Shown: piece by piece, positions 1 to 37,146 of the stretch
How the letters are laid out: each line of letters begins with the position of its first letter
Numbering within the stretch: position 1 is the stretch's first letter
NCBI GenBank assembly: GCA_046758745.1
Contig: JBHIAV010000029.1
Location: forward strand, 1-37,146
Direction of reading: 5' to 3'
DNA from: Gemmatimonadota bacterium
Lineage (GTDB): Bacteria > Gemmatimonadota > Gemmatimonadetes > Palauibacterales > Palauibacteraceae
Length of the DNA stretch: 37,146 nucleotides
Notes under the pieces: model-generated
Told to the model about the DNA's origin: nothing
The model's input: the letters and a program-made list of their open reading frames with translations, nothing else
Databases searched by the model: none
Program-made: the position numbers and the translations under genes

Positions 1-46
1 CCATCCCTTGGTTAGAGTCGAGGTGGCGCATTACTCGGACACGCTC

Positions 47-400
47 CTAGCGGCCGAGACCGAGAAACCTCCGCGCCAGTCTTTCTCGGATCTGAGAAGC
101 GAGACTGCGGAGTCCGTTCCCTTCGCCCGTTCGGGCGACGGAGGAGGCGGTGGGCTCCGCCGCGCTGGGCCTGCCGTCCGTTTCACCGCGAGACCCCGCC
201 CGAAACACCGAGCTCGCCTTGGGTCCTCTGGCGCCGTTCGTCACCTCGAACTCGACTCGTTCCCCCTGGCGAAGAGTCTTGAAGCCCTCTCCCTCGATCG
301 CCGTATGATGGACGAACACGTCCTCCGCCTGGTCACGCCGTATAAAGCCGTACCCCTTCTCGATGGAAAACCATTTCACCACACCGGTCTCACGAGACAT
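47..400 (-). CDS. Cold-shock domain protein with ~50-aa C-terminal extension
   Basis: [15 protein letters not shown] (RNP1) and DVFVHHTAI (RNP2) CSD motifs; GGGA-type RBS just upstream of the ATG. Confidence 0.92.
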
Positions 401-443
401 CCCATCCTCCCGTTGCGTGTAGAAAGAGCGACGCGGGTCGCGG

Positions 444-668
444 TCAGCCGTCGGAGGAGTTGCCGAGACGGATGACCGACTGTGCCTTCAACCCCATCTC
501 CGTCTCGATGAGGCTCAACTCGATCCTTTCTCCCTCATCGAGCTTGCGAAACCCGCTTCCCTCGATCGCCGTGTAATGCACGAAGGCCTCGCGCCCGTCG
601 GGGAGGGTGACGAAGCCGTAACCCTTGGGGGTCGAGAACCACTTTACCGTTCCGCTCACTCGGTCCAT
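444..668 (-). CDS. Cold-shock protein (CspA family)
   Basis: [15 protein letters not shown] and AFVHYTAI motifs, 74 aa; GGAGG RBS upstream. Confidence 0.95.
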
Positions 669-741
669 GATCGTCCGTCCTCCGTGCTGAAGCGTCGGGA
701 AGCGTGGGGCGACGAAGCTGCAGGAAGGAGCGCCGGGTATA

Positions 742-778
742 CAAAACGACCCGCCGGCGGCCTTTACCGGCGGGTCGT
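742..778 (-). terminator. Intrinsic terminator-like hairpin in the csp leader
   Basis: Minus strand ACGACCCGCCGG-loop-CCGGCGGGTCGT (12-bp perfect stem) followed by TTTGT, about 75 nt upstream of the csp start. Confidence 0.7.
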
Positions 779-814
779 GCGGCGTCGCTCATCGGCCATC
801 CCGTGCAGCTCCAT
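764..814 (-). CDS. Putative leader peptide MELHGMADERRRTTRR (or MADERRRTTRR from 799)
   Basis: Short ORF overlapping the 5' arm of the terminator with its TAA in the loop; first ATG lies at about the predicted transcription start. Confidence 0.35.
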   Translation of the reverse strand: MELHGMADERRRTTRR

Positions 815-822
815 CGAGGAGC

Positions 823-851
823 AAGGTACGGCTCGTCCCGGCACGATTCAA
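823..851 (-). promoter_or_regulatory. Putative sigma70 promoter for the csp genes
   Basis: Minus strand TTGAAT-N17-TACCTT. Confidence 0.55.
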
Positions 852-883
852 GGTGAGGGCGGCCCGACCACCGCGAGTCGCTC

Positions 884-913
884 TTGACCCCCCATATGTT
901 GGGACTGTATAAT
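884..913 (+). promoter_or_regulatory. Near-consensus sigma70 promoter
   Basis: TTGACC(884-889)-N18-TATAAT(908-913), conspicuous in this GC-rich background. Confidence 0.7.
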
Positions 914-936
914 GGGCGCGGTACCAGATGTTGCGG
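889..936. promoter_or_regulatory. Tandem NrdR-box-like operators
   Basis: cccCcAtATgTtGgga (889-904) and gtaCcAgATgTtGcgg (921-936) fit the CnAnATnTnG core of the NrdR consensus acaCwAtATaTwGtgt; 32 bp apart; they overlap the promoter spacer and start site. Confidence 0.65.
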
Positions 937-1220
937 TTTCGGGGTTTCCTCGGCTTGGCCGGGGGCCTCGTGCGGCCGGCGCCCGGCGGGCAGGGTGTGG
1001 GATGGGAAGCCCGTCAGTTGCGCTTCGCCGGTGGGCGAGGGCGCCGGGCCGCCCTGCGAAGGGGTGATGGGAGGGGCGAGCGTGGCTCGGCCATCTTCGC
1101 CGCTGAGGTCGGGCGTTTGCGCCCGACGGCCGAATTTGACTAAATTTGCAGTTTGCATTACCGACCGATCCTCCGCCCGTCGGACGAGATCGCGGTTCCC
1201 ACGGGGAAGGAGCGAGTGCA

Positions 1221-1553
1221 ATGGCGGAATCGCTCTCGATCGGCCGTGACGGCGTTTTCACGATCCAGGGTCGCCACTACCGCATCCCAGCGGAGTTCTC
1301 TACACGCGAGGTGTTCAGCTACCGCAGGCTTCTCGAGCCGATTCCCGACACCCCCGGAGGGGCCTGTCTGACCACGGAACAGCGGGCACGACAGCGAGCC
1401 TATCTGCTCCGCCGTGCCGCGGCGTGCGTCATTCCGGGACTCGAGGCCAGTGTTCTGGAGTCTCTGTCGTTCCACACGCTGCAGAGCCTACACGTGTGGA
1501 TCGCGCGGCACCGCCCCGCGCTGACGGTGCGTTGCGAGCAGCTAACCACCTGA
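1221..1553 (+). CDS. Hypothetical protein (110 aa)
   Basis: AAGGAG RBS before ATG 1221; protein-like composition (MAESLSIGRDGVFTIQGRHYRIP...); no family recognised. Confidence 0.7.
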   Translation: MAESLSIGRDGVFTIQGRHYRIPAEFSTREVFSYRRLLEPIPDTPGGACLTTEQRARQRAYLLRRAAACVIPGLEASVLESLSFHTLQSLHVWIARHRPALTVRCEQLTT

Positions 1554-1872
1554 CGGCCGCGTCGCGGTGCTCATCGCGCCGAAGCGCGCCCTCCCGCCGA
1601 GTCCGCTAGCTCCGGCGCGTCGGCCCCGAGAGCGGCTTCGCGCGTAGCTGGCAGGTCCGGCGTCCGGCGCGGCGACCCTACGCCCACCGGCGAGGAGGGG
1701 CCCGGCCGCGGCCACACCCCATCCGCGAGGAAAGGCCAAGCCGCCGTCCCACCCACGCCCGCGAGCGCGTGCCGGCGTGCGGAAAAGAGGCCGGTCCCAC
1801 CGCGCGGCCTCCCCGTTACCCGTAAAGCCCCGGACGCTTACTGTACGGGACGTCTACCGTGGGGGTTCGGTG

Positions 1873-3318
1873 GTGAAGAGAGAGATTCGAAGAGCGAAGA
1901 TCGTCTGCACGGTGGGGCCGTCGAGCTCCGATGAATCGACCTTCGGTCGTCTCGTCGAGGCCGGCATGGATGCCGTGCGCGTAAACTTCTCGCACGCTTC
2001 GCACCGGGAGGCGGGGCACATCCTAACGATGGCTCGCGATGCGGCGCGGGACTGCGAACGGCCCCTGGCGGTGATCGCCGATCTGCAAGGGCCGAAGATT
2101 CGCGTTGGGGACCTCCCGGTCCCGATCGAAATCGCCGAGGGCGAGCGCTACATGTTCGTTCCGGAAGAGCGGGCGAGTGGGATGAGCCGCCAGGACGGTC
2201 CGCCAGCCATTCCGTCCACCTACGACGCCTTGGCGGACGACCTTTCGGCCGGAGACACGATCCTGCTCGACGACGGCCGCCTGGAGTTCCGGGTCGAGGC
2301 CGTCGAGGAGCACCGGGTCACAGCCACGGCGCTCAACGCAGGCAGCCTGGCTTCTCAGAAGGGAATGAACCTACCGGGCGTGGCGGTGAAGGCACCGAGC
2401 CTCAGCGAGAAGGATGTCGCCGACGCCCGCTTCGCCTGTGCCCAGCACGTCGATTATCTGGCGCTGAGCTTCGTACGTCGGCCCGAGGACATCGCGGCCC
2501 TCCGGAAGGTGGCCACGCCGGGTATCCTCCTGATCGCAAAGATCGAGAAGGACCAGGCGGTGCGTCATCTCGCGGAGATCATGCAGCGGGCTGACGGCGT
2601 CATGGTGGCCCGCGGCGATCTCGGCGTGGAGCTGCCGTACGAGGAAGTACCGATGGTGCAGAAGCGCATCCTCCGGCTAGGTCAGGAGCTCGCGAGGCTC
2701 AGCATCACGGCGACCCAGATGCTCGAATCGATGACCCGGGCCCCGCGTCCCACTCGGGCGGAGGTGTCGGACGTGGCCAACGCGCTCCTGGACGGGACCG
2801 ACGCCGTGATGCTCTCGGCCGAGACGGCCACGGGCGGCTACCCGGCGGAGGCGGTTGAGGCGATGGACCGGATCATCCGGCGCACCGAACGGGACACCTG
2901 CGATCGGAGGCAGGCATCGGTGGTCGGGGCCCGGCGTCACCGGACGCCGGTGCAGGAGACGAGATCGGCCGCGATTGCCGCCGCGGCGCTGGAAGCGATC
3001 CAGAGACTGGGATGCCGCTTCATGGTTACGTTCACCCGCAGCGGCTTCACCGCCAGGGTCGTATCGGCCCACAGGCCCGCGGTTCCGATCCTGGCCGTCA
3101 CCGACCAATGGCGAACCTACAACCAGCTCGCGCTCGCCTGGGGGGTCGTTCCGCTCCTCTTTCGGGGGGAGGTGACGTACGGCAACATGCTGGAGCTGGC
3201 TGTGCGTCGCGCCCTCGATGCGGATCTCGGCCGCCCAGGCGACAGCTTCGTCGTCACGGCGGGCGTGCCGTTTCACGTGGCCGGCACGACCAATATGATT
3301 CGCGTGGAGGAGCTGTAG
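1873..3318 (+). CDS. pyk: Pyruvate kinase
   Basis: KIVCTVGP, RVNFSH, DLQGPKIR, AKIE, VMVARGDLGVE, TQMLESM, PTRAEVSDVANA motifs. GTG start at 1870 or 1873. Confidence 0.97.
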   Translation: MKREIRRAKIVCTVGPSSSDESTFGRLVEAGMDAVRVNFSHASHREAGHILTMARDAARDCERPLAVIADLQGPKIRVGDLPVPIEIAEGERYMFVPEERASGMSRQDGPPAIPSTYDALADDLSAGDTILLDDGRLEFRVEAVEEHRVTATALNAGSLASQKGMNLPGVAVKAPSLSEKDVADARFACAQHVDYLALSFVRRPEDIAALRKVATPGILLIAKIEKDQAVRHLAEIMQRADGVMVARGDLGVELPYEEVPMVQKRILRLGQELARLSITATQMLESMTRAPRPTRAEVSDVANALLDGTDAVMLSAETATGGYPAEAVEAMDRIIRRTERDTCDRRQASVVGARRHRTPVQETRSAAIAAAALEAIQRLGCRFMVTFTRSGFTARVVSAHRPAVPILAVTDQWRTYNQLALAWGVVPLLFRGEVTYGNMLELAVRRALDADLGRPGDSFVVTAGVPFHVAGTTNMIRVEEL

Positions 3319-3425
3319 AGCCGTGTCGGAGCCCGCCGCCGGAGGGCCGCTCGGTTCGGGCCGCCTGCGGGGCGATGCAGCCGCCCGAGCCGTCCACCCA
3401 AGCCGTTCTCATCGGGGCCGCTGAC

Positions 3426-4202
3426 GTGAGACTCACCTTCCTCGGCACCGGGACCTCGTTCGGCATTCCGGTCGTCGGGTGCGAATGCGCTGTATGCCGC
3501 TCTCCCGATCCCCGAAATCGGCGCACGCGGCACGGCCTGCTGGTGGAGGACGCCGGGCGAACTCTCCTCGTCGACACGCCGCCGGAACTGAGGCTTCAGC
3601 TCGTGCAGCAGGGGGTGCGCCATCTGGACGGCGTGTACATCACCCACCTGCACGCCGACCACGTGCACGGCCTCGATGACTTGCGGATATTCTCCCTTCG
3701 CTCCGAGCGGGCCCTCCGAGTGTACGTGGCGGCCGAATACGAAGAAGAGCTACGAGGCCGGTTTCCTTACATCTGGGGCCCGGACGCGCAGCCGGAGGAA
3801 GGCACGACGATCCCGGACCTCGAGCTCGTCACCTTCCGGGACCGGAAGCCGCTCAGCGTGCACGGCCTCTCGATCCTCCCGATCGCCTTCCCGCACGGGC
3901 GTTATCGCAGTTACGGCTTCCGAACGGGCCGGCTGGCGGTGATCGTGGACGCCAAGCGGATTCCCCCGGAGGCCGTCGAGCTGCTGGAGGACGTGGAGGT
4001 GCTGGTGATCAACGCCCTCTGGTATGGTAACCCTCATCCCACGCACTTCAACATCGAAGAGGCGGTGGAGGCGGCCGCCGGTCTGCGTGCCCGCCGCACG
4101 TACCTGACCCATCTCACGCACCGGCTGGATCATTCGGATCTGGAGCGCCGACTGCCCGCGAGCGTGAGGCCGGCGCACGATGGCCTGGTCGTCGAGGTGT
4201 AG
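3426..4202 (+). CDS. MBL-fold metallo-hydrolase (PhnP/YycJ-like phosphodiesterase)
   Basis: [21 protein letters not shown]-terminus, HLHADH metal motif, HPTH and THLTH motifs. Start GTG 3426 (ATG 3375 is an alternative). Confidence 0.92.
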
Positions 4203-4247
4203 ACTCCCGATCGTCGACGTGTAAACGAGAGACGACCGGCCCCACCC

Positions 4248-4275
4248 TGGACTTTCCACCCACCACTTCTATTAT
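4248..4275 (+). promoter_or_regulatory. Possible lepA promoter
   Basis: TGGACT-N16-TATTAT about 40 nt upstream of lepA. Confidence 0.35.
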
Positions 4276-4315
4276 TCGACCGCGCGTACCCCGCTACCGA
4301 AGAGAGTGCTTCTAC

Positions 4316-6115
4316 GTGTCCATAGAGAGGATCCGCAACTTCTCGATCGTCGCCCACATCGACCATGGAAAATCGACGCTGGCCGACCGCCTCCTGGAAG
4401 CGACCGGAGCGATCGAGCCGCGCAAGATGAAGGCGCAGATCCTCGACTCGATGGATCTGGAGCGCGAGCGGGGCATCACGATCAAGCTCAACGCCGTCCG
4501 CCTTCCCTATACCGCTCGCGACGGCCGGGAATACCAGCTCAACCTCATCGACACGCCGGGTCACGTGGACTTCACGTACGAGGTCTCCCGGAGTCTAGCC
4601 GCGTGCGAGGGAGCTCTCCTCGTGGTCGACGCGAGCCAGGGAATCGAGGCTCAGACGATCTCGAATCTAACCCTCGCCGTTAACGCGGGTCTCGAGATCA
4701 TCCCCGTGATCAACAAGATCGACCTACCGGCCGCCGAGCCGGAGCGACGCCGGGACGAGATATGCGAGCTGCTCGGAGGGGACCGGGACGGGGTCCTTCT
4801 CGCATCCGCCAAGGAGGGAACGGGCATCGATGAGATCCTCGAGGCCATCGTGACGCGTGTGCCGTCGCCGGACGGAGACCCGGAAGCGCCGCTTCGTGCT
4901 CTCATCTTCGACTCGATGTACGACAAGTACAGGGGCGCGGTGCCGTTCCTGCGGGTGGTGGATGGGAAGATCGTCTCCGGGATGCGCATTGCCTTCGGAG
5001 CCAACGAGGCGGTGTACGAGGTCGACGAGGTCGGGTACCTGCGGCTCGGCTTCCAACCGACGGGCGAGCTGCGCACGGGCGAGGTGGGCTACCTGACCGC
5101 CCAGGTCAAGCGGCTCGCGGACACCCAGGTGGGGGACACGATCCTGGACGCTGAGCGGCCTGCGTCGGAGCTGCTCCCCGGATACCAGGAGGCGAAGCCG
5201 GTCGTCTTCGCAGGCCTCTATCCGACCGACTCAGACCGGTTCGAGGAGCTGCGTGACGCGCTCGAGAAGCTGCGGCTGAGCGACGCCAGCCTCCACTACG
5301 AGCCGGAGACGTCGACGGCCCTCGGCTTCGGCTTCCGGTGTGGGTTCCTGGGTCTGCTCCATATGGAGATCGTGCAGGAGCGGCTGGAACGGGAGTTCGG
5401 CCTGGAGCTGGTGACCACGATTCCCAATGTGGAGTACCACGTCACGCTGACGAACGGCCAGGTGCTGGAGGTCGAGAACCCCAGCCGCATGCCGGACCGG
5501 AGCCGCATCGAGAAGGTGGAGGAACCATATGTTCGCATCCACGTGGTCTGCCCGTCCGAGTACATCGGCGGCGTCCAGTCGCTGTGCCACGATCGGCGCG
5601 GCGAGTACGTTACGATGCATTACCTGGACCCGCGGCGGGTGGAGCTCAAATATGACATGCCGCTCGCCGAGATCGTGCTCGACTTCTACGACCGTCTGAA
5701 GTCGGTGTCGCGCGGCTACGCGGCCCTCGACTACGAGCTGGCGGAGTACCGTAGCTCCGACCTGGTGAAGCTCGACATCCTGCTGAACGGCGATCCGGTC
5801 GATGCGCTGAGTGTCGTGGTGCACCGCGAGCGGGCGCACGGGTACGGCCGCAAGGTGGCGGAGAAGCTCAAGGAGCTTATTCCGCGCCAGCTCTTCGAGG
5901 TGGCGATCCAGGCGGCGGTCGGGAAGGATGTGATCGCCCGCGAGACGGTGAAACCCCTTCGGAAGAACGTCACCGCCAAGTGCTACGGCGGGGACATCAC
6001 CCGAAAGCGCAAGCTGCTCGAAAAGCAAAAGGAAGGGAAGCGCAGGATGAAGCAGGTGGGGACCGTCGAGATCCCGCAGGAGGCTTTTCTGGCCGTCCTG
6101 CAGGTGGGAAAGTAA
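4316..6115 (+). CDS. lepA: Translation elongation factor 4 (LepA)
   Basis: [42 protein letters not shown] and [21 protein letters not shown]; 599 aa. Confidence 0.99.
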
Positions 6116-6218
6116 TCGGCTTCGGTCGCTGTCGCCTCTGCGGGTACGGATGCCTGCGGAGGAGTCCCTCGGGCGCGCCCCTGTGGAGGCACGGCGTTCG
6201 GGTGGGGACGCGGCGAAT

Positions 6219-7286
6219 ATGAGCGAGCCGCGCCGCGGTCGGCGGGTGGTCCGGGCGCCCAACCATCTCGGCGAGGTCGTGATGTCCCTGCCGGCGCTCG
6301 CAGAGGCGGCGGAGGAGGCACGCCGCAGCTCGGGGAAGCCCCTGCTCGTCCAGGTCGTAAGCGGGCTCTGCCCGATCCTGCAGATGGCCCGTCTGGACGC
6401 GGAGATCATCCCACTTGAGGACCGAAGGGCCGTCCTCCGCGGGGCGGCCGAGCTACGGAGACGAGGCGCGGCTCGCGGGGTGCTGCTCACGCCGGCGATC
6501 TCGGCCGCGGTGATCTTTCTGCTGGCCGGGGTTGCGAGCCGGCGCGGGGTGTCGGTGCGCGGTCGCAGCTGGATGCTGACCGAGGCGGTCGACCGGGAGC
6601 CCCTGCTCACGGGCCACAGGGTCCTCGAGTACATGCATCTGGTCGGGCCGGGGAGAACGCCGAGCGACCCGCCGCCTCCGCGGCTGGCCTGTAGCGACGA
6701 GGCGCGCCGGGCCTGGAGGGCGCTGGGCGAGCGTCTCGGCCTCGGGGCGGCGGCCGGGTCGACGGTGGCCCTCTTTCCGGGGGCGAACGCCAGCTCGCGA
6801 CGTTGGCCGACCGAGCGGTTCACGAGGCTGGCCGGGTGGCTGGCTCGGGAGGGACACCGGGTGCTGGTGCTGGGAGGGCCGGGCGAGAGACAGCTGACGG
6901 CGCGTGTGGCCGATGGTGGAGCCGCCGGAGCGGGGGAGATCTGGGACCTCGGAGGACGCACGACGCTCGAGGAACTGGTCGGGGCCCTTTGCGCGTGCGA
7001 CGTGCTGGTCACAAACGACACAGGTCCGATGCACGTGGCGGCGGCTCTGGACCGACCCATCGTGGCGCTCGAGGGCGCGGCCGACCTCCGGCAGACCCGC
7101 CCCCTTGGAAGCCGGGTTCGGATCGTGGGTCACTTCGAGCTGTCGTGCGTGCCGTGTGTGAAGAACGAGTGTCCGCGGACTGGGCGCGGATTCGCGCTTC
7201 CCGAGGCGGAGCGGGAGTGCATGCGGTTGATCACGGTGGATGCCGTGCACGAGGCGGTGGCATCCCTGCTCGAGCGGAGCACGTGA
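6219..7286 (+). CDS. waaF: Glycosyltransferase family 9 (LPS heptosyltransferase II-like)
   Basis: RAPNHLGEVVMSLP N-terminus, PGA..SSRRWP, GRTTL, TNDTGPMHVAAA and C-terminal CxPC cluster. Confidence 0.85.
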   Translation: MSEPRRGRRVVRAPNHLGEVVMSLPALAEAAEEARRSSGKPLLVQVVSGLCPILQMARLDAEIIPLEDRRAVLRGAAELRRRGAARGVLLTPAISAAVIFLLAGVASRRGVSVRGRSWMLTEAVDREPLLTGHRVLEYMHLVGPGRTPSDPPPPRLACSDEARRAWRALGERLGLGAAAGSTVALFPGANASSRRWPTERFTRLAGWLAREGHRVLVLGGPGERQLTARVADGGAAGAGEIWDLGGRTTLEELVGALCACDVLVTNDTGPMHVAAALDRPIVALEGAADLRQTRPLGSRVRIVGHFELSCVPCVKNECPRTGRGFALPEAERECMRLITVDAVHEAVASLLERST

Positions 7287-7287
7287 C

Positions 7288-8280
7288 GTGGAAGACAAAC
7301 GCTACATCGTCGGGGTGGACCTGGGCGGAACGTCCATCAACGTGGGGGTCGTCCCGTTCGAAGGCGGGCCGGTGCTCGGCATGCGCTCGATGCCGACCGA
7401 GTCGCAGCGTGGAGCCAAGTTCGTGGTCGACCGCATGATCCAGATGATCCTGGCGGCAATGAAAGATGCGCGGCGTGAGGGGAGTATCCCGAAGGAGGGA
7501 ATCATCGGGATCGGCCTCGGTTCGCCGGGGCCCCTGGATCGGAAGTCCGGGACGGTGATCGACACCCCGAACCTGAGGTGGCGGAACTTTCCGCTGCGCG
7601 ACCTCATCTCGAACGCGATCGGTCTGGACGCGGTGCTGGACAACGACGCCAACGCGGCGACCCTCGGGGAGTGGTGGCTCGGGGCGGGTCGGCACGTGGA
7701 CACCCTGATCGGGGTCACTCTGGGCACCGGGATCGGGGGCGGTATCGTGCTCGGCGGCCGGGTCTTTCACGGTGTGTCGGACGTGGCGGGCGAGATCGGG
7801 CACATGACGATCGACTCCACGGGTCGCAGGTGCAACTGCGGGAATTACGGTTGCCTGGAGGCGTACGCCTCCGGTCCGGCCATCGCCGCGCGGGCGATCG
7901 AGGGTCTCGAATCCGGGGCGGCGAGCATGCTCCCGGCGATGGTGGACGGCAACCCGTCCAGGATCACGGCCGAGACGGTGTACGAGGCGATCGTGGCGGG
8001 AGACCTGTACGCGCAGGAGGTTATGCGCGACACCGCCAAGTTCCTCGGCACCGGGATCGCCAACCTGATCAACATCCTGAACCCGGAGATGGTGGTCATC
8101 TCCGGAGGCGTCACGCTCGCGGGCGACCGGCTGTTCGAGCCGCTTCGGGCGGAGGTGCGGCGCCGCGCTTTCCGACATGCGGCCGACAGCTGCCGCATCG
8201 TGAGCAGCGAGCTCGGAGACATGGCCGGCGTGATCGGGGCCGCCGCCACCTTCAAGGTGGAGCGGTTCGGCGAGGTGTGA
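7288..8280 (+). CDS. ROK family sugar kinase (glucokinase-like)
   Basis: GVDLGGT, NDANAA, TLGTGIGGG, GEIGH and CNCGNYGCLE motifs; no N-terminal HTH. Confidence 0.93.
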   Translation: MEDKRYIVGVDLGGTSINVGVVPFEGGPVLGMRSMPTESQRGAKFVVDRMIQMILAAMKDARREGSIPKEGIIGIGLGSPGPLDRKSGTVIDTPNLRWRNFPLRDLISNAIGLDAVLDNDANAATLGEWWLGAGRHVDTLIGVTLGTGIGGGIVLGGRVFHGVSDVAGEIGHMTIDSTGRRCNCGNYGCLEAYASGPAIAARAIEGLESGAASMLPAMVDGNPSRITAETVYEAIVAGDLYAQEVMRDTAKFLGTGIANLINILNPEMVVISGGVTLAGDRLFEPLRAEVRRRAFRHAADSCRIVSSELGDMAGVIGAAATFKVERFGEV

Positions 8281-8283
8281 CGC

Positions 8284-9279
8284 ATGCCCCGGCTGGGCGT
8301 CGTCGGGACGATGGTGTGGGACACCATTCACGCGCGGGACGTAGGCCGCACGGAGCCGGTCGAGGAGTGGGGGGGCATCGCGTACGCCCTCTCGGCTTTC
8401 GAGGCGGCTGCCCCGGAGGGATGGCGACTCTTTCCGATCATCAAGGTCGGAGCGGACCTCGCCGAGCGGGCAGGTAGCTATCTGGGTCGCCTGCGCCGTA
8501 TCGACTCCATGGACGGCGTGCGCCCTGTGCCCGAGCCGAACAACCGGGTGGAGCTCGTCTACCATGATGCGGGCCGCCGCTGCGAGCGACTCACCGGCGG
8601 TGTGCCCGGCTGGAGCTGGGAGGAGCTGGCGCCTCTCGCCGCCTCCTGCGACGCCATGTACGTCAACTTCATCGCGGGGTGGGAGATGGACCTCGGGTGC
8701 GCCAGCGAGCTCCGGCGCCGATTTGAAGGGGTGATGTACGGGGACATCCACTCGTTGATGCTCGGGATCGGTCCGGACGGCGTGAGGCGCCTCCGCCCGC
8801 TCGCGGCGTGGCGCGAGTGGTTGGCCTGCTTCGATCTCGTTCAGATCAACGAGGAGGAGCTGACGACCCTGGCGGGACCGGCGGGGGATCCTTGGAGGCT
8901 GGCGGCCGAGGTGGTCGGCGAGCACACTCGCGCGCTCCTGGTGACCCTCGGCGAGCGTGGAGCCGCCTGGGTCGCGGCGGCCGGCTTCGAGCGCCTCCAC
9001 GGCGGGCTACGGCGGGACGGCCTGGCGATGCGCGGCGGCGCGGTGACCGGCATGGTTCCGATCGCGCGTCCCGTCACCGACGGCGATCCCACCGGGTGCG
9101 GGGACGTATGGGGGATGACCTGCTTCGCTTCTCTGCTCGGGGGACGAACGTTGACGGAAGCGATGGAGACGGCGAACGAGTTCGCCGTCCGCAACGTCGG
9201 TTTCCGCGGTGCTTCGAACCTGGCCGAGCTCCTGCGGTCGGAAGGACGGATTCTCGGGAAGGAAGAGCGGTCGGGATGA
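8284..9279 (+). CDS. PfkB family carbohydrate kinase
   Basis: WGG near the N-terminus, QINEEE, VTLGERGA and DPTGCGD PfkB signature. Confidence 0.85.
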   Translation: MPRLGVVGTMVWDTIHARDVGRTEPVEEWGGIAYALSAFEAAAPEGWRLFPIIKVGADLAERAGSYLGRLRRIDSMDGVRPVPEPNNRVELVYHDAGRRCERLTGGVPGWSWEELAPLAASCDAMYVNFIAGWEMDLGCASELRRRFEGVMYGDIHSLMLGIGPDGVRRLRPLAAWREWLACFDLVQINEEELTTLAGPAGDPWRLAAEVVGEHTRALLVTLGERGAAWVAAAGFERLHGGLRRDGLAMRGGAVTGMVPIARPVTDGDPTGCGDVWGMTCFASLLGGRTLTEAMETANEFAVRNVGFRGASNLAELLRSEGRILGKEERSG

Positions 9280-9334
9280 AGCCGGTCGGCGTGACGCCTC
9301 GGCTCCGGGGAAGGTCGACTCCGAGGAGTCGCGC

Positions 9335-10243
9335 TTGAGCCGGGTGATCGAGGTCCCCGAGACGCTCGACGAGCGGGGCTTCGAGGTGCTCGTGGCGGCC
9401 GTCAACGATGCCACGCGCGACGGGGCGCGGCCGCGTGTGCTGTTCGACGCGCGTCGGGTGAAGTGGGTCTCGCCGTACGGCCTCATCGGCCTTCTCTCGG
9501 TGGGGCAGGTCGCCAGGGATCGAACCGGTCTGGCGGCGGGGATCGAGGCCCCGGAGAACTCGGACGTCCGGGGTTATTCCGAGCGGATGAACTTCTGGCA
9601 GGCCGCGTCCGAGGTGTTCGACCTACCCTCCATTCCCGGGCGACCCCACGCGCCTTCCGATGCCCTGCTCGAGATCACGCCGATCCGTTCGCACAACGAC
9701 GTGCACTCTGTGGTGGAGCGGGTGCGCGAGCGCGCCGCGGTGATACTGGAAAGCCGCCTGCACTACCCGAAGCCCGCGGTCATCCAGTTCAGCGTGATGC
9801 TTTCGGAAGTGTGTCAGAACATCCTGGAACACGCCGAGGCCACCGGATGGGTATGCGCTCAGACCTATTACTGGAAGCGCCGTCTGGGAAGAGAGGTGGT
9901 GGTGCTTGCGGTGATGGACGTGGGGATCGGGTTCAAGGGATCGCTCGGCACCGAGCACGCCCGACGCCTCGGGGAGGCGTGGACGGCCGCGAAGGCGCTC
10001 GAGGCGGCCTTCCTGCAGGGCGAGTCCCGTTTCCGCGATCCCGGCCGCGGGCAGGGGCTGCAGGCCATTCGGAAGCAGGTCGCGAGATGGAACGGGGCGA
10101 TTCGGATCCGGAGCGGCAACGCGATGATCGCAGGCGTTCCCGCGTGGGACGACTGTCCCGCGATGCAGAGCCGGCTTCCGGAGTTCCCGGGCGCCCAGGT
10201 ACTGATCGTCATGCCGGAGCGGAGCTCGGAGGCGCGCAGGTGA
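9335..10243 (+). CDS. STAS-like + HATPase_c (GHKL) protein, anti-sigma/Ser-kinase-like
   Basis: N-terminal STAS-like segment (VLFDARRVKWVSPYGLIGL); N-box SEVCQNILEHA, G1 DVGIGF, G2 GRGQGL; no His-phosphoacceptor helix seen. GAGGAG RBS before TTG 9335 (GTG 9344 is an alternative). Confidence 0.8.
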   Translation: MSRVIEVPETLDERGFEVLVAAVNDATRDGARPRVLFDARRVKWVSPYGLIGLLSVGQVARDRTGLAAGIEAPENSDVRGYSERMNFWQAASEVFDLPSIPGRPHAPSDALLEITPIRSHNDVHSVVERVRERAAVILESRLHYPKPAVIQFSVMLSEVCQNILEHAEATGWVCAQTYYWKRRLGREVVVLAVMDVGIGFKGSLGTEHARRLGEAWTAAKALEAAFLQGESRFRDPGRGQGLQAIRKQVARWNGAIRIRSGNAMIAGVPAWDDCPAMQSRLPEFPGAQVLIVMPERSSEARR

Positions 10244-10833
10244 CCGGCGGTCTGGGTCCTGTGCGGTCCGGGCCGGCCGTGGCGATCGCCAGCCTGTACA
10301 AGCCCGATCTCGTCACGCGTCACACGGGGCGTGCCGTCCGACTGAGCATCGAGAGCCTTCTCGCCGAGTACGAAGGCCACCTCCTGACGGTCCTCGATTT
10401 CCGCGATGTCACCGTGATCGACTTCAGCTGCGCGGATGAGGTCGTGGCGAAGCTCGTCCTCGCCTCCCTTCCGGAGGCGCGCCCGCCGCGCGACCGCTTC
10501 TTCCTCTTCCGCGGGATCGGGGACCACCATCTCGACCCGGTCCAGTCGGCGCTCGATCGGCGGCGCCTGACCGTGGCGGCCGAGCGCGACAACGGAGAGC
10601 GCACCCTCATCGGGCACGTGGAGCGCCACGCGGCTCGGGTGTGGGAGGCCGTGTGCTCTGCAGGCCGGGCGCCCGTGCGGGCCGTCGCTGCGGAGATCCG
10701 GCTGCCCGAGCCGGCCGCCCGGGCGGTGTTGGAGGATCTGTACGGGCGACGTCTGCTGATCCGCGTGGCCGATGAGTACGTGTCGCTCTTTCAGGCCCTA
10801 GCCGAGGCGGGTGCCGCCGGCCCGCGGCCATGA
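10240..10833 (+). CDS. STAS-like (DUF4325-type) domain fused to a C-terminal winged helix
   Basis: LVTRHTGRAVR and LDFRDVTVIDFSCADEVVAKL STAS-like motifs; C-terminal VRAVAAEIRLPEPAARAVLEDLYGRRLLIR wHTH pattern; GTGA overlap with upstream stop and ATGA overlap downstream. Confidence 0.75.
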   Translation: MTGGLGPVRSGPAVAIASLYKPDLVTRHTGRAVRLSIESLLAEYEGHLLTVLDFRDVTVIDFSCADEVVAKLVLASLPEARPPRDRFFLFRGIGDHHLDPVQSALDRRRLTVAAERDNGERTLIGHVERHAARVWEAVCSAGRAPVRAVAAEIRLPEPAARAVLEDLYGRRLLIRVADEYVSLFQALAEAGAAGPRP

Positions 10834-13295
10834 GCGGGCGACCGGCGGGGCGGATCATCGCGGAAGCGCTGCACCTCCTGATCTGGCTCGCCGGAATCGG
10901 GATTACGGCGGCCTTCTTCTACCTTCGATCCTCGGCCGCCGAGCCGGAGGGCACCCTGCTTCTGTCTGGTGCGGGGCGACCCGTTCTGGTGCTGGTCGAC
11001 AGCTTCGACATCCCGCACCTCTTCGCCGAGTCCGAGGCGGACCTCTATCGGGCTCAAGGCTACCTGCACGCCACGGACCGGCTGTGGCAGATGGAGCTGT
11101 TCCGCCGCACCGCTTCGGGCCGGCTGACGGAGCTGTTCGGCGAGCGGGCGCTGGCGGCGGACCGCTTCGTCCGGACCCTCGATCTGTGGGGAGCGGCTGC
11201 GCGGGGGCTGGAGACGCTCGACGCGGGGGAGCGAGCGCTCCTGGAGGCATACGCCGAGGGGGTCAACGCGCGGATCCGGAGCTGGAAGGGCGCCCTCCCT
11301 CCCGAGTTCGTGCTCCTGCGCTTCAGATCGGAGCCGTGGAGCCCTCAGGCCAGCCTGGCGGTCGGGATGATGATGAACCTAGACCTCTCCCACTGGCGCA
11401 ACGACCTGCGCCGGTTCTCGGCGAAGTCACGCCTCCCTCCTGCGAAGCTCGGGTACTTGCGACTCCCGTTTCCCGCCTGGGGGCCCACCATACTCGAAGA
11501 CTCCGTGCCGGTGCCGCCCTACCCGGGTTCCCCGCCAAGCCGGGGTGCCGAAGCTTTCCCCGATCGCGCGGCGCATGCCCGGCACGTGACCGGCTCGCGT
11601 GGCGCATCCGACTCCGAGTGGGATCCCTTCGCCCTCCTCGGCGGGTACTCCCTGCGCGTCGCCTCGAACGCGTGGGCCGTGTCCGGCGAGCGCACGGCGA
11701 CGGGGGGAGCCCTGCTGGCCAACGACATGCACCTCGGCCTGCGGGCCCCCGCCATCTGGTACCTCTCCGCGCTGCACGCCGACCGCGCCGGCATCCACGT
11801 TGCCGGGATCACGCTGCCGGGCGTGCCGGGCGTGGTGGTCGGCTACACCCGGGGGGTCGCCTGGGGCTTCACGAACGGCATGATCGACGACATGGACTTC
11901 GTGATCGAGGAGGTGAGTGAGGACGGGTCATCCTACCGGGACGCTGGGCGATGGAGGGAGTTCACCGTCCGCCCGGAGACACTCCGCGTACGAGGTCGCT
12001 CGGAGCCGGTGGTCCACCGGGTACGGGAGACTTCGCGCGGTCCGGTGATCACCGATGTCCTGGCCGGCCTTGGAGCCACCCTCTCCGCCGTCTGGGTGCC
12101 GGCGCGCCCCGCCTGGAGCACGATCGGGATCCTCGGGTTGAACCGGGCGACGGACCTCGAGAGCATGGATCGGGCCGTGCGCAGGTTCGCCGTCCCCCAT
12201 CAGAACGTCGTGTTCGCGACGACCTCCGGACGGATCGGGTATCGCCTCGCGGGCACGATACCCCTGCGCGCGGGGTGGGACGGGAGCATCCCCGTGCCGC
12301 ACGAGGTGGTCGAGAGACGAGCGCCCGCCTTCTGGCCGCCGGAGGCCCACCCCGCCGGACGGGATCCGACACGGGGCTTCTTCGCCACGGCGAACAACCT
12401 CCAGGCGCGCGGTCTGGACGGCGTGCTCGGCGTCGACTACCCGCCGCCGTTCCGGGCTCGTAGGATCAGCGACCGGCTGGCCGAGGAGGCCGCGTGGACT
12501 GCCGACGAGACGTACCTCCTGCAGCGCGATACCCGGAGCCTGCTGGCCGACAGGGTCATCGATCGGGCCGTGTCGGCGGCCAGGGCGATCGGCGCCGAAT
12601 CAGTCGCCGATCTCCTGGAGGGCTGGAACAGGCGGGTCTCGCTCGACTCCCGGGCCGCCCCGATCTTCTACGCCTGGCTCTACCGACTCCGGGCGCTGGT
12701 CGCGGCGGACGAGTTCGCAGAAGCGCCGGAGTGGGCCTTCTATCCGGTCAACGGCTTCCTTCGCACGCTGGAGCTGGGGGACGCCGACCCGTGGGTGGAT
12801 GACATCACCACGCGGGAGGTCGAGACGCTGGACGGGCTGTCGGCGCGCGCCATGCGCGACGTCCTCCCGCGAGTGAGGGAGAGGGAATGGGGCGAGCTGC
12901 ACCTCGAGCGCAGCCATCACCTGCTGGGCGGGTCGCCGTGGCTGGATCGGCTGTTCGGCTTCGACATCGGCCCCTACCCGGGCCCCGGCGCGCCTCACAC
13001 CGTCCGCCCGGACGCGTACGACCGGTGGACGGCGTTGGATTCAACCTCCTGGTCTCCTCCCTACCTCAGCGAGTACGGCCCGTCCGAGCGCTTCGTGGCG
13101 GAGGTGGGGCCGCATGGCATCCTCGGCCGCTTCCTGTTGCCTACCGGACAGAGCGGCAATCCTTTCAGCCCTCATTATCGCGACATGAATGTCCGCTGGA
13201 GAGAGGGAGGTCCCCTCATCCCAGTTCCGCTCGATGGGACGGCGGCCCGCCGCCGGGCCATCCGGCAGTTTCGGCTGGTGCCGGATGAGGGCTGA
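10830..13295 (+). CDS. Penicillin acylase family Ntn-hydrolase (peptidase S45)
   Basis: N-terminal TM anchor, IPHLFA, QGYLHATDRLWQM, nucleophile motif ASNAW, LANDMHL, TANN and GQSGNPFSPHY. Confidence 0.95.
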   Translation: MSGRPAGRIIAEALHLLIWLAGIGITAAFFYLRSSAAEPEGTLLLSGAGRPVLVLVDSFDIPHLFAESEADLYRAQGYLHATDRLWQMELFRRTASGRLTELFGERALAADRFVRTLDLWGAAARGLETLDAGERALLEAYAEGVNARIRSWKGALPPEFVLLRFRSEPWSPQASLAVGMMMNLDLSHWRNDLRRFSAKSRLPPAKLGYLRLPFPAWGPTILEDSVPVPPYPGSPPSRGAEAFPDRAAHARHVTGSRGASDSEWDPFALLGGYSLRVASNAWAVSGERTATGGALLANDMHLGLRAPAIWYLSALHADRAGIHVAGITLPGVPGVVVGYTRGVAWGFTNGMIDDMDFVIEEVSEDGSSYRDAGRWREFTVRPETLRVRGRSEPVVHRVRETSRGPVITDVLAGLGATLSAVWVPARPAWSTIGILGLNRATDLESMDRAVRRFAVPHQNVVFATTSGRIGYRLAGTIPLRAGWDGSIPVPHEVVERRAPAFWPPEAHPAGRDPTRGFFATANNLQARGLDGVLGVDYPPPFRARRISDRLAEEAAWTADETYLLQRDTRSLLADRVIDRAVSAARAIGAESVADLLEGWNRRVSLDSRAAPIFYAWLYRLRALVAADEFAEAPEWAFYPVNGFLRTLELGDADPWVDDITTREVETLDGLSARAMRDVLPRVREREWGELHLERSHHLLGGSPWLDRLFGFDIGPYPGPGAPHTVRPDAYDRWTALDSTSWSPPYLSEYGPSERFVAEVGPHGILGRFLLPTGQSGNPFSPHYRDMNVRWREGGPLIPVPLDGTAARRRAIRQFRLVPDEG

Positions 13296-13360
13296 GCCCG
13301 CCTCGAGCCCCCCGCGCAGCCCAGGGGTCTCGCCCCGGCTGCGCCTCGCCCCGCGTCGTC

Positions 13361-13701
13361 ATGAGTGTTGAGCTCGGCCGGGCCCCGGACGTCGGAGCGA
13401 CGGAGAGCCGGGTGGAGCTCCTGGTGATCGGCGAACCTCCTCGACGTGCCGGGCGAGGAGCTGCCGAAGGTGTCGCACGTCTTTCAGGAGCCGCATCGGT
13501 ACTTCGATCAGGAGGTGCTCGTGGTGGGTGGGGGCAACTCCGCCGTTGAGGCGGCACTCTCCGTATGGCGGGCGGGGGCTTTTCATCGCGGGTGTGCTGG
13601 CGGCCGGGTTCGACGCGAATCGGATCTTCATCGAGAACGGGCGCAGCCACGGCGCGAGGATCGTGCGTCACCTCAGTAGCGGGGAAGCCGTTCGTCGTTG
13701 A
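13361..13701 (+). pseudogene. ypdA: Remnant of a YpdA-like (bacillithiol disulfide/thioredoxin reductase family) flavoprotein
   Basis: Three colinear fragments in three frames: M...ELLVIG (13361-13432); [49 protein letters not shown] (13434-13580); [33 protein letters not shown]...stop (13576-13701). Confidence 0.85.
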
Positions 13702-13786
13702 CGGGGTTCCACCCAACGGGTAGCTTCGCCGCGAGGCCGTCCTGGCAGCGGCAGCAAGGGGTCCCTGAAGGCAAGTCTCTGTCCCA

Positions 13787-14044
13787 ATGGCCGATACCGC
13801 CACGACTCACGCCGTCCCGCCACGCGAGCGAATCGAGCAAGTGCTCGCTTCCATTCGCCCGGCGATCCGCGAAGACGGCGGGGACATCGAGCTAGTCGAT
13901 TTCGACGAACGGGAGGGGCTGGTGCGCCTGCGCATGGTCGGAGCGTGTTATGCCTGCCCGATGTCCATGCTGACCCTCAAGGCGGGCCTGGAGCAGCGGC
14001 TTCGCATGCAGGTGCCGGAGGTGCGCGCCGTCGAGTCCGTCTGA
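13787..14044 (+). CDS. NifU/NfuA C-terminal-type Fe-S scaffold protein
   Basis: IRPAIREDGGDIELV and GACYACPMSMLTLKAGLE (CxxC) signature. Confidence 0.93.
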   Translation: MADTATTHAVPPRERIEQVLASIRPAIREDGGDIELVDFDEREGLVRLRMVGACYACPMSMLTLKAGLEQRLRMQVPEVRAVESV

Positions 14045-14130
14045 GGCCCGCGCGAGCCCTCACGTTCCCCCAGCGGCCCAGGCTTCTCGCCGCGGACGGT
14101 CGTCCCCGAGATGGTCGAGTCCCGAGTGTC

Positions 14131-15087
14131 ATGATGGAGAAAGATCGACCGGAAGATGGAGCCGCCGGTTCGCGGGGTGGGAAACGGCGCTCACTCCCCA
14201 TCGTCGGCGCCCCGCCTCGGCCGAGCGCCGCCTTGCCCCATGCCCGGCCCGGCCCGCCGCCGGTGAGCCGGCAGGAGGCCTCTCGCCGGCCCTCCGAGGC
14301 CGAGCCGCTCGACGGCGTCCGGCACGTGGTCGCGGTGAGCTCGGGAAAGGGCGGGGTCGGCAAGTCCACGGTGGCCGCGAACGTGGCCGCCGCGTGGGGC
14401 CGGTCGGGCCACCGGGTCGGACTGCTGGACGCCGACGTCTACGGGCCCGACATCCCGACGATGCTCGGCGTGTACGGTCGGCCCGGCATGGCGAACGACG
14501 AGATCATCCCGCTCGAGGCCCACGGCATCAAGCTGATGAGCCTGGGCTTCCTGGTGGATGAGGAGACGCCGGCCATCTGGCGGGGACCCATCGTCATGGG
14601 GATCATGCGCCAGTTCCTGCGCCAGGTTCGCTGGGGCGAGCTGGATTACCTCGTCGTCGACCTTCCGCCCGGCACCGGCGATGCGCAGCTCTCTCTGGTC
14701 CAGCTCGTCAGGGTGACCGGCGCGATCATGGTCACCAGCCCTCAGGACGTGGCGGTGGGAGGGGTGCTCAGAGGGATCAAGATGTTCGAGACCGTCGAGA
14801 TCCCGATCGTCGGGGTAGTGGAGAACATGCGGGGTTTCGTGTGCCCCGACTGCGGCAGCGTGCACGACATCTTCGGCTCCGGGGGCGGAGAGGCGCTGGC
14901 CGCCTCCGTAGGTGTTCCCTTTCTCGGCGCCGTGCCGCTCGGAACCGCCGTCCGCGAGGAGGGCGACCGCGGGATGCCGACGGTGATCGGACGTCCCGAG
15001 TCGTCGGAAGGCACGGCGCTCCGGCGGATCGCGCAGGCGGCGGCGGAGCGCATTGTGGAGCTGGGAGCGGCGGCGGCCTCTCGCTGA
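14131..15087 (+). CDS. mrp: Mrp/NBP35 (ApbC) Fe-S carrier ATPase
   Basis: SGKGGVGKST, DADVYGP, WRGP, DLPPGTGD and ENM..FVCPDC motifs; low-complexity N-terminus, start approximate. Confidence 0.95.
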   Translation: MMEKDRPEDGAAGSRGGKRRSLPIVGAPPRPSAALPHARPGPPPVSRQEASRRPSEAEPLDGVRHVVAVSSGKGGVGKSTVAANVAAAWGRSGHRVGLLDADVYGPDIPTMLGVYGRPGMANDEIIPLEAHGIKLMSLGFLVDEETPAIWRGPIVMGIMRQFLRQVRWGELDYLVVDLPPGTGDAQLSLVQLVRVTGAIMVTSPQDVAVGGVLRGIKMFETVEIPIVGVVENMRGFVCPDCGSVHDIFGSGGGEALAASVGVPFLGAVPLGTAVREEGDRGMPTVIGRPESSEGTALRRIAQAAAERIVELGAAAASR

Positions 15088-16262
15088 GCTCCCGCCCGCG
15101 GGCCGTCGATCCCACGCGCGGCCCCGTCGACGTCGCGGTGCGGCGTCTGGCCGGACCCGCCGTGGCGAGCCGCAGGCACGGCGAAGGCCGCCCGGACGAC
15201 GCGGCGCGCACCGTGTATCAGGCGTTCTGGCTCGCCCTCGGGGTCGCGCTCATCCTGGGAGCGAGCGCTCTCGCCGGCCTGTGGGCGCTCTTCTCTCTCA
15301 TGGGGACCCCGGGCGAGGTGACCGTGCAGGGGAGCGGTTATCTGGCGGTCTACCTCGTCGGGGTTCCGATCGTGTTCATCTATTTCGTGATGGATGCGGC
15401 GTTCCGGGCGGCGGGGGACACGCGCACCCCGCTTCGTCTCCTCACCCTCGCCCTGGCGCTCAACTTCGTCCTCGACCCTCTGCTCATACTCGGCGTGGGT
15501 CCCTTCCCGCGCCTCGGCATCCAGGGCGCGGCGCTCGCCACCCTGCTGACGAGATCGGCAGCGCTCCTCCTGGGCCTGTGGCTGCTGGTTCGGCGGGGTC
15601 TCATCCGACGTGAGCCGCCGACCTCGAGCGTCATGGGGCGGATGGCGTGGGTGGGCGCGCCGGTGGCGGCCGCCGGGGCCGTCTTCTCGGTCATCTACAT
15701 CCTCCTCACCCGCATCACGAGCGGTTTCGGCACGGCGGCGCTGGCCGCGCTGGGTGTCGGGCACAAGGTGGAGTCACTCGGCTACATGCTGTGCGTCGGG
15801 TTCGGCATCGCCGCCGCCACCGCGGTCGGGCAGAACCTCGGCGCGGGTGCTCCCCGGAGGGCGGAGGGCGCCGGAAACTTGGCGACCGGTTACGCCCTCG
15901 CGGTCACCGCCATCGTCGGAGCCGCTTTCCTTCTCGTCCCGCGTCAGCTCATGGGGGTCTTCTCGGACGATCCGTCGGTGATCGCGGCGGGGGCGAGTTA
16001 CCTCCGGATCGTGGCCCCGGCGCAGCTGTTCATGGCTCTTGAGATCGTGCTCGAGATGGCGATGGACGGCGCGGGGTATACTCTCGTACCGATGGTCTTC
16101 AGCGTGGTCCTGTCCGCGCTCCGTTTGCCCGCGGCGATCCTTCTGCGCGGGCCGCTCGGCCTGGCCGGCATCTGGTGGGCGATCAGCTCGACGGCGATGG
16201 CGCGGGGCTCGGCGGCGGCGGCCGTGTGGCACACGGGGCGGTGGAAGCGCCGGCCCATATGA
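15084..16262 (+). CDS. MATE family transporter, apparently lacking TM1-TM2 (possible pseudogene)
   Basis: FRAAGDTRTP, LNFVLDPLLI, LGIQGAALAT, VGQNLGAG MATE motifs; 392 codons from a CTG overlapping the mrp stop; no ATG start seen. Confidence 0.8.
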   Translation: MSSRPRAVDPTRGPVDVAVRRLAGPAVASRRHGEGRPDDAARTVYQAFWLALGVALILGASALAGLWALFSLMGTPGEVTVQGSGYLAVYLVGVPIVFIYFVMDAAFRAAGDTRTPLRLLTLALALNFVLDPLLILGVGPFPRLGIQGAALATLLTRSAALLLGLWLLVRRGLIRREPPTSSVMGRMAWVGAPVAAAGAVFSVIYILLTRITSGFGTAALAALGVGHKVESLGYMLCVGFGIAAATAVGQNLGAGAPRRAEGAGNLATGYALAVTAIVGAAFLLVPRQLMGVFSDDPSVIAAGASYLRIVAPAQLFMALEIVLEMAMDGAGYTLVPMVFSVVLSALRLPAAILLRGPLGLAGIWWAISSTAMARGSAAAAVWHTGRWKRRPI

Positions 16263-16276
16263 GCGAGGAGGTAGCG

Positions 16277-17068
16277 ATGCGGCTCGTGACGCTCACGACG
16301 GACTTCGGTACCGAGGATGGGTACGTCGGCGAGGTGAAAGGAGTGCTGCTCAGCCGGTGTCCGGAAGCCCGCCTGGTGGATGTCACGCATCGGATCCCGG
16401 CCGGGGACGTCGAGTTCGGGGCCTGGGTGCTCGATCGGACGTGGGAGCGGTATCCGGCGGGTACCGTTCACCTGGTCGTGGTCGATCCTGGGGTCGGCTC
16501 CGAGCGACGCGCCATCGCGGCCCTCACCGGCGAGAGATGGTTCGTCGGGCCGGACAACGGCCTCCTCACCCGGGTCGCGGGCCGCTTGCCGATCCGGGAG
16601 CTTCGGGAGATCACCGCCGCGGGCGTCACGGCGTCTGCCGTCTCCCTCACCTTCCATGGCCGTGATCTGTTCGCCCCGGCGGCGGCCATCATCGCCGAGC
16701 TGGACGGTGGGGAGTCGCTCGGGCCGCTCCTCGACCCCACGACGCTGGTGCGCATCGATCTGCCACTCCCGCAGCGCTACGGGGACAGAATCGAGGGCCG
16801 CGTGATGCACGTCGACCGGTTCGGCAACCTGATCACCGATGTCCCTGCCGACTGGCTCCCGGAGGCTCCCCTGGTGGCGATACGGGGCCGACGTCTCCGC
16901 GGCCTCGTCCGCAGCTACGCCGCCGCGCAGGGGGGGAGAGGGGGACCCCTCCTCGCGATCGTCGGTTCTGGGGGCACGCTGGAGATCTCGATGGCGGGCG
17001 GGAGCGCGGCCGCTCTGCTCAGCGCACGCCGGGGCGATCGAGTGACGGTCTCGCCGCCCGGTCCGTGA
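16277..17068 (+). CDS. SAM hydroxide adenosyltransferase (DUF62, chlorinase/fluorinase family)
   Basis: TLTTDFG, VVDPGVGSERR, GPDNG, TFHGRDLF, DRFGN motifs; GAGGAGG RBS. Confidence 0.93.
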   Translation: MRLVTLTTDFGTEDGYVGEVKGVLLSRCPEARLVDVTHRIPAGDVEFGAWVLDRTWERYPAGTVHLVVVDPGVGSERRAIAALTGERWFVGPDNGLLTRVAGRLPIRELREITAAGVTASAVSLTFHGRDLFAPAAAIIAELDGGESLGPLLDPTTLVRIDLPLPQRYGDRIEGRVMHVDRFGNLITDVPADWLPEAPLVAIRGRRLRGLVRSYAAAQGGRGGPLLAIVGSGGTLEISMAGGSAAALLSARRGDRVTVSPPGP

Positions 17069-17077
17069 CGGCCGGAC

Positions 17078-17107
17078 GCCGCCCCGCGGGCGCGCCCGCG
17101 GGGCGGC
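17078..17107. terminator. Perfect 30-bp GC palindrome between convergent operons
   Basis: GCCGCCCCGCGGGCGCGCCCGCGGGGCGGC is self-reverse-complementary; no U-tract on either side. Confidence 0.5.
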
Positions 17108-17115
17108 CTCCTCGG

Positions 17116-17991
17116 TCAGCGCACGAAGTCGATCTCGATCGTGCCGAACGTGGCATCGAGGTCGATGTCGAGGCGGTGCTCGGCTGTCTCCCAGTTGGCC
17201 GTCCGGTAGCTGTCTCCGTCCTTCTCGAGGCCGCCGGCCTCGAACGTGGTGAGGAAGGTGCTGCGCCGGATGCGCACCCCGATGTGGCGCGGGAGACGCA
17301 GGTGCAGGGAGCCCACGCCCATGTCGAGGGAGGCGGTGGCGCTCCTCTCCCACTCGCCGCTGAAATCGAGGGTCACGTCCCCGATGCCTCCCTCGAAGAC
17401 GAAGCTGCCGAAGCGCGCGTTTCCGAGGCCCTCCGCATGAAAGGATGCCGCCCCGACCGCCAGTTCCAGCCGGTCCATCCGAACGGGATTCGGCTCGTCG
17501 AAGCGAAGCCGGGTCTCGCTCGCCCCCGTGTGGTACCGAAGGCCGGTGAGGGGGACGCCGCCAAGCTCGAGCGAGCTCTCCGCTGCCCCCACCGTGAGGT
17601 CGAGATACGTGGGCACCTCGCGGCTCAGCCCCAGGGAGAGGGAGCCGACCTCGTGGGACCCGCCCCGCAGATGCCGGAGGTCGAGGTCGAGCTCCACGCC
17701 GTCGTGCCCGTCTAGAGATACGGAGAGCCTGCCCACGCCCTTCGACAAGGACCACTCACGCTGCGGCCGAAACTTCGAGGCATCGTAACGCACCCGGTAA
17801 TCGTACAGGCGCCCCGCTCGCGCGGGGAAGACGGCGAGCTCGCCTGCGGCGTATTCCACATCCACCTCGAGCCGCGACACGCCATCCAGCTGACGGCTCG
17901 CGGAGAGCTCCAACCAGTGCTGGCCGGGTGCCGGAGAGGCCGCCAGCAGGACGGCGGCGGCCCCCGCGACGGCTCGGCCCCTCTTACGCAC
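17116..17991 (-). CDS. Exported beta-rich protein (LiaF/DUF2154/DUF4097-like beta-helix type)
   Basis: Signal-peptide-like start, repeated LxLxxGxGxxxLD beta units, ends ATFGTIEIDFVR; GGGGAGG RBS before GTG 17991. Confidence 0.7.
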   Translation of the reverse strand: MRKRGRAVAGAAAVLLAASPAPGQHWLELSASRQLDGVSRLEVDVEYAAGELAVFPARAGRLYDYRVRYDASKFRPQREWSLSKGVGRLSVSLDGHDGVELDLDLRHLRGGSHEVGSLSLGLSREVPTYLDLTVGAAESSLELGGVPLTGLRYHTGASETRLRFDEPNPVRMDRLELAVGAASFHAEGLGNARFGSFVFEGGIGDVTLDFSGEWERSATASLDMGVGSLHLRLPRHIGVRIRRSTFLTTFEAGGLEKDGDSYRTANWETAEHRLDIDLDATFGTIEIDFVR

Positions 17992-19576
17992 GGCCGGGAC
18001 CTCCCCCTTGGTACCCGCCCGTCCCGGCATACAGATCGGCGTCGTCCCCGGCCGGCGTCGCCGGGCGCGCGTACTCCGTCCGACGTCCGCCGCGGGTAAG
18101 GATCACCGCCCCGAACCCGCTCGTGAGGGCGACCCACGTGAACACGACGGCCGCGAAGATCGTGAGCCCGCGCAGGACGCCGAGCAGGCCGCCGAACACG
18201 TGCAGGATCGCCCCGAGCGCGAACGGGGCCAGGAGGAAGACCAACCCGCTCAGGGTGTAGTAGTAGGAGTTGGAGCGTCTGAGCTTCAGCCGGTCGAACC
18301 ACCGGTACCGGTGCAGCGCGATCGTCTCTCCCGCCGCATGCGCCACTGCCAGGTACCCGACCAGCAGGGCGAGGGCGACCGCCAGCAGGTAGAAGGGGAT
18401 CACGAGGATCGTCACGATCGCCACCACGAGCACAAGCAGAATCGGAAAGAAGAGGAGCTGTCCGGCGATACCGACACCGAAGGACCTCGCGAAGTTGCCC
18501 CGCACGGTGTCCGCCACCACCTCGAGCCGCGGACGGAAGAGATAGACGGCCAGGAGCCCCGCCACTCCCAGCGCGATGTAGAATCCGAGCGTGGCGAAGA
18601 GGCCGGAGAAGGCGTGGCCGATGTTGTGCCCGACCCTCCCGAAGAAGCCCGGACGCTCGGACCGGATCGCCTCCCGCAGCTCGCGAATGTCGGCCCTCTG
18701 ATCGCCGATCTTCGCCTCCGGCGCGCCCCGCGCCTCGGCCGGGAGCGGCACGGCCTCCGGCGAGAGGAGGGTGAGCTCGACAAGCTCGCCGGTGACCCGA
18801 CCGCCGAGCTCGCTCACCTCTCCCCCGACCTGGAGCACATCCCCCTCCACCCGAGCGGAGGGCTCGAGCCGGAGCGTTCCGGCGAGGACGAGCACGTCAC
18901 CCCGGATCGTGCCGGCAAGGTCGAGCTCTCCGTCGAGCAGGGCGAGGTTCCCTGAAACCACCCGTCCGTCGGGGATCGTGTAGTCGTCGTGCACGATCAG
19001 CGCGAGGCTCTTCGCCGCCCCCTCCGCCTGCCGCCCGAGGCGGGCCAGCGAGGCCTCGAGCCGCTCCAGCCGTAGCGAGAGCTCCTGGAAGGAAAGGACG
19101 CCCGGCGCGATGGCGAGCTGGCTCCCGTCGGGTCCGGCCACGGTCGCCGTCTCGGGTAGCTCGGCCACGGCCGGGGGGCCGCTGAGGAAGAGGGCGACGC
19201 TCGCCTTCAGCTCCGTCGCGGCGGACCGTTCCGCCGCTCCCGCCGCGTCCGGTTCCCACCCCCCGACCGCTTCCGCTACCTCCTGCGCCTCGAGAATTGC
19301 AGTCCTGGCAATCAGCTGGCGCCACGAACGCTCCAGTGCGCCGCCGGGACCGTACGTCCCGCGCACCTCTCCGTCGATGCTCAGCTCCCCGTTCCGGAGC
19401 CCGATCTCCAGTCGGGCACCGTCGGAGCGTTCGAGCTCGAGAGTCGCTCGCCCTGACGACACGCTGACTGCACTGCCGACCACTCGGGCTTCCTGCCCAA
19501 GCAGGCCGGTCGCCGAAAGAGGCAGCACCGCCGCCGTGAGGCCGGCGGCCGCGATCGCGTTCCGCACACGTTCCAT
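17984..19576 (-). CDS. Membrane protein with signal peptide, bactofilin-like beta-helix and C-terminal multi-TM domain
   Basis: VSGNLALLDGELDLAGTIRGDVLVLAGTLRLEPSARVEGDVLQVGG repeats followed by about 6 hydrophobic helices; GGAGGAG RBS before ATG 19576. Confidence 0.8.
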   Translation of the reverse strand: MERVRNAIAAAGLTAAVLPLSATGLLGQEARVVGSAVSVSSGRATLELERSDGARLEIGLRNGELSIDGEVRGTYGPGGALERSWRQLIARTAILEAQEVAEAVGGWEPDAAGAAERSAATELKASVALFLSGPPAVAELPETATVAGPDGSQLAIAPGVLSFQELSLRLERLEASLARLGRQAEGAAKSLALIVHDDYTIPDGRVVSGNLALLDGELDLAGTIRGDVLVLAGTLRLEPSARVEGDVLQVGGEVSELGGRVTGELVELTLLSPEAVPLPAEARGAPEAKIGDQRADIRELREAIRSERPGFFGRVGHNIGHAFSGLFATLGFYIALGVAGLLAVYLFRPRLEVVADTVRGNFARSFGVGIAGQLLFFPILLVLVVAIVTILVIPFYLLAVALALLVGYLAVAHAAGETIALHRYRWFDRLKLRRSNSYYYTLSGLVFLLAPFALGAILHVFGGLLGVLRGLTIFAAVVFTWVALTSGFGAVILTRGGRRTEYARPATPAGDDADLYAGTGGYQGGGPGRA

Positions 19577-19602
19577 ACCGCTCGCTCCTCCTCGCCCGTT
19601 GC

Positions 19603-20232
19603 TCAACTCGCCGATCCCCTTGCCGCCGGCGCCAGCTCTCCAACCGATTCCTGCATCAGCCGCACGAGCACCACGGAGGCTCCCACCGCGACCAGGCTCA
19701 GCGTCGCCAGTCCCAGCGCCGCCTCGGGAAGCGTGATCTCGCTGACCAGGCTCCGCGCCGCGTCGGCCAGGCCGGACTCGAGGACGGTGCGCCATGCCGA
19801 GATGGTGACCCGCCAGAAAGCGACCCGCAGCCGGTCGTACACGAATCCCGCGAGAGCGCCGGGCGTCAGTCCCGGGTGGCGGGCCAGCCATAGAGCCATT
19901 CCGCCGACGGAGACGCCGACGGCCACCAGGACCGCCGCGATCGACATCCAGCGTTCGACCAGCGCCGCCCACGCTTGGGCGTACCACGGACGCGGGAGAA
20001 CGACACGCTCCATCACTCGAGCCGCGAATCCAGGACGAGGCCCGAGGAGGGAGAGCGAACACAAGGCGGAGTGCAGCGCCCGAAGCTCTTCCAGCTCCCG
20101 GCGGCACCGGCGACACCCCTCCATATGCTGGAGGAGCTGCGCAGGAGGATCTCCCGCCCCGTCCAGGGCCAGGAGGTCCAGCTCCTCCGGCTGCAGGTGC
20201 CTCTGCCCGTTCGGCTCCGTGTCTGGATTCAT
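19603..20232 (-). CDS. Zinc-finger (zf-HC2) transmembrane anti-sigma factor
   Basis: HL...HMEGCRRC (HxxxCxxC), PRPGFAARVM, then TM helices; directly downstream of an ECF sigma. Confidence 0.85.
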   Translation of the reverse strand: MNPDTEPNGQRHLQPEELDLLALDGAGDPPAQLLQHMEGCRRCRRELEELRALHSALCSLSLLGPRPGFAARVMERVVLPRPWYAQAWAALVERWMSIAAVLVAVGVSVGGMALWLARHPGLTPGALAGFVYDRLRVAFWRVTISAWRTVLESGLADAARSLVSEITLPEAALGLATLSLVAVGASVVLVRLMQESVGELAPAARGSAS

Positions 20233-20262
20233 CTCCGGATCACCGCTGAGGTTCGAGCTTCC

Positions 20263-20886
20263 CTACGGAGCTCGTTCCGTGGGGGTTTCACCCGTCTCCG
20301 CCACCAGATGGCCGAGCGTCTCCCGCAGCTCCCTGCGGGCTCGGAAGATGTAGGTCTTCACCGTTCCCAGAGGGATATCCATGATCTGGGCGATCTCCTC
20401 GTACGCCCGTCCTTCCACGTGCCTGAGCAGGATGGCGGTGCGGTAGTCCGGGCGCAGCCGGGTAATCGCCGCCTCCAGCTCGCCCGCCAGCTCGCGCGCC
20501 TCCACCCGCTCGTCGGGACGCTCGTCGATCGACTCGATCACGATGGAGGTCGCCTGCCGGCGCTCCTCCGTCACGGCGTCGGGCGTGCCGTGAATGGAGA
20601 CTGTATCGAGTTCGCGCTTCCTCAGGTGATCGATGGTCAGGTTGTAGGCGATCTTGAAGAGCCAGGACGAGAACTTGTAGCTGGGGTCGTAGCGGCGAAG
20701 GTTGTTAAAGGTACGCACGAAAACATCCTGCGACAGGTCCTCTGCCAGCTCACGGTCGCGCACCATGCGGTACACGAGAGAGAAGACGGGCCGCTCGAAG
20801 CGGGAGACGAGCTCCGCCGCCGCCCGCTCGTCCCCGCGCTGGCACAGACGTACGAGATCCGGGTCACTGCTCTCCGTGTAGTTCAC
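20263..20886 (-). CDS. ECF RNA polymerase sigma factor (SigW/RpoE-like)
   Basis: AEDLSQDVF, FSSWLFKIAYN, YEEIAQIMDIPLGTVKTYIFRAR. Start GTG 20886 or ATG 20940. Confidence 0.95.
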   Translation of the reverse strand: MNYTESSDPDLVRLCQRGDERAAAELVSRFERPVFSLVYRMVRDRELAEDLSQDVFVRTFNNLRRYDPSYKFSSWLFKIAYNLTIDHLRKRELDTVSIHGTPDAVTEERRQATSIVIESIDERPDERVEARELAGELEAAITRLRPDYRTAILLRHVEGRAYEEIAQIMDIPLGTVKTYIFRARRELRETLGHLVAETGETPTERAP

Positions 20887-20958
20887 CCGATCGCGATTCG
20901 GTCCCTTGACGTCGCGCTCGAGAGCACCGACGCCGACCATTGCGTCGACGCAGGGGCG

Positions 20959-20985
20959 TACGGGGCGAGCGCTCTACCGGTTTCG
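20959..20985 (-). promoter_or_regulatory. Putative autoregulatory ECF promoter
   Basis: Minus strand cGAAAC-N17-CGTA, close to the SigW-type TGAAAC-N16/17-CGTA pattern, directly upstream of the sigma gene. Confidence 0.6.
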
Positions 20986-21134
20986 GTGTGCAGGAGCGCC
21001 GTTGCTGATCCGGGAGGCGGTTCGTAACGTGGGCGGAAGCTAGACGGCGGCGAGACGGCGCGACAGCGCCGAACGCCGGTGGAGCCGCGGGGACCCGCCG
21101 CGCGGCTCGCGGAGCGAACCGCAACGGAGCGTTC

Positions 21135-22613
21135 ATGGCCCACGCGAGCCTACGGGAGTTCCTCTCGCAGCTCGAGGCGGCCGGCGAGCTGCGGCGCATC
21201 GCGAGACCTCTTCGGGTCGAGCTCGAGATTACCGAGGTCGCGGACCGCTGCATGAAGAGTCCGGGCGGAGGACCCGCCCTGCTCATCGAGCGACCGCTCC
21301 TTCCCGACGGCCGTCCCGCCGAGCAGCCTGTCGCCATCAACGTGTTCGGCAGCCACCGCCGGATGTCGATGGCTCTTGGAGTCGATGGCCTACAGGAGAT
21401 CGCTGACCGGATCCGAGCCCTGCTGGAGCTGAAGCCACCCACGGGGTTGAAGGAGAAGCTCCTTCTCATCCCGCAGCTGGCCGAGTTCGCGCGCTTCCCG
21501 CCCCGTCGGGCGAAGGGTCCTTCCCCCTGCCAGGAGGTGGCGGTGCGGGGGCCCGACGTGGATCTGCTGCGCCTCCCCCACCTCAAGTGCTGGCCGGAGG
21601 ATGCGGGACGCTACATCACCTTCCCGCAGGTGATATCGCGGGACCCGCGAAGCGGCACGCGGAACGTCGGGCTGTACCGCATTCAGGTGCTCGATGAGCG
21701 CCGGCTGGCCATGCACTGGCAGCGGCACAAGGTCGGCGCGGCGCACTGGCGTGAGATGGCCGCACGTGGGGAGCGCATGCCGGTGTGCATCGCGCTCGGC
21801 GGAGATCCGGTTTCGATCTACGCGGCCAGCGCTCCGCTCCCCCCGAATGTGGATGAGTATCTGTTCGCCGGCTTCCTGCGTCGCGAGGCCGTCCCCCTCA
21901 CCGGCGCCACGACGTGCGATCTAGAGGTTCCGGCGGAGGCCGACACGGTGATCGAGGGGTGGATCGACCCGGCCGAGGAGCTCGTGACGGAGGGACCGTT
22001 CGGGGACCACACCGGCTTCTACTCCGAGGCCGACCTGTATCCATGCGTGCACGTCGAGGCGATCACCATGCGGCGGGAAGGCGTGTACCCCGCCACCATC
22101 GTGGGGCGTCCCCCGATGGAGGACTTCTACCTCGGCCACGCGACGGAAAGGATCTTCCTGCCGCTCCTCCAGCTCACCCTGCCGGAGGTGGTGGATTACC
22201 ACATGCCGGCGGAGGGCATCTTCCACAACCTCGTCTTCGTCTCTATACGCAAGGAGTATCCCGGCCACGCCTACAAAGTGATGCACGGGTTGTGGGGGCA
22301 GGGTCTCCTGTCCCTCGCCAAGGTGATCGTCGTGTTCGACGAGTGGGTCGATGTTCAGAACGCGCAGGAGGCGTGGTGGGTGGCGCTCAACCACATCGAC
22401 CCCGAGCGTGACGTGATGATCACCCGGGGGCCCATGGATGTGCTGGACCACGCCGCTCGCGCCTTCACCTTCGGCTCGAAGATGGGGATCGATGCCACGG
22501 CGAAGTGGCCGGAGGAGGGCTTCGAGCGCTGGTGGCCTCCCGTCATCGAGATGGACCCGGAGACGCGAGCCGCGGTGGACGCGATGTGGGACGAGCTGGG
22601 GATCGACCTGTAG
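21135..22613 (+). CDS. ubiD: UbiD family decarboxylase (menaquinone biosynthesis, MqnL-like)
   Basis: RNVGLYR, MHWQRHK, EGPFGDHTGFY, DVLDHA and GSKMGIDAT motifs. Confidence 0.93.
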   Translation: MAHASLREFLSQLEAAGELRRIARPLRVELEITEVADRCMKSPGGGPALLIERPLLPDGRPAEQPVAINVFGSHRRMSMALGVDGLQEIADRIRALLELKPPTGLKEKLLLIPQLAEFARFPPRRAKGPSPCQEVAVRGPDVDLLRLPHLKCWPEDAGRYITFPQVISRDPRSGTRNVGLYRIQVLDERRLAMHWQRHKVGAAHWREMAARGERMPVCIALGGDPVSIYAASAPLPPNVDEYLFAGFLRREAVPLTGATTCDLEVPAEADTVIEGWIDPAEELVTEGPFGDHTGFYSEADLYPCVHVEAITMRREGVYPATIVGRPPMEDFYLGHATERIFLPLLQLTLPEVVDYHMPAEGIFHNLVFVSIRKEYPGHAYKVMHGLWGQGLLSLAKVIVVFDEWVDVQNAQEAWWVALNHIDPERDVMITRGPMDVLDHAARAFTFGSKMGIDATAKWPEEGFERWWPPVIEMDPETRAAVDAMWDELGIDL

Positions 22614-23638
22614 TGAGTGTCGAGTCGGGCGGTGCGGCCGGTGAGGGCGGTGTCCGCGCGGTGTCCGCCGGAGCGGCAGCCGGTCGGGTTCGCGCCCCCG
22701 GGCATGCGACGGGTCCCAACGGCGGGACCGCGGTGCTCGGAGCCCTCTCGGGCGAGGGGGTTGCCGCGCGGGTCGGGCGACGGGTGGGGCTGTATGCCCG
22801 ATTCGTGAAGCTGTCGCACACCGGCTTCGCGCTTCCCTTCGCGCTGGTGGGCGCGATCCTGGCCTCGTACCGGTACCCGGTCGGAGCCACCGACCTCCTG
22901 TGGATCGTGGTCGCCTTCACGGCGGCGCGCTTCGCCGCCATGGGGTTCAACCGGATCGTGGACCGGGAGCTCGACGCGCGGAATCCCCGTACCTCCGATC
23001 GGGAGCTCCCGGCCGGCCGCCTCTCGGTTGGGGAAGCGAAGCTTGCCGTCGCGGCGGCGAGCACCGTCTTCGTGCTCGCCGCCGGCATGCTGAATCCCCT
23101 CTGCCTGGCCCTCTCGCCCGTCGCGCTTGCAGCCGTGCTCCTCTACTCGTACGCGAAGCGCTTCACGGCCTGGACCCATGTGCTGCTCGGCATCGCGGAC
23201 GGGATCGCGCCGGGCGCGGGTTACCTGGCGATCGCCGGGGAGTGGAGCGAGCCCTGGTTTCTCCTCCCCCTGCTTCTCCTCGCTGTCGCGTTCTGGGTGG
23301 GCGGCTTCGACGTGCTGTACTCCCTGCAGGACGTTGAGATGGATCGTCGGAGCGGCCTCCACTCGGTTCCGGCCCGCTTCGGCCGACGCGCCGCGCGCTG
23401 GGTGGCCGGGACGTTCCACGTGGGGACGGTGGTCTGCCTGGCCGCGGTCCCGGCCGCGATGCCGGAGCTCGGCGCGGGTTACGCGGCGGGGCTGGCCGTA
23501 GCGGCCACGCTGCTGGGGCTCGAGCACGGCCTGTTCGATCCCGACTCGCCCGCAGCCGTGCAACGAGCCTTCTTCACCTTGAACGTGTGGCTCTCGTCGG
23601 CCTTCACCCTCCTCGTCCTGGCCGATCGCCTCCTGTGA
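22613..23638 (+). CDS. ubiA: UbiA-like prenyltransferase (MqnP-like)
   Basis: VKLSHTGFALPFA, AMGFNRIVDRELDARNPRT..RELP, YSYAKRF, GFDVLYSLQD; start uncertain. Confidence 0.9.
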   Translation: MSVESGGAAGEGGVRAVSAGAAAGRVRAPGHATGPNGGTAVLGALSGEGVAARVGRRVGLYARFVKLSHTGFALPFALVGAILASYRYPVGATDLLWIVVAFTAARFAAMGFNRIVDRELDARNPRTSDRELPAGRLSVGEAKLAVAAASTVFVLAAGMLNPLCLALSPVALAAVLLYSYAKRFTAWTHVLLGIADGIAPGAGYLAIAGEWSEPWFLLPLLLLAVAFWVGGFDVLYSLQDVEMDRRSGLHSVPARFGRRAARWVAGTFHVGTVVCLAAVPAAMPELGAGYAAGLAVAATLLGLEHGLFDPDSPAAVQRAFFTLNVWLSSAFTLLVLADRLL

Positions 23639-23668
23639 GCGTGCGGGCCGAGAAGGGGATTCCGGCTC

Positions 23669-23759
23669 CCGGAGCGAGAGGGAGGCGAGCTTCCGGAGCG
23701 AGACGGAGGCGAGCCTGCGGAAGGGAAGGCGAACCCCCCGGAGCGGAAGGGAGGCGCAG
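23669..23759 (+). repeat. Degenerate ~24-nt tandem repeat (about 4 copies)
   Basis: CCGGAGCGAGAGGGAGGCGAGCTT / CCGGAGCGAGACGGAGGCGAGCCT plus two decayed units; the last supplies the ubiX RBS. Confidence 0.7.
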
Positions 23760-24349
23760 TGAGTGAGCGTCGCTGGATCGTCGCCGTTACCGGGGCGTCG
23801 GGAGCGCCGTACGGGCTACGCCTCCTCCGGGCGCTCGCCTCCACGCGCTCGCCGGCGGACGTCATCGTCTCGGCGCACGGCTGGCGCCTTCTGGCCCACG
23901 AGGCGGGGGTGAAAGGGCCGGAGGATCTCGCCGCCCGGCTGGCGGACGCTCCCCTCCGCTTCTTCGACGATGGAAACCGCGGCGCGCCGCCCGCCTCCGG
24001 ATCCGTGCCGTACGCCGGCATGGTGATCTGTCCATGCTCGATGGGGACCGCTTCGGCGATCGGGCACGGCAGCTCGCGCAGCCTCATCGAGAGGGCTGCC
24101 GACGTGACGCTGAAGGAGGGGCGGCAGCTCATCGTGGTCCCGCGCGAGACCCCCCTGTCGACCGTTCATCTGGAGAATCTCCTCACGCTCTCGCGTCTCG
24201 GCGCCGTTGTGCTCCCGGCCTCGCCGGGCTTCTACCACGCCCCCGCCGAGGTCGCGGACCTGGTGGACTTCGTGATCGCCCGCGTGCTGGACCATATGGA
24301 GGTCGAGCACGCCATCGGATACCGGTGGACGGGGGAAGAGGAGGGCTGA
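23759..24349 (+). CDS. ubiX: UbiX family flavin prenyltransferase
   Basis: AVTGASGAPYG, ASGS, PCSMGT, RAADVTLKE, PRETP, PASPGFY motifs. Confidence 0.95.
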   Translation: MSERRWIVAVTGASGAPYGLRLLRALASTRSPADVIVSAHGWRLLAHEAGVKGPEDLAARLADAPLRFFDDGNRGAPPASGSVPYAGMVICPCSMGTASAIGHGSSRSLIERAADVTLKEGRQLIVVPRETPLSTVHLENLLTLSRLGAVVLPASPGFYHAPAEVADLVDFVIARVLDHMEVEHAIGYRWTGEEEG

Positions 24350-24386
24350 TCTTCGCCCACGGCCTCTGGCCGATCCCGGCCGGTCG

Positions 24387-24914
24387 ATGAGCCGGACGGG
24401 GCATGACGTGGAAGTCGTGCGGCTCGGGGTGATCGGCGACACCCACGGCCTGCTCCGCCCGGAGGTGTTCGAGGTGCTGGCCGGTGTCGATCACATCCTG
24501 CACGCCGGCGACGTGGGGGACCCGAACATCCTTCTCGACCTCGCGGCTATCGCCCCCGTGCAGGCGGTGTGGGGGAACATGGATGGACCCGAGATCCGCG
24601 CCCGGACGAGCGAGGTGTTCCAGGGCAAGTTCGGCGCTGTTCGGGTGGCGATGACGCACGGTCACCTCGCCCGCGCGTTCGAGGTCCTGCCGGCCCGCTT
24701 CCCCGAAGCGCGTCTCATCATCCACGGCCACACCCACGTGCCCCGGAGCGACGCGGTCGGCGAGGCGATCCTCCTGAACCCCGGGAGCGCCGGACCGCGA
24801 AGGCCGGGCAAACCGGTCGCGCTGGCCGTGGTGACGATTCGGAATGGCCGGATCCAGGTGCGTCACGTCGACCTGGAGTCCGGGGTCGAGTTCCGGCCTC
24901 TCGGCGCAGGCTGA
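24387..24914 (+). CDS. YfcE/MJ0936-family metallophosphoesterase
   Basis: GDTHG, HAGD, GNMD, THG, HGHTH and NPGS motifs. Confidence 0.92.
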   Translation: MSRTGHDVEVVRLGVIGDTHGLLRPEVFEVLAGVDHILHAGDVGDPNILLDLAAIAPVQAVWGNMDGPEIRARTSEVFQGKFGAVRVAMTHGHLARAFEVLPARFPEARLIIHGHTHVPRSDAVGEAILLNPGSAGPRRPGKPVALAVVTIRNGRIQVRHVDLESGVEFRPLGAG

Positions 24915-24983
24915 TGACCGGCCGGTGGCCGAGATCAGCGGGCGGGGCCGGAGGCAAGAGGCGGGACGGGCCCGGCCGGGGGC

Positions 24984-25811
24984 TCAGCCCTGGCAGCGCG
25001 GGCAGAAATAGGTACTGCGGCCGGCCTGCACGATCCGCTCGATCGGCCTCCGGCAGTGCGTGCACGGCTCGCCCTCCCTCCCGTACACGCGCAGGCGGGC
25101 CTGGAACTCGCCCGATCGTCCGTTCACGGCGCGGTAATCCCGAAACGTAGTGCCCGCGGCCTCCAGCGCCTCTTTGAGGACGCGGCGGATCGCGGTGTGC
25201 AGTCGCCGCGTCTCGCCGACCTGCAAGGAATTCGCCGCCCGCCTCGGGTCGATTCGGGCCCTGTGGAGGGCCTCGCTCGCGTAGATGTTCCCGATCCCCG
25301 CGATCCTGTACTGGTCGAGAAGAGCGTTCTTGATCGGAGCTCGGGACGCGCCGAGGATCCGTCGCAGGACAGAGGGTCGGAACTCCGGGGCGAGCGGCTC
25401 GGGTCCGAGCTTTCCCGAGATCGCTTCCCATTCGTCCTTCCCGAGGAGGCGCAGCCCGCCCAGCCGCCGCGTGTCGTCGTAAAAGAGGGTACGGCCGTCG
25501 TCCAGGTCGAGCTCGGCGGCGATGTGGCGGAACTCGGCCGGGTCCGGCCGTGCGTGCCCGAGGACGAAGCGTCCCGACATTCGTAGCTGAACCTGGGTCA
25601 CCATCCCGCCGTCGAGGCGGAGGATGAGGGTCTTCCCGCGCCGCTCCACCGCGTCGATCCGATGTCCATGGAGGTGGCGGGCGAAGGCGGCCGGACCGGT
25701 GGAGTCGATCAGGATGTCAGGCTTGTGGATCCGAACCCCGACCACCCGGCGTCCCACGATCTCCGCTTCGAGATCGCGTCGGATCGTTTCGACTTCGGGC
25801 AGCTCCGGCAC
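24984..25811 (-). CDS. mutM: Formamidopyrimidine-DNA glycosylase
   Basis: PELPEVE N-terminus, RRGK, LRMSG, GIGNIYASE, C-terminal CTHC...CPRCQ zinc finger. Confidence 0.97.
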   Translation of the reverse strand: MPELPEVETIRRDLEAEIVGRRVVGVRIHKPDILIDSTGPAAFARHLHGHRIDAVERRGKTLILRLDGGMVTQVQLRMSGRFVLGHARPDPAEFRHIAAELDLDDGRTLFYDDTRRLGGLRLLGKDEWEAISGKLGPEPLAPEFRPSVLRRILGASRAPIKNALLDQYRIAGIGNIYASEALHRARIDPRRAANSLQVGETRRLHTAIRRVLKEALEAAGTTFRDYRAVNGRSGEFQARLRVYGREGEPCTHCRRPIERIVQAGRSTYFCPRCQG

Positions 25812-25831
25812 GCAGGCGTCGTCCGGCCGGG

Positions 25832-27115
25832 TCAGGCGCGGCCCGCGGTGAGGCTCGCGGTCAGGCCGATGTCGCGTCGAAAGTCCATCCCCTCGAACTC
25901 GATTCGCTCAGCCGCTCTCCGGCTCGCGGTCCCGGCCTCCTCGAGCGTGCTGCCGAGGCCGGTCACGCCGAGCACCCGCCCGCCGGCCGTGACAAGACGA
26001 CCGTCCCCCCACGCCGTACCTGCGTGGTACACCCGGAGCTCGGGACCCTCCAAGTCTTTCGGCAGCCGGATGGGCAGTCCCTTCGGATAGCTCCCCGGGT
26101 AGCCGCCGCTCACCAGCACGGTCACCAGCGCGAAGCCGCGGCGCGTCCCGGGCTCCCACCTCCCGAGCGGCTCGCCGCGCGCCACGGCCGTCATCGGCTC
26201 GCTCAGTCCGCCCGCGGTGAGCGGCAGCACGACCTGCGCCTCCGGATCGCCGAGGCGGCAGTTGAACTCGAGGACCACCGGTCCATCATCGGTGAGCATG
26301 AGCCCGGCATACAGAAACCCGCGGTACGGACACCCCCGCTCCGCCAGCGCCGCCAGCACCGGCTCGGCGATCTTCCGCCGCACCGTCTCCACGAGGCCGG
26401 CGTCGACACCGGGAACGGGAGCGAAGGCCCCCATCCCCCCGGTGTTGGGACCGCGGTCCCCCTCGTAGCGTCGCTTGTGGTCGCGTGAGGCGACAAGCGG
26501 CACGGCCCGCTCCCCATCGCTCAGGAAGAACACCGAGAGCTCCTCGCCATGCAGGAACTCCTCGACCACCACCTCGCGTCCGGCCTCCCGGAGTCGGCCC
26601 TGCACCATCATCTCTTCGAGCGCGGAGAGTCCCTCCTGGACGTCCCGGCACACGGCGGCGCCCTTGCCGCCCGCAAGGCCCGACGCCTTCACCACGAAAG
26701 GGGGTTGCAGAGCGGAGACGTATTGGCGCGCCGCAGCGTGGTTCCGGAAGGTGCGATGGCGTGCGGTGGGCACCCGGTGCTCCCGCATCAGCTCCTTGGC
26801 GAACGCCTTGGAGGACTCGATGCGCGCCGCCGCCCGGGTGGGACCGAAGATCGGTAACCCTCGCGACTCGAAGAGGTCGGCCAGCCCTCCGGCGAGCGGC
26901 GCCTCCGGTCCCACGACGGTGAGGTCGATCTCCTCCTGGGCGGCGAAATCCGCGAGGCCGGAGAGGTCATCCGCGGGGATCGGGACGTTGGTACCGACGC
27001 GGGACGTACCGGGATTGCCGGGCGCGATGAACAGCTCACCCTGCGGCCTCTCCGCGCGCAGGCTGGCCGCCAGGGCGTGCTCGCGGCCCCCGGAGCCGAC
27101 GATGAGCGTCTTCAT
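25832..27115 (-). CDS. purD: Phosphoribosylamine-glycine ligase
   Basis: MKTLIVGSGGREHALA, VGPEAPL, GLAGGKG, GPNTGGMG, EFNCRLGDPE. Confidence 0.97.
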   Translation of the reverse strand: MKTLIVGSGGREHALAASLRAERPQGELFIAPGNPGTSRVGTNVPIPADDLSGLADFAAQEEIDLTVVGPEAPLAGGLADLFESRGLPIFGPTRAAARIESSKAFAKELMREHRVPTARHRTFRNHAAARQYVSALQPPFVVKASGLAGGKGAAVCRDVQEGLSALEEMMVQGRLREAGREVVVEEFLHGEELSVFFLSDGERAVPLVASRDHKRRYEGDRGPNTGGMGAFAPVPGVDAGLVETVRRKIAEPVLAALAERGCPYRGFLYAGLMLTDDGPVVLEFNCRLGDPEAQVVLPLTAGGLSEPMTAVARGEPLGRWEPGTRRGFALVTVLVSGGYPGSYPKGLPIRLPKDLEGPELRVYHAGTAWGDGRLVTAGGRVLGVTGLGSTLEEAGTASRRAAERIEFEGMDFRRDIGLTASLTAGRA

Positions 27116-27251
27116 GGGACCACTCCGCGGAGGGCTGCGAGCCGTGCGCCAGGCCATTGGAAAGCCGACGGGGCGCTCCCCTGCGGCGGCCCGTCCGGAG
27201 CGGGCGCCGGGGCGGGCTCCAGGGGGCGGCACTGCCCCGCCGCGCGCCCGC

Positions 27252-28229
27252 TCAGCGGTCGCGCCGGCGCCACGCTTCGGTGAACCGGGTCTTGATCCGG
27301 TCCACGGCGGCGTCCACCTCCTCGAGGATCTCCTGTGCGGTGTCGCGATATCCGGCGATCGCCTCCGCGAGATCCTCCCGATACGGGTGCGTGTCTTCCT
27401 CGTCTCGGCGCTGGTACTCGCCCGCCAGGATCCGGTCGTACGCGCCGCTCTCGACCCACTCCCGAAGCTCGGCGACCCGGACCACCGCGAACGGGTGCGT
27501 GGCCCCCAACACGTTGAGGACCTTGTACACGGAATCGAGCAGGTCGCCTCCCTCGCGGTAGTCATCGGACTGCGCGATGAACTCCTCGAGGTTCAGCTCG
27601 TGGCCGCGCATGCCGCCGGCCATCTTCATGAGGGCGCCGTTCGACACGTCCAGGTCCTGCACGGCGAGCAGACCGGCCCGGTCCGAGGAGAGCTCGCTCT
27701 TGCGATACCATTCCAGCAGGCCGAAGAGGATCGGCCGTAGCGCGATCCCGGCAAGCGGGTAGCGGAACACCGTGAGGCGGAGGATGATGAGCAGCAAGGT
27801 GCGGTACAACACGTGGCCGCTGATGATGTGTCCGACCTCGTGCCCGAGCACGGACTCCACCTCGTCCTGATTGAGCACCTCTAGCATCGAGGAGTTCAGG
27901 ACGATGAAAGGGTCGCTCATCCCGACGGCACCCGCGTTCACGATCGGAGTCTGCGAGATGTACAGTTCCGGCCGCTTCTCCACATCGAGCACCTCGCACA
28001 CCCGCACGAGCCGCTCGTGGACCCATGCATACTGTTTCTCGCTGACCCGGACTGCGTTCGCCTTGAAGGCAAGGCGGATCGCGCGCTCGCCAAACATCCC
28101 GAACACCTTGCGCAGGGCCAGGTCGAAGCCTGGGATCTTCCGCAGGGCGTTCAGGGCGGCCCGATCCGCCGGGTGCTCCCAGGCGATCGGGCCGATCGCG
28201 GTCAGAACTCTACGCTGGGTCGTTTCCAT
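27252..28229 (-). CDS. M48 family zinc metallopeptidase
   Basis: WEHPADRAAL, HEVGH (HExxH), ELSSDR, THP motifs. Confidence 0.92.
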   Translation of the reverse strand: METTQRRVLTAIGPIAWEHPADRAALNALRKIPGFDLALRKVFGMFGERAIRLAFKANAVRVSEKQYAWVHERLVRVCEVLDVEKRPELYISQTPIVNAGAVGMSDPFIVLNSSMLEVLNQDEVESVLGHEVGHIISGHVLYRTLLLIILRLTVFRYPLAGIALRPILFGLLEWYRKSELSSDRAGLLAVQDLDVSNGALMKMAGGMRGHELNLEEFIAQSDDYREGGDLLDSVYKVLNVLGATHPFAVVRVAELREWVESGAYDRILAGEYQRRDEEDTHPYREDLAEAIAGYRDTAQEILEEVDAAVDRIKTRFTEAWRRRDR

Positions 28230-28262
28230 ATCTTGCCTCCTGCACGGTCGCTCGCTCCATGC

Positions 28263-29474
28263 TCAACCCGGTGTACGCGCCGGTCGGGGGTGCGGTTTCA
28301 GCGACCCCTCCTCCATAGCTGCCAGCGCGCGCTCCAGATCGGCGATGAGGTCATCCGCGTCCTCGATCCCGATCGAGAGGCGAACCAGGCCGTCGGTCAG
28401 CCCCATTCGCTCCCGCCGTTCCGGCGGAACCGAAGCGTGCGTCATGCGGGCGGGCACGGAGATGAGGCTCTCCACGCCACCGAGGCTCTCGGCCAGGGCG
28501 AAGATCCGCGTGCTCGACGCGAAGCGCTCCGCACGTTCGGCCGAGCCCGTCTCCACCGTGATCATCCCGCCGAACCCCCGCATTTGACGGCTGGCCAGCT
28601 CGTGCTGCGGGTGGGAGGAGAGCCCCGGGTAGAGGACGGATCGCAGGCCCGGCTGGCTCACGAGGTGTTCCGCGACCCGCGCGGCGTTCTCGCAGTGCGC
28701 TCGCATTCGCACGTGCAGCGTCTTGGTGCCGCGCAGCACCAGCCAGCAGTCCATGGGTCCCGGAACGCCCCCCGTCGCCTTCTGCTGGTAGAGCAGCTTC
28801 TCGGCGAGCTCGTCCGAGTTCACGACGAGCGCGCCGCCGATCACGTCGCTGTGCCCGTTCAGGTACTTGGTGGTGGAGTGCACCACGATGTCGGCCCCCA
28901 GGGCCAGCGGCTGCTGCAGGGACGGGGTGGCGAAGGTGTTGTCGACGGAGAGGAGGGCGCCGCCCCGGTGCGCGATCTCGGCGCACGCCGCGATGTCACT
29001 GAGCCGCATGAGCGGGTTGGTGGGCGTCTCGATGTGCACGAGGCGCGTGGAGGGCCGCATGGCCCGGTGGAGCGCGTCGGCGTCCGAGGTGTCCACGAAG
29101 CTGAACTCGATCCCGAAGCGGGCCCATACCGTGCGGAACATGCGCTCTGTGCCGCCATACACGTTGTCCTCGCACACCACGTGGTCGCCGGCGGAGAGCG
29201 TCGCTTTGAGGAGGGCCTCGATGGCGGCGAGCCCCGAGGCGAACGTCGCGCCGTGACGGCCTCCCTCCAGCGCCGCCAGGTTCGCCTCGAGCGCCGAGCG
29301 GGTGGGGTTCGACACCCGGGCGTACACGTTGCCGCGCCGGGGCCTGGCTACCCCGTCCTGAACGTAGGTCGAAGTCTGGAAGACCGGGGTCATGATGGCC
29401 CCCGTCACCGGATCAGGCTCCTGCCCGGCGTGAACCGCCCGCGTGGCGAAGCCGTCGGTCTCGCGCAGCTCCAT
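28263..29474 (-). CDS. Cystathionine gamma-synthase/lyase family PLP enzyme
   Basis: YARVSNPT, ETPTNP, VDNTF, HSTTKYLNGHSD (PLP lysine), AESLGGVESL, RLSIGIE. Confidence 0.95.
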   Translation of the reverse strand: MELRETDGFATRAVHAGQEPDPVTGAIMTPVFQTSTYVQDGVARPRRGNVYARVSNPTRSALEANLAALEGGRHGATFASGLAAIEALLKATLSAGDHVVCEDNVYGGTERMFRTVWARFGIEFSFVDTSDADALHRAMRPSTRLVHIETPTNPLMRLSDIAACAEIAHRGGALLSVDNTFATPSLQQPLALGADIVVHSTTKYLNGHSDVIGGALVVNSDELAEKLLYQQKATGGVPGPMDCWLVLRGTKTLHVRMRAHCENAARVAEHLVSQPGLRSVLYPGLSSHPQHELASRQMRGFGGMITVETGSAERAERFASSTRIFALAESLGGVESLISVPARMTHASVPPERRERMGLTDGLVRLSIGIEDADDLIADLERALAAMEEGSLKPHPRPARTPG

Positions 29475-29540
29475 CGCACCGCTTCCGTTTCTCCGTTCGC
29501 CCGATCGTCCGTCGTGCTCCGTCGTCTCAACCTAACGTTG

Positions 29541-29599
29541 CCGCGGCCGGTCTCGAAACGCCGGCCGTGGCCCGAGGCGCCGGTTCGAGGACCGGCGCC
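29541..29599. repeat. Two tandem hairpins upstream of the tnpA-like gene
   Basis: CCGCGGCCGG-tctcgaaacg-CCGGCCGTGG (29541-29570) and GGCGCCGGT-tcgagg-ACCGGCGCC (29576-29599). Confidence 0.55.
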
Positions 29600-29718
29600 G
29601 CGACACACGGGCTGCAGGGTGCGAGCCGGCGCGTGAGACATGGCCCGGTGCGGGGGGCAAGGACCGCCTCCCGGCGCCTGGATGACGAGCGGATGACCGT
29701 TCGTGGCATCGTTCGGGC

Positions 29719-30264
29719 ATGATCCAACCGCCTCTCCCCTCCGTCCCTCCCCGGCCGGCTCGGCCGCTCGGGTCTCCTGACGAAGACGCCCCGACGGGGC
29801 CTGGCGAAGGGCTCCCCGCGGTGGAGCGGGCGACACACCGCCTCTACGCGGTGGTCTGCTGGACGACGCTTGGGCGGCTGCCGCTCATCCGATCGGCGGT
29901 CCGGGCGACCATGGAAGGACACCTCATCGCTCTCTGCCGCCGGCTGGATGTCGAGCCCGTCTCGGTGACCGTCCTCTGCGATCGGGTTCACCTCCTCGTC
30001 CGCACCAAGCCGACCCACTCGATTGCCCGGCTCGTCGGTGCCCTGAAGCGGGGAGGGCGCGAGTCCCTGCAGAGCGCCGGTGAGCCGGTGCGTTGGGGTG
30101 CCGGCTTTGCCGCCATCTCGGTCGGGAGCCGCGAGGTTCGCCGGGTGATGCGCCTTCTCGCCGAGCTGGCGGAGCGCGAGGAACGACGTGAGGGGGGCCG
30201 CCGCCGGCTCCGCCGCCGCCCGCGCGGGCCGAACACGGGGGGATCGGCTCTTCGGCCCCGTTGA
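29719..30264 (+). CDS. IS200/IS605-family TnpA (Y1/HUH)-like protein with degenerate catalytic residues
   Basis: LYAVVCWTT..RLPLI, DRVHLLV, SIARLVGALK, WGAGFAAISVG follow the Y1_Tnp layout, but HUH reads RVH and YxxxQ reads LLAEL. Start could be GTG 29821. Confidence 0.75.
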   Translation: MIQPPLPSVPPRPARPLGSPDEDAPTGPGEGLPAVERATHRLYAVVCWTTLGRLPLIRSAVRATMEGHLIALCRRLDVEPVSVTVLCDRVHLLVRTKPTHSIARLVGALKRGGRESLQSAGEPVRWGAGFAAISVGSREVRRVMRLLAELAEREERREGGRRRLRRRPRGPNTGGSALRPR

Positions 30265-30383
30265 CACCCCGTTGAACCGGCTCCGTCGAGCGCCGGCTCT
30301 GTGCGGCCCGGCGCGCCGCCCGCCGGCTCCGCGGGGCCGTTGATGGGCCGTCCGCCGGCCCTCTCCGGGCCGTTGACGGGCCG
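30258..30383 (+). repeat. CCGTTGA motif cluster including a 17-nt direct repeat
   Basis: CCGTTGA at 30258, 30269, 30337 and 30370; GGGCCGTTGAYGGGCCG at 30334-30350 and 30367-30383. Confidence 0.6.
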
Positions 30384-30402
30384 CGAGGAAGGCGAGTAGT
30401 GT
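30373..30402 (+). promoter_or_regulatory. Putative sigma70 promoter for glmM-glmS
   Basis: TTGACG-N18-TAGTGT. Confidence 0.5.
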
Positions 30403-30416
30403 ACGGGGGAGCGCCC

Positions 30417-30453
30417 GCGGCCCACGGAACCTCGCCGGGGCCGTTGTTTTTTT
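30417..30453 (+). terminator. Intrinsic terminator-like hairpin upstream of glmM
   Basis: CGGCCC-a-CGG / CCG-GGGCCG stem with a 7-nt loop, followed by TTGTTTTTTT. Confidence 0.65.
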
Positions 30454-30498
30454 CCGGGGCCGCCCGAACGGTTCCGCCCAAGCGAATCGCGGAGAGGC

Positions 30499-31893
30499 GT
30501 GTCCGATTCTCTGATCGTCTCCGCCTCGGGCATCCGGGGCGTCTTCGGCGAGGGGCTCACGCCGGAGGTCGCCGCTCGGTATGGGGCGGCGTTCGGCACG
30601 CTGCTCGCCGCCGGGACCGCCGATCGAACGGACGGCTACGTGCTGGTCGGACGAGACTCCCGCGTCTCCGGCGCCCTCCTGGCGGAGGCGGCGACGGCCG
30701 GCCTGCGGGGCGCCGGCATGGAGGTGCGCGACCTCGGCGTGGCGCCCACCCCGACGATCCTCCTCGCTGCCGGAGACGATGAGCGGGCGGAGGGCGCCCT
30801 CATCGTCACCGCGTCGCACAACCCGATCGAGTGGAACGGCCTTAAGCTGGCAGGGGCGGACGGACGGTTCCTCTCCCGGGAGGCGGGCCTCCGGGTGCAG
30901 CGGTTGTACCGGGAGGGCTCCACCCACCCGCGCTGGGAGGGGGTCGACAGACGCGAGCCGCTCGCCGGCGCGATCGACCACCACGTAGAGCGAATCCTTG
31001 CCCTCCCTCTCGTCGCCCGCGAGGCCATCGCCCGCCGCCGCCCGCTGGTCGCACTCGACTGCGTCCGGGGGGCGGGCGGGATGATCATGCCGGCGCTCCT
31101 CCGCCGGCTCGGGTGCGACGTGTTGGGCCTCGACCTCGAGCCGGATGGGAGATTCCCTCGCGATCCCGAGCCGACGGCCGAGAACCTGGACCGGCTCAGC
31201 GCGCTGGTACGGGAGGGAAGCGCCGGGGTGGGTCTGGCCGTCGACCCCGATGCCGATCGGCTCTCTCTGGTCGACGAGGGCGGCACCCCGATCGGAGAGG
31301 ATTGGACCCTCGCGCTTGCGGTGGAGTACGTGCTGTCCGTGGGGAGCGGTCCGGTCGTCACCAACCTCTCGTCCAGCCAGTGCATCGAAGACGCGGCGGA
31401 GCGCGGGGGAGCACTCTGCCTTCGGACGGCGGTCGGTGAGGTGAACGTGGCGGAGCGGATGGCCGAGATCGGTGCCGTGATCGGCGGGGAAGGGAACGGC
31501 GGGGTGATCCTCCCCCGTCTGCACCTCACCCGCGACGCTCCGCTGGCGGCGGCCCTCATCCTGAGCTTGATTGCCGAACGGGAGCGCGGTATCGGGGAGA
31601 TGCTGCGGGCGTGGCCGCGCTACCACATGGTGAAGCGCCGCTGCCCACGCCCGTCTGCGTCGCTCGAGACGCTCTACCGGGCCCTGCGCCACGGGGCCTC
31701 GCCGGGAGCCGATACGGACGATACGGACGGCGTGTGGCTGGCGTGGCCGGAGCGGCGCGAGTGGGTGCACGTTCGTCCATCCGGGACGGAACCGATCTTG
31801 CGTGTGGTGGCGGAAGCGAAAAGCGAGGCGCGGGCGGAACGGCTCGCCGGCTGGGCCGAGAGCGTGGCGGTGGGGATCGAAGGGACGGGCTGA
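30499..31893 (+). CDS. glmM: Phosphoglucosamine mutase (alpha-phosphohexomutase)
   Basis: SGIRG, GRDSRVSG, TASHNP, DPDADR, GGEGNGG, RPSGTEP; adjacent to glmS. Confidence 0.88.
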   Translation: MSDSLIVSASGIRGVFGEGLTPEVAARYGAAFGTLLAAGTADRTDGYVLVGRDSRVSGALLAEAATAGLRGAGMEVRDLGVAPTPTILLAAGDDERAEGALIVTASHNPIEWNGLKLAGADGRFLSREAGLRVQRLYREGSTHPRWEGVDRREPLAGAIDHHVERILALPLVAREAIARRRPLVALDCVRGAGGMIMPALLRRLGCDVLGLDLEPDGRFPRDPEPTAENLDRLSALVREGSAGVGLAVDPDADRLSLVDEGGTPIGEDWTLALAVEYVLSVGSGPVVTNLSSSQCIEDAAERGGALCLRTAVGEVNVAERMAEIGAVIGGEGNGGVILPRLHLTRDAPLAAALILSLIAERERGIGEMLRAWPRYHMVKRRCPRPSASLETLYRALRHGASPGADTDDTDGVWLAWPERREWVHVRPSGTEPILRVVAEAKSEARAERLAGWAESVAVGIEGTG

Positions 31894-31926
31894 CCCTCCC
31901 GGGCCCCGCAGGAGGATCGCGGCGAC

Positions 31927-33783
<1,857 letters not shown>

Positions 33784-33882
33784 GAAAGTGCTCCGACACG
33801 GCGGGCGGCGAGGGATCGCGCGCACGCGTTCGGGGTTCTACCTTGAACGGGGCCCGAGGAGGGTCAACAGCCGGGAGCGCAC

Positions 33883-34338
33883 ATGGCTGCCGATTACATG
33901 CAGGCTCTCAAGGAACAGGTGGCGGGCTACGCTGGCACCCTGCGTGAGGTCGTGCTCCTCGCCCCGGTCTACGGCATGCTCATGTTTCACCTGCTCAGCG
34001 ACCCCCGCCTCTCGGCCCACCACAGGCTATGGGTGGACGCGGCGATCGCCTACCTCGTCAGTCCGAACGACGTGATCCCGGAGAACGAGGTGGGACCCTA
34101 CGGATACCTGGATGACATCTTCTGCTGCGCGTATGTGGCGAGTCGCATCGCGGATGAGATCGGGTGGGAGGTGGTCGAGGAGGGTTGGACGGGGCGCGGC
34201 TCCGCGCACGAGGTCTCGCAGCAGGTTCTTGCTCGGGAGCAGGAGCTGCTGGGCACCGCGGGCGACGACGTCCTTCGCTTCGCTGGCCTGTACGAGTCTT
34301 TCGCGCCGCAGGACTCCGGTCCGGCGCCCCAGGGCTGA
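33883..34338 (+). CDS. YkvA/DUF1232 family protein
   Basis: AAIAYLVSPNDVIPE...GYLDD signature. Confidence 0.85.
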   Translation: MAADYMQALKEQVAGYAGTLREVVLLAPVYGMLMFHLLSDPRLSAHHRLWVDAAIAYLVSPNDVIPENEVGPYGYLDDIFCCAYVASRIADEIGWEVVEEGWTGRGSAHEVSQQVLAREQELLGTAGDDVLRFAGLYESFAPQDSGPAPQG

Positions 34339-34369
34339 GCAGGGCGTCCGAGCTCGGCGCGATCGCCGG

Positions 34370-35131
34370 TTGTCGCGTTTCTCCTTCCTTCTCCGCCACC
34401 GGGCGCTGCTCGGATTCCCGTGGATCGTAGCCGTCGCCGTACTCTCGGCCACCGACGAGGCGGCGGCCCAGTACCGGCTCGAGTCTCCATCCGGCCGCCG
34501 GCTCGAGTTCTCGAGCGAGCGGCTCAGGACCATGCTCGACACCACCCGGGCTCTCTACACGGACCTCGAACAAGACCCGCGGGTGGGCTATTTCATCGAT
34601 GTGGGACCGGCGGTACCGACGCGGGAGCCCGATCCCGCGTTTCCCTGGAACGCGGTCGAGGTGCGCAGCGACTCGCTGGCCGCGGTGCGGACCCCGGGCA
34701 ACCTGCGCGAGGCCGATCGCGCGTACTTCAACTACGCGGTCATGCGCATGCGCGCCGTGCGCGGGGGGGATCCCGACGTGAGCTGCGACTCGCTAATGGC
34801 GGTCGAGAGCGGCGTGGTTTCCGCCTTCGCCGACGGGTGGATCGTTGCCCGGACCCTGTTCGGCGGCCCGCCGTACCCCCCCTTGGACGAGATCGGATTC
34901 GCGCGCGAGGCCGGAGTGCTTCCCGGCCTCATCGCGGCGCGCGGGGATCGGCACCTCGGCGCCTGCGCGGAGGAGTGGGCCGAGGCTCACCCGGAAGAGG
35001 TCGAGGCATACCGGCAGTGGCGACGGTCCGCCTTCCTGGCGGCACTGGAGCCCGATCCAGAGACGTCGGCCGACTCGGCGTCCCCCATAGAGCTTCCGAT
35101 TCTCGACGAGGACACGGCCCCGGACGACTGA
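34370..35131 (+). CDS. Hypothetical exported protein
   Basis: Signal-peptide-like N-terminus ending AAA-Q, two Cys, acidic tail; TTG start inferred. Confidence 0.7.
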   Translation: MSRFSFLLRHRALLGFPWIVAVAVLSATDEAAAQYRLESPSGRRLEFSSERLRTMLDTTRALYTDLEQDPRVGYFIDVGPAVPTREPDPAFPWNAVEVRSDSLAAVRTPGNLREADRAYFNYAVMRMRAVRGGDPDVSCDSLMAVESGVVSAFADGWIVARTLFGGPPYPPLDEIGFAREAGVLPGLIAARGDRHLGACAEEWAEAHPEEVEAYRQWRRSAFLAALEPDPETSADSASPIELPILDEDTAPDD

Positions 35132-35262
35132 TGGATCACATCGGCTGGCGGTCGGAAGTCGCCATTTCGCACTCGGACAAGACCTTCTGTCGAGAGCGTG
35201 GGGGGGTGGACGAGGCGCTTCGAGCTGCGTGGGGGCGGACATCGGCGGCGACGGGCGGCTGA
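35131..35262 (+). other. 43-codon ORF coupled to both neighbours; possible gene remnant
   Basis: TGATG overlaps at both ends (35129-35133 and 35260-35264). Confidence 0.35.
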
Positions 35263-36746
35263 TGAGCCTCCGCTTCACGAACACGCTCACCGGAGCTCTC
35301 GAAGAGTTCCGGCCGTTGGAGGGGGGGCGGGTGCGCATGTACACGTGCGGCCCCACCGTGTACGACCGTGCCCACATCGGAAACTTCCGGACCTTCGTGT
35401 GGGAGGATCTGCTCCGCCGCTATCTCGAGTGGAAGGGATACGAGGTCACGCAGGTCATGAACCTCACCGACGTCGACGACCGGACGATCGGTGCCGCGGT
35501 CGAAGGGGGCGTGGGCCTCTCCGAGGTCACCCGGCCGGTGATCGAGGCGTTCTTCGAGGACTGGGAGACGCTCGGACTGGAGCCGGTGGAGCACAACCCG
35601 CGGGCCACCGAGCACATCCCACAGATGATCGAACTGGTGAGGACGCTGGAGGGGAAGGGGCACACGTACGAGAGCGAGGGCTCGGTCTATTTCGCGATCG
35701 CCAGCTTTCCCGGTTACGGGCGGCTCATCCAACTGGATCCGTCACGGCTTAGAGGCTCCGGTCGGGTCAGCGGGGACGAGGAATATTCGAAGGAGGATCC
35801 GAGGGACTTCGTCCTGTGGAAGGGGGCAGCGCGTGGTCCGGAGGCCGAGGTGGCGGTCTGGGACTCCCCCTGGGGGCCGGGCCGGCCGGGCTGGCACCTG
35901 GAATGCTCGGCCATGGCGATGGAGTATCTGGGTCCTCGGCTTGACATCCACACGGGCGGGGTGGACAACATCTTTCCCCACCACGTGAACGAGATGGCGC
36001 AGTCCGAGGCATCCACCGGCGAGCCGTTCGCCCGCTACTGGCTGCACGCCGCCCACCTCCTGGTGGACGGGGAGAAGATGTCCAAGTCGCTGGGGAACTT
36101 CTACACCATCCCGGACCTCCTCGCGCTCGGTTGCAGGCCATCGGCGATCCGCTACCTCCTCCTGAGCGGGCATTATCGCAGCCACCTGAATTTCACCCTC
36201 GAGGGAGTGCGCCAGGCGGATCGGGCGCTCGACAGGCTCATCGAGTTCGGGGCGCGAGTGAGGAAGATCGGGGAGACGGCCGGAAGCTACCCATCGTCCG
36301 GAGAGATCGAGGCCGTGGTGGAGCGCGCGCGAGGGGAGTTCGTCTCCGCGATGGACGAGGACCTCAACGTGAGCGAGGCGCTCGCGGCGATCTTCCGGTG
36401 CATACGGGACGTGAACGGGCTGCTGGACCGAAGCGGCGACCGGGCTTCCCGCGAGGAGGCGGCCGCCGTTCTTTCCCTGCTGACGGACTTCGACGCGATA
36501 TTCGGCGTGGTTGCGCTTCGCAAGCGGGAGCTGAGCGAGGTCCCCCCGACGCTCCGCGCGTGGGTCGAGGAACGGATCGCACAGCGGAACGCCGCGCGGG
36601 CTGCACGTGACTTCGCCCGAGCGGACGCGATCCGTGACGAGGTGGCGGAGCGCGGGTTCGCCCTGGAGGACACCCCGGAGGGGACCCGCTGGAAGTGGGC
36701 CGGCGCTCCGTCGGGTGCGGTGCCCGGAAGCGCCGCCCCCCGCTAG
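35262..36746 (+). CDS. cysS: Cysteine-tRNA ligase
   Basis: MYTCGPTVY, HIGN, DFVLWK, GRPGWHLEC, KMSKS, ADAIRD. Confidence 0.98.
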   Translation: MSLRFTNTLTGALEEFRPLEGGRVRMYTCGPTVYDRAHIGNFRTFVWEDLLRRYLEWKGYEVTQVMNLTDVDDRTIGAAVEGGVGLSEVTRPVIEAFFEDWETLGLEPVEHNPRATEHIPQMIELVRTLEGKGHTYESEGSVYFAIASFPGYGRLIQLDPSRLRGSGRVSGDEEYSKEDPRDFVLWKGAARGPEAEVAVWDSPWGPGRPGWHLECSAMAMEYLGPRLDIHTGGVDNIFPHHVNEMAQSEASTGEPFARYWLHAAHLLVDGEKMSKSLGNFYTIPDLLALGCRPSAIRYLLLSGHYRSHLNFTLEGVRQADRALDRLIEFGARVRKIGETAGSYPSSGEIEAVVERARGEFVSAMDEDLNVSEALAAIFRCIRDVNGLLDRSGDRASREEAAAVLSLLTDFDAIFGVVALRKRELSEVPPTLRAWVEERIAQRNAARAARDFARADAIRDEVAERGFALEDTPEGTRWKWAGAPSGAVPGSAAPR

Positions 36747-36748
36747 TG

Positions 36749-36777
36749 TTGACGCATGAGATACCTGCCTCTATGTT
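36749..36777 (+). promoter_or_regulatory. Sigma70 promoter of the tRNA-tuf operon
   Basis: TTGACG-N17-TATGTT ending 14 nt before tRNA-Thr. Confidence 0.75.
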
Positions 36778-36791
36778 ACCGATCTCTCGTT

Positions 36792-36864
36792 GCTGACGTA
36801 GCTCAATCGGCAGAGCGTCGGATTTGTAATCCGAAGGTTGTGGGTTCGACCCCCACCGTCAGCT
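36792..36864 (+). tRNA. tRNA-Thr (TGT)
   Basis: Acceptor GCTGACG/CGTCAGC, anticodon arm TCGGA-TTTGTAA-TCCGA, T-arm GTGGG-TTCGACC-CCCAC; CCA not encoded. Confidence 0.96.
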
Positions 36865-36967
36865 CAGTACGGGGTCGGGATCGCCGCTACGGCTTCCTCG
36901 AGAGCGTCGCGCTCGCCTGGGCGCGAGTGCCTTCCCGGAGACGCGGTGAGGGTGGGTCCGGTCGATC

Positions 36968-37050
36968 GGTGGGGTACCGAAGCGGCCAAACGGAGCAGAC
37001 TGTAAATCTGCCGGCTTATGCCTTCGGAGGTTCGAATCCTCCCCCCACCA
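36968..37050 (+). tRNA. tRNA-Tyr (GTA)
   Basis: Acceptor GGTGGGG/CCCCACC, anticodon arm GCAGA-CTGTAAA-TCTGC, long variable arm, GGAGG-TTCGAAT-CCTCC; CCA not encoded. Confidence 0.96.
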
Positions 37051-37113
37051 TCACTGCACCAGAGCGACCGGTAGGGATCCAATGCCACGCGCATGACCAG
37101 GAGCAAGTGAGGG

Positions 37114-37146
37114 ATGGCGAAGAAGAGGTTTGAGCGGACGAAGCCG
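37114..37146 (+). CDS. tuf: Elongation factor Tu, 5' fragment (runs off the window)
   Basis: MAKKRFERTKP matches the EF-Tu N-terminus and follows the Thr/Tyr tRNAs as in tufB operons. Confidence 0.9.
   Translation, partial: MAKKRFERTKP

Follow-up and report, generated by a model that had tools for sequence, protein, structure and literature searches.

The described proteins closest to the one reported here are the TnpA transposases of the IS200/IS605 elements ISDra2, IS608 and IS200, which have the same fold and domain as this 181-aa protein and a similar size, with a core of about 125 aa. The RAYT (TnpA_REP) proteins resemble it in being low-copy, host-retained Y1 proteins that lie outside classic IS, and JGI names its homologues “REP element-mobilizing transposase RayT”. 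According to Quentin et al. 2018 (PMC6006769), these previously known host-retained Y1 transposases keep their catalytic residues, i.e., the HUH motif and the Tyr, and co-occur with REPs; their Tyr signature is given in its Table 1 as Y-x-x-x-NP. The same paper delineates TnpAY1 subclass 1.2, which is low-copy, displays the signature DH[IV]H / WQ / YIKNQKEHH and has no IS features. In its account of sequence selection, motif-less sequences were removed as probably non-functional, and hence motif-less Y1 proteins were not studied there.

A further parallel is provided by the TldRs (TnpB-like nuclease-dead repressors): in two reports (PMC13622181; 10.1101/2023.11.30.569447), these are transposon nucleases that have lost catalysis and have been kept by the host as binding proteins, and they are RNA-guided, with repression shown by experiment, whereas the 181-aa protein is known here from its sequence and predicted fold. 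TldR derives from the partner gene in this IS family, but its fold is unrelated (RuvC as against HUH). Inactivated HUH derivatives also constitute the origin-binding domains of the papilloma- and polyomavirus helicases. These are comparable to the present protein in that an HUH-fold domain that does not nick serves as a DNA-binding module, but they belong to the Rep branch rather than to the Y1 transposases, are viral and are fused to helicases. The existence of “inactivated derivatives” of rolling-circle endonucleases is noted in the abstract of PMC13595969.

Here we describe a gene from a group of bacteria that the sources of its homologues label as Gemmatimonadota, for which a full-text literature search, with most subscription journals outside its scope, found no description of such a motif-less Y1 family. 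We consider it on balance probable that this gene descends from a Y1 (IS200/RAYT-type) HUH transposase and has been exapted in a nuclease-dead form: single copy number, synteny, vertical inheritance and purifying selection across an entire motif-less Y1 clade together form the signature of exaptation without catalysis. The clade also furnishes a clean natural system for roles of the TnpA fold beyond cutting single-stranded DNA.

A Y1 domain without its catalytic residues

The gene is an ATG-initiated reading frame without interruption in the window, by which we mean the whole 37,146-nt stretch of DNA analysed (Table 1). Its product begins with a disordered, Pro/Arg-rich tail (about residues 1-38), followed by the core at residues 40-160 and an Arg-rich C-terminal tail. 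The Pfam Y1_Tnp profile (PF01797) recognizes it at 33.3 bits (cut-off 23; E 5.8e-8), in an alignment spanning profile positions 3-114 of 121, and the NCBIfam IS200 equivalog model NF033573 gives 38.4 bits, below its cut-off of 55. A phmmer search of PDB sequences with the lone protein gave a weak match (E 0.035), so that a family profile and a fold search were needed. The gene caller's alternative start, a GTG near 29821 (P0001, 147 aa), is disfavoured relative to the ATG at 29719 by comparison of 18/19 loci. In this G+C-rich genome, the region of the gene is overlapped by long chance ORFs on other frames.

Table 1. Features of the locus, in coordinates of the window
Feature	Coordinates	Strand	Basis
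Cystathionine gamma-synthase family gene, divergent upstream neighbour	28263..29474	-	NF005871, 543 bits, cut-off 513
Two adjacent G+C-rich hairpins between divergent promoters, window-specific	29540..29603	.	DNA fold and comparison
Tandem direct repeat ATGAC-N6-ATGAC	29682..29697	+	Pattern in 18/19 orthologous loci
CATCGT, -10-like nAnnnT hexamer, ending 6 nt before the ATG	29707..29712	+	Read by eye
TnpA-derived gene, 181 aa, catalytically dead Y1/HUH fold	29719..30264	+	ORF, Pfam, fold, orthologues, dN/dS
Y1_Tnp domain match, residues 40-143	29836..30147	+	Pfam; 34 bits in genome-wide profile search
Degenerate HUH motif D88-R89-V90-H91, first His replaced by Arg	29980..29991	+	Sequence and alignment to ISDra2 DHVH
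R145-L-L-A-E-L150, aligned with the Y-x-x-x-Q helix of active enzymes	30151..30168	+	Alignment
Five CCGTTG(A/T) copies at 30255, 30266, 30334, 30367 and about 30440	30255..30446	+	Window-specific cluster
TTGACA containing the stop TGA (30262-30264); glmM -35 box in orthologues	30260..30265	+	Locus comparison
glmM promoter candidate: TTGACG (30373-30378), 18-nt spacer, TAGTGT (30397-30402)	30373..30402	+	Analogy with orthologous promoter
glmM, archaeal-type phosphoglucosamine mutase, downstream neighbour, same strand	30499..31893	+	TIGR03990, 466 bits, cut-off 439

The AlphaFold2 model of the protein has a mean pLDDT of 82.6, and averages taken over ten-residue blocks from residue 41 to 160 are 91-97. 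Its top Foldseek match is ISDra2 TnpA (2xm3, E 7.9e-9); the TnpA structures of ISDra2, DR_0177, IS608, S. tokodaii and IS200 were all recovered with E-values of 8e-9 to 2e-6, and among the matches listed all 30 with E <= 0.001 are Y1 transposases. The best matches have target-normalised TM-scores of 0.57-0.70, and the RAYT structure 4er8 is a weaker match (E 4.1e-4). A predicted homodimer scored 0.74, against 0.77 for one unrelated control complex.

Despite sharing this fold, the protein differs from the IS200/IS605 TnpA enzymes in possessing neither the HUH motif, which here reads D-R-V-H with R89 encoded by cgg at 29983-29985, nor the Tyr. The column of the latter was set by aligning the family profile to the ISDra2 TnpA chains, in which the wild type has Y and the Y132F entry F; the alignment runs from the HUH strand through the Tyr helix and places L146 of the window's protein in the catalytic position. 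At the first His, Arg is found in 18/19 genomic orthologues and in 41/46 metagenomic proteins of the family, as against a His kept in 61/61 active relatives. The Tyr column has no Tyr in any of the 19 orthologues (Arg in 15) or of the 46 metagenomic proteins, as against 59/61 active relatives that keep it. The second His of the motif varies as well, 15 of the 19 orthologues having H, 3 having R and 1 having Q, so that no remnant of the metal site is conserved either. D-H-V-H is retained in one sub-lineage (L007, P0019), with Phe at the Tyr column. The aligned helix displays no Y...NP signature in the window's protein family and no conserved Ser, Thr or Tyr in the orthologues. Among 25 sequences, C73, R74, W48, T50, E66, P80 and W126 do not vary, and R89 is conserved at 90% or more. 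The catalytic loss spans the orthologues of the whole bacterial family.

The next-best matches of a profile search across all proteins are proteins of about 140 aa of the form DHVH...WQ...YIxNQxxHH, some of them tandem two-domain versions of about 287 aa; they carry the subclass 1.2 signature as it stands in Table 1 of PMC6006769 and are likewise free of IS features. Compared with that subclass, both the H and the Y signature are gone from the window's protein family, in which WG, WA or WS replaces WQ.

A fixed, single-copy gene under purifying selection

In 19 genomes of the window's bacterial family we found one intact orthologue each, lodged between the divergent cystathionine gamma-synthase gene and glmM, with the reading frame open in all 19; in the window the GlmS gene is also among the neighbours. 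Exactly one match is present in 17/24 same-family genomes. Both flanking genes were recovered in 15/17 orthologous loci, of the other two of which one ends early and one is without the synthase gene within the fetched stretch, and the orthologue of a further genome (L036) is syntenic too. The sister family has no match to the protein (0/16 genomes). Empty sites, in which the synthase gene and glmM are adjacent, were seen in 5/5 same-family and 5/5 sister-family genomes without the orthologue. The orthologues form a single clade (SH-aLRT 99), and the main groups of their tree match those of the flank tree, the two being broadly congruent. The gene has thus been inherited vertically as a single-copy orthologue, a host-like mode of inheritance that it shares with RAYTs. 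Several lineages, amounting to at least four losses within the family, have dispensed with it, and hence it is dispensable there.

In the two closest genome pairs, L017/L019 and L009/L011, the dN/dS of the orthologue is 0.16 (glmM 0.13, synthase gene 0.14) and 0.10 (glmM 0.14, synthase gene 0.10), respectively; in more distant pairs it reaches 0.3-0.55, where dS is saturated and the value for glmM rises too. In the closest two pairs the orthologue is therefore under purifying selection like that on the flanking housekeeping genes. By analogy with TldR, a nuclease-dead exapted transposon protein would show loss of catalytic residues across a clade under purifying selection, and this is what the orthologues show.

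The genomes compared are metagenome assemblies, that of the window being 87.4% complete, in which multicopy IS or REP elements can be missed. Within this scope, the window's genome has no second Y1_Tnp gene, the gene under study being the sole match, and in 15 same-family genomes the orthologue is the sole Y1_Tnp match in the 10 that have any. No tnpB lies among the neighbours of the gene, and none in the genome exceeds the PF07282 cut-off (best 18.2 bits as against 26.3). The flanks of the gene are not repeated in the window's genome beyond chance matches of 15-24 nt (E 0.014-0.83), and there is no high-copy 14-mer, the top count being 13 and all such words being G+C-rich and simple. Active relatives with HUH and Tyr are found elsewhere in the class, in a different family, where 1-5 matches were counted per genome and REP-like hairpin-CTCGGC repeats flank them; the REP-like pattern of these relatives has 0 matches at <=1 mismatch in the window's bin. 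The gene therefore differs from RAYTs in the absence of such repeats as well as of both motifs, and from IS200/IS605 TnpA in being a single-copy, vertically inherited gene at a fixed locus without tnpB or conserved subterminal hairpins.

With regard to the latter, the two hairpins upstream of the gene in the window fold at -30.2 kcal/mol (z -2.63, with 1/200 shuffles as good). A search for hairpin-plus-CTCGG found none at the corresponding position of the 18 remaining loci, and hairpin-then-CTCGG matches across the 19 loci are scattered, many of them inside coding sequence. We accordingly rejected the window's hairpins as conserved element ends, their position not being conserved in the 19 loci. 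An Rfam search of 29300-30700 gave as its sole match mir-874 below threshold (26.8 bits as against 74), which we took as chance.

These results bear on a preliminary description of this DNA made from the sequence. Its observations of an uninterrupted frame, with the ATG start, of the D-R-V-H motif and its Arg codon, and of a YxxxQ helix reading RLLAEL, with L146 now placed at the column of ISDra2 Tyr132, all stand, as does its placement of the gene between housekeeping genes; the absence of tnpB that it reported holds beside the gene and, above the cut-off, genome-wide. It had proposed a Y1_Tnp profile match, a structural comparison with ISDra2 and IS608 TnpA, a search for syntenic orthologues upstream of glmM and dN/dS as checks: the profile match was obtained, the predicted fold matches both transposases, orthologues were found throughout the 19 genomes of one family, and dN/dS proved low in the two closest pairs. 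Its argument that loss of catalytic residues without frameshift points to retention is backed by the synteny, dN/dS, fold match and profile match.

Repeats and promoter elements around the gene

The tandem direct repeat upstream of the gene ends 21 nt 5′ of the ATG in the window. Its family pattern, WTGAN-N5-7-WTGAN (about 11 nt from start to start), occurs once upstream of the ORF in 18/19 orthologous loci, with the gap to the in-frame ATG fixed at 20-24 nt. In the window's genome its background frequency is 0.062 per kb per strand, and the full motif-spacer-ATG layout has 6 sites. The pattern was found in 2/21 active paralogue loci, searched from 250 nt before to 600 nt after the start of the domain, and was not seen by eye in 10 empty-site intergenic regions. 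It could serve as an operator or as a -35-like element. In 15/18 loci an nAnnnT hexamer, also read by eye, ends 5-7 nt before the ATG; there is no space for a Shine-Dalgarno leader, and the arrangement suggests that the mRNA is leaderless or nearly so.

At the other end of the gene, the stop TGA falls within TTGAC in 9/17 loci read, window included. A glmM promoter of the form TTGACG-N17-TAnnnT is found also in genomes without the orthologue, and by analogy the TTGACG/TAGTGT pair is likely the glmM promoter in the window. The CCGTTG(A/T) copies clustered in this region arose by local duplication of the -35 region, and none of the other 16 loci showed such a cluster. As a window-wide motif CCGTTGA was rejected, its 8 matches against 7.99 expected indicating no overall enrichment, with 4/8 falling within 30255-30376. 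A scan with consensus promoters and terminators yielded no sites at its own thresholds, and the promoters proposed here rest on locus comparison.

A proposed non-cleaving binding role and its alternatives

Because the catalytic His and Tyr are lost, cutting and rejoining of single-stranded DNA would no longer be possible for this protein, which probably has a new, non-cutting job. In the exaptation that we favour, the ancestor of one bacterial family would have gained a Y1 gene in the divergent promoter region that separates glmM from the cystathionine gamma-synthase gene, directly 5′ of the glmM -35 box. The copy would then have lost mobility, become single-copy and been passed on vertically, while its first metal-binding His gave way to Arg and its Tyr nucleophile to Arg in most members, and to Leu in the window, with the fold kept. 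The DNA-binding surface of TnpA, together with an Arg-lined active-site pocket, could thereby bind nucleic acid without cleavage, as suggested by the predicted fold and the conserved R74, R75, R89, R141 and R145, and the gene would be expressed from a promoter carrying the conserved tandem WTGA repeat, probably as a short-leader or leaderless mRNA. This account builds on what is directly observed, namely the fold, synteny, single copy, purifying selection, family-wide catalytic loss and absence of partner elements.

Could the locus instead have no function, being a decaying IS relic, a frame held open by high G+C or DNA kept as a promoter or spacer for glmM? The G+C-rich genome with its overlapping chance ORFs, the at least four losses and the NCBIfam IS200 equivalog score below cut-off would be in keeping with this, but all 19 orthologues are open-framed, the closest pairs give a dN/dS of 0.10-0.16, there are residues that do not vary among 25 sequences, the fold is predicted with confidence and a conserved ATG keeps its spacing from a conserved motif. 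Selection, residue conservation and fold already contradict such a reading, which we regard as extremely improbable; the gene is not an IS copy in decay, and its ORF is not a product of chance. The same strong conservation of new residues (the invariant set and R89), along with purifying selection that matches that on the housekeeping flanks, might be expected of a non-canonical enzyme (a nuclease, ligase or other) that uses, for instance, His40, Cys73, Arg89 and His91 in place of HUH and Tyr. Both known catalytic elements are, however, gone family-wide, with the second His varying too, and the aligned helix offers no conserved Ser, Thr or Tyr. Moreover, the natural sub-lineage with Phe at the Tyr column carries the same change as the ISDra2 TnpA mutant Y132F, which we take to be cleavage-dead. 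According to the title of PDB entry 2xo6, that mutant was crystallised bound to the cleavage site. An enzymatic role is therefore quite improbable.

Two further alternatives assign a particular target to the bound protein. In the first, it would be a dominant-negative protein or repressor that silences invading IS200/IS605 or REP/RAYT elements still active, by attaching to the hairpin ends of these and leaving them uncut; it is true that a different family of the class has active, REP-flanked relatives while the window's family shows neither active relatives nor REP-like repeats. Nevertheless, the carrier genomes present no target (no other Y1_Tnp, no tnpB above cut-off, 0 REP-like matches), and the sister family is free of Y1 genes (0/16) though it lacks the protein. 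We hold this to be very unlikely, and the preliminary description's suggestion of an inhibitor of active IS200/IS605 elements is disfavoured on these grounds. The genes glmM and glmS provide cell-wall precursors. As a specific sub-case of the exaptation, the protein may be a local transcription regulator whose sites are the WTGA(S) direct repeats at its own promoter and, related to them, the GTTGAC(G) -35 box of glmM, so that it would autoregulate and tune glmM-glmS. Consistent with this are the repeat's recurrence at a fixed distance from the ATG well above background, its rarity in active paralogue loci, its absence, by eye, from the empty sites, the stop codon lying inside the glmM -35 TTGAC in roughly half of the loci read, and the five CCGTTG copies downstream in the window. 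Against it, the glmM promoter predates the gene and works in genomes without it, and the gene was lost at least four times while glmM and its promoter stayed, and so is not required for glmM expression. Furthermore, the repeats may have a plain promoter function, for instance as a -35 box, what Y1 proteins are known to bind is single-stranded hairpins rather than duplex direct repeats, and the presence of just 6 sites of the tandem-motif architecture in the genome means that there is no regulon signal. Such a regulator, with the control of glmM-glmS that the preliminary description had also suggested, is unlikely on this evidence. We also view as a decidedly unlikely, speculative extension that the protein is a TnpA counterpart of TldR, in which the Arg-carrying former active site would clamp DNA and a sequence-specific factor would recognise its own WTGA(S) repeats and the glmM -35 box, tying the glmM-glmS operon to its controlling signal.

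Exaptation as a non-cleaving nucleic-acid binder thus preserves one part of the preliminary interpretation, the non-catalytic retention of a dead TnpA, but neither its IS-inhibitor role nor its hairpin binding, which is without comparative support, the window's flanking hairpins not being conserved in orthologous loci. The same phylum offers a comparison set, with active REP-associated relatives in one family, the dead syntenic orthologue in another and repeated losses that left intact empty sites. The annotation labels “transposase” or “RayT” are misleading for these genes.

Fold and catalytic columns of the Y1 protein

The gene under study (hereafter the Y1 gene) encodes a protein with the fold of Y1 transposases that has lost both catalytic elements. 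It is an open frame with an ATG start, coding for 181 residues, of which residues 40–143 match the Pfam domain Y1_Tnp (PF01797; 33.3 bits, cut-off 23); its score of 38.4 with the NCBIfam IS200/IS605 equivalog model lies below the cut-off of 55. AlphaFold2, given an input alignment of 25 sequences, yields a confident model: pLDDT averages 82.6 overall and 91–97 in ten-residue blocks across residues 41–160, and the tails are disordered. In a Foldseek search with this model, all 30 matches listed at E ≤ 0.001 are Y1 transposases, the best among those listed being ISDra2 (E 7.9e-9) and the others including DR_0177, IS608, Sulfolobus tokodaii, IS200 and one RAYT. When the family profile is aligned with ISDra2 chains, D-R-V-H (codons gat-cgg-gtt-cac) is column-matched to D-H-V-H, and the family consensus Arg, represented in the window by Leu146 within R-L-L-A-E-L, falls under the residue that is Y in the wild type and F in the entry titled Y132F. 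Because the ORF, the Pfam match, the codons, the fold and the ISDra2 profile alignment all agree, the preliminary description is right in all details checked: an uninterrupted ORF with the Y1 TnpA layout, an Arg codon within the HUH motif and R-L-L-A-E-L in place of the catalytic Tyr helix.

We aligned four groups of sequences together and compared three catalytic columns. Among the 19 genomic orthologues, the first His column holds Arg in 18 and His in one, the second holds His in 15, Arg in three and Gln in one, and the Tyr column holds Arg in 15 and Ala, Leu, Phe and Gln once each, with no Tyr. Tyr is likewise missing from the 46 metagenomic family proteins (≥100 bits), whose first His column is Arg in 41, His in three and Gly in two. 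The 40 more distant representatives have His at the first column throughout and Tyr in 39, and paralogues from another family of the same class (f3) have these residues in 21 and 20 of 21, respectively. Judged from these columns, catalytic loss is a property of the whole family. All 65 family sequences retain the W-motif Trp, and the conserved basic residues include R74, R75, R89, R141 and R145. One sub-lineage (locus L007, basal in the Y1 gene tree, and protein P0019) retains D-H-V-H with Phe at the Tyr column; two others have D-H-V-Q.

Descent at a single locus

The Y1 gene is inherited vertically in single copy at one locus, under purifying selection and without IS or REP partners. Of the 24 proteins retrieved by a word-indexed search, 23 show 44–63% identity; some of the 24 are labelled by their sources “transposase” (from Gemmatimonadales or Gemmatimonadota bins) or “RayT”. 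Within the window's own family, 17 of 24 genomes have exactly one match (140–216 bits), with the frame intact in 17 of 17; none of the 16 genomes of the sister family has a match. The syntenic orthologues upstream of glmM that had been proposed as a check were found: at 15 of 17 loci both neighbours are visible, glmM downstream and, on the upstream side, a divergently oriented cystathionine gamma-synthase gene (one of the remaining two ends at a contig end and the other has no synthase gene within the stretch fetched), and a genome from the phylum sample has the same arrangement (L036). Where the Y1 gene is missing, the synthase gene directly adjoins glmM with a gap of 139–256 bp (five of five genomes of the window's family and five of five of the sister family), an adjacency which indicates that the Y1 gene was inserted into an ancestral divergent promoter region.

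When the two flanking proteins are used for a tree, the Y1 gene is carried across all of the window's family, and five non-carriers are nested among the carriers, such that a single gain entails at least four losses (5 changes in total). The Y1 protein tree places the 19 orthologues in one clade relative to four active relatives (SH-aLRT 99) and agrees with the flank tree in the main groupings, as would be expected under vertical descent. For the two closest pairs, Nei–Gojobori dN/dS is 0.16 and 0.10 in the Y1 gene, 0.13 and 0.14 in glmM, and 0.14 and 0.10 in the synthase gene, and the predicted purifying selection is thereby corroborated; pairs further apart have saturated dS, and dN/dS rises in all three genes (0.22–0.55 in the Y1 gene). 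These comparisons point to a conserved gene and not a relic.

The Y1 gene is the sole Y1_Tnp match in the window's genome, and in the 10 of 15 genomes of its family with any such match the orthologue is the only one, with coinciding coordinates. The window's genome has no TnpB domain above cut-off, no further copies of the flanks of the Y1 gene and no 14-mer above 13 occurrences; these absences pertain to metagenome bins, where repeats are often missing, the window's bin being 87.4% complete in 130 contigs.

Promoter elements around the Y1 gene

Features of the locus in the window
Feature	Position	Strand	Remarks
Cystathionine gamma-synthase gene	28263..29474	-	divergent
AAG(G/C)TA(G/A)G-like element	29520-29533	+	CAACCTAACG
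Two hairpins	29540-29603		
Shared stretch	29548-29562		CCGGTCTCGAAACG; loop region of first hairpin
Y1 ORF	29719..30264	+	
D-R-V-H codons	29980-29991	+	Arg codon 29983-29985
CCGTTG(A/T), five copies	30255-30446		between Y1 stop codon and glmM; 11-nt-spaced pair (30255, 30266); 33-nt-spaced pair of 17-nt repeats (30334, 30367)
Apparent candidate glmM promoter	30373-30378; 30397-30402		TTGACG, 18-nt spacer, TAGTGT
glmM	30499..31893	+	

At 18 of 19 loci a single copy of the tandem pattern WTGAN-N5-7-WTGAN (starts ~11 nt apart) closely precedes the ORF on its coding strand, against a background in the window's genome of 0.062 per kb per strand. At 18 of 18 loci the first ATG past it is in frame with the ORF, 20–24 nt downstream; therefore, the start is 29719 and not the gene caller's GTG. 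Since an nAnnnT hexamer ends 5–7 nt before this ATG at 15 of 18 loci (by eye, in printed sequences), with no space for a Shine-Dalgarno leader upstream of the ATG, we infer that the mRNA is leaderless or has a very short leader. The tandem repeat, followed at 20–24 nt by an ATG and a long ORF (447, 778 and 508 aa), is also seen on other contigs of the window's genome at C4:16693(-), C43:22905(-) and C59:6589(-); these three sites and the Y1 gene may have a promoter type or regulator in common.

The two hairpins fold better than shuffles (z -2.63) and are not conserved in the other orthologous loci; the stretch in the first loop is common to the window and one orthologous locus (L005), between the synthase and Y1 promoters. 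The AAG(G/C)TA(G/A)G-like element near the synthase gene start is conserved at equivalent places in loci L002–L024, with or without the Y1 gene, and on the minus strand a TAnnnT -10 box of the synthase gene can be read in it. On the other side, the Y1 stop codon TGA lies at 9 of 17 loci within a TTGAC that forms the -35 box of a glmM promoter, TTGACG-N17-TAnnnT, also found in genomes without the Y1 gene; the window's candidate appears to lie further downstream. The CCGTTG(A/T) cluster is not found in the other 16 orthologous loci, and its copies look like products of local duplication at the glmM -35 region, specific to the window.

Active relatives and proposed role

In an all-against-all profile search, the 23 proteins below E 1e-30 constitute the inactive family. 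Next in score come ~287-aa tandem two-domain proteins and ~140-aa proteins with DHVH...WQ...YIxNQxxHH, a signature that Quentin et al. (2018; PMC6006769) give in their Table 1 for subclass 1.2; that paper describes this subclass as low-copy and without IS features, and states that motif-less sequences were judged non-functional and removed. The tandem proteins (P0046, P0048, P0049, P0051, P0052, P0056 and others; ~270–300 aa), which rank just under the inactive family, bear DHVH and a YIxxQ..HH helix in each domain; a fusion of this kind seems unusual for a transposase that normally forms dimers.

Of 401 genomes in the phylum sample, 93 (the window's own counted) have matches at E ≤ 1e-8, among them 8 of 30 further genomes of the window's family (130–183 bits) and 78 of 166 f3 genomes (~39–93 bits). 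The latter carry 1–5 matches each at differing loci, and the motifs are intact in all except one of the 21 copies read. Many have REP-like units upstream, with a G+C stem, a TAAA, TGAA or TTAA loop and then CTCGGC (e.g., within the ~110 nt that precede the Y1 ORFs in L037, L038, L041, L044, L048, L052 and L054, among paralogue loci L037–L057). A narrow 19-nt pattern for these units, at 0–1 mismatch, has 29, 22, 10 and 6 matches in the f3 genomes G063, G221, G144 and G278, respectively, and none in the window's genome. Hence, the phylum does contain active relatives associated with REPs, while the window's family has only the inactive, fixed copy. The f3 paralogues and their units look like an undescribed REP/RAYT-type system.

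In most family members the metal-binding His and the Tyr nucleophile are both replaced by Arg, and these, with the other conserved Arg residues, fit a pocket holding a phosphate or nucleotide without cutting it. We infer that the Y1 protein is incapable of HUH/Tyr chemistry and acts by binding, and we consider it more likely than not that it is a non-cleaving nucleic-acid binder. A local regulator binding the WTGA repeats and the glmM -35 region would be one form of such a binder; the repeats recur at nearly all loci and the glmM promoter is found with or without the Y1 gene, and we assign this form a small share of that probability. A non-canonical enzyme, relying on residues other than the lost His and Tyr, is unlikely. 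Inhibition of mobile relatives, as the preliminary description had envisaged, is very improbable: the window's genome has no second Y1_Tnp match. Least credible is a gene without function: the repeated losses would fit it, but the intact frames and low dN/dS speak against it.

The Y1 protein is a Y1_Tnp member by sequence and fold, with none of the functional hallmarks of an IS200/IS605 transposase and neither the catalytic nor the REP features of a RAYT. The nearest concept is TldR, a nuclease-dead TnpB derivative; a further, less close precedent is provided by inactivated HUH domains in small DNA viruses. A full-text literature search, with most subscription journals outside its scope, did not turn up any account of a conserved Y1 clade lacking the motifs. 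A non-canonical residue at the first His position also occurs naturally in a Y1 protein of solved structure, DR_0177 of Deinococcus radiodurans (“putative transposase”, PDB 2fyx): it reads P-D-Y-V-H-L-L at the HUH strand, Tyr replacing the first His, and retains a YIENQ helix.
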